Origin: Gammaproteobacteria bacterium
Lineage (GTDB): Bacteria; Pseudomonadota; Gammaproteobacteria; SG8-11
Assembly: GCA_013151345.1 (NCBI GenBank)
Contig: JAADIM010000008.1
Location: 1 to 51,714 of the forward strand
Length of the DNA: 51,714 nt
Direction: 5' to 3'
The notes under the pieces were generated by a model. The model was not told where the DNA came from and did no database searches. It saw only the letters and a program-made list of their open reading frames with translations. Positions within the stretch are counted from its first letter, which is position 1. Each line of letters starts with the position of its first letter. Shown piece by piece: positions 1-51,714 of the stretch. A program made the position numbers and the translations under genes.

Positions 1-9
1 CTTGGAACC

Positions 10-789
10 TTGGAACATAGCGTGAACGAAACAACCATATATGAACAACCGTTAAACGAACGAATTCGAACCTTTCTAAGGCTTGAGTTTTTATTTCTAC
101 AGTTGAAGTATATGCTCGAAGGCCAATCGGAATGGGAATCTCGTGCCGCAATTTCGACGCTGATTGATATTCTTTACACCATCAATCGTGGTGATTTCAA
201 GTCTGAAACCATTAAAGAGCTGGAGCGGCAGGAAGCCACATTGACCCGCCTGCAACAAACGCCCGCAGTCGATCACAGCCTGTTAAGTTCAATTCTGGAC
301 AATCTAAAAGGTCTTACACATCATTTGTACTCGATCAAAGGGCAAATCGGTAATGATATTCGCCAAAATGAATTATTAAAAAGTATCATGCAACGTAATA
401 GTATTCCTGGCGGCACCTGTGATTTTGATATCCCGGTTTATCACTTCTGGTTACAGCAAGCGGCCAGTGAACGTCGGCAACTAATCAATCAATGGTTTAG
501 CTCATTGGAAATAGTACAGTTATCAGTTAGTTTTTTATTAAAACTGTTGAGAGAAAGTGCGACCCCTCAAAAAGAGACTGCGGTAGCGGGCAACTACCAA
601 AAAAAACTTGAAACAGACAATACTTGCCAACTTATTAGGGCGCTTGTTTCAAAAAAGTCCCCTTATTTTGCCGAAATAAGCGGTGGCAAACATCGATTTT
701 CCATACGCTTTATGGAAGCAACGCCAGCGACGCGCCCTAAACAAACCGAACAGGACGTTCAATTTCAATTATCTTGTTGTATGTTATAA
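10..789 (+). CDS. zapD: Cell division protein ZapD (true start may be GTG at 22)
   Basis: [26 protein letters not shown] and [12 protein letters not shown] motifs; lies upstream of yacG. Confidence 0.95.
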
Positions 790-805
790 TTTGAAACATC
801 AAATA

Positions 806-1006
806 ATGAGTAATATTAAAAAATCGAAAATAATTTTAAGTTGCCCCACCTGCTCAAAACAAGTGGCATTGCAATCCGAGCAACCCTGGCGGCCTTTTTG
901 TAGCGAAAGGTGCAAGCTTATCGACCTTGGAGAATGGGCAAGTGATTCTTACAGCATTGGCAGCGGAGTCGAAAACGAATTTCAAGTGAACTCTGGAGAT
1001 AGTTAA
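806..1006 (+). CDS. yacG: DNA gyrase inhibitor YacG
   Basis: CPTC...[18 protein letters not shown] zinc finger; ATG at 806 is in frame with ORF 683..1006. Confidence 0.93.
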
Positions 1007-1039
1007 ACTGTAGTTACGTTAAGTAACTAAATTAAGTAA

Positions 1040-2029
1040 TTAAATTAAATACTCTTTTACTGCTCGCCCTATATCCTGCGCTTCCCCTTCTGTATCCCAT
1101 AACGCACTAAGCACCGCAATACCTTGTGCGCCGTGTTGAAACGCCTTTGACATTTGTTGTGGGTTCATGCCACCTAGCGCAAAAACAGGCATTGTCGTTT
1201 CATCAACTAACTCGAAAAATGTAGTCCAACCTAGCGTGTCCGCATCTGGGTGACTTTTCGTTTCGAGCACCGGAGAAAGTACAGCAAAATCAGCACCGAT
1301 TTTGATAGCGTGTTTTAGTTCTTCTGCATTATGGCAGGATACGGCAACCCATTTATCCATGCTAACGGGTCGACTATGTAACGCCATCAAACGATCACTG
1401 GAAAGATGCACACCGTCTACACCCAGCTCTTCAACGAGACCAGGATCCGCATTTATTAATAACTTTGCGCCGTATAATCGACAAAAACGTAAAGTTTCAA
1501 TCGCCAGTTGACGAAATTCGCTAATTTCCGAATTTTTTAATCGAAACTGAACAAGCTTAATACCAGCCTGTAGCAGCATCTCCAGTTTTGCAAAAAATTG
1601 TGACGTATCTGTTATTTGAGATTTCGTAATGAGATAAACAGAAGGTAGCTGCAATGCTTTTATAATCGACTGATTCGCATCAGGAAAGTTAAACGTTGAT
1701 AATTGATCTATGCTAACCCATTCTAATGGCTGTCCCTCTCGGCCATAGGCCTTCCCTGTAAAGCCAGTCACTCGCCACACATCCAGTAATACTGATTGAT
1801 CTGGATAATCGTGATGTATTCTGATTAACGGGTGCGCTTGTTGCGTAATAATATCAAGCTCTTCATTGAGCTCTCTTTTAAGTGCTGCATACACATTTTC
1901 ACCGGCTTCAATTTTGCCACCCGGAAACTCCCACAAACCACCTTGATGCACGTGATCGGGTCTTTGCGTCAGCAAAATCCGCCCCTGACGGTCATTTATT
2001 GCGGCAACGACAACATGCATACGGTGCAT
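1040..2029 (-). CDS. mutT: Nudix hydrolase MutT fused to a thiamine-phosphate synthase (ThiE)-like domain
   Basis: Nudix box GLWEFPGGKIEAGE...LKRELNEEL; C-terminal VQFRLK, GVHL, SCHNAEEL, PVFALGG; follows argJ. Confidence 0.92.
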   Translation of the reverse strand: MHRMHVVVAAINDRQGRILLTQRPDHVHQGGLWEFPGGKIEAGENVYAALKRELNEELDIITQQAHPLIRIHHDYPDQSVLLDVWRVTGFTGKAYGREGQPLEWVSIDQLSTFNFPDANQSIIKALQLPSVYLITKSQITDTSQFFAKLEMLLQAGIKLVQFRLKNSEISEFRQLAIETLRFCRLYGAKLLINADPGLVEELGVDGVHLSSDRLMALHSRPVSMDKWVAVSCHNAEELKHAIKIGADFAVLSPVLETKSHPDADTLGWTTFFELVDETTMPVFALGGMNPQQMSKAFQHGAQGIAVLSALWDTEGEAQDIGRAVKEYLI

Positions 2030-2052
2030 AACATTTTTTTTAATTTCAGTTT

Positions 2053-3270
2053 TTAACTTCGATACTCGGCATTGATGCGCACATAGTCATATGATAAATC
2101 ACAAGTCCAGATACGCGCACTGTATAAACCCCGTCCCAGATTGACTCTTATCGTAATTTCATCCAGATCCATTACGTCCTGCCCTGATTTTTCGGTATAA
2201 CCCGGCGCCCTGCCCCCATTGCTGACGATACACACATCATTAAGAAATATACTCATTGCGCTAATATCTAAATTTTCTACATCGGCGCGACCAACTGCAG
2301 CCAGAATTCGACCCCAGTTCGGGTCTTTGGCAAAAAAAGCCGTTTTGACTAAAGGCGAATGCGCAATGGTGTAAGCAACTTCTTTGCATTCTTGCTCAGA
2401 TGTCCCTTCGAAAACATCGATTGTAATAAGTTTGGTCGCCCCCTCGCCATCACGAACGATAGCTTGTGCTAGCTGCTCACAAACCTCAGCAATAGCGTCA
2501 CAAACTTTACGGTAAACTTCATTTTCTTCTTTAATTAATGGCAAATTACTCTTGGCAGTCGCCATTAATATACAGGCATCGTTTGTCGACGTATCACCAT
2601 CCACGGTAATTCGATTAAATGATGCCGCAACAGACGTCTGCAAGCACTGATCCAGCAATTTTTTTGATATAGCCACATCGGTCGCAATAAAAGCAAGCAT
2701 AGTGGCCATGTCCGGTCGAATCATGCCTGAGCCCTTGGCGATACCCGTCACCGTAACGGCATGACCATCAATGGAAATTTTCTTTGAAGCTCCCTTGGCA
2801 AACGTGTCAGTCGTCAATATACCATTTGCTGCATCCACCCAACCGTTTTTATTCAGTGCCTGGTAAGTCCCTGGCAACCCTGATTTAACCGTTTCCAGTG
2901 GATAAATTTCGCCAATAACGCCTGTCGAAAAGGGTAAAACTTCATTTGCCTGGCATTCGTGCAACGCAGCTAATGCGCTACAGACGGCTCGCGCATCAGA
3001 CAACCCTTGCTTACCAGTACCGGCGTTCGCGTTACCGGTATTGATAACAAATAACCTTGGTGTCGTTTCCGACATATTTTGACGTGCAATGATGACCGGC
3101 GCAGCACAAAACTTATTCTGGGTAAAGACACCTGCACAGGTTGCTCCTTTATCCAAACTAATAACAACCAGATCCTTACGACCTGGTGATTTAATGCCTG
3201 CACTTGTTGCCCCTAAACAGACACCCTCCACAGGAAGCAAAACAGGAAGCACGGTTTGTCCAACGGCCAT
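2053..3270 (-). CDS. argJ: Bifunctional ornithine acetyltransferase/N-acetylglutamate synthase
   Basis: GIAKGSGMIRPDMATML autocleavage motif, VDGDTSTND, DGEGATK, DPNWGR. Confidence 0.97.
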   Translation of the reverse strand: MAVGQTVLPVLLPVEGVCLGATSAGIKSPGRKDLVVISLDKGATCAGVFTQNKFCAAPVIIARQNMSETTPRLFVINTGNANAGTGKQGLSDARAVCSALAALHECQANEVLPFSTGVIGEIYPLETVKSGLPGTYQALNKNGWVDAANGILTTDTFAKGASKKISIDGHAVTVTGIAKGSGMIRPDMATMLAFIATDVAISKKLLDQCLQTSVAASFNRITVDGDTSTNDACILMATAKSNLPLIKEENEVYRKVCDAIAEVCEQLAQAIVRDGEGATKLITIDVFEGTSEQECKEVAYTIAHSPLVKTAFFAKDPNWGRILAAVGRADVENLDISAMSIFLNDVCIVSNGGRAPGYTEKSGQDVMDLDEITIRVNLGRGLYSARIWTCDLSYDYVRINAEYRS

Positions 3271-3296
3271 AATAAATCCTAAGGTTTGTTTGTAGT

Positions 3297-3395
3297 GTGA
3301 GACGTCTCACTAAAGGTATTTTCATCGCAAAAGCGCGAAGAACACAAAGGTTTATTGCAACTAACTAATATTTACTTTGCGCCCTTTGCGGTGAA
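3297..3395. repeat. REP-like palindromic element between secA and argJ
   Basis: Perfect palindrome GTGAGACGTCTCAC (3297-3310) plus imperfect inverted repeat TTCATCGCAAAAGCGCGAAG (3321-3340) / CTTTGCGCCCTTTGCGGTGAA (3375-3395). Confidence 0.6.
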
Positions 3396-3412
3396 GTTTT
3401 TCTAGCTTAGCG

Positions 3413-6145
3413 CTATTGAATTTTACCGTGGCACTGTTTGAACTTCTTACCTGATCCACAAGGACATGGATCATTACGTCCAACTTTCTTTCCGTCACGT
3501 ACAAAAGGAGTGTGTTGTTCTCCGGCCTGCACTGCATTTTCACCACCTTCACCACTATCAGACAACGCCATAGCAGATGCATCAGCATGTTGAAACTGCA
3601 ACGCTGCCCCCTGGCGTCGTTGCGCTTCAACGGCTTCGACATCTTCCTCGGCACGTACCTGTACCTTGGAAACAACGCTGACTACTTCTGTTTTAATGCG
3701 TTCCAGCATTTGCATAAAAGATTCAAACGCTTCACGTTTATATTCTTGTTTTGGATTTTTCTGTGCATATCCGCGTAGATGAATCCCTTGTCGCAAATGA
3801 TCCATTGCGGCTAAATGATCTTTCCATAGCGAATCCACTACCTGCAACATGACGGCTTTTTCAAAATGGCGAACCACACCTTTTCCTGCCAAATCCTCTT
3901 TTTCAACGTAACTTTTAGCCAACTCCTCGTGAATTCGAGTATAGAGTGTTTCCTCATGCAGATGATCATCACTATCCAGCCAGGCTTGTATTTCCATTTT
4001 CTGACCAAGTTCCCGTTCAAGCGCTTCCGTTAACCCAGGCACGTCCCACTGTTCTTCCATGCTTTGAGTCGGAATATGAGCAGCTATAACACTGTTCACT
4101 ACATCTTCGCGAATCGTTTTGATTGTTTCAGATATATCATCAGTGGCCATGAGCTCATTGCGTTGCTCGTATATTACTTTACGCTGATCATTGGCGACAT
4201 CATCGTATTCCAATAACTGTTTACGGATGTCGAAGTTACGTCCTTCTACTTTTCGTTGCGCATTTTCGATTGCTTTGGAAACCCATGGGTGCTCAATAGC
4301 TTCCCCTTCTTCCATGCCTAATTTTTGCATCATCGTTGAAACGCGATCAGAAGCAAATATTCGCATCAAGTTATCTTCCAGGGACAAATAAAACCGACTG
4401 GATCCAGGGTCGCCTTGACGACCGGAACGGCCACGTAACTGATTATCAATACGGCGCGATTCGTGGCGTTCAGTACCAATCACATGTAACCCGCCCGCTT
4501 CGATCACCTGTTCGTGACGCTTTTTCCAATCAGCACGCACCTGTTCAATTGTTTTATCGTCTGGCTGCTTTTTCTGCGCAGTAAGCGCATTAATTTCGAC
4601 TTCCAGATTACCGCCTAATACGATATCTGTACCGCGACCTGCCATATTAGTTGCAATGGTGACTGATCCCGGTCGGCCGGCATTGGTAATAATTTCAGCT
4701 TCCTTTTCATGAAATTTTGCATTCAATACCTGGTGATCAATTTTTGAGTCATTGAGTAGCGATGACAGATGCTCGGATGTTTCTATTGACGCGGTACCGA
4801 CAAGCACCGGCTGGCCGCGTTTTCGACAATCCACAATGTCTTCTGACAATGCTTGATATTTTTCCTTGGGAGTAAGAAAAACAAGATCACTATTATCTAC
4901 ACGACCGATGGGTTTATTAGTTGGAATGACAACAACTTCCAGCTTGTAAATTTGCTGAAACTCAAACGCTTCCGTGTCAGCCGTACCCGTCATGCCCGCC
5001 AGTTTATTATAAAGCCGGAAATAATTTTGAAATGTTATTGACGCGAGGGTTTGATTTTCATGCTGAATCTCAACGCCTTCTTTTGCCTCTACAGCTTGAT
5101 GTAAACCATCCGACCAACGCCGGCCAGGCATGGTTCGCCCGGTGAACTCATCGACAATCACAATCTGATTATCTTTTACAATATAATCAACGTTTTTCTG
5201 GAACAGCGAATAAGCGCGTAATGCAGCGTACACATGATGCACCAGGCTGATATTACTGGCGCTATAAAGGCTTTCCCCTTCACCAAGTGTGCCGTCCTCG
5301 GACAGCAATTCTTCAGCATGTTGGTGCCCTTCTTCGGTTAGCAATACTTGTCGCTGCTTTTCGTCAACACTGTAATCACCTGGCCCGTCTTCTTCTTCCT
5401 GCTTTACTAACTTGGGAGCCAGTTTATTAATTTTGTGATAGAGCGCAGAGCTGTCTTCTGCCTGACCGGAAATTATGAGTGGTGTACGCGCTTCATCTAT
5501 TAAGATGGAATCGACTTCATCGACAATCGCAAAGTTCAGATTGCGCTGCACTTTTTCTTCAATACTGAACGCCATGTTGTCGCGCAAATAGTCAAAACCG
5601 TACTCGTTATTTGTACCATAGACGATATCTGAGGCATACGCTTGACGTTTTGCTTCTGGGTTAAGCCCATGAATAACAACACCTACCGTCAGTCCCAGGT
5701 ATTCATAAATTTTTCCCATCCATGCGGCGTCACGCTGGGCAAGGTAATCATTGACTGTCACAATATGTACCCCGTCACCCGACAACGCATTTAGATAAGC
5801 AGGTAACGTCGCCACCAAGGTTTTACCTTCACCTGTGCCCATTTCTGCAATTTTGCCGCTATGTAGTACCATTCCACCCATTAACTGGACATCAAAGTGA
5901 CGCATACCCAGAACGCGTTTTGCAGCTTCACGGACGGTAGCAAACGCTTCCGGCAGCAATTTGTCTAATGATTCACCACTTGCGGCTCGTTTCTTATATT
6001 CTTCTGTCTTTGTACGCAGTTCATCCTCAGATAAAGCTGAAAATTGAGATTCAAGCGCGTTTATCTGTGCGACATCTCTGTGCATCTGCTTGATCAGTCG
6101 TTCGTTACGACTACCAAAGATCTTTTTGAATATATTTCCTACCAT
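3413..6145 (-). CDS. secA: Preprotein translocase ATPase SecA
   Basis: MGTGEGKT Walker [21 protein letters not shown]-terminal [19 protein letters not shown]; ATG at 6145 ([14 protein letters not shown]) preferred. Confidence 0.98.
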
Positions 6146-6334
6146 AGTGTCTCTATTTCCTGTCAAATATCGTGCTAACTATCGTGATCAATGCTTAAGT
6201 GCTTGATTACGTAACTTGATTATCTCAATAAGGACAAAAACCGTTAATTTCAATAAGAAAATGGGAGGGATTATAAAGTAAGGGGATGAGAATGGTAATG
6301 AATTTTTTTATGTATTAGTATTAATGGCTGTAAG

Positions 6335-6400
6335 GTTGGGGCTTACCAGTACACGGAGTCGTACCTCCCTCCGTACACCCGTTTCGTCATCACCCCCAAC
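6335..6400 (-). ncRNA. Candidate structured cis-RNA between the M23 gene and secA
   Basis: GC-rich stretch in an AT-rich spacer. On the minus strand, outer stem GUUGGGG/CCCCAAC, asymmetric internal loop, and a 14-position inner stem with three G-U pairs. Confidence 0.5.
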
Positions 6401-6418
6401 TATGGCTAATACGTGACC

Positions 6419-7342
6419 TTAGCGGGTGGCTTGAATATATTTGGCTGGATTGACGGTGCGACCATTAAACAACACTTCAAAATGCACGTGAGGACCGGTA
6501 GAACGCCCTGTTGACCCCATTAGAGAAATTTTTTGCCCCTTTTTAACGGTGTCCCCAACTTTAACAATAATCTTTTTATTGTGGCCATAACGTGTGACAT
6601 ATCCATTTCCATGGTTAATTTCTACGAGATTCCCATAACCATAGCGTCGACTGGCCCAGGTGATAACACCCGCTGCAACGGCAATCACATCACTGCCATC
6701 TTTGCCAGCAAAATCCATACCCTTATGGTGTTCTCGTCGCCCGGTAAACGGGTCTGTTCGTAAACCAAAATAAGAGGAGGTCCAGCCCTTTCTGATCGGC
6801 CGGCCGGCTGGAAACACTTCTGCTTGCAGATTTCGATTCATCATCATTGTTTCAAGCACTGAAAGTTGTTGGCCACGATCTTCTATTTGCTTGGATAATA
6901 AAGCGATATTTTGCATAAAATCAGGGACGTCTACTGGCGATACCTCGCTGCTAGCTGGACCACCGACTGCAGGTACGCTGTCAAAATTAAACTCGCCTTT
7001 ATCCAGTTTCGCCATTTTTGTAAGCCGCTGACCCAACGCATCCAAGCGAATAACACGCGCTTGAAGCGAGCCGAGGCGTGACGCCAGCGCGCTCATATTA
7101 TCTTCAACATCGCGCTTCGTATTGTTAATTTGCAAATCCTGTTGTTCTAGTTGCTCTTGTAATACAGCGTATAAAACATCAGGCTGAAATTTCACGCTCT
7201 GTTTACCTAACCAATAACCTGTATACGCCAGCCCACCAGGCAGGAGGACCATCGTGACTAACGCAAAAGCGAATAATCGACGTCTATTCAGATTGATATA
7301 ACCTGAACCACCGCTGTGCTTTCTAATAAGAATTATATTCAT
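6419..7342 (-). CDS. M23-family peptidoglycan metalloendopeptidase
   Basis: N-terminal TM and coiled coil; HKGMD and STGPHVHFEV zinc motifs; usual position upstream of secA. Confidence 0.93.
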   Translation of the reverse strand: MNIILIRKHSGGSGYINLNRRRLFAFALVTMVLLPGGLAYTGYWLGKQSVKFQPDVLYAVLQEQLEQQDLQINNTKRDVEDNMSALASRLGSLQARVIRLDALGQRLTKMAKLDKGEFNFDSVPAVGGPASSEVSPVDVPDFMQNIALLSKQIEDRGQQLSVLETMMMNRNLQAEVFPAGRPIRKGWTSSYFGLRTDPFTGRREHHKGMDFAGKDGSDVIAVAAGVITWASRRYGYGNLVEINHGNGYVTRYGHNKKIIVKVGDTVKKGQKISLMGSTGRSTGPHVHFEVLFNGRTVNPAKYIQATR

Positions 7343-7589
7343 TGATACTCAGTCCGTTGCCTTACAACTGCTTGAAATTACTAAATTTCTTACTGCGCAT
7401 AGGCACTATACTTCGTGGAGACTTCCAATATATTTTTTACGGTACTTTTTTACTTACTGCTTAACTACTTTGTGTATCAACTTGATACGATCGAATATTA
7501 TACAGAACTTTCTGCAACTCAGCCAATAACATGCACACATACGCGGTTAATGCAATTAGCGAAAAATAATATCAGTAGTAAAAATTAAA

Positions 7590-7664
7590 GCCATTAGCTA
7601 CAATTTAAAATCCATTAGCTACAAAAGGTGCCGTTAGCTAAAATTTAAGAACCATTGGCTAAAC
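7590..7664. repeat. Four direct repeats of CC(A/G)TT(A/G)GCTA at about 20-bp period
   Basis: Copies start at 7591, 7612, 7631 and 7652 in the divergent M23/dciA spacer. Confidence 0.8.
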
Positions 7665-7719
7665 TAAGAGTTTACTTTTACCTATAGTAATATCGACCCA
7701 ATTCCTTTCAACATGAACA

Positions 7720-8232
7720 ATGAGCAAATACCAAAAATTAAATAAACTTTTATCTGACCAGTCCAACGAACTACATACATTGGTCAGTCACGCGCAATTT
7801 TTAGCTCGCTCCAATCAAATATTACTGAACTTACTTAGTGAGCCCTTAAAAAAACACATCTTCTTCTGTAATATTTCAAATGAAACAATGATTATAACAG
7901 TCGACTCTGCAGCCTGGTTAACTAAGGCCAAACTACAACTGCCTGAAATATTTGAAAAATTCAAACAAATGTCTGGGCTTACTAAACTAAAACATACACG
8001 TATAAAAGTCGATCCCTCTAGCTTGTATGCCGATAGTGCGCCTAATACCTATGCCTATGGCCCGTCAAAACCTATACAGGCTGAAAACCTAAATCCATTT
8101 ACCCTGTCGGGGAAAACTTTGTCTCAAATCAGTTCTGCTGCAAACAACTTAAATGAACCAAAATTGAAAAAAGCACTACTCAATCTAGCTAAAACATTGG
8201 CCAGCAAACGCAAACGCCACAGAACAACCTAA
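7720..8232 (+). CDS. dciA: DciA (DUF721) replicative helicase loader family protein
   Basis: ITVDSAAWLTKAKL motif, C-terminal LKKALLNLA helix, opposite-strand position between lpxC and M23/secA. Confidence 0.82.
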   Translation: MSKYQKLNKLLSDQSNELHTLVSHAQFLARSNQILLNLLSEPLKKHIFFCNISNETMIITVDSAAWLTKAKLQLPEIFEKFKQMSGLTKLKHTRIKVDPSSLYADSAPNTYAYGPSKPIQAENLNPFTLSGKTLSQISSAANNLNEPKLKKALLNLAKTLASKRKRHRTT

Positions 8233-8427
8233 TGTTAGCATAAATAATACCCAGAACCGCGAATCCGCTCACAAAAACCAAGCTTTACAAACATTATTAA
8301 CCTATAACTTATTGTAATATAATATAAAGTTTATTAATGGCCAAATAAACACCATTGATAACTGTCTTTCCCTCGGTTTCAAAAAAAGCGGTGACCTAAT
8401 TGTTGATTATTATAGGAAATTTAGAAC

Positions 8428-8454
8428 AAAAAAAGCCAGATAGTTATCTGGCTT
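8428..8454 (-). terminator. Rho-independent terminator after lpxC
   Basis: GCCAGATA-GT-TATCTGGC hairpin next to an A7 run (U-tract on the minus strand). Confidence 0.8.
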
Positions 8455-8534
8455 CGCTTAACAAAAAGTCGTAACAAAGAGTCCCAACAAAAAGCTCTTA
8501 ATAAGTAGTATTACTAAAATAGCTGCTAAACCAA

Positions 8535-9446
8535 TTAATTAATAGCCAAAAGTGGTTGCGCAAATGAAATGGGTGCTGACTCTTCATCATCAAACACAAG
8601 TTCCCAGGCTTCCTGATCAGCAATTAAGGCCTGCAAAAGCTGGTTATTTAATTCATGACCTGATTTACAACCACTAAACGCACCGATTAAACTGCGGCCA
8701 AGCAAATAAAGATCGCCAATCGCATCAAGCACTTTGTGTTTTACAAATTCATCCTCATAACGCAAACCGCCTTCATTTAATACTCGATAATTATCAAGCA
8801 CAACGGCGTTATCAAGCGTACCACCCAGGGCCAGATTATTTTCTCGAAGTTGTTCGATATCGCGCATAAACCCAAAAGTGCGTGCTCTACTTACTTCCTT
8901 AACAAAAGACGTGGTGGAAAAATCTATACTGGTATCCTGGCTATGACTTTGAAACATCGGATGATCAAAATCAATTTTAAAAGACACCTTAAAACCCTCA
9001 AATGGATCAAACCTGGCCCATTTGTCACCGTCCTGCACTAGGACCGATTTTTTTATTCGAATAAACCGTTTAGGTACATTCTGCTCTTCTATACCAGCAG
9101 ATTGTATTAAAAATACGAAAGGTCCGGCGCTACCATCCATGATAGGTACTTCCGGTGCGCTGAGATCAATGTACGCATTATCAATTCCCAAACCTGCAAA
9201 AGCAGAGAGTAAATGCTCAATAGTAGAAATCCGCACACCATCCTTCGCCAATGTGGTAGACAAGCGCGTACCGCCAACATTTTCCGGTTTCGCCTCTATC
9301 TCAACTGGGGGATCTAAATCAATTCTGCGGAAAATAATTCCGCTATCAGGTGCAGCCGGTCGAAGCGTGACGTAAACTTTCTCGCCAGTGTGTAAACCAA
9401 CCCCGGTTGCCCGTATGACATTTTTTAATGTGCGTTGTTTAATCAT
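8535..9446 (-). CDS. lpxC: UDP-3-O-acyl-GlcNAc deacetylase
   Basis: QRTLK...[25 protein letters not shown]. Confidence 0.98.
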
Positions 9447-10023
9447 AGTTATTGGTTAATTCCTGTAACCTTCGTACTTCACAAAGGTACTTAACAAAAG
9501 ATGCTTAAAATTGGAAAAATGCCACTAAATTGTTACCTGGATACTGCCTGGACAATTATCTGATAATAAATCACCTGATTAAAAACTGTTACCTAGCAAT
9601 TAGTAGCTATCTATATAATAACTCGCGACTTTTTGAGCTGTAGTTCTTTGCCAGCTATTGTCACCAACGTTTAGTCGTCGACCTCAGTCACCCGCTCTTT
9701 GGAAGCACTTTTGCTTGCACATTATTTTCATCGCCATCATTAAAAAAAGACAGACAATGAGCAAACACTGTGTATTTAGACTCAAAAATTAATGTGTGTC
9801 AAATAAATCACAAGTGTATCAAAAATCTCACAGGTTCGCAAAATTCTAACACAGCCTTTCGCGATTGCCTAGAAAACTATCGGACTTACATCACATATCT
9901 AAAGATAAATTTAGAAACAAATTCTTCTAAGTTTATATCGTCAATTATCCGCTTTTTGGCCTTAAAATAGGCTTAAAAAAACATTACTGTATAATTAATC
10001 ACCGTGCTCGTCCGCAAACGTGT

Positions 10024-11166
10024 TTAGTCAGCCTGCCTCCTTAAAAATGCCGGTATATCCAAGTAGTCAATATTGGTACTTGCAGCCGTCGAAAACCGAT
10101 CTCCAGCAACTTGATTACGAATCACGGTAGGCCTCTCCAATTGCCCATAATCAACCTCGCCCACAGCATTTTTGTGTATTAATTTCATAGGCTTATCTTC
10201 TTGCTCTAAGTTTCTACCTAAGCCGGTTGCGACCACAGTGACCCTCAGCTCATCGGTAATTTCTGGATCGATGACCGTACCTACCACAACTGTTGCATTT
10301 TCAGATGCAAATTCCTTAATCGTGTTGCCAACCTCTTCAAATTCACCAATTGCCAAATCAAGACCCGCAGTGACATTGACGAGAATCCCCCTGGCACCTG
10401 TTAAATTTACATCTTCTAATAACGGGCTACCGATTGCGGACTCGGCGGCCTCTCTGGCCCGTCCATCACCTTGAGCACAACCCGTACCCATCATCGCCAT
10501 CCCCATTTCCGACATCACAGTACGCACATCCGCAAAATCGACATTTATTAAACCAGGTCGAGTGATAAGCTCCGCGATACCTTGAACAGCGCCGAGTAAA
10601 ATATCGTTAGCTGCCTTAAATGCGTCTAACAATGTGATTTGCTTGCCTAACACCGCCATCAATTTATGGTTAGGTATCGTAATGAGTGAATCGACATATT
10701 CACTCAACTCCTTTATACCGTCTTCGGCGATGGCTAATCGCTTATGCCCTTCGAATGGAAAAGGTTTGGTAATCACTGCAACCGTTAGAATACCCATTTC
10801 CTTGGCAACCTGAGCTACAATCGGCGCACCACCCGTACCGGTCCCCCCCCCCATACCCGCGGTGATAAATAGCATATCTGCCCCTTCGATCACTTCTGCA
10901 ATACGATCTCGATCTTCCAATGCAGCCTGTCTTCCCACTTCCGGGTTTGCACCTGCCCCCAATCCTTTTGTGATATTTGTACCTAATTGTAAGATCGTCC
11001 GTGCAGACGAATTTTTCAGTGCTTGCGCATCCGTGTTCGCACATATAAATTCAACACCATCGATATTTTGTGCCACCATATGCTCAAGAGCATTACCACC
11101 ACCACCACCGACACCGACGACCTTTATTACTGCGTTTTGTGTATACGCATCCATTAATTCAAACAT
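10024..11166 (-). CDS. ftsZ: Cell division protein FtsZ
   Basis: GMGGGTGTG tubulin signature; C-terminal LDIPAFLRRQAD. Confidence 0.99.
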   Translation of the reverse strand: MFELMDAYTQNAVIKVVGVGGGGGNALEHMVAQNIDGVEFICANTDAQALKNSSARTILQLGTNITKGLGAGANPEVGRQAALEDRDRIAEVIEGADMLFITAGMGGGTGTGGAPIVAQVAKEMGILTVAVITKPFPFEGHKRLAIAEDGIKELSEYVDSLITIPNHKLMAVLGKQITLLDAFKAANDILLGAVQGIAELITRPGLINVDFADVRTVMSEMGMAMMGTGCAQGDGRAREAAESAIGSPLLEDVNLTGARGILVNVTAGLDLAIGEFEEVGNTIKEFASENATVVVGTVIDPEITDELRVTVVATGLGRNLEQEDKPMKLIHKNAVGEVDYGQLERPTVIRNQVAGDRFSTAASTNIDYLDIPAFLRRQAD

Positions 11167-11275
11167 GTTGTGACCTCCACATTAGGTTTTGATTTAAATT
11201 ACAATTACAAATTTACGAAACTTATTAAACAACAAATGTTAAGCAACAATCGTTAAGCAAAAACAAAATTAACAG

Positions 11276-12511
11276 CTAAAAATTTCCCTGAAACCAACTC
11301 TTCATTTTCCCCAACACACCTTTAAATCCTTTATTTAACGACGTATCCATTTTCCGGTCATCTCGGTGTTGATGACCGTACAAAAGTAACCCGACACCTG
11401 TAGCATGTATTGGATTACATACAACATCTATCAAGCCGATAACATGTTGCGGATAACCCAGTCGCACCGGCACATGAAAAATTTCTTCAGCAAGCTCAAT
11501 CACACCTTCCATTTTTGAACTGCCACCCGTTAGCACGACACCGGCCGCACATATATCTTCAAATCCGCTACGGCGTAATTCTGCCTGAACCAATCCAAGT
11601 AACTCTTCATAACGAGGCTCGACAACTTCCGCCAAAGTTTGCCGTGCTAAACGTCTTGGCGGACGATCGCCTACACTGGGCACCTCTATAGTTTCATCCG
11701 GACTCGCCAGCTGTGTTAATGCGCACGCGTATTTAACTTTAATCTCTTCTGCATATTGTGTAGGTGTACGCAAAGCAACAGCGATATCGTTGGTTACCTG
11801 ATCACCAGCAATAGGTATGACCGCAGTATGCTTAATTGAACCTTCAGTAAAAACGGCGATATCAGTCGTGCCACCGCCTATATCAACCAGGCAAACGCCC
11901 AAATCCTTCTCATCGTCTGTCAGTACGGAATAACTAGAGGCTAGCTGCTCTAAAATAATATCGTCTACTTCAAGACCACAACGGCGTACACACTTTATAA
12001 TATTCTGCGCCGCGCTAACGGCACCAGTGACCAGATGTACCTTCGCCTCTAATCTAACACCTGCCATACCGACGGGCTCTCTAATGCCTTCTTGCTTATC
12101 GATAATAAATTCCTGCGGAAGAATGTGTAAAATTTTCTGATCAGCAGGAATCGCAACCGCGCGCGCTGCATCAATAACACGATCAACATCACCTTGAACA
12201 ACTTCCTTATCTCGAATCGCAACAATGCCATGAGAATTCAAACTGCGAATGTGACTACCTGCAATACCGGCATAAACGGAAGAAATTTGACACCCTGCCA
12301 TTAATTCCGCTTCTTCAACTGCTCGTTGAATCGATTGCACCGTAGACTCAATATTGACGACTACACCTTTTTTTAAGCCCTTTGATGGATTCATACCAAT
12401 ACCAATTACTTCCACTTCATCGTCCGGCGTAATTTCACAAACAATCGCTACCACTTTGGATGTACCAATGTCTAAACCAACAATCAGATTCTTGTCAGAC
12501 TTTTTGGACAT
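11276..12511 (-). CDS. ftsA: Cell division protein FtsA
   Basis: VGLDIGTSK, VDIGGGTTD, C-terminal WFQGNF amphipathic helix. Confidence 0.99.
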   Translation of the reverse strand: MSKKSDKNLIVGLDIGTSKVVAIVCEITPDDEVEVIGIGMNPSKGLKKGVVVNIESTVQSIQRAVEEAELMAGCQISSVYAGIAGSHIRSLNSHGIVAIRDKEVVQGDVDRVIDAARAVAIPADQKILHILPQEFIIDKQEGIREPVGMAGVRLEAKVHLVTGAVSAAQNIIKCVRRCGLEVDDIILEQLASSYSVLTDDEKDLGVCLVDIGGGTTDIAVFTEGSIKHTAVIPIAGDQVTNDIAVALRTPTQYAEEIKVKYACALTQLASPDETIEVPSVGDRPPRRLARQTLAEVVEPRYEELLGLVQAELRRSGFEDICAAGVVLTGGSSKMEGVIELAEEIFHVPVRLGYPQHVIGLIDVVCNPIHATGVGLLLYGHQHRDDRKMDTSLNKGFKGVLGKMKSWFQGNF

Positions 12512-13287
12512 TAATTATTCCTCCTCAAGGAGTCGCCATTTTGTAACATAACGTTCTGCAACAAAGGGTTCTGCAACGTAGAACTCTCCATCATAGACAA
12601 GTGCGTGGATTTCCACTTAACCGCGAACCCGTTTGTATAGCGAAGATCAACTTGTGCGATATCTTTCATATTTTTTGAAAATACCCCACTTACAACGTCA
12701 ACAAATCGATCCAATGCTTGATATACATTGATACGCCCAACCACCAGCTCAACATCATTATTCAATACAATTCGCCATGCTTGACGATCATCCATTTCCA
12801 ATACTGAAATTTTTTGGTCAATATTACTTAACTTCCGGGTCATTTCTTTGTATTGGCTCAACATAACGCTGTGCGAATCTTCAGGACCACGTAAATGAGG
12901 CAAATCACCAGGCATACTCTTTAATTCCGGATAAAATATTGCTCCCTGCGCATTCAGTAATCCGTTGTTATTCCAAATCGCAACTGCTTCCTGTTCTTTT
13001 ACAGTGATTCGTAATGTATCCGGCCATACACGTCTAACTGAGGCAGATTGAATCCACGGCATTTCTTTTACCGTACTCTCTATTTTGGCGACATCTACGT
13101 TAAAGAAACCGCCCGAAATATTATTTGTAATTATATTTTGCAAATGCTCTTGACTAACATGCTCAAATAAGCCGTCAACCCTAACTTTTTTAAACGGCAC
13201 GGAATCAGACTCGAACAGAACCGTCACACCCCAAAACACCAAACCAGTCAGGGCACCAACAATCAATAATTTGCTTGGCAATTTCAA
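12511..13287 (-). CDS. ftsQ: Cell division protein FtsQ
   Basis: TM helix, POTRA domain (PWIQSASVRRVWPD), DLRYTNGFAVKW. Confidence 0.96.
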   Translation of the reverse strand: MKLPSKLLIVGALTGLVFWGVTVLFESDSVPFKKVRVDGLFEHVSQEHLQNIITNNISGGFFNVDVAKIESTVKEMPWIQSASVRRVWPDTLRITVKEQEAVAIWNNNGLLNAQGAIFYPELKSMPGDLPHLRGPEDSHSVMLSQYKEMTRKLSNIDQKISVLEMDDRQAWRIVLNNDVELVVGRINVYQALDRFVDVVSGVFSKNMKDIAQVDLRYTNGFAVKWKSTHLSMMESSTLQNPLLQNVMLQNGDSLRRNN

Positions 13288-14213
13288 AGTTTATTATCCG
13301 TGTTGTTTGTGAAAGACAATATCCTCCAAACCAACTCATCGAAATCAAGACCGGCCTCACTCGCAGCCTTCGGCACCAAACTATGGTCCGTCATTCCCGG
13401 TATTGTGTTGACTTCGATAAACCAGGGATTATTTTTTGTATCGCACATGAAATCAACTCGCCCCCAGCCACTCGCACCAATCGAATGAAATGCTGTTAAT
13501 GCAAGCTGCTTTAACTCTTCTTCTGTTTGTTGCTGCAATCCACTAGGGCAATGGTAAGATGTATCTGTTGCACTATATTTTGCTGCGTAATCGTAAAATT
13601 CTCTTGGTGTCTCCAAACGAATAAGCGGCAAAGGATCATCACCTAAAATTGTTGCGGTATACTCATCGCCGTCAATCCATTGCTCAGCAATTACCTCAGC
13701 ATCATATTTACAGGCTAACTTGTAAGCAGCACTCAAGTCCGCTGCTTGCACTACCTTAGACATCCCAACACTTGACCCCTCATGATTTGGTTTAACAATT
13801 AACGGAAGCCCCAGTTCATTACATACATCATCAAAATTTGTTGACTCATTCATAATCTTAAACAAAGGTGTTGGAATACCCTGACTAATCCATATTTGTT
13901 TGGTTCGCAACTTATCCATACTTAATGCACTTCCCAGAACATCACTACCAGTGAACGGCAACCCCAGCTTTTCAAGAACGCCCTGCATTACCCCGTCCTC
14001 TCCACCTCGACCATGTAAAACATTAAAAACACGATCAAATCCACCATCAAGCAATATTTTAATAATATTTTTGTCCACATCAATACCATGCGCATCAACC
14101 TGTTTACGCCGCAAGGCGTCCAGCACTGCCTGACCACTTTTTAATGACACTTCACGTTCAGCGGATAATCCACCCATCAATACAGCCACCTTTCCAAATT
14201 CTGCCGCGTTCAC
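13284..14213 (-). CDS. ddl: D-alanine--D-alanine ligase
   Basis: GGLSAEREVSL, LHGRGGEDG, EVNTIPGMT. Confidence 0.98.
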   Translation of the reverse strand: MNAAEFGKVAVLMGGLSAEREVSLKSGQAVLDALRRKQVDAHGIDVDKNIIKILLDGGFDRVFNVLHGRGGEDGVMQGVLEKLGLPFTGSDVLGSALSMDKLRTKQIWISQGIPTPLFKIMNESTNFDDVCNELGLPLIVKPNHEGSSVGMSKVVQAADLSAAYKLACKYDAEVIAEQWIDGDEYTATILGDDPLPLIRLETPREFYDYAAKYSATDTSYHCPSGLQQQTEEELKQLALTAFHSIGASGWGRVDFMCDTKNNPWFIEVNTIPGMTDHSLVPKAASEAGLDFDELVWRILSFTNNTDNKL

Positions 14214-15133
14214 TTTGCTGGTTCTCCGACTATATGCACTTCTTCAGTTAAATCGACGCCATGAAATTGTTTAACCGCCCGTTTTACATACTCAATCAAC
14301 GACTCGATGTCCATCGCACTGGCGTTGCCCATGTTGACAATAAAATTTGCATGCTTATCCGAAACACATGCACCTCCAATACACTTTCCTTTCAGGTCCG
14401 CACTTTCAATCAATTGCGCTGAATACTTTCCAGGAGGATTTCTAAACACAGATCCTGCCGACGCTTGTTGAGTTGGTTGTGTACTATTGCGCAACATTAA
14501 AAGTTGCTTTATTTGCTTTTTACCAACACCCTTCTCATCTTTTAACGAAAAGTCTGCTAAATTTGATTTTGGCTTTAAATAAACCGCAGCAATCCATTCT
14601 CCTTCTGGGCCGGTTACCTCACGGTACTTAACTTGATAGTCATTGGGAGATCGCATACGACGCAGACCTGTGCTATCAATTGTTTCAATCTCATCGATTA
14701 ACTGCCAGGTTTCACCTCCAAACGCACCCGCATTCATAGCAACAGCACCACCCATCGTGCCGGGAATTCCTGCTAAAAATTCTGCTTTTGCAAGGCCGTT
14801 CTGCACACAAAAACGCGCTGCTTTGGCACATGACACACCTGCCTCGGCGCGAATACGCTGGTCCTGCAAAAATACCAGGTCATTTAGCGCACCACTGGTA
14901 CAAATAACCGTTCCACGTATACCGCCGTCACGTACCAATAAATTGCTACCTAAGCCTAACCAGAAAACTGGTTCATTTTTCGTTAACTGTTGTAAAAACA
15001 AAACCAAATCATCCATGCCGGCTGGTTTATAAAAATGATCTGCCGGACCACCCACACGCCATGATGTGTGACGTGCCATTAGTTCGTTTTTTAACATTAC
15101 GCCCCTAAACGAAGATTGTCGTGCCGCCATCAT
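14210..15133 (-). CDS. murB: UDP-N-acetylenolpyruvoylglucosamine reductase
   Basis: [39 protein letters not shown]. Confidence 0.97.
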
Positions 15134-16710
15134 GACTTATCTTCCTTACGACGGCTCAGTTTCGGAACCTTGTTTTTTAATGGAATGTTTTTTAATGCAT
15201 CGTTTTGAGAAGACTTGTTTTGCAAAGACGTGTTTTGTAATGAGTTGCGCAGTGTAGAATCCCCCAACAATTCCGTCGATAATACTGGGGCAATCGAACC
15301 AATATCACCTGCACCTAACACCAACACTATGTCGCCGTCTTTCATCAAGCCCTTAACCGTGTGAAGTATGTCATCAATATTTTCAACAAATACCGGATCA
15401 ATCTGCCCACGGTTACGTATCGCACGACACAAAGTACGCCCATCGGCGCCGGCAATCACATCTTCACCCGCTGAAAACACATCTAACAAAACAAGCACAT
15501 CCACTTCGGACAATACAATAGTAAAATCTTCAAATAAATCCTGTGTTCTGCTGTAACGATGCGGCTGGAAAACAGCAAGCAATCGACGATTGGGCCATCC
15601 ACTACGAACGGCTTCGATCACCGCAGAAAGTTCGCTTGGATGATGTGCATAGTCGTCAATTAGCAGAACTTCACCTTGTTCCGTCTTTATTTCTCCATAA
15701 TTTTGAATTCGCCGTCCGATCCCTTCAAATTGTTTTAGTGCCCTTAGTATTGAATCATCATCCACACCTAGTTCATGTGCCACCGCAATCGCAGCCAACG
15801 CATTTAATACATTATGTTTTCCTGGCAAATTTAACGTAATTTCTAATGGTATTTCATTATCACGGCGCATAACACTAAATGTTGTGATAGCTCCTTTCTG
15901 TTTAATATTTTTAGCCACAATATCAGCATCACCTTCTATGCCGTAAGTCACTGTGGGTCTGGATATTTCCGGTAACATTTCAAGCACTACCGGATCATCA
16001 ATGCACAAAATAGCCAATCCATAAAATGGCAGGTGATGCAAAAATTCAACAAACGTATTGCGTAGGCGAGAAAAATCACCTCCATAGGTGCGCATGTGAT
16101 CTGCATCAATATTAGTTACAATCGCAAGCATCGGTTGCAAATAAAGAAATGACGCATCACTTTCATCCGCTTCGGCAACCAGATAAGGGCTTTCGCCCAA
16201 CTTTGCATTGCCTCCGGTACTATTGAGCCGCCCACCAATAACATAAGTTGGATCCAAGCCACCTTCTGCAAGCAAGCTCGCCACTAAGCTTGTTGTTGTT
16301 GTCTTCCCATGCGTTCCAGCAACCGCAATACCATGACGAAAACGCATAATCTCGGCTAACATTTCTGCACGCGGCACAACGGGTATTCTATTTTTATGCG
16401 CCGCCACCACTTCAGAATTATCATCAGCTATTGCAGAAGATGTAACAATGACGTCGACATTGCTTATATTTACCGGATCATGACCTATTATTATTTTTGC
16501 GCCTAAACCAGTCAATCGATGTGTAATGTTATTTTCGCGCAAATCAGTGCCTGATATTTGATAACCCATATTTAATAAAACTTCAGCTATTCCTCCCATA
16601 CCTACACCGCCAACACCGATAAAATGAATTCGATTAATGCGTCGCATGGCCTGCCAATTCAAACCATTTTTGTTTAGTGTATTATCAATATCAGGCATGA
16701 CATCCATCAC
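15130..16710 (-). CDS. murC: UDP-N-acetylmuramate--L-alanine ligase with a repeat-containing C-terminal tail
   Basis: [33 protein letters not shown]. Confidence 0.98.
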
Positions 16711-17858
16711 TTTGGCCCTTGTGCCACATGATCATTCGCCGAAGTGGCAGCCTTCTTACACCACATCGCTACCTCATGAGCTGCATCCGGCGTTGCCAAC
16801 TTATATGCTGCTTGCGCCATATTTAATAGTCTTTCGCGCACCTCCGTCATGTCTTCCTTCGCAAAACTACTCAACACGTCACTGAGATAACGTGGCGTCA
16901 GCTTATCTTGTTGTATAAGCAATCCTGCCCCGGCATCAGTGAGGCTCTTCGCATTTGCAGTCTGGTGGTCATCAACCGCATGTGGATAAGGAACCAAAAT
17001 TGACGCAACACCAGCCGCTTCTAGCTCTGCTACCGTCAATGCACCTGCCCTACAAATAACGATATCTGCCCATTGATACGCTTCGGACATATTCGATATA
17101 AACTGTACAATTTTTGCTTGAACATGGGCATATTTATAAAATTTTTCAGTATCTTCCTGCTTATCGCGACCTGTTTGATGAAACACGATCGGCCTGAATT
17201 TTTCTGATATCAAACCCAAAGCAGGTGGTACTGTCTCATTAAGCGCAACCGCACCCAAACTTCCACCTAACACCAATAAACGTAGAGAACCATTGCGACT
17301 GTTGTACCTTTCTTCTGGTGTATGTAAATTTCCTATATCTGTCCTAACCGGATTTCCCACGGTAATTACATTAGAACCATCATCAAATACGCCTGGAAAC
17401 GCTTGAAAAATTTGACTAGCTATTTTGGAAAGAAGGCGATTAGTCATTCCAGCAATAGCATTTTGCTCATGTATTATTAGCGGTATACGTAGGACCCAGG
17501 CAACCACACCGGCAGGCCCTGTCACAAATCCGCCCATCCCAAGTACCGCATTCGGCTTCAAACTTAGCAACACATAAAAGCTTTGAATTAATGCAAGCAA
17601 TAATTTGAACGGTGCTAATAGCAGTGTAAGTGTATTTTTTCCTCTTAATCCATTGATAGAAATATATGAAATCGGAAAACCTGCTTTTGGAACAATATTT
17701 GATTCCAAACCACGTCGCGTCCCTAGCCAGACAACTGAAACACCTGAAGAACGCAGCTCTTCAGCAACCGCTAATGCAGGAAAAACATGACCACCGGTAC
17801 CACCTGCCATAATCAATATTTTCACCTTAGAATGCTTGTCTATTTGTTTTTTACTCAT
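16707..17858 (-). CDS. murG: Lipid II GlcNAc transferase MurG
   Basis: [26 protein letters not shown]. Confidence 0.98.
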
Positions 17859-17941
17859 AACTATCCAATTATCCGTTCCTTAGAAAATTTTGTTGCTATA
17901 TTGTTATAGCTATATTGCATCGTCCGTTTTATAGCTATGTT

Positions 17942-17980
17942 TTATAACTATTTTTTATAACTATTTTTTATAACTATTTT
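17942..17980. repeat. Three tandem copies of 13-bp TTATAACTATTTT overlapping the ftsW stop
   Basis: Read directly from the sequence. Confidence 0.85.
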
Positions 17981-19242
17981 TTATAGTTACGTCGTTTATT
18001 TCTTTTATTAGAACGAAATGCATTTTTGCCAGACGATTCTCCTTCATTATGCACTTCATAAAAAATGCGCATTACAATCGCCAAAGATATACACACCATA
18101 ACCATGCTACTACCACCATAACTCATCAATGGTAATGTCAATCCTTTGGTTGGTAATACACCCATATTCACACCTAAGTTAATAATTACCTGTAAGCTAA
18201 GCCACAGACCAATACCGTATGCAAGATATGCTGCAAAGCAGTTTCCAATTTTCTCTGCTTGGGAAGCAACATATAAAATCCTCCATACAACGATAGAAAA
18301 CAAACCGATAACTATAAACGATCCCGCCAAACCTAATTCTTCTGCAATCACAGCAAAAACAAAATCAGTATGAGCTTCCGGTAAATAAAACAATTTTTGG
18401 ACACTGGCACCCAAGCCTACGCCAAACCATTCACCCCGACCAAACGCAATCAATGCTTGGGTGAGCTGAAATCCACTATTAAAAGGGTCATCCCAGGGAT
18501 TTAAAAATGTAGTCAAACGTTGCATACGATACGGTGCGGAAAATGCCATCCCGACCAGCGCTGCGATAACCACGGCAACAAATACCGTAAAATGTAACAG
18601 CCTTACTCCGGCAAGAAACAACATACCAAAAACGGTTGCAGATAAAACAACTACCGCGCCAAAATCAGGCTCAGCGAACAGCAAGAGACTTGTAATTGTC
18701 AGCAATACAATCGGTATTAGGAATCCTTTTAGGGTTTCGCGTATTTCTTCTCCTCGTCGCACTAAATAGCCAGAAAGATAAATAATAAAAAATAATTTTG
18801 TGAACTCAGAGGGCTGTAAATTTACAAAACCTAAACTGATCCAACGTGCGCTACCATTAACTTGTAAGCCTATTCCGGGAACAACAACCAAAATAAGTAA
18901 CGTGATCGCGCCTATTAACAAGAACGGCCCCGATTTTTGCCAAAATGACAAGCGCACCTGCAATACGCAAAAGGCTAACAACAGACCAACACCAACGTAG
19001 GCAATTTGCCGTGTAAGAAAATATAAAGGCTGGTGCATTACTTTATCAGAAATACCAATTGATGCAGAACCGGTCATTACAACCCCAATACACAACAGAC
19101 ATACGACGGATCCGACAAACCAGTAATCTAATATTAACGATTGCGTTTTATTATTTTGGGAAGAGCTTCTTTGAGAAGTGCTTCGCGACCCAGGTTGCTT
19201 ACGCTGCCAAAAACCATCAAATATCTTTGCGTAATTAATCAT
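17974..19242 (-). CDS. ftsW: SEDS peptidoglycan polymerase FtsW
   Basis: QPSEF, YLPEAHTDF, LPTKGLTLPLMSYGGSS. Confidence 0.98.
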   Translation of the reverse strand: MINYAKIFDGFWQRKQPGSRSTSQRSSSQNNKTQSLILDYWFVGSVVCLLCIGVVMTGSASIGISDKVMHQPLYFLTRQIAYVGVGLLLAFCVLQVRLSFWQKSGPFLLIGAITLLILVVVPGIGLQVNGSARWISLGFVNLQPSEFTKLFFIIYLSGYLVRRGEEIRETLKGFLIPIVLLTITSLLLFAEPDFGAVVVLSATVFGMLFLAGVRLLHFTVFVAVVIAALVGMAFSAPYRMQRLTTFLNPWDDPFNSGFQLTQALIAFGRGEWFGVGLGASVQKLFYLPEAHTDFVFAVIAEELGLAGSFIVIGLFSIVVWRILYVASQAEKIGNCFAAYLAYGIGLWLSLQVIINLGVNMGVLPTKGLTLPLMSYGGSSMVMVCISLAIVMRIFYEVHNEGESSGKNAFRSNKRNKRRNYKK

Positions 19243-20671
19243 ATAACCTCGTAACGATATTCATAAAATCAAGTCCGCGTTCTTCAAACCCGCCATACAT
19301 ATCAAAACTCGCGCACGCCGGTGCAAGCAAAACACTGTCCCCTTCATCAGCTAACTCATTTGCACTTTTTACCGCTTCTTCCATATTTTCAACAAAAACG
19401 ACCTTGACATTAGAACCTAATGCATGCGCTATAAGTTCCGCATCCTGCCCCAATAACACAACTGCTTTTGCTTTTTGTTCAACTATTTTTTTTAATGGAG
19501 AAAAATCTGCACCCTTACCTTCACCTCCCGCGATTAAAACCACCTTTCCGGTTAACGCACCAACTGCGGCAACAGTTGCTCCTACATTTGTCGCTTTTGA
19601 ATCATTATACCAATCCACATGATTATAATTACCTAGCCACTGCATACGGTGTGGCAGCCCCCTAAAATCAGACAGGCATGGAATAGTTTTTTCGAGTGGC
19701 AAACCAATCGCTTCGGCCAACGCCAAAGCCGCCAGCGAATTAGCTAAATTATGCTTTCCTTTAATTTTCATATCAGTTTCACTTATTAGATTTTCTTCGC
19801 CCCGAGCCAACCAATTACAACCGGCTACTTTTCGCAAACCATAAACCGCGTCACCCGGCTCATTCAAAGTAAAGCAAATTATCTTTCTATTTTTATCAGA
19901 TTTTTTATTTTCAGAAGACCCTTCATTAGAGAAGTTATTAGAGAAGTCATTAGAAAAGGAAGAAACAAGTGGGTCATCTAAATTAACCACAACAGCACCT
20001 TCACCCTGATAAATTTTCTTTTTGACATCTAAATAATGACTAATATCACGATAACGATCCATATGATCCGCACTTACATTCAACACAACAGATGCAATCG
20101 GATGCAGAGAATACGTGGTTTCGAGCTGAAAGCTGGATAACTCCAAAATGTAAAAATCAGGTTTTACATTGTCTGGTGATGCGTCCGACAATGTGTCAGA
20201 TAACAATTCAAGAACGGGCGTACCCAGATTACCACCCAACTTTGCAGTCAATCCTGCACGCTGAACCATCTCACCCAACAACGTTGTGACGGTACTTTTA
20301 CCATTTGATCCTGTAATCGCAATAACAGGTGCGTTAACATATTGGGAAAATAATTCAATATCACTAATAACATTCGCACCCTGCTTTATAGCGTCAGATA
20401 TAATCGGTTCATCCAACGACACACCGGGAGATATGATTATTTGTTCTGCCACACCAAAGGCATCAGGGTCGAATCCGCCTGTAAATACTGCGATGTCAGG
20501 ATATTCATTGCTCAGTGTGTCAAGTTCAGGTGGTTTTACACGACTATCCGTTACTGCAACGGAGTAACCTTTTTTCGCTAAGTAGCGCGCGCAAGACAAC
20601 CCTGTCTTACCTAAACCAACGATCAATACGCGATTTTCAGCCATATCTCTTTTCAAACTTGTGTTTAACAT
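19235..20671 (-). CDS. murD: UDP-MurNAc-L-Ala--D-glutamate ligase
   Basis: GLGKTG, TGSNGKSTVT, ELSSFQLE, NDSKATN. Confidence 0.98.
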   Translation of the reverse strand: MLNTSLKRDMAENRVLIVGLGKTGLSCARYLAKKGYSVAVTDSRVKPPELDTLSNEYPDIAVFTGGFDPDAFGVAEQIIISPGVSLDEPIISDAIKQGANVISDIELFSQYVNAPVIAITGSNGKSTVTTLLGEMVQRAGLTAKLGGNLGTPVLELLSDTLSDASPDNVKPDFYILELSSFQLETTYSLHPIASVVLNVSADHMDRYRDISHYLDVKKKIYQGEGAVVVNLDDPLVSSFSNDFSNNFSNEGSSENKKSDKNRKIICFTLNEPGDAVYGLRKVAGCNWLARGEENLISETDMKIKGKHNLANSLAALALAEAIGLPLEKTIPCLSDFRGLPHRMQWLGNYNHVDWYNDSKATNVGATVAAVGALTGKVVLIAGGEGKGADFSPLKKIVEQKAKAVVLLGQDAELIAHALGSNVKVVFVENMEEAVKSANELADEGDSVLLAPACASFDMYGGFEERGLDFMNIVTRLYD

Positions 20672-20734
20672 AAATCTAATCCCGCCGGATAAACGTTTAT
20701 AGACACTTGTTTAACACTTCTTTCAGCACAAGCA

Positions 20735-21817
20735 TCAACGTATTTTCAACGTCGCCAATCCGATTAATACCAAAATTACCGTGATCACCCAAAAACGAAC
20801 GATCACTCTGGGTTCTGGCCACCCTTTTAATTCAAAATGATGATGTAATGGCGCCATCCGAAAAATTCTTTTTCCTGTCAACTTAAATGACGCCACTTGC
20901 AATATCACAGATACCGTTTCCATAACGAACACACCACCCATTATGAACAACACTAATTCCTGCCTTACGATAACAGCGACCACACCAAGTGCTGCACCTA
21001 ATGCTAATGCGCCAACATCACCCATAAACACCTGGGCCGGGTAAGTGTTGAACCATAAAAAACCTAATCCCGCGCCTACCATGGCTCCGCAAAAAACACC
21101 CACTTCACCCACACCTGGGATATACGGAATACTTAGATACTCCGCAAATTTAATATGGCCAGTAACATAAGCAAATACACCTAACGCACCTCCCACCATT
21201 ACTGATGGCAAAATTGCCAATCCATCCAAACCATCTGTCAGATTTACTGCGTTACTTGTCCCGACAATAACCAGATAGGTGAGTAAAATAAAAAACAAAC
21301 CAAGCTCAATAGATACAGACTTAAAGAAAGGTACAATTAAATTTGTCTCAGCGGGTATCGTTGCCGTGCAATACAACGCCAGCGCTATAATTAAAGCGGC
21401 GACAGATTGAGAAAAATATTTACTTCGCGCCGACAATCCACCAGAATCTTTCTTAACAATTTTTTTATAATCATCAACCCAACCGATCGAACCAAATGCA
21501 AACGTGGTAAATAAAACAATCCAGATATAACGATTACTTAAGTCAGCCCACAAAAGGGTACTCACCCCTATTGCAACCAGTATTAAAGCCCCTCCCATAG
21601 TAGGCGTTCCGGCCTTCGACAGATGTGATTGTGGACCATCATCTCGCACTTGTTGACCGATTTGACGTGAACTCAGTTTTCTGATTAATGAGGGCCCAAT
21701 CATAAAAGATATTACAAGTGCAGTAAGCACACCCAAAATCGTGCGCAATGTCAGATACTGAAACACATTAAACCCACTATATGTTTCGGCTAATAAACCG
21801 AACAAATACAAAAGCAT
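20735..21817 (-). CDS. mraY: Phospho-MurNAc-pentapeptide transferase
   Basis: [33 protein letters not shown]. Confidence 0.99.
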
Positions 21818-21818
21818 C

Positions 21819-23183
21819 TCAAATATCTCCGGTATCTGTTAATGCCGCAACAATTCGTTCCATGCGCATACTTCTAGAACCCTTAATCAATACAGTAACA
21901 TCTGCGCGCAAACTATTTTTAACTGTGTTTACCAATGCATCCTGAGTTTCAAAAAACAACCCATTTTGACCGCCATTCTCGCAATATGCGTTTACTGCAT
22001 ACTTACTAAATTTTCCCGTGGCATAAAACGCATCTAAGCCAGCCGCTAGAATTTCATTTCCCGCATCACAATGTAACGACTTTGTTGCATCCCCTAACTC
22101 TGCCATGTCACCCAATATCAGTATTTTTGTACCCTCACATGATGAAAGAACATGTAGTGCCGCACCTAAAGACGCAGGATTTGCATTATAGGTATCATCA
22201 ATTATTGTGGAACCGTCCAGGCCGGTCTTTTTCTGCGAACGGCCAGGGACAGATAACTCTGTTTCCAAACCTGCTTTTATTTCTGACAAATCAGCACCCA
22301 CGGCTAACGCAGCAGCACTTGCAGCTAGCGCATTCATCACATTATGTTTTCCTAGCATGGCAAGCGATATATGCACCGAGCCCTCTTTAGTATGTAATAC
22401 GAATTTACTTCCATCAGTTTGCTCTAACCACTGCACAAAAACATCCGCCGCTTCATTCGTTCCAAAAGTAACAATAGTGTGTTTATCTGCACATTTCTTC
22501 CATAATGCGCAATAGGGATCATCATAATTAATAACAGCAACACCATTATCTGACAAACCCTCGAATATCTCTCCTTTTGCTTTCGCCACACCATCCAACG
22601 TACCAAACCCTTCCAGGTGCGCGGGTGCCGCATTAGTGATTAGCGCCACTGATGGATTAACGATATTTGTTAAATACTGTATTTCTCCCGGGTGATTAGC
22701 ACCCATTTCAATAACCGCATACTGGTGGTGCGATTGAAGTCGAAACAATGTAAGCGGCACACCAATATCATTATTAAAATTACCTTGGGTCGCCAATACG
22801 GCACCTTTTTGCCGCAAAATTACTGCTAACATTTCTTTAACAGTCGTTTTGCCATTGCTGCCTGTCAACCCGATAAATGGCCAGTTAAAATCAGAACGCA
22901 ATTTTTTTGCCAACATCCCCAATGCAATTCGCGTATCTTCGACAATTATTTGCGGAATTTTATTTTCACTTTCCTTTTCAACAACAACCGCAACTGCACC
23001 TTTATCTATTGCATTTGAGATAAAATCGTGGCCATCAAAATGCTCCCCACGTAATGCAACATACAAATCGCCCGATTTCAACGAGCGTGTATCAATACAA
23101 ACATTCTCGATCAAACTGTCGACAGAACAGTCATCACCAACCATAGGTGCGTTTAATATTTTCGCTGCATCAGATAAATTCAT
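21819..23183 (-). CDS. murF: UDP-MurNAc-tripeptide--D-Ala-D-Ala ligase
   Basis: [32 protein letters not shown]. Confidence 0.98.
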
Positions 23184-23310
23184 AGTTACGCTATCTCTAA
23201 CAAAATCACTAACAAAAAATCACCGGAAAAGTCACCAAAACAATTATCATAATTCCTTTTTGCCGGTATACTCACACTAAAACCTGACTCTATTCATTCA
23301 TTTCGCATTT

Positions 23311-24849
23311 TCAGTCATTAATGTTGAGTAATTTTGACACCTGTTCACGATCACTGAATGAAATTTTTTCTTTTCCTATCTGTTGATACACTTCATGTCC
23401 TTTGCCTGCTACAAGCACAATATCGTCGGGCTCAGCAGTCGTCACCGCCTTATGGATTGCCTTCGCGCGGTCATGAATAACCTTCACCTTTTTGGATTCC
23501 ATTGTTGCGTTTAAAACACCGCTCAAAATATCGTTTATGATTTTCTCTGGCGCTTCGTATCTCGGATTGTCATCTGTAATGAACACTTCATCAGCAAACT
23601 CAGTGGAAATTTTTCCCATCAAAGGACGCTTCCCTTTATCTCTATCACCACCACAACCAAACACACATACCAACTTACCTTTGACGTGGTCTCGCAATGT
23701 TATCAATACCTGGCGTAACGCGTCAGGTGTGTGAGCATAATCAATAACAACAAGCGGACATGCTGTCTGCTCACTGGTAAATCGCTCCATACGACCAGGC
23801 ACAGTATTTATCCGTTGTAATCGATCAAGTGTCACATCAAATGGCAGCCCTTTAACAAGCAATGAGCTCAATACTGCCAATAAATTATTAACGTTAAAAC
23901 GACCTAGTAGCTTGCTTTTCAATAACCCATTACCCCATGGGGTTTCCACCTTGAAACTGACACCCTGCATACTTAAATTAATTTCCGAAGCATAAACATC
24001 GGGGCGAGTTTCGATAATTTGCATACCATAACTGATGCATTTTTTGCGACCCGACATGTTTGCCAATAATTGACGACCAAACTCATCATCTGTGTTGATA
24101 ATGGCACTTTTGACGCTCGGTAATTCAAATATTTTTTGTTTCGCCTGACCATAAGCATCCATATCACTATGATAATCAAGATGATCACGACTCAGATTGG
24201 TAAAGACAGCAACGTCTATATCCGAACCCGCTATTCTGTTTTGATCCAACGCATGCGAAGACACTTCCATTGCGACATTTTCCGCGCCCGCGTCACGTAT
24301 TTCCTTCAGGTATAATTGCAAAGAAACCGGATCTGGTGTTGTCATATTTGTTTCTTTTAAATCACCATATATTCCATAGCCTAATGTCCCAATCAGCCCA
24401 CAAGGTGATTCATTATTCAAAACTTGTGATATAAAATGACAATAGGATGTTTTCCCATTAGTGCCTGTTACGCCAAAAATAAACATTTTTCGAGATGGCT
24501 CGCCATAGAAACGTGACGCAATCACGCCAACTAACTCTTTCAAATTTTTTAACGCAAAGACTGATACACCACTATCAGGTTTTAGATACTTAGCAAACTG
24601 TAACGGAACCACATTTGAAACTGATTCCCAAATGACCGCGACCGCACCGGCAGCTATTGCGTCATCGACAAAATCACTGCCATTTACATTCAATCCTTGA
24701 TAGGCGATAAACAAATCACCCGGTTTAACGCGCCTACTGTCACTTGAAATCCCAGTGACATTCCTGTTATTAACAGGAGTAACTTCAACGATGCCATTCA
24801 AAAGTTTAGAAAGAGAACGAGCGGTTTGCGAAATTTTTATCGCCATCAT
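23311..24849 (-). CDS. murE: UDP-MurNAc-dipeptide--meso-DAP ligase
   Basis: TGTNGKT, EVSSH, DYAHTPD, DNPR (DAP specificity), AGKGHE. Confidence 0.98.
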   Translation of the reverse strand: MMAIKISQTARSLSKLLNGIVEVTPVNNRNVTGISSDSRRVKPGDLFIAYQGLNVNGSDFVDDAIAAGAVAVIWESVSNVVPLQFAKYLKPDSGVSVFALKNLKELVGVIASRFYGEPSRKMFIFGVTGTNGKTSYCHFISQVLNNESPCGLIGTLGYGIYGDLKETNMTTPDPVSLQLYLKEIRDAGAENVAMEVSSHALDQNRIAGSDIDVAVFTNLSRDHLDYHSDMDAYGQAKQKIFELPSVKSAIINTDDEFGRQLLANMSGRKKCISYGMQIIETRPDVYASEINLSMQGVSFKVETPWGNGLLKSKLLGRFNVNNLLAVLSSLLVKGLPFDVTLDRLQRINTVPGRMERFTSEQTACPLVVIDYAHTPDALRQVLITLRDHVKGKLVCVFGCGGDRDKGKRPLMGKISTEFADEVFITDDNPRYEAPEKIINDILSGVLNATMESKKVKVIHDRAKAIHKAVTTAEPDDIVLVAGKGHEVYQQIGKEKISFSDREQVSKLLNIND

Positions 24850-26576
24850 GGGGTCTCCCCCAATTTAGCAATTTTTGCGCCTGTTTTAATACCTTCGGAT
24901 GAAATATTATCTGGTGCAACATTTAACAAACGTAAAGCACCACTTGCTACTTTGGAAAAAACAGGTGCCGCTACCTGCCCACCGTAATATTCTTCGCTGG
25001 TCGGCTCGTCAACAATAACGACCATGGCTATTCGCGGATCACTTGCCGGGGCCACACCAGCAAAAAGCGCAACATATTTATCTGCATAGCCACCAATACC
25101 GGACTTTTTAACCGTACCCGTTTTACCCGCAACCCGATAACCCCACACTTGTGCTTGTGTCCCTGTGCCACCTTTTAAAACCACCTTTTCTAACATAGCC
25201 CGAACCTTTTGAGTCGTTTCAGGGCGAAAAACTTGGTCCGCGCTTGTCTGCGACTCACCCTCTATTTTCAGAAAAGACACAGGACGTAAATAGCCATCAC
25301 CCGCCAGCGCTGAATAAGCCCTGGCCAATTGTAACGGCGTAACTGACAACCCATAGCCAAAGGCCAACGTTGCCGTCTCAATTTTTTGCCAACTGGAAAA
25401 ATGTGTGAGCAAACCGCTTGATTCACCGGGAAAACCACTGCCGGAACGATATCCAAATGATACTCTAGATAACACATCCCAGATTTTTTCCGGCTCCAGC
25501 TTAAGTGCTACTTTAGTTGCACCGACATTACTCGATTTTTGAATAATCGTTGTTAAATCTATACGTCCAAAATTTTTAGAGTCCTTGACAATATTGCTGC
25601 CAACTCTCAGCAACCCGGGCGAGGTATCCACGATGGTCCCAGAGCTGAAGCGATTACTCTCCAGCGCAGCAGCAATAATAAAAGGCTTTATAGTAGACCC
25701 GGGTTCAATAACATCAGTCACTGATCGATTACGATAATTACTGTCTTTTAATTCGCTACGATTATTCGGATTATTTGCAGGCTGATTGACCATTGCAAGT
25801 ACTTCGCCAGATTGGACATCTAGCATCACGAGGGAACCTGCTCGTGCACCGTGACGCTTGACAGCAGCTTTCAATTCTCTGTAAGCAAGATATTGAATAC
25901 GACGATCGATACTAAGTGCTAATGTTTTTCCCGGATTTGAGTCCTTTAGACTTTCAACATTCTCTACCATCCTGCCGAGGCGATCTTTTAATACACGTTT
26001 TTTACCATTGATGCCTTTAAGCCAATCATCATAGGCCAACTCTAATCCCTCTTGACCGTTATCATCATAATCTGTAAACCCGATTAGATGGCCGGTAACT
26101 TCTCCTTTTGGATAATATCGATGATATTCCTGTTGTAGAAATACACCTTGCATGCCTAACGCCATTACCTGTTGTGCAATCTCCGGATTTACATGTCGTT
26201 TTAAATAAGCAAATTCACGTCCTTTTTTTCTTTCTGACAATATTCCACGAATTTTTTCGCGCTTAATGTTTAATTTTGAGGCCAATTGAATTTGCTGCTC
26301 ATAATCAGCCTGAAATATTTGCGGATCGACCCAGACAGAATTAATCGGCGTACTAATCGCGAGAGGCTCACCATAACGATCGGTGATCATGCCTCTATGT
26401 GCAGGAACAGATACATCCCTTAAATAACGTGCATCGCCTTCCTCACGCAAAAAATCTTTTGTTAATACCTGAAGCTCAATCGCACGCCACGCAAGAAACA
26501 ACATAGATGCCAACAGTGAGACGACAACAAAATAATAGCGGTATGGACGAACAATATTATAATTACTTGTAGTCAT
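24846..26576 (-). CDS. ftsI: Division transpeptidase PBP3
   Basis: EPGSTIKP (SxxK), KSSN, GKTGT. Confidence 0.97.
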   Translation of the reverse strand: MTTSNYNIVRPYRYYFVVVSLLASMLFLAWRAIELQVLTKDFLREEGDARYLRDVSVPAHRGMITDRYGEPLAISTPINSVWVDPQIFQADYEQQIQLASKLNIKREKIRGILSERKKGREFAYLKRHVNPEIAQQVMALGMQGVFLQQEYHRYYPKGEVTGHLIGFTDYDDNGQEGLELAYDDWLKGINGKKRVLKDRLGRMVENVESLKDSNPGKTLALSIDRRIQYLAYRELKAAVKRHGARAGSLVMLDVQSGEVLAMVNQPANNPNNRSELKDSNYRNRSVTDVIEPGSTIKPFIIAAALESNRFSSGTIVDTSPGLLRVGSNIVKDSKNFGRIDLTTIIQKSSNVGATKVALKLEPEKIWDVLSRVSFGYRSGSGFPGESSGLLTHFSSWQKIETATLAFGYGLSVTPLQLARAYSALAGDGYLRPVSFLKIEGESQTSADQVFRPETTQKVRAMLEKVVLKGGTGTQAQVWGYRVAGKTGTVKKSGIGGYADKYVALFAGVAPASDPRIAMVVIVDEPTSEEYYGGQVAAPVFSKVASGALRLLNVAPDNISSEGIKTGAKIAKLGETP

Positions 26577-26845
26577 GGCCGTATCATCACCACTGTATTT
26601 GCAGGCGGTATTGTCATTTTTAAATCACTGCGTGCCATTCGCTCAATTCGTCCATGCGTAATCAAAGTACTCTGTTCCAATTGTAATTGACCCCACTCAA
26701 CATCCATGCGATCACGTTCGTCTTTAAGTGCCTGTAGCTGAAAAAAATACATACGATTTTGATGCTTCGCATAAATGACACCGAATGCTGAACTCATCAC
26801 AGCTACACCCAAAACCGGCACTAATAAGTATTTCACCGGCATCAA
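26573..26845 (-). CDS. ftsL: Cell division protein FtsL
   Basis: TM helix plus EWGQLQLEQSTL; between rsmH and ftsI. Confidence 0.95.
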   Translation of the reverse strand: MMPVKYLLVPVLGVAVMSSAFGVIYAKHQNRMYFFQLQALKDERDRMDVEWGQLQLEQSTLITHGRIERMARSDLKMTIPPANTVVMIRP

Positions 26846-27786
26846 ATTTTCTCAGCGACACGCAACACAGCACTACGTGCCCGCGGATTAGCAGATAATT
26901 CTTTGTCAGTGGCACGTATGACTTTTCCGATAGCGCGTAAATTCGGTTTTAGTTGAGAATGTGTAACTGGCAAATTCAGAGGATACGCGTCACCCCGGCA
27001 CTGTTCGCGTATGAATCTTTTAACGATACGGTCTTCTAATGAATGAAAACTAATCACTGCCAAGCGCCCGCCATTGGCCAGTACTTCAACAACCTGCGAA
27101 AGGCAGGTTTTCAAATCGTCTAATTCATTGTTTATAAAAATCCGTATACCCTGAAAACTTCGCGTCGCCGGGTCTTTATTTTTTTCAAGAAATGGACTGG
27201 CATCAGAAATGATTTTCGCGAGTTGGCGCGTCGTTTCAATTACACCAGTTTCCCGTTCCGTGACAATAGCGCGTGCAATACGGCGAGAAAATTTTTCTTC
27301 ACCATATTCTTTTAAAACTGATGCGATTTCGTTCTCACTGGCTTTAGCCAGCCACTGCGCGGCAGTCATTTCTATACTACGATCCATGCGCATATCAAGA
27401 GGCCCATCCTGCTTAAAACTAAACCCTCTTTCTGAGTCATCAATCTGAGGAGATGAAACGCCCAGATCAAGTAAAACGCCGTCTACTTTTCCCAGGCAAC
27501 CATGGTGCTTTGTTATCTGATTTAACAATGCAAAAGTTCCTCGCTCTATGAAAAAGCGTTTATCATGTTCAAACCGGCGTCTTGCCTGTGCAACTGCCTC
27601 CTCGTCCTTATCAATCGCTAATAAACGACCTGTCAAACCCAATCTTTTTAAAATTTCCGCAGCGTGCCCACCACGACCAAATGTACCATCAATATAAATT
27701 CCATTTTCTTTTATACTCAACGCTTCAACAGCTTCTTTCAGCAATACCGGATGGTGAATAAAAGTCTCTGTCATGCCATTAAACAA
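26842..27786 (-). CDS. rsmH: 16S rRNA m4C1402 methyltransferase
   Basis: HxPVL, DGTFGRGGH, DLGVSSPQ, FHSLEDR, NPRARSA. Confidence 0.98.
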   Translation of the reverse strand: MFNGMTETFIHHPVLLKEAVEALSIKENGIYIDGTFGRGGHAAEILKRLGLTGRLLAIDKDEEAVAQARRRFEHDKRFFIERGTFALLNQITKHHGCLGKVDGVLLDLGVSSPQIDDSERGFSFKQDGPLDMRMDRSIEMTAAQWLAKASENEIASVLKEYGEEKFSRRIARAIVTERETGVIETTRQLAKIISDASPFLEKNKDPATRSFQGIRIFINNELDDLKTCLSQVVEVLANGGRLAVISFHSLEDRIVKRFIREQCRGDAYPLNLPVTHSQLKPNLRAIGKVIRATDKELSANPRARSAVLRVAEKI

Positions 27787-27836
27787 AAAGCCTGGTCACG
27801 TTTTAACAACTGTTTTAACAATTAGAATCAAAACCC

Positions 27837-28286
27837 TTAATAATTAAACGATGAATGTTCTGCTGGAAGCGATTCGATTTCACCGTTTCTCATATTAGCC
27901 TGGTCGTCTTTCCATTTCTGTTCATCCCAGATTTCAAACTTGTTTATCGCGCCAGTCAGAACTATGCTTTTGTCTATGCCCACTTGCTCTCTTAACAAAG
28001 GAGGAATTAAAATTCGCCCATTTCCATCCAACTTGCACTTTGTCGCATTGCCAACCAGTATGCGTACCAACATGCGCGTATACCCGTTCATGCTAGGTAA
28101 TTTTGAAATTTTATCTTTGGTGAATTCCCATTCCGGTTGTGTATATAAAACTAAGCAAGGATCTTTAATGTCCATCGTCAGAAACAAATTGCCTTCGCAA
28201 TACCCATGGATCAGCGCACGGTACGATGTCGGTACTGTCATCCGCCCCTTTGTATCCAAAGACAAGGCATTTGCACCCTCGAACAT
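27837..28286 (-). CDS. mraZ: Transcriptional repressor MraZ
   Basis: Two DxxGR repeats (LDTKGRM, LDGNGRILIP); first gene of the dcw cluster. Confidence 0.96.
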   Translation of the reverse strand: MFEGANALSLDTKGRMTVPTSYRALIHGYCEGNLFLTMDIKDPCLVLYTQPEWEFTKDKISKLPSMNGYTRMLVRILVGNATKCKLDGNGRILIPPLLREQVGIDKSIVLTGAINKFEIWDEQKWKDDQANMRNGEIESLPAEHSSFNY

Positions 28287-28342
28287 TGTTTCTCTCCTAG
28301 CTGAACATTAGGGGCAAAATGACGACTATATGACCAATTAAA

Positions 28343-28367
28343 CCCACTTTTCCCCACTTTCCCCCAC
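28343..28367 (-). promoter_or_regulatory. MraZ operator: three GTGGG repeats at 10-bp period
   Basis: CCCAC at 28343, 28353 and 28363, matching the known MraZ binding repeats. Confidence 0.88.
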
Positions 28368-28376
28368 CGTTACTTA

Positions 28377-28406
28377 ACTATAGTTTTAAATCAACAAAAC
28401 TGTCAA
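28377..28406 (-). promoter_or_regulatory. Sigma70 promoter of the dcw cluster
   Basis: TTGACA (28406-28401), 18-bp spacer, TATAGT (28382-28377), directly upstream of the MraZ boxes. Confidence 0.75.
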
Positions 28407-28466
28407 GGATTTTGCCCACAAAATGATAAATTCTTGCTTATTTCACAGTAACTTAGCGTGTGTTTA

Positions 28467-28480
28467 TTGATCCAAATCAA
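28467..28480. promoter_or_regulatory. Perfect FNR/ANR-type box TTGAT-N4-ATCAA
   Basis: TTGATCCAAATCAA in the rnpB-mraZ spacer. Confidence 0.45.
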
Positions 28481-28580
28481 ACAAATTTGGCACCCAAAAT
28501 GGCCAAAGAAAATACAAATCATGGAGTTAGAAGGCAAAGCTAGAGGAATCTATCAAGAACTGAAGAATACAGAAATAAGA

Positions 28581-28944
28581 AAAGGAGTTGGCCTATAAGC
28601 CGGGTTCTGTCGAGAACAGTCATTCATCTGGGATACACGTCACCGCGCACCTCATGCGACCTACCCGGGAACAGTGTGGGCCACACTCGGCAGCTTACGC
28701 TGCCAGTTCCCCTATTTGGTCTTGCTCCAGGTGGGGTTTGCCATGCCACTGATGTTACCACCAGCGCGGTGCGCTCTTACCGCACCATTTCACCCTTACC
28801 AGCACGACTAGCGTGTTTCGGCGGTATATTTTCTGCGGCACTTTCCGTAGGCTCGCGCCTCCCAGAAGTTATCTGGCACCTTGCCCTATAGAGCCCGGAC
28901 TTTCCTCTACATCTCAAAGATATAGCGACTGTTCAGCCAACTCG
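28581..28944 (-). ncRNA. rnpB: RNase P RNA, bacterial type A
   Basis: Minus strand has GAGGAAAGTCCGGGC near the 5' end and ACAGAACCCGGCTTA near the 3' end; P1 GAGTTGGC/GCCAACTC; located upstream of mraZ. Confidence 0.97.
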
Positions 28945-29029
28945 GAGCAGAGTTTCAAGGATTTCAGTCTATTTTTCAAGATGCACAGCTCTAATTAGTG
29001 ACTAAAAGCGTAAATTTAATAATGTAAAT

Positions 29030-29045
29030 TGTGATCATTGTCACA
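29030..29045. promoter_or_regulatory. Consensus CRP/Vfr site
   Basis: TGTGA-TCATTG-TCACA with AT-rich flanks, between rnpB and the DUF1631 gene. Confidence 0.7.
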
Positions 29046-29128
29046 CTTTTATATTGCTTTCCGGCACAAAATCACTAGAATCAGGGCTGATTTAGTTATA
29101 TAAGCAAATATATAAGCAGGCCCCTGAT

Positions 29129-30460
29129 TTGCAAGGACAAATGTTGATCTACAAGGACAAATGTGAGGCAAAAAATAAGGGGTATTTGGGCATGATTTTA
29201 CAATGCAACGCGGCAGGATACGCTAATAGCACAGATACAATAGAAATTAATTCTACGGTAATATCCAAAAAAAAGCTTTCCAAAGAGGAAGTTTTCAGCC
29301 TAATTTCAGAATTACTGAATTGTCGCTCCTCCAATGAATTTTCTACGAATAAAAAACGCATAGATAATGGTGATATTGTCACTGCTCTATCTTTAATGCA
29401 GCATAATATCGACACTCTTTTATTTGATAATGATTCAGGTGAATTCCGTTTAGACACGAAAATTATTAGCGATTTCGAACGCTTACTGCATATTAATATG
29501 TCTAGCACGATGAACAAGACTGACGTAGACACAATAGACGTCGTCAGAATGATGTTCGATATTATTTTTGAAGACAAGCGCTTATCAAATAAAACAAAAA
29601 CGCTGCTAGCAAAACTCCAGATTCCAGTACTCAAGGTCGCCTTTCTTGATAACGCTTATTTTTCTGACGACCCGCATCCGGCAGAGCGACTAATTAACAA
29701 ATTAACTGACGCAGCAATATCGCTCACAAAAATCGACGACAATAATAGCCCGTCTTTCTACCCTGAATTAAACGCAATTGTGACCCGAATAACGAATGAA
29801 TTTACCGATGACGCTGCCATATTTTCGGGTATTCTGGAATCATCCCAACTTTTCAAAAAAGAAAAACAAAATAAAACGAATCCATCTACCCAACACTTAT
29901 ATGACGCAACAGAAAAATTAAAACTTTTGTCTAATAGAATACAAAAATCATATTCCACAGACAACATCAAAAAATCAGTAGATGACAAATCAGCGAACAT
30001 CAATGTCAAAACCATTAGTAAAAATAAATTAAACCCTCCTATAGCTGCAACTGCATATGATTCAATAATAAATACTAAAAACTCTGCGCATACCAATCAA
30101 TTGATAACCAATGCAATTAGAAAAAAAATAATTGCAGATGAATTACCAAGAGAGGTGCGTGACTTTCTCACCACTACCTGGGCAAATGTTGCAACAAGGA
30201 TCTACAATGATCACAGTGATAAAAGTGAAATTTGGAAAACAACAATTTCGGTCGTTGATCAATTGGCCTGGATTTTTCAGCCAAAATCAAACTTCGAGGA
30301 TAAACAAAAAATAACTAATATCATTCCTCGTTTAGTAACAAATATTCAAGACGGTTTGGATTCAACAAATAGCGTTAGCAAAAACAAAACGCAATTATTT
30401 GCCACATTGCTATCGATACATGCCGCAAGCCTGAAAGAACAGCGCTTAGCTCGCAACTAG
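29129..30460 (+). CDS. DUF1631-family protein (short form; start uncertain)
   Basis: IDVVRMMFDIIFED...LQIPVLKVAFLD..YF....HPA.RLIN motif and LP..V..FL...W segment. Confidence 0.75.
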   Translation: MQGQMLIYKDKCEAKNKGYLGMILQCNAAGYANSTDTIEINSTVISKKKLSKEEVFSLISELLNCRSSNEFSTNKKRIDNGDIVTALSLMQHNIDTLLFDNDSGEFRLDTKIISDFERLLHINMSSTMNKTDVDTIDVVRMMFDIIFEDKRLSNKTKTLLAKLQIPVLKVAFLDNAYFSDDPHPAERLINKLTDAAISLTKIDDNNSPSFYPELNAIVTRITNEFTDDAAIFSGILESSQLFKKEKQNKTNPSTQHLYDATEKLKLLSNRIQKSYSTDNIKKSVDDKSANINVKTISKNKLNPPIAATAYDSIINTKNSAHTNQLITNAIRKKIIADELPREVRDFLTTTWANVATRIYNDHSDKSEIWKTTISVVDQLAWIFQPKSNFEDKQKITNIIPRLVTNIQDGLDSTNSVSKNKTQLFATLLSIHAASLKEQRLARN

Positions 30461-30507
30461 CGCTTAATACCATGCCATGTTAAGTAAATGAGTATGTAAG
30501 ACCAACA

Positions 30508-31308
30508 TCATTTGCGCGCTGCTTTAATCTGCTCATATGCAGCTTTGATCTCCTGTGTTTTTTCAGTTGCAATTTTCATCATTTCCTCTGGCAAACCCTT
30601 TGAAACAAGTTTGTCTGGATGGTGTTCGTTCATAAGTTTTCTATACGCTCTTTTCACTTGTTCATCACTTGCTGCCTCAGACACACCCAGAACAGCGTAG
30701 GCCTCCTTTAGTTTTTCCTCACGCGACTTACCCGGGGAATCATAGTCGGCGGTATATTGCTGCTGTGCTTGTATCAAGCTAAGTAACTGCTCAAACTGCG
30801 CATGCGAGAAGCCTAATTTGCCAGAAATATAAACAAGTAATTTTTTCTCCGTTGAATGCACTTCACCGTCTGCTAGTGCTGTGGAAACAAGCATTTCGAG
30901 GAACATTTGAATTAAGTTTCGACGTCCACGGCATTCGTTTCGAAATTGATCAAGTACATCATCTAACGGAAATTGAGACTGCTTTCCTTCACCAAATAAA
31001 TTCATCGCGGCCTTGCGTTGATCTGGTGAGAGTTGCATATGAATCATCAGGTTTCGAGCAAGATCCAGCTCATCATGCGTAACACGGCCGTCCGCCTTGG
31101 CCATATGTCCCATAACAGAAAATATCGCTGTAAAAAATGCGGTTTGAACGCGCTCGGTTTCTCCTGCGCCCAATAATACTGAATCACCGGAGAACCCATC
31201 CAGGCCCTTGTCCAGGTTGTGACCCAGTGCGGCGCCCATTAACGCCCCTAATGGCCCCCCCAACATGAAGCCAAACGCGCCGCCTACTAATTTTCCCCAC
31301 CAGGCCAT
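30508..31308 (-). CDS. djlA: Membrane co-chaperone DjlA
   Basis: WWGKLVGG TM anchor, AKADGRV TerB-like domain, C-terminal J domain HHPDKL. Confidence 0.97.
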   Translation of the reverse strand: MAWWGKLVGGAFGFMLGGPLGALMGAALGHNLDKGLDGFSGDSVLLGAGETERVQTAFFTAIFSVMGHMAKADGRVTHDELDLARNLMIHMQLSPDQRKAAMNLFGEGKQSQFPLDDVLDQFRNECRGRRNLIQMFLEMLVSTALADGEVHSTEKKLLVYISGKLGFSHAQFEQLLSLIQAQQQYTADYDSPGKSREEKLKEAYAVLGVSEAASDEQVKRAYRKLMNEHHPDKLVSKGLPEEMMKIATEKTQEIKAAYEQIKAARK

Positions 31309-31509
31309 TTCACCACCTCAATAGTCGCTGAGTTATAATTTAGCACCCAAAGTAATATCAGCTGCGCCTGTTTTAACATATTAAGCTGCACAGCTAAAGA
31401 AATTTCAAAAAATGAGGATATAACTATATACATAGATATAATTGGAAACTAGTGTACTGTATCGAGTAATCTCCCCTAACCTAGGTTAAAATGATATTAA
31501 ATCAGAAAT

Positions 31510-31968
31510 ATGAAACGCTTCTCTTTCAAAAATTTCTTCTCTCGAACCAGCAGCGAACGTCGCAAGCGTGGCCGCGCTCAACGTTACAATGCAACAATTC
31601 TTATCGTGGACGATTCTCGTACCGTAGTACATGTACTCAAAACCCTATTAGTGAAAGCGGGCTTTAAAGCATTAACAGCCATGACCGGCGAACAGGGAAT
31701 TAGTATGGCAAAAATACACAAGCCCGACCTAATTCTTATGGACCTCGTGATGCCAGGGATAAACGGCTTTCAAGCAACACGTATGATACGCCAAGATCCA
31801 CTTATCAAGGATATCCCGATCGTTATTATTAGCGGAAATGAACAAGCAGCTGAAAAATTTTGGGGTATTCGTATTGGTGCCAACGGATTCCTAGCCAAGC
31901 CTATTACTCGAGAAAAATTCTTTGAAACCATTGATGAAATTCTCAATTTAGAATCAATTGCCAGTTAG
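31510..31968 (+). CDS. Single-domain response regulator, PilH-like, with basic N-terminal extension
   Basis: ILIVDDS, PDLILMDLVMPGINGFQATR, FWG...GA..FLAKP. Confidence 0.85.
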   Translation: MKRFSFKNFFSRTSSERRKRGRAQRYNATILIVDDSRTVVHVLKTLLVKAGFKALTAMTGEQGISMAKIHKPDLILMDLVMPGINGFQATRMIRQDPLIKDIPIVIISGNEQAAEKFWGIRIGANGFLAKPITREKFFETIDEILNLESIAS

Positions 31969-32048
31969 GAACGTGCATGTTTCCTGAACCCCTCTATTAA
32001 ACACTTTAATTATAGGGAAGCTGTGACTGTATACTTACTGATTGTATA

Positions 32049-32219
32049 TATACCCGTAGCGATTGAGATTTAGGTGTAACTGCACGCCCTCTTTATTCCA
32101 TGGCGGCGTTGAAATTCCTCGCAATAGAGCGACTATAGCGACTATTACTCGTCATTTCGCCTTGCCATGAAATAAATAGGACGCACATTTACACCTATAT
32201 CCCAAACGCCACGGGTATA
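32049..32219. mobile_element. ERIC-like miniature inverted-repeat element (171 bp)
   Basis: Ends TATACCCGT...ACGGGTATA; arms match at 46 of the first 56 positions; TA termini; non-coding. Confidence 0.75.
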
Positions 32220-32298
32220 CTTAACTTTACCCGCCAAATCATGTTAAAATAGCAACAATTGTTTTAGATATTACAATAAAACTTGTACGGAGTATGGC

Positions 32299-32664
32299 AT
32301 GGCCAATATACAATTTGATCAAAAATTAACAAATGAAATTAAAGTCTCGCCTGCAGCGATTGAACAACTTATCGCAATCACTTCAAGTGAGGAAGACGTA
32401 AATGGTATTCGCATATTTGTTTCTGGCGGTGGTTGCGGTGGTATGACATACGGCCTGACCTTTGTCGACAAACCCAGCTCATATGATCGCGTACTAGAAA
32501 GTAAAGGCCTGAATATATATGTCGACTCGGTTGCATTGAGTTTCCTCGAAGGCGTAGAAATTGATTATAAAACGGAGGGTCTTAATACGAACTTCGTATT
32601 CTCAAATGTATTCGCCAATTCAGGTGGAAGCGGCACGTGCGGTGGATGCGGTGGTGCAGGTTAA
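32299..32664 (+). CDS. HesB/IscA-family (A-type) Fe-S carrier, atypical
   Basis: IRIFVSGGGCGGMTY, YVD..AL.FL.G..IDY, C-terminal TCGGCGG. Confidence 0.9.
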   Translation: MANIQFDQKLTNEIKVSPAAIEQLIAITSSEEDVNGIRIFVSGGGCGGMTYGLTFVDKPSSYDRVLESKGLNIYVDSVALSFLEGVEIDYKTEGLNTNFVFSNVFANSGGSGTCGGCGGAG

Positions 32665-32714
32665 GTGGGGATGAAGGAGGAGGATGCAGTTGAACCCTAT
32701 CCTTCTACCCAGTT

Positions 32715-32799
32715 TTTTAGTACATTATTTTAGTACATAGTTTTAGTACATAGTTTTAGTACATAGTTTTAGTACATAGTTTTAGTACATAGTTTTAGT
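32715..32799. repeat. 13-bp VNTR TTTTAGTACATAG
   Basis: One imperfect copy (32715), five perfect copies (32728-32792) and a partial copy. Confidence 0.95.
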
Positions 32800-32878
32800 C
32801 AGTAGTCGTGATAATATTTTTTTCAGTACTTTTTTCTAAAATTTTTTTAAAACTTTTTTTAAAAGAAGTGGCCCGGTT

Positions 32879-34123
32879 ATACGCTCTCGTATTCTACTCA
32901 TAACCCAACCAAACAGTTACCGAATTGCACCCTACATAAAAGCAGCGAACCGCATGGGCCTCGAGGTACTGATTGCGTCGCGCGGCGAACATTCGCTGAT
33001 TTCCGAGGTTCACCGCGGCTTGCACATTGATCTGGAAAATCTCAACAGTTCACTCACCCACATTCTCAAAGAAGAAAAAAAAACACCCTTTGCAGGCGTG
33101 TTAGGCAGCGATGACAGTACCGTAGAGCTTGCTGCTAAAGTCGCAGACGCACTTGGACTCCCGCAAAACCCACAAACCGCCGCACGCTTGACCCAACGCA
33201 AAGACCTGGCACGCGCCCACCTGACACAAGCTGGCTGCCCCGTACCAAAATACCGCTTGATCAATATTGACATTCCGCTCAATAAGCAAATAGCGGGCTT
33301 TCCTTGGCCCTGTGTGATCAAACCCCTAAATCTATCTGCAAGCCGGGGGGTTATTCGCGCAAATAACACCGAAGAATTTGTTGCTGCATGTAACCGTATT
33401 AAACCCATTATTGCAGAATCAAATGATGAGTTTGCGAAACACCATATACTTGCAGAAGAATATATCGATGGTATAGAAGTCGCTTTCGAAGGTTATCTTC
33501 ACGACAGCGAACTCACCACGTTGGTGATATTTGACAAACCGGATCCACTAGAAGGACCTTACTTCGAAGAAACAATCTATGTCACGCCATCACAATTGGA
33601 CAATACTACTCAAATAAGAATTAAACAAAACATTGCGCAAGCGTGCAAGGCATATGGCCTGACCACAGGCCCTGTGCACGCCGAGTTACGAATCAATGAA
33701 CAAAATGCCTGGATCTTGGAAGTCGCTTGCCGCACGATTGGTGGAGATTGCGCACGTAGTCTTGATAACGGTAGCAATTTCAATCTGGAAGAACTCGCTA
33801 TATCACTGGCAATAGGTCGTCCAATAAAAACGCGACCACCTGAAGATGCTCGTGGTGTCATGATGATTCCGATCAAGCAAGGCGGTATATTGCGCCGCGT
33901 AGAGGGTATTTCCGCTGCTCTAAAAATCGCAAACATCAAGAAAATTGATATCATTATTCGGGAAGGAAACGAGCTAATCCCGCTTCCGGAAGGAAACCAA
34001 TATCCAGGTTATATTTTCGCTCGCGGCCAATCTCCAACAGATGTCATTCATGCACTCAGAGAAGCGCTTTCTAAGCTAGACTTTGTAGTTGCGCCGCTGT
34101 TTAAATTAAATAAGTTAAATTAA
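32879..34123 (+). CDS. ATP-grasp ligase, L-amino-acid-ligase-like; start probably ATA at 32879, first ATG at 32954
   Basis: PCVIKPLNLSASRGV, AEEYIDG.E, PVHAELR, ILEVACRTIGG; the frame upstream of the ATG encodes RILLITQPNSYRIAPYIKAA. Confidence 0.85.
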   Translation: MRSRILLITQPNSYRIAPYIKAANRMGLEVLIASRGEHSLISEVHRGLHIDLENLNSSLTHILKEEKKTPFAGVLGSDDSTVELAAKVADALGLPQNPQTAARLTQRKDLARAHLTQAGCPVPKYRLINIDIPLNKQIAGFPWPCVIKPLNLSASRGVIRANNTEEFVAACNRIKPIIAESNDEFAKHHILAEEYIDGIEVAFEGYLHDSELTTLVIFDKPDPLEGPYFEETIYVTPSQLDNTTQIRIKQNIAQACKAYGLTTGPVHAELRINEQNAWILEVACRTIGGDCARSLDNGSNFNLEELAISLAIGRPIKTRPPEDARGVMMIPIKQGGILRRVEGISAALKIANIKKIDIIIREGNELIPLPEGNQYPGYIFARGQSPTDVIHALREALSKLDFVVAPLFKLNKLN

Positions 34124-34154
34124 ATAAGGCAAACTGAACAAACAGTAATTGAGA

Positions 34155-34442
34155 CTACTTTTTACCGCCGCCAGCCGCCTGAAAACCTGCAGGTAATTGT
34201 CCGTAATCACCTTCTCCAAAAAAGAAGCCTAACATGTGTTTTTCGATCAACTCAATAGATTGAATATCAGCCGTGCTTAGGCCGTTTTCATTTATTATAG
34301 TAGTTGAGCGCTCCAGCCATTGCTGCCACCCTTCCTTGGAAACATTATCAAAAATTCGTTGACCCAATTCACCAGGATGGGTAAATTTATCGAGGCCTTC
34401 GGCTTGTGTTTTTAGAACAACACATTGTACTAATCTGGTCAT
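34155..34442 (-). CDS. yggX: YggX-family Fe(II)-trafficking/oxidative-damage protection protein, divergent
   Basis: R.V.C..L...AEGL, PGELGQRIFDNVSKEGWQQW, IINE; AGGA RBS 6 nt upstream of ATG 34442. Confidence 0.85.
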   Translation of the reverse strand: MTRLVQCVVLKTQAEGLDKFTHPGELGQRIFDNVSKEGWQQWLERSTTIINENGLSTADIQSIELIEKHMLGFFFGEGDYGQLPAGFQAAGGGKK

Positions 34443-34448
34443 CACTTA

Positions 34449-34508
34449 TCCTAATAAAAAAGTCCTAATAAAAAAGTCCTAATAAATAAAAGTCCTAATA
34501 AATAAAAG
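34449..34508. repeat. Four 14-16 bp tandem repeats TCCTAATAAA(TA)AAAG
   Basis: Read directly; each copy carries AGGA on the minus strand. Confidence 0.9.
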
Positions 34509-34552
34509 CACTAAAAATTAATGCTTAATATTAATAATACTAATAAAAAATT

Positions 34553-35602
34553 TTATTCATATTTTTTCAACAAAACACCTTCATCACCACAACAGCTGGC
34601 AGCACATTGTTTTATTTGAAATATCTCTTCTTCGCTACCTTCGAGATAAGATGCTATCGGGCGGTTTTCCTTGGCACAATCGCAACCCTTATCATTATAC
34701 ACATAAATATTTTTCAGTCCCGCCCGTACGGCTGCGTCTTGCGCCTTAAATAATATATCTTCTGGTGTTGGGGGTAAATGACTTAATTTATAGGCCGGAA
34801 AAAACCGGGTGATATGCCAAGGACTTTCTTTACCCAGATTATCCCGTACCCAACATGCGATTTCGTAGTGCTCTTCAGGATCATCATTCTTGCCAGGAAT
34901 AATATTGGTTCGAGTTTCCACATGAATACCCAACTCATGAGCTTTTTTGATCGAGTGCAAAACCTGCTCTACTTTGGCAGGTCGACATATTTCCTTATAG
35001 AAGATATCACGCATGCTTTTGATGTCAGAACAGAGCACATCAATATACGGCGCAACTAATTCCAGCGCCTCGTCGGTAATATAGCTATTGGAAACATACA
35101 CCGTATATAATCCTGCGGCATGCGCCAATTTGCTTACATCTATCACGTACTCTAACCATACCGCTGGCTCTGAGTAAGTAAAAGCAATACCCTGAACATT
35201 AGCCCGTATCGCTGAATCAATCAGAGACTGGGGCGTTACCCAGGCTTCCTTGGACTCGCCTTTCGCAAGACTATCCAATGCTTCTACACCCCAGGAAATA
35301 TCCAAATTATGACAACCCCCACAGCGAAAGCTGCAACCGTAACTACCTACTGACATTACGCGTGTTCCCGGGCGAAAATGCTTGACCGGCTTATCCTCGA
35401 TAGGATCAATATCAATGGACGACAAAATACCATATGATAGGTTATACAACGTCCCATTGCGATTTACATGCGCCTGACAAAAACCACGTTGCCCATGAAC
35501 AATCTTGCAACGCCACAGACACAGATTACAGCGCGTTGCCCCATTATCTAGTTTTTCCTGTAACCGAGTTTCTACGAGTTGGTATTGATTCGCTACTGCC
35601 AT
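34553..35602 (-). CDS. Radical SAM enzyme, AmmeMemoRadiSam (AmrS)/PflA-like family, with Cys-rich tail
   Basis: N-terminal CNLCLWRC...GFC, DPIEDKP, CSFRCGGC, FTYSEP, PWHITRFFPAYKL; ATG at 35602 with AAGGT RBS. Confidence 0.88.
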   Translation of the reverse strand: MAVANQYQLVETRLQEKLDNGATRCNLCLWRCKIVHGQRGFCQAHVNRNGTLYNLSYGILSSIDIDPIEDKPVKHFRPGTRVMSVGSYGCSFRCGGCHNLDISWGVEALDSLAKGESKEAWVTPQSLIDSAIRANVQGIAFTYSEPAVWLEYVIDVSKLAHAAGLYTVYVSNSYITDEALELVAPYIDVLCSDIKSMRDIFYKEICRPAKVEQVLHSIKKAHELGIHVETRTNIIPGKNDDPEEHYEIACWVRDNLGKESPWHITRFFPAYKLSHLPPTPEDILFKAQDAAVRAGLKNIYVYNDKGCDCAKENRPIASYLEGSEEEIFQIKQCAASCCGDEGVLLKKYE

Positions 35603-35786
35603 AACAATTGACCTTAAATACAAAATACTTAGGATGCGTAATAAAACAAGCGCATAGTGGAAAAACCGTTTTATGTTATATATTTATATTAACACACCAA
35701 ATCAAGCACAAACACTCAGCAAAACCAGGTGTTCTTTACAGTACTAAACGTTAAAATATATTAATTTATTAACAAAGGTAGCTACC

Positions 35787-36470
35787 ATGTTTCATTGCCT
35801 GTCACTTCGAGTTTTACTGCTCATTTCTATTATTTTCCTGCAGTCCAACGCCGCACAAGCCTTGATGTTGGATATGCAAGAAAATGGTGAGTTTTCACTT
35901 AATTTGGAACGTGTTACGACTGACCTGAAATTTGACAACGCGGTCATCGAGAACCGTATTAGCCGTATTTATATGTCAATATATGAAGCGTCTTATGCCT
36001 GGTTTCAACCTGGATTGAAATTGGGTTACTTGTCCAGCACACAAAGTAACAACCCAATTACTGCCGGCATCAATCTGTCGGGAGAAATAATCGGCATTTC
36101 ACTAATTACTAACATTCCACCACGTCGATTTCTAAGTACACAAATTGAAATGGATTATCTATATCACGATGTTAATAAAGAAACATTTACACAAAAAGTC
36201 TCACTCAAATGGTACGAATTTATAGCTAAAGCAGGCGTATCGATAAATCCAGGCTTGTGGCAACTTTCAATTGGCAGATACTTTCATTTAATTGATGGTG
36301 ATGAAACTGCATATGGCACAATTATTCAAACACGACATTTTAAAGAAGAAAAACAAACCGGAAGTTATCTTGATTTTACGTTATTCGTCGACAGTACCGG
36401 TAAAGTAGGTATCCGTGCACAAGGCGGAAGTCGCCGTGGAATTAATCTTGTTTTTTCAAGAGAATATTAG
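35787..36470 (+). CDS. Secreted, probable outer-membrane beta-barrel protein of unknown function
   Basis: Signal peptide (AQA), alternating beta-strand pattern, C-terminal LVFSREY. Confidence 0.6.
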   Translation: MFHCLSLRVLLLISIIFLQSNAAQALMLDMQENGEFSLNLERVTTDLKFDNAVIENRISRIYMSIYEASYAWFQPGLKLGYLSSTQSNNPITAGINLSGEIIGISLITNIPPRRFLSTQIEMDYLYHDVNKETFTQKVSLKWYEFIAKAGVSINPGLWQLSIGRYFHLIDGDETAYGTIIQTRHFKEEKQTGSYLDFTLFVDSTGKVGIRAQGGSRRGINLVFSREY

Positions 36471-36511
36471 ACTACCTCGAAACTACTATCTCTAGACTGA
36501 AAACAGCGACG

Positions 36512-37456
36512 TTATTTTACAGCGACTTGGCTGTTTTTGTCGCTATTGGCCGCTAATATTTTTATTAAACTCTTCAACTTCACAGGCACCATAGTAAATT
36601 GAATACCGTACTGGTGCTGATCTCCTTTTGGGCTATAGTAGGTAATTAATCCTGAAGCACGTAACACCATATCTTTATATCTTAACTCAAGTCTTATTTT
36701 TTCACCTAACCGAGGATCTGTCGCCGGTGTCGACAAACTTAATCCACCCAAACTAACATCGCTTGCTTCGGTCGTAATAAAATCGACGAAACTGGCTAAC
36801 CCTCGACTTCTTGCTCGAACAGTGAGTAATCTTGCATTATATCGTACGTCGACTCGACGTTGAGTATCCGGCACCGTTTGAGACTTATTTAGTACTTCCG
36901 AAACTGATTCAAGATCTTCCAGACTTGAATCTGATATGGCTTTAATATTTCGAGTATTATTTTGTGCTTTTAGAATAGCGGCCTGGCCAATTCGTTTTGC
37001 ACGCAAAATCTGTCTACTTTTGATGATATCAGCAATACTTATTTTTTGTGTTTTTTGATACGACGCCATATCCACTTCATCTACAATCTCTATTGACTCT
37101 TCCGCTGATCTCTCAAGCAAGGTATCCAGTAACTCTTCAAACTGATGAGGCAGTTGGGTAAACATAATGCCATAAAACTCTAGACCTTCTCTTTCTTGCA
37201 CATATACCACAACACCGCTGATGAAATACTCCTCTGCGTCATAGTCTAAGTGCAACCTTACCTTTTCCAGCAACTTCAATTTCAAATCACCAGAGATAAT
37301 ACCCACCCCACCACGATTAACATCCATGGTTTCAACATCAAGGTATTCTTCAAATATAAGCCAACGTTTGCGTTTTACAGACACAAACAACTCCGGCGCC
37401 TCAATTCGGTCAGAACGGCGACGATTTTTTCTTGGTTGCTGTTGTAAATTATCCAT
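36512..37456 (-). CDS. Tandem PilZ-domain protein
   Basis: RRSDR...DVNRGG and RVDVR...DVSLGG, each followed by YGIxF. Confidence 0.85.
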   Translation of the reverse strand: MDNLQQQPRKNRRRSDRIEAPELFVSVKRKRWLIFEEYLDVETMDVNRGGVGIISGDLKLKLLEKVRLHLDYDAEEYFISGVVVYVQEREGLEFYGIMFTQLPHQFEELLDTLLERSAEESIEIVDEVDMASYQKTQKISIADIIKSRQILRAKRIGQAAILKAQNNTRNIKAISDSSLEDLESVSEVLNKSQTVPDTQRRVDVRYNARLLTVRARSRGLASFVDFITTEASDVSLGGLSLSTPATDPRLGEKIRLELRYKDMVLRASGLITYYSPKGDQHQYGIQFTMVPVKLKSLIKILAANSDKNSQVAVK

Positions 37457-37597
37457 ATAAACTTAAAAATGTGCTCCACAGAAAAGACCAAAATTATTGC
37501 CAGTTAATCAGCATCTTTCGATTTTAATACTGTTTCTATTTTAATACTGAGTATTACGGCAAAAATACAGTTTTCTATAGTTCCATTATAAACAGGG

Positions 37598-38782
37598 CTA
37601 TAGCCGATCTCTAAGAATAGCGCTAATTTCCTGATTAGTCAGTAAGATAGGGTTTGTTTTCATGCTGCTTCCACGGGAATGTGCAACAATATCATCAAAA
37701 TCCGCTTCAGTTATTCCATAATAATTCAGCCGGGGAAGACTGAATTGTTCGATCCAATCGGTCAATACTGCAACCAGCCTGTCGTGCGACGCCAAAACAC
37801 CCGTATCTACTTGATTATTAATTATATTTCCGATTTTCACATACTTCGCAAGCGCAGGGTTTCCTGGCTCACGTTCAAGCATGCTCTGGATATTCATCTG
37901 TGTCGCAGCAGCCGCCAATGTTCCGCACACTACACCATGCGGAATCGGGTAAAAAGCACCGAGAGGTGACGCCAGGCCATGTACAGAACCCAGGCCAACT
38001 TGGGCAAGCGTAATACCTGATATTAGCGCAGCATAGGCCATTTTTTCATGAGCGTCTGTCGCCCCGGGACCTTCTTCGTACCAGTTTACCAAGCTCGAAC
38101 AGACGGCGTGCAGACCACTTATCGCTAATGAATCCGTAATTCCGTTTGCATTAATAGACACGTAGGACTCAATTAGCTGTGTCAACGCATCCATTCCATT
38201 AGCTGCAATCAACTCGGGCGGGCAAGAGGCAAGAAAGTCCGGATCAACGACAGCGTACTCTGCAACCAACATTTCATGGCGAAAGGATTTTTTAAAACCG
38301 TTCCTTCCTGATAAACTAAGCACTGCATTTTTTGTTGCTTCGCTACCAGTACCCGCCGTTGTTGGTACTGCTATAAAAGGAACTGCAGGGCCGTTATAAG
38401 AAAGCTCTGGACCGACACCTTCCAGATAATCCATTACCGAGTGATTTATTTTTAATAAACCCGCAATTGCTTTTGCTGCATCCAGTACACTGCCTCCACC
38501 TATACCGATAACAACCTCAAAATTTTCAGATCTATAGTTATTTACGAATTCATCGACAATCGCCGGTGAAGGTTCATTAGAAATTCTGCAGTGCTCCCAA
38601 CTAACATTTTTGCGCTTTAATGCAGCTAAAAATTGAATCCAAAGCTCAGTTTCGAGGATGAACCGACCCCCAGTCACGATTAAAACACGCTTACCGTACA
38701 GTTCTAAAATAGCAGGCACATTACTGAAAACGCCTCGACCAAATTCAATACGCGGTAATCGTGCAATAGAAAAAGAATTCAT
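37598..38782 (-). CDS. Iron-containing alcohol dehydrogenase family protein
   Basis: GGGSVLDAAK, VPTTAGTGSEAT, VHGLA...IPHG; ATG at 38782 preferred. Confidence 0.92.
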   Translation of the reverse strand: MNSFSIARLPRIEFGRGVFSNVPAILELYGKRVLIVTGGRFILETELWIQFLAALKRKNVSWEHCRISNEPSPAIVDEFVNNYRSENFEVVIGIGGGSVLDAAKAIAGLLKINHSVMDYLEGVGPELSYNGPAVPFIAVPTTAGTGSEATKNAVLSLSGRNGFKKSFRHEMLVAEYAVVDPDFLASCPPELIAANGMDALTQLIESYVSINANGITDSLAISGLHAVCSSLVNWYEEGPGATDAHEKMAYAALISGITLAQVGLGSVHGLASPLGAFYPIPHGVVCGTLAAAATQMNIQSMLEREPGNPALAKYVKIGNIINNQVDTGVLASHDRLVAVLTDWIEQFSLPRLNYYGITEADFDDIVAHSRGSSMKTNPILLTNQEISAILRDRL

Positions 38783-38799
38783 ATCAATGTCCGCTTGAT

Positions 38800-39105
38800 C
38801 TAGAAACAATCAGTTCTGGGAAATAATCCGTTATAAGACACACCCTCTCTGGGGCTGGCCATCCAATCCGCAACGGTGTCTCGCCATTTCAAATAATGTG
38901 CTGTCTTTTTATGCTCAATAGCATCTGAATCAGATTGGTAGGCCTCATAAAGCACAAAACGAGAGAAATCTTCTGGTGACTGTAAAATATCAAAACGTAA
39001 ATTACCTGACTCTGATACAGAATTTTCATGATTCAAACGCGTAGCTTCTATAAAACTGGTTATATACTCTTCTTTAACATGAACATAAACAATCGTTGTA
39101 CGCAT
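38800..39105 (-). CDS. ABM-family/LsrG-like protein (putative quinol monooxygenase or isomerase)
   Basis: E.GNLRFDILQ, F.LYEAY, HKKT.HY..WRDTV..WMA.PR. Confidence 0.88.
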   Translation of the reverse strand: MRTTIVYVHVKEEYITSFIEATRLNHENSVSESGNLRFDILQSPEDFSRFVLYEAYQSDSDAIEHKKTAHYLKWRDTVADWMASPREGVSYNGLFPRTDCF

Positions 39106-39144
39106 TTTCTTTGCTCCCTATTGCTCCAATAAAGTACACTCCAA

Positions 39145-40302
39145 TTATACTGGCGAGACGAAGGTACTCTTTACAAATTCAAACATATTTTGATAACGCA
39201 ATTTTTGCTGCTTCCAACACAAGCCGGACATATCATCAGATTGCATAGCACAGCCTTTTTCAAACAGTCTTGCGATATCTAATAGCCGGTCTACCAGCCC
39301 TACCAACTCATTGTCGGGATTATTAATATTTGATTGATACCTGTATTTTTTATTTATGTATTCCTTATATGCCAACCGATCAGGCACTACGGGTATACAG
39401 CCCGCCGCTACAGCTTCCAATACCGCAAGCCCCTGAAAATCATGTAGCGCTGTGGAAACCACAACATCAGAGCTACGCAACAAATCACAATATCGATCCC
39501 GCGCAACCATCCCCCATGCATTGATATGATCCTGTAACAATACATAATTTTCTTCAAAAACAGCTGGCACATTCCTAAATTTCTGCCCGACCACATTCAC
39601 TTTGAAATTTATTTTTAATTGCTTAAGTTTTATTAGCGCCGAAAAAAAGCGGTCAGGTGCTTTATCATATTCCCAACGATGATTCCAAAGCAACGTCAGA
39701 CTATCATTTTTATTTTTTTTCCGACAACCAGCACCGAATTCATCAATTAGAGGCACTGGTAACACATCACTTTTACCCAGAATATGCTCACCTATTTTTG
39801 GTGGCACGCAATCCGGCATTTTTTTCAACAATGCGCTTACCCCCTCTACGAACGATGACCGATTATACTCTGAATTAAAAACCACTCGATCTGCCGCAAT
39901 CGCGGAAAAAAGGTTAACCATCTTTGCTTCTAAATTGAGCTGTGATTGTTCACTCTCTGGGTAGGCAAACTGATTTTCATGGAAATATAGTATATTAGGA
40001 CAACGTGTCAAAGACGGAACCAAACCTCGTAGCGTTGCGAGATCAGTCATCGATGTGGCAATTATAAGATCAAAAGACTGATTCAATATATCTCGCTGAA
40101 AAAAAGCCCATGTCAATCCATTGCTGCGAATTCGCCAATTAAAATACCGAGGCGGTAGTGTCAATTCTACCCACTCGTATTCAGTAAATGTGTTCTTTAA
40201 TCCTTCACGCCAATACCGATGACTCATTGCATCATAAGGCGAAAGCAATAAAACCCGAAAAGGCGTAATATCATCGATCATATCAATCCAACTAGGTAAC
40301 AT
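39145..40302 (-). CDS. DUF3524/GTDC1 (QTMAN-like) GT-B glycosyltransferase
   Basis: YFHENQFAYP, LWNHRWEYDK.P, DVVVSTALHDFQGLAVLEAV, PDRLAY. Confidence 0.88.
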   Translation of the reverse strand: MLPSWIDMIDDITPFRVLLLSPYDAMSHRYWREGLKNTFTEYEWVELTLPPRYFNWRIRSNGLTWAFFQRDILNQSFDLIIATSMTDLATLRGLVPSLTRCPNILYFHENQFAYPESEQSQLNLEAKMVNLFSAIAADRVVFNSEYNRSSFVEGVSALLKKMPDCVPPKIGEHILGKSDVLPVPLIDEFGAGCRKKNKNDSLTLLWNHRWEYDKAPDRFFSALIKLKQLKINFKVNVVGQKFRNVPAVFEENYVLLQDHINAWGMVARDRYCDLLRSSDVVVSTALHDFQGLAVLEAVAAGCIPVVPDRLAYKEYINKKYRYQSNINNPDNELVGLVDRLLDIARLFEKGCAMQSDDMSGLCWKQQKLRYQNMFEFVKSTFVSPV

Positions 40303-40306
40303 ATAA

Positions 40307-40379
40307 TGTGATGCAAATCACGATCTACATTAGAAAATGTGTTATAGATACGCGAGACTTTTATGTAAGATCTTTCACA
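40307..40379. promoter_or_regulatory. Two CRP-like sites
   Basis: TGTGA-TGCAAA-TCACG (40307-40322) and TGTAA-GATCTT-TCACA (40364-40379), each 9/10 consensus. Confidence 0.55.
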
Positions 40380-41173
40380 TAAAGAGACTCCATAAATAAA
40401 TACAACTTATGACAATAAATTACACCTAATACAGCTCTAAAATACCATCTAAAAACATAAAAGTAGTATCTTAATCACCCAGTATAGTGGGATTTTGCCT
40501 AATAATAGTTATCAGTCATTTAGTAGACCGGTAATCCTGGGTGCAGAACGTAGCTCGCCAACAACTATGAAGCATTATCCCTGGAGGAAAAAAAACCTGG
40601 CTTTCGCTTGCTAGGCATTATAATGATAAACTGCGCACAGTTAATAAACGGGAAAGGACATGTTGTTAACTTCCGGGCATCATGGGCTTGCCCTGTAAAT
40701 AAAAAAATACCAGTTTTTAATCGCATACAAAATAAATATGACATATGACGCAGATGGCGTATTATTTATCGACATTGCCATTTATAACCCCAGTTATAAC
40801 CCCAGTGCAGTATAAGTGTTCACGACATCAATCCCAACCCATTACCCTGTGCTCGTAGCCCATGCCGCAGCTGTTAAGTTAAGCTGGTTAAAAATTACAA
40901 AAAATACCTGGCGCGTAATTGAAAAAATTAATTAATTGTTATTATATATTATGAACTTTATACGAAATTTCGGGTCGCATCTTAGCGGCGTGAATGTGAG
41001 GCGTATCAGTTATAATTATATAAACATATCCATAAATTTATTGCTCTTACTCAGATTACGTTTATTCAAATTTTATTCAAAGAATAGGAGGCCAAAATTA
41101 ATCTTGCGTTCATCTAGATAATCATATGAAAATAGACGCCACTGAAGAATCTTTTAATTAATAACACCCTAAC

Positions 41174-41578
41174 ATGGAGACAGCTATGCACACATCAGTG
41201 AACAATCGAATATTCCAGCTTTTTTTAATAGTTTCAATTTGTGTTTTTACCACTCAATTATCTATTGCGGGTGACGGTGCTATTCAATCGATGGCCAACA
41301 TCATGATGAAGATAAATCATTATCCTAGTGACAGTGAAAAGAAAACGTTAGGTGATATTGTCAATGATAAATCCACATCGGAACATGATCGTGTTATGGC
41401 ACAATCAATAATCAATCTTCAACACAAGGCAAGTCCTGCTGACAAAGAAAAATTGAGCAAAATCATGAACGACAAGTCTGCACCAGCGGACGCACGCGAC
41501 CTGGCAGGCATTATTCACAATTTAAATCATACGCCTAGCGAAGGTGATAAAGCACGACTCGAAAAAATGATTCATTAA
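41174..41578 (+). CDS. Secreted helical repeat protein of unknown function
   Basis: Signal peptide (SIA); about 2.5 copies of a 35-aa repeat, each containing H..S...K..L. Confidence 0.8.
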   Translation: METAMHTSVNNRIFQLFLIVSICVFTTQLSIAGDGAIQSMANIMMKINHYPSDSEKKTLGDIVNDKSTSEHDRVMAQSIINLQHKASPADKEKLSKIMNDKSAPADARDLAGIIHNLNHTPSEGDKARLEKMIH

Positions 41579-41620
41579 ATAGCAGCGCTATTGCATGCTA
41601 TTCGACAGTTGACAGTTATA

Positions 41621-41650
41621 GTGAGGCTCTCTTTAATAGAGGGTCTCATT
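41621..41650 (+). terminator. Hairpin/probable terminator between convergent genes
   Basis: TGAGGCTCTCT-TTAAT-AGAGGGTCTCA; weak U-tract. Confidence 0.5.
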
Positions 41651-41816
41651 CGAAAATGTTGTTATTGAGGCATTATTTTATGGGTAGAGTTATGAGGATA
41701 GTATGCATGAGAGGTACAAGGAAGTAATTCGTTGACATTGATCATTTTAAAGCCATGTATTACATTACTGTGTTATTCACAAAAAAACAATGAGGTAACA
41801 TTGAGGAATTGCAATA

Positions 41817-44789
41817 CTATTTTTTGATTTTAAATTGTTGTTGTAACCAATTCGACAATTCGTCTGCTGGCAATGGTTTGCAAAACAAAAAACCTTGACT
41901 CGACTGACAATGCTTGGACCGCAGAAATTCCAATTGACCTTCGGTCTCAACACCCTCTGCAATTACATCCAGCTTTAAACTTTGGCCCATCACAATAATC
42001 GCGGTCGCTATCGCAGCGTCGTCTGAATCAATCGTCACATCTCGAATAAACGAACGATCAATCTTTAATGAATCAATTGGAAACCGGCGCAAATAGCTTA
42101 GGGACGAATAACCCGTTCCGAAATCATCAATAGCAAATCGGACACCCAATTCACTCAACGTATTTATTGCTTCAATTGTACTTGTAGTATTACGCATTAA
42201 TAAACTTTCAGTAATTTCCAGTTCAAGTAATCGAGGATCAATACCTGTATCGGTGATGATTTGTCTAATTTTGGAGACTAAATTGCTGTCATTAAACTGT
42301 CTACTTGACATGTTCACTGACATCCGTAACGAGTGTTTTTCAAACATATCACCCCATCGCACGGATTGTTTACACGCGTTGCGCAAAACCCATTCGCCGA
42401 CAGAAACTATCTGGCCTATTTCTTCGAGAAAGGGTATAAATTCTAATGGAGACACTAGTCCCAAATCAGGATGCTGCCAACGTATAAGCGCTTCAACACC
42501 AATTACATTTTTATTATTTACATCAATTTGCGGTTGGTAATGTAAAACAAATTCATCTAACTCAAGCGCACTCCGTAAACTGCTTTCTAACGTTAGACGC
42601 TCAAATGCTTTTGCGCTCATTTCAGTAGAATAAAATTGGTAATTATTTTTACCTAAGTCCTTTGCCCTATACATGGCAATATCGGCATGCTTCAATAACG
42701 TTTGCGAGTCCACCCCATCATTGGGACAATTACTCACTCCTATGCTTGCGGTAATATAGAATTCTCTTTCGTCAATAACAAATTTAGGCTCCAGGGCCTC
42801 AAGCATTTTTTTTGCCAAACTTGCAATATCTTTTTCTAAAGCTATATCATCCAGCAAAACTGCGAATTCATCACCGCCTAATCGTGCAACGGTATCACCG
42901 TCACGTATATCGCCTACTAAACGCTGAGCAATTAATTTTAGTAGCTTGTCGCCAGTATCATGACCCAATGAATCATTAATCGTTTTGAAACGATCCAAAT
43001 CAATAAACATTACGGCGATGAGTCGTTTATGATATCTGGCGCGGGCCAGCGCTAGCTTTAATCGCTCAAGAAACAAGGTTCGGTTGGGTAGTTCAGTTAA
43101 CGGATCATGATGCGCCATGTGATGCAACTTTTCCTGGGCATGCATCCTATCTGTTATATCTTTACCTGTCGAAACAAAATGCGTAATGTTCCCTTCCGCA
43201 TCTTTGAGCGGTGTTATCGTTTTTTGTTCATAATAAAAAGTACTATCTTTTCTCCTGTTAATTAATACATCGCTAAATACATTCCCACTGGAAATTGTCT
43301 GCCATAAATTCGTATAAAACTCCTCATTTTGTTTGCCTGATTTGACGATATTTGGTTTTTCACCTAAAACTTCTTCTTTTGAATAACCCGTCGCCAGCTC
43401 GAATGATTGATTTACATATTCAATAATACCTGAACAATCTGTAATCATAACTACATCCGCCGATTGCTCCAAGGCCATTGAGAGCTTGCGCATTTGCTCT
43501 TCTGTTTCTTTAATATTGGTAATGTCTCTAGTCGTCCCCTCAATGCCTATTTTTTTCCCGGCAAGATCGTAATAATAATGGGCGTTCGTAGACACCCAGA
43601 TTGTCGTCCCATCTTTGCGTTTCAACTCCGCAATATAATTTTCAATTTTTCCATTATTTTCTTTTATCAGCCGTGTGAGCTTGTCCCTGCCATCGGGTTC
43701 AACAAATAAATTTGCCAAGTCTATTCCCAATATTTCATTTGGCAGATAACCAAATAACTGCTCTACTGAACTCGATACACGAATTACTTTACCCAATTTG
43801 TCTGCTCGGAAAAATGTATCCTGCATTTCATGCAAAATCGCGCTTAGCTCTTCTTCAGATGATTCTATTTTTTTCTTGGATTGATGAGACTCAAGCTCTA
43901 AAGCAATGCGTTGACAGAAAGTAGCGAGAATTGACGCAGTCCATGGCATTAACTTCATAGGCTTAACATCCAATACTGACACTAAACCAATTGTTTCACC
44001 GAAAGAATTTATCAATGGCGAACCGAAGTAACTTTCTGCTGACATATCTGCAAGCATTTTGTCATCAGGATAAAGCTTGACGACATCGCGTGAAATCAGT
44101 TTTTTACTGCGATCCAAAATGTCTGCGCACGGTGTACCAGCCAAGTCATATTCAAAATTTTCCAGAATCTCGTTGCCCGCCCACACGGCCCGCGTTTCCA
44201 CCCTTGTTTTATTAGCATCGAGCAATAATCCAACAAACGCAAATCGCGCACTATATGCTTTCGAAAGCATTTGTACACAGGATTGCAAAAATTCATCAAG
44301 ATCAGTTACATTGCTCTCTGCCAGTAAATTTAACGCCTCTACTGCATTTTTACGGTCGGAGATATCTGTAAAACTGACACGCACCAGCTTTTGGTTTTTG
44401 ATAGGTAGCCGAACTATACGAACTTCACAGGGAATGTGTTTTCCTGACACATCGAGGTAATTCCATTCATAAACATAGAATGCACCCTCTAATACTTGAT
44501 TAATTTGCGATTGAATAATTTCTTCAGACGACTGACCATTTTGGAGAGACTCATGATAAAATTTTTCCAATCCAACTGTTAAAAGTTTCTCTTTATTTAT
44601 CCCAAACGCTTTTACAGCATGCAGATTTGCTTCAATCAACTTACCTTTTTCAATATTATAAACAACAATAGCAATAGGCGCATGTTCCGTGAGCGCCCTT
44701 AATTCTTCCGCACTTTCCAGAAATGTATTCTCTGACATTTTTTCGAGTTTTTTTTCTAACATAAGAAGCTGTTTGTAACAAACTGACAC
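41817..44789 (-). CDS. PAS-GAF-PAS-PAS-GGDEF-EAL c-di-GMP signalling protein (start uncertain)
   Basis: GTPC..I GAF, PAS motifs (YVNQSFELATGYS), RLGGDEF, EALIRW, DDFGTGYSSL. Confidence 0.95.
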   Translation of the reverse strand: MSVCYKQLLMLEKKLEKMSENTFLESAEELRALTEHAPIAIVVYNIEKGKLIEANLHAVKAFGINKEKLLTVGLEKFYHESLQNGQSSEEIIQSQINQVLEGAFYVYEWNYLDVSGKHIPCEVRIVRLPIKNQKLVRVSFTDISDRKNAVEALNLLAESNVTDLDEFLQSCVQMLSKAYSARFAFVGLLLDANKTRVETRAVWAGNEILENFEYDLAGTPCADILDRSKKLISRDVVKLYPDDKMLADMSAESYFGSPLINSFGETIGLVSVLDVKPMKLMPWTASILATFCQRIALELESHQSKKKIESSEEELSAILHEMQDTFFRADKLGKVIRVSSSVEQLFGYLPNEILGIDLANLFVEPDGRDKLTRLIKENNGKIENYIAELKRKDGTTIWVSTNAHYYYDLAGKKIGIEGTTRDITNIKETEEQMRKLSMALEQSADVVMITDCSGIIEYVNQSFELATGYSKEEVLGEKPNIVKSGKQNEEFYTNLWQTISSGNVFSDVLINRRKDSTFYYEQKTITPLKDAEGNITHFVSTGKDITDRMHAQEKLHHMAHHDPLTELPNRTLFLERLKLALARARYHKRLIAVMFIDLDRFKTINDSLGHDTGDKLLKLIAQRLVGDIRDGDTVARLGGDEFAVLLDDIALEKDIASLAKKMLEALEPKFVIDEREFYITASIGVSNCPNDGVDSQTLLKHADIAMYRAKDLGKNNYQFYSTEMSAKAFERLTLESSLRSALELDEFVLHYQPQIDVNNKNVIGVEALIRWQHPDLGLVSPLEFIPFLEEIGQIVSVGEWVLRNACKQSVRWGDMFEKHSLRMSVNMSSRQFNDSNLVSKIRQIITDTGIDPRLLELEITESLLMRNTTSTIEAINTLSELGVRFAIDDFGTGYSSLSYLRRFPIDSLKIDRSFIRDVTIDSDDAAIATAIIVMGQSLKLDVIAEGVETEGQLEFLRSKHCQSSQGFLFCKPLPADELSNWLQQQFKIKK

Positions 44790-45335
44790 GCAACGCCGAC
44801 GGCTGCGCTACTGTGAATTATGTATACCGGGACCCAACGATCATGGAATAAATAGCACAATAAATAACTCTAATAGTAGTTACAAATGATCGACTAGCAA
44901 GCCATGATTGGGTTGAAACAAGATTTAAATAACGTTCTTATAATAATTTATTATATATAGTGAGTGTATCGCTAAATAACAGGTCAAATCCAAGATCAAA
45001 ATTGCAGCAGCGTCTTTGGCTTAACACCAAATTTGAGGCCTAACAGATTAATTACATGAGCCCACAACCCAACATATCGATCATAAAATCTACTGGTGTT
45101 GATACACACAGGCCGCAGCTTCACCAACCACACTCATTGCGCTAAGACTAATAACTGATGAGAATTTGGTTTTTTAATAACCTTATCTAAGCTACGTCAA
45201 CTCCACGATAGCCTTGTTTTTCCGGTAGCTATGTAAGCCTTTGCAATTTAAGTATGCGGCCTGACTTTATTGACTTATCACGTAGGATCCACCTAATATT
45301 GAAGTTGGTGACGAAATGGATTTTTTTCTGGAAAT

Positions 45336-45800
45336 ATGAACTACCCGACAACAAATTTTTTTGTCCTTTTTATAATTACTTCACTCGTCCTGCTGCCTAT
45401 GCGTTCAGGCTTGGCGTGTCAGAACGCCTCTGCGCACAAAAATAACAATGAACAAAATAGTGATGACTGCGCCCATCATCAAAACACCTCACGTATCGGC
45501 ACTTTCTCTTCGGACACTTATCCAGGTTCCTCATATTCAGATTTTTCTCTTTCAAAAGATGTCAAACTAAACACACAACAGATCATAATGGCTGATATTA
45601 ATAAATCAGACCATATAAATCACGATACGGTTTGTGATAGCGAATGCTGCAGCAGTTGCGCTCATAGCTTTTCTGCGTTGTCTACTTTGATTAATTTAAC
45701 CGGCAAATCTATGCCACCACCCTATTTCTACTCTACTTCGTTCTTTAAGGAACCAGACCTAACACTACATCATCCTCCTCCAATTTTTTTCTTCCTTTAG
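45336..45800 (+). CDS. Cys/His-rich DUF2946/CopL-like protein
   Basis: N-terminal hydrophobic segment, CAHH, HDTVCDSECCSSCAH, C-terminal HHPPPI. Confidence 0.6.
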   Translation: MNYPTTNFFVLFIITSLVLLPMRSGLACQNASAHKNNNEQNSDDCAHHQNTSRIGTFSSDTYPGSSYSDFSLSKDVKLNTQQIIMADINKSDHINHDTVCDSECCSSCAHSFSALSTLINLTGKSMPPPYFYSTSFFKEPDLTLHHPPPIFFFL

Positions 45801-45905
45801 TTACTAATAAGTAGTTCTATAAGTAAATTTATAAGTAGTTTTATAGATAGTCCTACAAACAATCTCAAAGAAACAATCTATGCGGTTCTACTCGTGTAAA
45901 TATTT

Positions 45906-46805
45906 ATGCGTAGAGAGGAATTCATGTTCTATTTTATATTCTATAAAGTACCAGCAACATTAGCATCAATACCTAAATTACGCGTTAACATAATCGTAGT
46001 GGCAGTAATACTTAATACAATGAGCCTCAGTCCGTTATGCAACCCCGCTATGGCTAGCCCTACAAGGGCAACCCTGTCGAAAGACCTATTTGAAAAAGAA
46101 GAAAATATTGCAGCGCTGGTCAATAATCTTAAGTCTCTGGCTAAAAGAGGTGACGCTAAAGCACAATTTAGATTAGGCGCATTGTACGCAGAAGGCAAAG
46201 GTGTAAAGAAAAACTATAAACAGACAATAAAGTGGTGGTTAGCCGCTTCAAATAATAACTATGCAGCTGCTCAATATAATTTGGGTATTCTCTACCATGG
46301 CGGAATTGGTACTAGCAAAAACCATATCAAAGGAATTGAACTGATAGAGAAAGCGGCTAAAAATGGCCATATACTCGCCCAATCGCTTCTTGCAGATGAA
46401 TACGCTTTTCATACTGATGAATTTAGTGATCAATCTAAAGCAATAAAATGGTACACAGCGGCGGCAAAAAATGGTTATCCCCCGGCTCAGTTTAATCTTG
46501 GTGTTATTTATGAACGTGGGCGAGGCGTAAAAAAGAACGTTAATGAAGCAATACGATGGTGGCAAAAAGCAGCCAAGAATAACCATCCATATGCTCAATA
46601 TAATCTTGGCTATGTCTATGAAAACACCTCTGATTTCAGCAATAATTTCATAGAGGCATTTAAATGGTATACAATAGCAGCGAGTAACGGTGAGTCACAA
46701 TCAAAAATCGGCTTGCAACGTATTAAGAAAAAAATGAGCAACGAACAACTGGATAAAGCGAACATTGAAGTGAACAACTGGTTAAACCTCAAGTTATCTA
46801 ATTAA
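45906..46805 (+). CDS. Sel1-like repeat protein (start uncertain)
   Basis: Repeated AQxxLGxxYxxGxGV...W..AA units. Confidence 0.92.
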   Translation: MRREEFMFYFIFYKVPATLASIPKLRVNIIVVAVILNTMSLSPLCNPAMASPTRATLSKDLFEKEENIAALVNNLKSLAKRGDAKAQFRLGALYAEGKGVKKNYKQTIKWWLAASNNNYAAAQYNLGILYHGGIGTSKNHIKGIELIEKAAKNGHILAQSLLADEYAFHTDEFSDQSKAIKWYTAAAKNGYPPAQFNLGVIYERGRGVKKNVNEAIRWWQKAAKNNHPYAQYNLGYVYENTSDFSNNFIEAFKWYTIAASNGESQSKIGLQRIKKKMSNEQLDKANIEVNNWLNLKLSN

Positions 46806-46874
46806 ACCTACATTATTGAAAATAAAGAACCTTTCTAATTAAAAAATCAACATTTTGCACGAGGATTGTAAATT

Positions 46875-47312
46875 TTGAAAAAAATACTTGTTACGATCGA
46901 TTTCTCTGACACGGCAAAAGAAGCATTAAATCAGGCCATTACTTTGGCGCATGATACCAATACCGAGATATATTTGCTCTATGTCGCTCCTGCAAATCCG
47001 GACTACATCGGCCTTAAAACAATTAATCAACGTGAACGCGAAGAATTGTCTGAGATACTACACAAAGAACATGCACAGCTGCATGAAATGGCGCATGCGT
47101 TAACGAAACGAGGCGTTAAATCTAAGGCCCTGATTATGCAAGGCGACATAGTCGATTCTATACTTCATGAAGCAGATAAAATAAATGTGGATTTGATCGT
47201 AATGGGATCACATGGCTATAGCGGGCTGACTCGCGCTTTATTAGGCAGTATAAGTGAAGGCGTCTTAAAAAAAACAACCTGCCCTATCCTTATTGTGCCT
47301 CATCGAGAATAA
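46875..47312 (+). CDS. Universal stress protein
   Basis: ILVTIDFS, DLIVMGSHG...LLGSISE. Confidence 0.93.
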   Translation: MKKILVTIDFSDTAKEALNQAITLAHDTNTEIYLLYVAPANPDYIGLKTINQREREELSEILHKEHAQLHEMAHALTKRGVKSKALIMQGDIVDSILHEADKINVDLIVMGSHGYSGLTRALLGSISEGVLKKTTCPILIVPHRE

Positions 47313-47400
47313 TTAGTTTGCACCCATGGGAGCATTTACTTTGAAGTACTTTTAAACCAGGACATGCTTAGTGGTGCGCGTAATTAATAATACTCGTAAT

Positions 47401-47925
47401 TTAAACCGCCGTCATAGTAGCATCAAGATTCAAGTCATTACAAAAACCAATAAATTCTTCTCGCAATTTTGCGATGGAAATGTCAGACGGAACACTTATA
47501 CTCATTTGCAGAGAAAACATTTTTGTGCCTGTATGCGCGGCTGAATAACTGCTGGTGTCCATTTCCTCGATATTTATATTACGTGCTGACAAATATGCCG
47601 CGACATCGTGAACAATGCCAGGATGATCCATCGAAATCACGGTTATGTTATATGGCACACGTGACGCTATAGGTGCTTTCAATTCTGTTCGTTTAAACAA
47701 TATAGCCAAGCCATATTTTTCCTGTAAGGCACGAAGTTCATTTTCCAATGCCTCAATTACAATATCACTGCTTCCAACTAACATTAATAATGCAAATTCC
47801 CCTCCTAATACCGTCATACGGCTTTCTGTAATATTGCCGCCACAATCTAAGATAGTTTTCGATAGATCATTGACGATCCCAGGTCTATCTTGACCTACTG
47901 CAGTAATAACAATATATTTACCCAT
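47401..47925 (-). CDS. gcvR: GcvR-like tandem ACT-domain protein
   Basis: ITAVGQDRPGIV...SRMTVLGGEF and DHPGIVH; ATG at 47925 preferred. Confidence 0.88.
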   Translation of the reverse strand: MGKYIVITAVGQDRPGIVNDLSKTILDCGGNITESRMTVLGGEFALLMLVGSSDIVIEALENELRALQEKYGLAILFKRTELKAPIASRVPYNITVISMDHPGIVHDVAAYLSARNINIEEMDTSSYSAAHTGTKMFSLQMSISVPSDISIAKLREEFIGFCNDLNLDATMTAV

Positions 47926-48011
47926 AAAATATTCACCCAAATAATAATAGCGCAATATAAAACTGTACTACATTTACTAGTTACCTATCTCCGAATTTAC
48001 TATATTTGTCC

Positions 48012-48401
48012 TTAGTCTTTATCATCAGTACCAAACAATTGATCAAGCTTGATTTTCGCCTTGTCAGTGTCAGACAAACCAGACGAATCATTATCTTTCT
48101 GATCGCTGCCAAATAACATTTCTAATTCTGCACGGGCTTTTTGCGCAGCTGAGTCTCTTTCTTTATCATAAACGGCAGGCTGCGCTTTAAAATAATCACA
48201 AAAATTTGATCGTTCCTTATTACTTACATCTTCTGCTACGGGTTCCCGACAGCTGTTATTACTGCGTGCATCATAAAATTTGCACATTCGGCAGACGTGA
48301 ACATCTAATTTACACGCGGGACACTCATCATGCCTATTAAACGGTGTTAATAAGGATGATAGAGACTCACCACATTTCCAGCAAACCACCGTATCGGACA
48401 T
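48012..48401 (-). CDS. Cys-rich (probable zinc-binding) hypothetical protein
   Basis: CWKC, CPAC, CRMC, C.E...NFCDYF. Confidence 0.8.
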   Translation of the reverse strand: MSDTVVCWKCGESLSSLLTPFNRHDECPACKLDVHVCRMCKFYDARSNNSCREPVAEDVSNKERSNFCDYFKAQPAVYDKERDSAAQKARAELEMLFGSDQKDNDSSGLSDTDKAKIKLDQLFGTDDKD

Positions 48402-48487
48402 TATATAGGCCTTCCTTTTATGCCGTTTCTAACACATTTTGTAAACCTGTTTGTGACTAAAATAATTAACCACTATTTCGTATACTT

Positions 48488-50188
48488 CTATTGTTTCCGT
48501 TCAATTTTAGCCCAGGTATCACGCAATGTAACAACCCTGTTAAAAACGGGCACATTGCCTGGCAAGTGCATAGAGTCCAGACAAAAATAACCTTCACGTT
48601 CAAACTGAAACTGTTCTCCTGCCTGTGCTTCAGCCAGACTCGGCTCTATATAACAATGTGCGAGTGTGCGCAGAGAGTCAGAATTGATAAGATCTTTATA
48701 ATCACTTCCGTCTTTCGTTGCATCAGATGCATCAGGAGTGGGATGTTTAAACAAGCGGTCATACAAGCGAATTTCTGCTTGCAGTGCGTGTTTTGCTGAG
48801 ACCCAATGAATCACCCCTTTTACTTTTCGATCCTCCGGGTTCTTTCCAAGTGTATCTGCGTCATAACTACAATGTAATTCAATGATATTACCATGCGCGT
48901 CCTTTATGACATTATCACAGCGGATAACATACGCATTACGCAAACGTACTTCACCACCCACTGTCAGCCTTTTGAATTTTTTTGGTGGTACTTCGGCAAA
49001 ATCATGCTGATCGATATAAATTTCATTACTTAATTGAATAACACGCGTTCCCATAACCTCATCTTGCGGATGATTAGCGGCCGGTAACTCTTCAACATCA
49101 CTTTCTGAATAGTTCGTTATTATGACTTTCAAGGGATGCAATACGGCCATTCGCCGAGCTGCTGTCTCGTTCAAATCAGTCCGAATACAATCTTCAAGTA
49201 CCGCCATTTCTACAATATTGTCTACCTTGGTTACGCCAATCCGTTGGCAAAAATTTCGAAGCGCCCTAGGCGTATAACCGCGTCGTCTTAAGCCTGCAAT
49301 AGTTGGCATGCGCGGGTCGTCCCAACCTGCTACCAATCCCTCATCAACCAGCTCAGTCAACTTACGCTTACTGGTAACTGCATATTCCAAGTTTAACCTG
49401 GAAAATTCGATTTGCTGCGGATGACAACTTACCTCTAGTTCCTCCAGGAACCAATTATATAATGGCCGGTGATCCTCAAATTCCAATGTACATAAAGAAT
49501 GAGTGATGCCCTCAATCGAATCGGATATACAATGTGTATAATCATACATTGGGTAAATACACCATGCTTCGCCGGTCTGGTGATGCACAACACCATGGCG
49601 AATACGATAAATAGCTGGATCACGTAAATTAATATTTGGCGAAGTCATATCAATTTTGGCGCGTAACACACATGCTCCATCCTGGAATTCACCGGCACGC
49701 ATCCGTGCAAACAACTCAAGATTTTCATCCACAGTGCGTTCGCGATAAGGGCTGTCCTTGCCAGGTTCTGTTAGCGTACCCCTGTAGGCACGTATTTGTT
49801 CAGCATTCAGATCACACACATAGGCCTTATTCTTTTTGATAAGCTGAACGGCATAGTCATATAATTGCTTAAAATAATCTGATGCAAAATACAATCGGTC
49901 TTGCCAATCAAACCCCAGCCAATGCACATCATTCATTATCGCGTTGACAAATTCTTTATTTTCTTTATGTGGATTTGTATCATCGAACCGGAGATTACAA
50001 GTTCCGTTATAATCATTTGCGATTCCAAAGTTAAGTGCGATGGATTTGGCGTGGCCTATATGTAAATAACCATTTGGCTCTGGTGGGAAACGCGTCGCTA
50101 CACAACCATCATTTTTACCTGTTACCAGATCTTCATCAATGATGTGCCGTATAAAGTTACTAGGCCGGGTGTTTTCGCCATCAGTCAT
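48488..50188 (-). CDS. glnS: Glutamine--tRNA ligase
   Basis: [38 protein letters not shown]. Confidence 0.98.
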
Positions 50189-50331
50189 ATAGCTTTAATT
50201 CCTTAATTTTGCGGGAGATTTTTCAAGAATCTCTACGTTAATCTTTCCTAGACTAGAAAAATATTGATCGTAATCCTCGGATAGTATCATATTCTTACAA
50301 ACCCGATTATTAGTAACAAATAATTAGCCAC

Positions 50332-50364
50332 AAAAAACCCCCGGAGCAAGCCCACGGGGGTTTT
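50332..50364 (-). terminator. Rho-independent terminator after csp
   Basis: AAAAAACCCCCG...CGGGGGTTTT. Confidence 0.8.
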
Positions 50365-50397
50365 ATTAAAGCTAAATTTGTAATAATTAAATTAGCT

Positions 50398-50598
50398 TTA
50401 TACGGTAACCTGCGTTGCTTGTGGCCCTTTAGGACCATCTTCAACTTCAAAGGTTACCGACTGACCTTCAGCCAAAGACCGAAAACCATCGCTCGCAATT
50501 GCAGAAAAATGTACGAATACATCTTTCGATCCATCTTCCGGTGTGATAAACCCAAACCCCTTCGAGTCGTTAAACCACTTAACAGTACCTGTAGCCAT
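50398..50598 (-). CDS. Cold-shock protein, CspA family
   Basis: [22 protein letters not shown]. Confidence 0.97.
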
Positions 50599-50846
50599 AT
50601 AAATACCTCAAAATATTAAAATAATTGTTCAATTGCATAACTTGACGAGGTAATTTACAGGAGAAAACTCGAGAAACAACCTTGATATTAATACAATCCG
50701 ATTCTATTCTACCTGAAATACGATTAGAAAATCCACATTACAGCAGCAGTTAGCCCAGCAAAAACCGATTCTAACTAACTAATATATAAAATAATTTACG
50801 CTAAATTGATTTTTTTAACTAATCTAGTTTCCAGCAAATCCCATAT

Positions 50847-51107
50847 TCACCCCTTAGTATCGGCAACAAGATATTCTTTTTCAGTTTTATTCAACTGCTT
50901 AATTTCGAATTCGCGCTTACTGGCCGCTGATCGCGATGTCATTACTTCCTTATAAACAAGCTTGACCGGACGCCGGGTACGTGTATATTTCGACGCTAAA
51001 GAATCATTCTGATTATGTTCATCAACCCGCCGCTCAACACCTTTGGCAATACCGGTATATAGGGTATTATCATTACAGCGAACAATATAAACCGACCAGT
51101 CTTGCAC
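50847..51107 (-). CDS. GIY-YIG nuclease family protein (YhbQ/UPF0213-like)
   Basis: WSVYIVRC....LYTGI, KYTR.RRPV.LVY, A.KRE..IK. Confidence 0.92.
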   Translation of the reverse strand: MQDWSVYIVRCNDNTLYTGIAKGVERRVDEHNQNDSLASKYTRTRRPVKLVYKEVMTSRSAASKREFEIKQLNKTEKEYLVADTKG

Positions 51108-51134
51108 AAAAACCCCTTATTCTATGCCCACTGC

Positions 51135-51713
51135 TTATTTTAACCCACTACGCAACAGCGTCTCATAAGCTTCGCGTATTTCCCGAAATCGTGCCGCATC
51201 TCCACCTTTATCGGGATGATATTCTCGCGCCAGTCTACGATAAGTGTGCTTCACCGTAGACAATACGGCATCTGCTGGCAATTCCAATGTTTGCAGCGCC
51301 TCCATCCGCTTATCAACAGCCAAAAAATGTTCCCAAAAACCAGCCAATAATTTATCTACATCAGCCCCCTCTGTCACCTCAAAGTTATTCCAGTCCAAAT
51401 AATAGTCACGTATTTTAGATTCAGCGCGCTCTGCTGGCAGGTCTGTTAGGCCTGACTCCTGTAACGGCTCCAAGCAGATCGCAAGTGGCGAGATAGATAA
51501 ATACCAGCCCTCGTTAAAAAATACTGTTTGCATCTGATATAACGTATGCATTATCAGAAAATGCTTGCGAAAAAGAACCAAACCTGGATCGATATCGTTA
51601 AAAATCATCGCCTCGTTTTTTTGCAGCTTAACCATCAAATCGTACTCACTTATACCCGAAGGTTGTGTTTCGATGATCTCGCGAATGATGGGTAACAAAG
51701 TATTCACTGGCAT
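51135..51713 (-). CDS. DnaJ-related protein with C-terminal J domain (start at window edge)
   Basis: SEY.L, LFRKHFLI.H.LY, YYLDW.N, YHPDKGGD. Confidence 0.88.
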   Translation of the reverse strand: MPVNTLLPIIREIIETQPSGISEYDLMVKLQKNEAMIFNDIDPGLVLFRKHFLIMHTLYQMQTVFFNEGWYLSISPLAICLEPLQESGLTDLPAERAESKIRDYYLDWNNFEVTEGADVDKLLAGFWEHFLAVDKRMEALQTLELPADAVLSTVKHTYRRLAREYHPDKGGDAARFREIREAYETLLRSGLK

Positions 51714-51714
51714 A

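Follow-up and report, generated by a model that had tools for sequence, protein, structure and literature searches.

We describe a gene set, present in many environmental gammaproteobacteria and in approximately one of every six sampled species of this class, in which an ATP-grasp ligase of the L-amino acid ligase type is partnered by a radical SAM enzyme from either of two unrelated families. The first partner is an AmrS-like enzyme, and the second is a member of the CCAEP-tail family (NF040546), a relative of ArsL. This interchangeability of the radical SAM partner is the main new result of our analysis. Among 400 genomes drawn evenly from the class, 71 carry an orthologue of the ATP-grasp gene. 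The CCAEP-tail enzyme is encoded in place of the AmrS-like enzyme in 17 of these 71 genomes, no genome has both, and nine have neither, four of the nine being less than 81% complete. Viewed from the other side, NF040546 was detected in 20 of the 400 genomes, of which 17 have the ATP-grasp gene, three lack it and none has the AmrS-like enzyme.

The exchange is also evident at the level of gene position. In two related loci (L178 and L180), the gene for the CCAEP-tail enzyme occupies the exact position that the AmrS-like gene has in the locus described below. Likewise, two species of a single genus (g3) carry different enzymes in the same slot between identical flanking genes, where the ATP-grasp gene is followed by the AmrS-like gene in one (G009) and by the CCAEP-tail gene in the other (G005). 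With these associations in mind, we lean towards the view that the gene set encodes an undescribed pathway for an amino-acid-derived small molecule or cofactor, the core of which would be the ligase and a radical SAM enzyme of either family, with additional helper proteins that would be dispensable. The initial annotation recognized no known pathway of this composition, and our search of the literature likewise found none.

Organization of the locus

The representative examined most closely resides in a 51,714-nucleotide stretch of gammaproteobacterial DNA (contig JAADIM010000008.1 of assembly GCA_013151345.1), the whole of which is hereafter called the window. A HesB-like A-type carrier gene and the ATP-grasp gene are arranged in tandem and converge on a second pair, wherein a YggX-like gene follows the gene for the AmrS-like radical SAM enzyme. 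All four open reading frames are intact, and their coordinates (Table 1) bear out the initial description of two convergent pairs whose stop codons are separated by 31 bp. No terminator-like hairpin was found within this spacer. Across the 69 related loci in which the ATP-grasp gene was found, the median of the equivalent distance is 133 bp, and nine loci exceed 1 kb.

Table 1. Coordinates of genes and smaller features of the locus within the window
Feature	Position	Strand	Remarks
Promoter-like site, extended -10 (TG-n-TAAAAT)	32221..32250	+	49 bp 5' of the HesB-like start; consensus scan 9/12, plus TG before the -10
A-type Fe-S carrier paralogue (HesB/IscA/ErpA-like), 121 aa	32299..32664	+	PF01521, TIGR00049
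L-amino-acid-ligase-type ATP-grasp	32891..34123	+	ATP-grasp_4, LAL_C2, ATPgrasp_N; first canonical ATG 32954 (389 aa)
Spacer between convergent stops, 31 bp	34124..34154	.	From gene coordinates
YggX-family paralogue, 96 aa (95 aa from ATG 34442)	34155..34445	-	PF04362, NF003817
AmrS-like (PFL-activase-like) radical SAM paralogue	34553..35623	-	356 aa from TTG 35623, or 349 aa from ATG 35602

The promoter-like element is a consensus match, and we consider it a putative promoter. Of 109 related loci, 29 contain a related sequence, TGCTA(A/G)AAT, at a distance of 40 to 130 nucleotides 5' of the HesB-like gene. The true start of the ATP-grasp gene almost certainly lies some 21 codons upstream of the first canonical ATG, at a non-canonical codon. 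This upstream segment keeps the reading frame, is conserved among relatives and forms part of the folded structural model. The probable start is an ATT codon at position 32891, which would yield a protein of 410 amino acids.

Characteristics of the four proteins

The HesB-like protein matches PF01521 (67.9 bits) and passes the TIGR00049 cut-off (80.4 versus 58.8 bits). It falls below the equivalog cut-offs for ErpA (67.7 versus 117), IscA (70.9 versus 150.6) and SufA (74.6 versus 136.2). A-type carriers exhibit three conserved cysteines in the pattern C…C-G-C. The window protein shares with ErpA, IscA and SufA both the domain and the first of these cysteines, which is conserved in the same GGGC context (here GGGCGG). 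However, the C-terminal pair is arranged as C-G-x-C in this protein, as it is in the 59 listed members of its subfamily, whereas the ErpA of the same genome has C-G-C. The subfamily also differs in carrying an extra Gly-rich tail, often with one more cysteine, and in forming an operon with the ATP-grasp gene outside of the isc, suf or erpA contexts. The tail of the window protein is rich in both glycine and cysteine (...GTCGGCGGAG), and the C-termini vary across the subfamily (GGGCG, GGGCA, GGAG, GGAV, GGAH and others).

The ATP-grasp protein carries ATP-grasp_4 (PF13535, 113 bits), LAL_C2 (PF18603, 47 bits) and ATPgrasp_N domains. Its closest solved sequence is BL00235 (3VOT, E-value 1.7e-36). 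The same structure is the best Foldseek match (TM 0.85/0.85) for a predicted model with a pLDDT of 89, followed by YwfE/BacD and RizA. As modelled, the protein adopts the L-amino-acid-ligase fold over its full length, having the three-domain architecture of these known ligases as well as the LAL_C2 domain, and it is 24% identical to BL00235 by structural alignment. No NCBIfam equivalog was matched, and the RimK-type model TIGR00768 gave only 15.8 bits against a cut-off of 143. Unlike the known L-amino acid ligases, which belong to antibiotic or dipeptide clusters, this ligase is encoded beside paralogues of Fe-S and iron helper proteins and a radical SAM enzyme.

The window radical SAM protein contains a CX3CX2C motif (C90, C94 and C97) that is invariant in 66 sequences, matches PF04055 (70.2 bits), and yields a model (pLDDT 84) whose best fold match is the PFL activating enzyme (TMt 0.79). 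This motif and a partial TIM-barrel fold place the enzyme in the radical SAM superfamily. It narrowly exceeds the cut-off for the AmrS model TIGR04337 (229.1 versus 220), matching only profile positions 2 to 287 of 349, whereas the canonical AmrS of the genome scores 662.2 over positions 2 to 349. Identity of the window enzyme is 34-37% with canonical AmrS and 62-87% with its own orthologues. Further conserved cysteines are C25, C28, C32 and C42, and C307, C309, C333, C337 and C338. Canonical AmrS has the same N-terminal CxxCxxxC…C pattern and CX3CX2C motif, and shares some of the C-terminal cysteines, but the C-terminus of the window enzyme reads CDC…CxxxCCG…LLKKYE, with vicinal cysteines where canonical proteins have Cys-Ala. 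AMMECR1 and Memo are absent from the window locus, and clustering of neighbours in 162 related loci, as distinct from a search by name, gave no recurrent AMMECR1 or Memo neighbour. We know of no established function for the canonical AmmeMemoRadiSam system itself.

The YggX-like protein passes its family models (PF04362, 96.6 bits; NF003817, 97.3 versus a cut-off of 74), keeps the core motifs and retains the N-terminal cysteine C7, which at least 90% of 59 sequences share. Its identity with the canonical YggX of the same genome is 51%, and some genomes (such as G070 and G245) contain both kinds. A single branch with an SH-aLRT value of 100 splits the paralogue group (47 tree entries) from the canonical group (11 entries), indicating that the window protein is a member of a separate, well-supported YggX subfamily with a GGGGKK tail. 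Thus, the initial view that each gene is atypical for its family holds for three of the four: the HesB-like protein with its C-G-x-C arrangement, the radical SAM enzyme with its own C-terminal motif, and the YggX-like protein, which is an ordinary member by the NCBIfam model and yet belongs to a distinct subfamily.

YggX, annotated as an oxidative damage protection or Fe(II) trafficking protein, is usually encoded downstream of mutY. As noted initially, this context is absent for the window copy, which follows the radical SAM gene and adjoins the ATP-grasp gene; the mutY-linked yggX is found on contig C7. Additional canonical genes reside elsewhere in the genome, including an erpA adjoining anmK on contig C106 (whose product scores 194.6 bits as a true ErpA), an AmrS gene at the start of contig C17, and Memo and AMMECR1 genes together at the end of contig C111. 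The window genes are therefore extra copies rather than the sole housekeeping copies of the genome.

Conservation of the gene set and its radical SAM partners

Gene order was compared in the 80 best related loci, many of which come from related environmental genomes. The YggX paralogue is located immediately 3' of the radical SAM gene in all 80, and the ATP-grasp gene is present in 69, and in seven of the remaining 11 loci the contig ends within 1.3 kb. A HesB-like gene was found in 63 loci, which constitute all of those (63 of 63) with sequence extending past the ATP-grasp gene. In the even sample of 400 genomes, the radical SAM orthologue occurs in 45, and every one of these also carries the ATP-grasp gene, although the genomes are mutually related and therefore such counts and the Fisher tests based on them overstate independence. 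The closest homologues do co-occur in other genomes, and the set is conserved to an extent far above chance expectation.

Could this adjacency simply reflect synteny inherited among related genomes, with no common function? The 80 best loci are not independent observations, given how many come from related organisms, and upstream blocks such as lpxA-fabZ…TPMT-M16 do recur. Nevertheless, the gene block persists while its flanks change from lineage to lineage, with at least three contexts among the 80 best loci and more elsewhere. It also exists in a second order, <YggX-like HesB-like>ATP-grasp>radical SAM>, in eight of 42 loci of the even sample. Moreover, the radical SAM and ATP-grasp genes co-occur even when they are on different contigs or hundreds of kilobases apart (as in G029 and G155), and the second radical SAM family is complementary in its distribution. 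This explanation is already disfavoured, and we judge it very improbable.

When loci were centred on the ATP-grasp gene, an A-type carrier gene was found immediately upstream in 35 of 40 (33 being HesB-like under a stricter rule), and the YggX paralogue was found in 32, lying in convergent orientation within 600 bp in 23. The proposed four-gene set is conserved in modified form: the widespread unit comprises the HesB-like, ATP-grasp and YggX-paralogue genes, and the AmrS-like enzyme is one of two partners. The HesB-like gene is linked to the ATP-grasp gene rather than to the radical SAM gene, an arrangement that a role purely in supplying clusters to the radical SAM enzyme does not predict. 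Because of this linkage, we infer, rather than observe, any delivery of clusters to that enzyme.

The frequent presence of a small-protein gene directly upstream of the ligase gene suggests a parallel with RimK acting on S6 and LysX acting on LysW, and both small proteins of the gene set have subfamily-specific Gly-rich tails that are absent from their canonical counterparts. By analogy, the ATP-grasp enzyme might extend or cross-link one of these flexible tails (…CGxCG…GGGCG in the HesB-like protein, …GGGGKK in the YggX paralogue) with further residues, after which the radical SAM enzyme would modify the tethered group. We regard such protein modification as improbable. Genus g3 retains the ligase and a radical SAM enzyme with neither helper paralogue, and therefore neither protein can be the ligase substrate there. 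In addition, the variable C-terminus of the HesB-like protein argues against a precise recognition end, and both the fold and the sequence of the ligase are of the L-amino acid ligase type rather than the RimK type. A protein tail, one of the targets initially suggested, accordingly looks less likely. The helpers, moreover, look dispensable given their absence from g3.

The radical SAM gene is not linked to the ATP-grasp gene in 26 of the 42 even-sample loci, where it is located beside mutY with or without yggX (15 loci), alone (nine) or with the YggX paralogue only (two). Thirteen of the 15 are beside mutY-yggX and two are beside mutY alone; one locus of this group (L141) has an ATP-grasp gene on the other side of the radical SAM gene. 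This proximity to canonical yggX is one of several features that would suit a condition-specific module for iron and Fe-S maintenance, in which the HesB-like and YggX-like proteins would stand in for ErpA and YggX under stress or in particular niches, and the other two enzymes would be clients or produce a ligand for clusters, for instance a thiol peptide, instead of constituting a biosynthetic pathway themselves. Half of the gene set does indeed consist of paralogues of Fe-S or iron housekeeping genes, nine of the 71 genomes with the trio have neither radical SAM family, and the putative extended -10 promoter is conserved and constitutive in appearance, with no operator motif found. Furthermore, housekeeping genes often surround the trio: some 10 loci place it close to canonical erpA, hemJ and argC, and in one (L160) it immediately follows mutY-yggX.

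Despite these features, we consider a maintenance module possible but unlikely. The sole gene that is always present is the ligase, whose closest relatives are dipeptide-forming L-amino acid ligases, and it is the ligase and a radical SAM enzyme, not the helpers, that g3 retains. An in-place swap of radical SAM families also fits an enzymatic step better than a client protein. Adjacency to mutY-yggX could be a relic of an older gene order, mutY>yggX>HesB-like>ATP-grasp> <YggX-like <radical SAM, of which L160 would represent the left part.

Possible products of the proposed pathway

For the pathway we favour, we infer how the steps are ordered, what kind of product arises and what the helpers do, as follows. 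The catalytic core would consist of the L-amino-acid-ligase-type ATP-grasp enzyme and a radical SAM enzyme of either family. In most lineages a pair of dedicated helper paralogues accompanies this core, namely an A-type Fe-S carrier whose gene is transcribed together with that of the ligase, and a YggX-type iron protein whose gene, in the window, is transcribed together with that of the radical SAM enzyme. The radical SAM enzyme would make or alter an amino-acid-like compound, which the ligase would then join to a second amino acid via an acyl-phosphate intermediate. The helpers may provide the radical SAM step with iron and Fe-S clusters, or with another soft atom, or replenish them. Certain lineages might carry out additional steps by means of a formyltransferase-like enzyme and a DsrE/SaoD-like protein. 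We would expect the final compound to be a small molecule or cofactor that stays inside the cell.

A similar logic operates in pyrrolysine biosynthesis, where the radical SAM enzyme PylB makes an unusual amino acid that is ligated by the ATP-grasp enzyme PylC. However, both enzymes belong to families that differ from those described here, pylD, pylS and pylT are lacking, and the window set includes iron and Fe-S helper paralogues. Several observations count against a pathway of this kind: the genomes that carry the ATP-grasp gene without either radical SAM family (9 of 71) or the CCAEP-tail enzyme without the ATP-grasp gene (3 of 20), the 26 unlinked loci, and the lack of any transporter, regulator or further tailoring enzyme consistently linked in the related loci examined. 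The AmrS-like enzyme is, in addition, more strongly conserved (62-87% identity in about 30 families) than is usual in secondary metabolism.

The alternative partner offers a clue to the type of chemistry that might be involved. CCAEP-tail partners score 594-647 bits with NF040546, and the next-best model is ArsL (258-266 bits, under its cut-off of 450), which makes ArsL the nearest named relative. The NF040546 (CUAEP/CCAEP-tail) family is termed uncharacterised in the literature we found that names it, and no NF040546 match was present in the genome of the window (68.5% complete) or in a genome of the same genus (G001, 95% complete). ArsL builds an amino acid by adding the 3-amino-3-carboxypropyl group of SAM to arsenite, which is held by its Cys-rich tail (10.1101/2024.02.01.577332). 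The AmrS-like enzyme of the window also has vicinal cysteines near its C-terminus, but it belongs to another structural class (PFL-activase-like), and neither arsM nor an ars operon is located nearby, in contrast to the ArsL/ArsM arsinothricin pathway. Two unrelated radical SAM families need not share one reaction, and they could perform alternative tailoring steps.

By analogy with the C-As bond made by ArsL, we offer the more speculative and rather doubtful proposal that the ligase and either vicinal-Cys-tailed radical SAM enzyme build a heteroatom-bearing amino acid or dipeptide by creating a C-S, C-Se or C-metal(loid) bond. The YggX and A-type carrier paralogues would then hand over iron, sulfur or another soft atom, in what would be a hitherto unrecognized core pathway of many environmental gammaproteobacteria. 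If true, this proposal would provide the first concrete biochemical role for a YggX-family protein, an AmrS-like radical SAM enzyme and the CCAEP-tail family together.

Two other genes recur among the 80 best related loci. A formyltransferase-like gene lies immediately upstream of the radical SAM gene in 36 of them, and 21 contain a gene for a SaoD-like DsrE protein.

Gene arrangement and canonical counterparts

All four ORFs of the set are intact and lie exactly where the initial annotation placed them (table below), and the coordinates bear out its distance of 31 bp between the convergent stop codons, a spacer within which no terminator-like hairpin was found. The genes encode a paralogue of the A-type Fe-S carriers (HesB-like), an ATP-grasp ligase, a YggX paralogue and an AmrS-like radical SAM enzyme, the last of which matches the TIGR04337 model over profile positions 2-287 of 349 only. 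On one side the set is flanked by a CheY-type receiver gene and djlA, and on the other by a 227-aa ORF that falls in no family, a PilZ protein gene and an Fe-ADH gene. Two loci from the same genus (L029 and L030) yielded no tblastn match to the 227-aa ORF.

Features of the four-gene set and its surroundings in the window
Feature	Position	Strand	Properties
DUF1631/PacR-like ORF	29129-30460		match covers only the middle of the family profile
HesB-like	32299-32664	+	121 aa; PF01521 67.9 bits; passes TIGR00049, no ErpA/IscA/SufA equivalog
Tandem repeat	32715-32799		13-bp unit x 6.5, 97% matches; spacer between HesB-like and ATP-grasp genes
Second short repeat	32828-32864		AT-rich; same spacer
ATP-grasp	32954-34123	+	389 aa; ATP-grasp_4, LAL_C2 and ATPgrasp_N domains
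YggX-like	34155-34445	-	96 aa; passes PF04362 and NF003817
Radical SAM	34553-35623	-	356 aa; TIGR04337 (AmrS) 229.1, cut-off 220
227-aa ORF	35787-36470		signal-peptide-like start; no family match

The possibility, raised by the initial annotation, that these are the genome's only housekeeping copies does not hold. In the assembly (2.18 Mb in 134 contigs, 68.5% complete), mutY on contig C7 precedes the gene for a 90-aa YggX (142.6 bits); elsewhere there are ErpA (194.6 bits) beside anmK on C106, AmrS with a full score (662.2 bits) near the start of C17 (735-1829), and adjacent Memo and AMMECR1 genes at the extreme end of C111 (14455-15790). Given these canonical genes on other contigs, the four genes of the set are extra copies. 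The canonical AmrS/Memo/AMMECR1 system may itself be contiguous across the C111/C17 assembly gap.

Assignments to known systems were considered and rejected. The partners of the AmmeMemoRadiSam system are absent at the locus, the canonical system being encoded elsewhere in the genome, and the set is not an isc, suf, erpA or mutY-yggX locus. The earlier impression that no described pathway has this gene set agrees with our literature searches for the combination, which gave nothing relevant: in the literature searched there was no match for YggX with a radical SAM enzyme and an ATP-grasp enzyme, no paper, as judged from the search entries, on a link between YggX and a radical SAM enzyme, and none on the function of AmmeMemoRadiSam. 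Each gene belongs to a known superfamily, and the set as a whole matches no system that we found.

Conservation of the set and its ligase-centred trio

Relatives of the radical SAM gene were sought in one genome per species, and the best 80 of 161 (77-87% identity to the enzyme of the window) were taken, with ORFs called by a simple longest-ORF rule. Their record titles include Thiogranum, Thiohalobacter, Thiohalophilus, Thiotrichaceae, Methylomarinum, a Methylococcales sponge symbiont and many unnamed Gammaproteobacteria. In all 80 of these best loci, a YggX paralogue lies directly 3' of the radical SAM gene on the same strand, with gaps of 10-201 bp. The ATP-grasp gene is present in 69 of them; seven of the 11 others have less than 1.3 kb of contig left, and four lack the gene despite 3-7.7 kb. 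The HesB-like gene is found in 63 of the 80, that is, in every locus with sequence beyond the ATP-grasp gene, since in the six that have the ligase gene and no HesB-like gene the contig ends at most 150 bases past it. The convergent gene ends are separated by a median of 133 bp, and by more than 1 kb in nine loci where unrelated genes are inserted. The flanks of the 80 loci represent several unrelated gene contexts.

Some of these loci carry additional genes. In 36 of the 80, the gene immediately upstream of the radical SAM gene is formyltransferase-like (79.5 bits to PF00551; 99.5 bits to the Fmt model, less than the Fmt cut-off), and a DsrE-like gene passing NF040913 ('SaoD/DsrE family') occurs in 21. 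The SaoD-like branch is associated with metal-uptake genes according to the Haft preprint, the only source on SaoD in the literature searched. With the queries used, orthologues of neither gene were found in the genome of the window, which is 68.5% complete. One locus (L122, from genome G232) has, besides the usual pair, an extra, far more divergent YggX-like gene (50%) and HesB-like gene (34%) at 7872-8513, just upstream of the formyltransferase-like and radical SAM genes; the two helper genes seem to have undergone local duplication there.

In a sample of 400 genomes drawn evenly from the class, radical SAM orthologues were found in 45 (62-87% identity; three partial or split), canonical AmrS proteins matching the window enzyme at no more than 38%, and ATP-grasp orthologues in 71 (41-80% identity). 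All 45 genomes with the radical SAM enzyme hold the ligase, even where the two genes are placed on separate contigs or are hundreds of kb from each other. Co-occurrence of the closest homologues in other genomes, on which the initial annotation made its proposal depend, is therefore seen both in the best loci and in this sample, although the samples contain many incomplete MAGs that are related to one another and the co-occurrence statistics are phylogenetically uncorrected.

The classification of 42 radical SAM loci (40 from the class sample plus two others) revealed several contexts. The arrangement of the window accounts for seven, and a second order that keeps all four genes, <YggX-like HesB-like>ATP-grasp>radical SAM> (arrowheads give orientation), for eight. 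Two show radical SAM>YggX paralogue alone, the ligase gene being elsewhere. A single locus, from genus g3 in the same family as the window, shows ATP-grasp>radical SAM, the stop codon of the first gene overlapping the start codon of the second, and lacks helper genes. In 15, the radical SAM gene converges on canonical mutY-yggX (13: L123-L125, L127, L129, L131, L133, L140, L141, L144, L145, L155 and L027) or on mutY alone (two: L132 and L154), and in those genomes the ligase trio, including a YggX paralogue of its own, is encoded elsewhere. The remaining nine have none of the set's genes nearby. That the genes are neighbours through mere synteny might be read from the relatedness of the genomes; set beside the linkage in unrelated contexts and the co-occurrence of unlinked genes, this explanation seems to us scarcely credible.

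The ligase gene keeps its neighbours without the radical SAM gene. We collected 40 further ATP-grasp loci, 26 from genomes lacking the AmrS-like enzyme and 14 in which it is unlinked. In 35, the gene immediately upstream of the ligase gene encodes an A-type carrier (33 are HesB-like by a stricter score rule), and a YggX paralogue lies within the locus in 32, convergent at no more than 600 bp in 23 of those. In a tree of 58 YggX-family proteins, one branch (SH-aLRT 100) separates the paralogue group (47) from the canonical proteins (11), and genomes such as G070 and G245 each hold one of either kind. From these counts and the tree, the widespread unit is the trio HesB-like>ATP-grasp><YggX paralogue. 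In a phylum-wide search, no orthologue of the ligase was found among 400 other genomes from 89 families, a sample weighted to large, well-sequenced families, and an ESM Atlas search returned generic ATP-grasp/LAL clusters only.

One locus (L160) has the trio directly after canonical mutY>yggX, which suggests mutY>yggX>HesB-like>ATP-grasp> <YggX-like <radical SAM as a putative ancestral order. Both the HesB-like and the YggX paralogues could have been born there by local duplication, and the loci with the radical SAM gene beside mutY-yggX could be what remained after the trio left. Such loci could be relics of the ancestral order or point to another functional tie with the YggX family.

Two radical SAM families in the same slot

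Of the ATP-grasp loci whose genomes lack the AmrS-like enzyme, five have, next to the set, a gene for a different, 460-aa radical SAM protein. This protein is a full member (594-618 bits, cut-off 500) of NF040546, the 'CUAEP/CCAEP-tail radical SAM (seleno)protein' family, with ArsL as the next-best model. The family is called uncharacterised in the Haft preprint, the only paper naming CCAEP/CUAEP in the literature searched. Two loci (L178 and L180) read CCAEP-tail radical SAM>YggX-like> <ATP-grasp<HesB-like, which is the architecture of the window with the CCAEP-tail enzyme replacing the AmrS-like one. NF040546 members occur in 20 of the 400 class genomes, 17 of which hold the ligase and none the AmrS-like enzyme, so that, of the 71 ligase genomes, 45 have the AmrS-like enzyme, 17 the CCAEP-tail enzyme, nine neither and none both. 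Across 12 loci in which the CCAEP-tail gene is unlinked from the ligase gene, no conserved neighbours were found.

Two species of genus g3 present this exchange at a single slot. ATP-grasp is followed by the AmrS-like gene in one (L028, genome G009, 5548-7946) and by the CCAEP-tail gene in the other (L163, genome G005, 6547-9308). On one side of the radical SAM gene the ligases are 64% identical, and the other flank shares genes for a PilZ protein, TPMT, a CBS protein and a MiaB/RimO-type protein, with one extra 291-aa gene after the radical SAM gene in G009. Because these species belong to the same genus, the exchange is not merely a deep lineage split. Neither genome yielded the HesB-like or YggX paralogue, the best matches (39-43% and 57-63%) being at canonical levels.

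The TPMT-family methyltransferase was considered as a partner and rejected. Its gene occurs in 32 of about 180 loci examined (L054-L110, 27 loci; L028, L163, L121, L206 and L207), in several contexts and at approximately 1-5 kb from a radical SAM gene of either family. The distance is mostly 3-5 kb, with intervening genes, and none is present in the window. It may represent background synteny, with a small residual doubt.

Protein features and proposed function

The predicted ligase structure (pLDDT 89) superposes over its full length on BL00235 (TM 0.85/0.85; sequence match E 1.7e-36), followed by YwfE/BacD and RizA. BL00235 is a dipeptide-forming ligase, and its family makes peptide bonds between amino acids. 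The radical SAM model (pLDDT 84) is closest in fold to PFL activating enzyme (TMt 0.79). Besides the conserved motif cysteines (C90, C94 and C97), the protein has conserved cysteines in its N-terminal (C25, C28, C32 and C42) and C-terminal (C307, C309, C333, C337 and C338) regions; where canonical AmrS has C-A-G, it has the vicinal pair C337-C338 (CAASCCG). A complex prediction for this enzyme with the YggX paralogue, run without controls, scored 0.00, which is taken as speaking neither for nor against an association.

Our evidence is comparative throughout, and we infer from it the order of steps, the product and the roles of the helper proteins. The constant presence of the ligase, the two radical SAM families in the same slot and the g3 loci without helpers point to the ligase and the radical SAM enzyme as the working core. 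The ligase, the exchange and the g3 loci also argue for a free small substrate and not the two small proteins, and the optional formyltransferase implies a free amine. ArsL, the nearest characterised relative of the CCAEP-tail enzyme, is reported to form an amino acid from arsenite, which is bound by its Cys-rich tail and receives the 3-amino-3-carboxypropyl group of SAM (10.1101/2024.02.01.577332). On these grounds, together with the peptide-bond chemistry of the ligase family, we lean, at slightly better than even confidence, towards a system whose product would be a small molecule or cofactor derived from amino acids. Iron, clusters or another soft atom would be provided or replenished by the paralogues of the A-type carriers and of YggX. 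A human member of the Memo family, to which the canonical AmrS partner belongs, is reported as iron-binding (PMC11081632), a loose parallel.

Several observations count against the small-molecule reading. The HesB-like gene goes with the ligase gene and not with the radical SAM gene, nine ligase genomes have neither radical SAM enzyme, the radical SAM protein is very strongly conserved, and no linked transporter was seen in the related loci; the AmrS-like and CCAEP-tail enzymes may also be alternative tailoring steps and not equivalents. A module for iron or Fe-S maintenance, for which the helper paralogues might speak and against which the helper-free g3 loci can be set, is in our judgement unlikely. 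A search upstream of the HesB-like genes (109 loci) found an extended -10 element as the only enriched motif; a Fur-box-like 8-mer occurs at eight of these loci, no more often than the best 8-mer of shuffled sequence (6 to 8), so iron regulation cannot be claimed. That the enzymes modify the tails of the two small proteins might be entertained from their ends: …FANxGGSGxCGxCG… in the HesB-like subfamily, mostly followed by GGGCG or GGGCA (GGAG in the window), and PAGFxxGGGGKK in the YggX paralogue. We consider it very unlikely in view of the argument for a free substrate.

The set is probably a biosynthetic cassette of radical SAM enzyme and ligase, distinguished by its dedicated iron/Fe-S helper paralogues and its interchangeable radical SAM enzyme. 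The YggX, AmrS and CCAEP-tail families are widespread, and we found an established biochemical function for none of them. In the system described here, a representative of each family is linked to a ligase whose type of reaction is known, which turns three open family questions into a single testable system, for which genus g3, with exchanged radical SAM enzymes in one slot in two species, provides a natural experiment. By record titles, the set is common in sulfur-oxidising and methane-oxidising marine lineages, and thus its product may matter for the handling of iron, sulfur or trace elements in sediments and vents.

The start of the ligase gene is probably itself unusual. The 21 codons upstream of its ATG (32954) are open and in frame, the frame at 32840-32953 encoding …RILLITQPNSYRIAPYIKAANR-M…, with six residues invariant among 32 sequences, and in the structural model they form the opening strand and helix of the N-domain. 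No ATG, GTG or TTG lies between that ATG and the preceding stop codon in the window or in 11 other loci. From these conserved and modelled codons, translation probably begins at a non-canonical codon. The ATT at 32891 is a possible candidate, and a start of this kind may hold ligase translation low.
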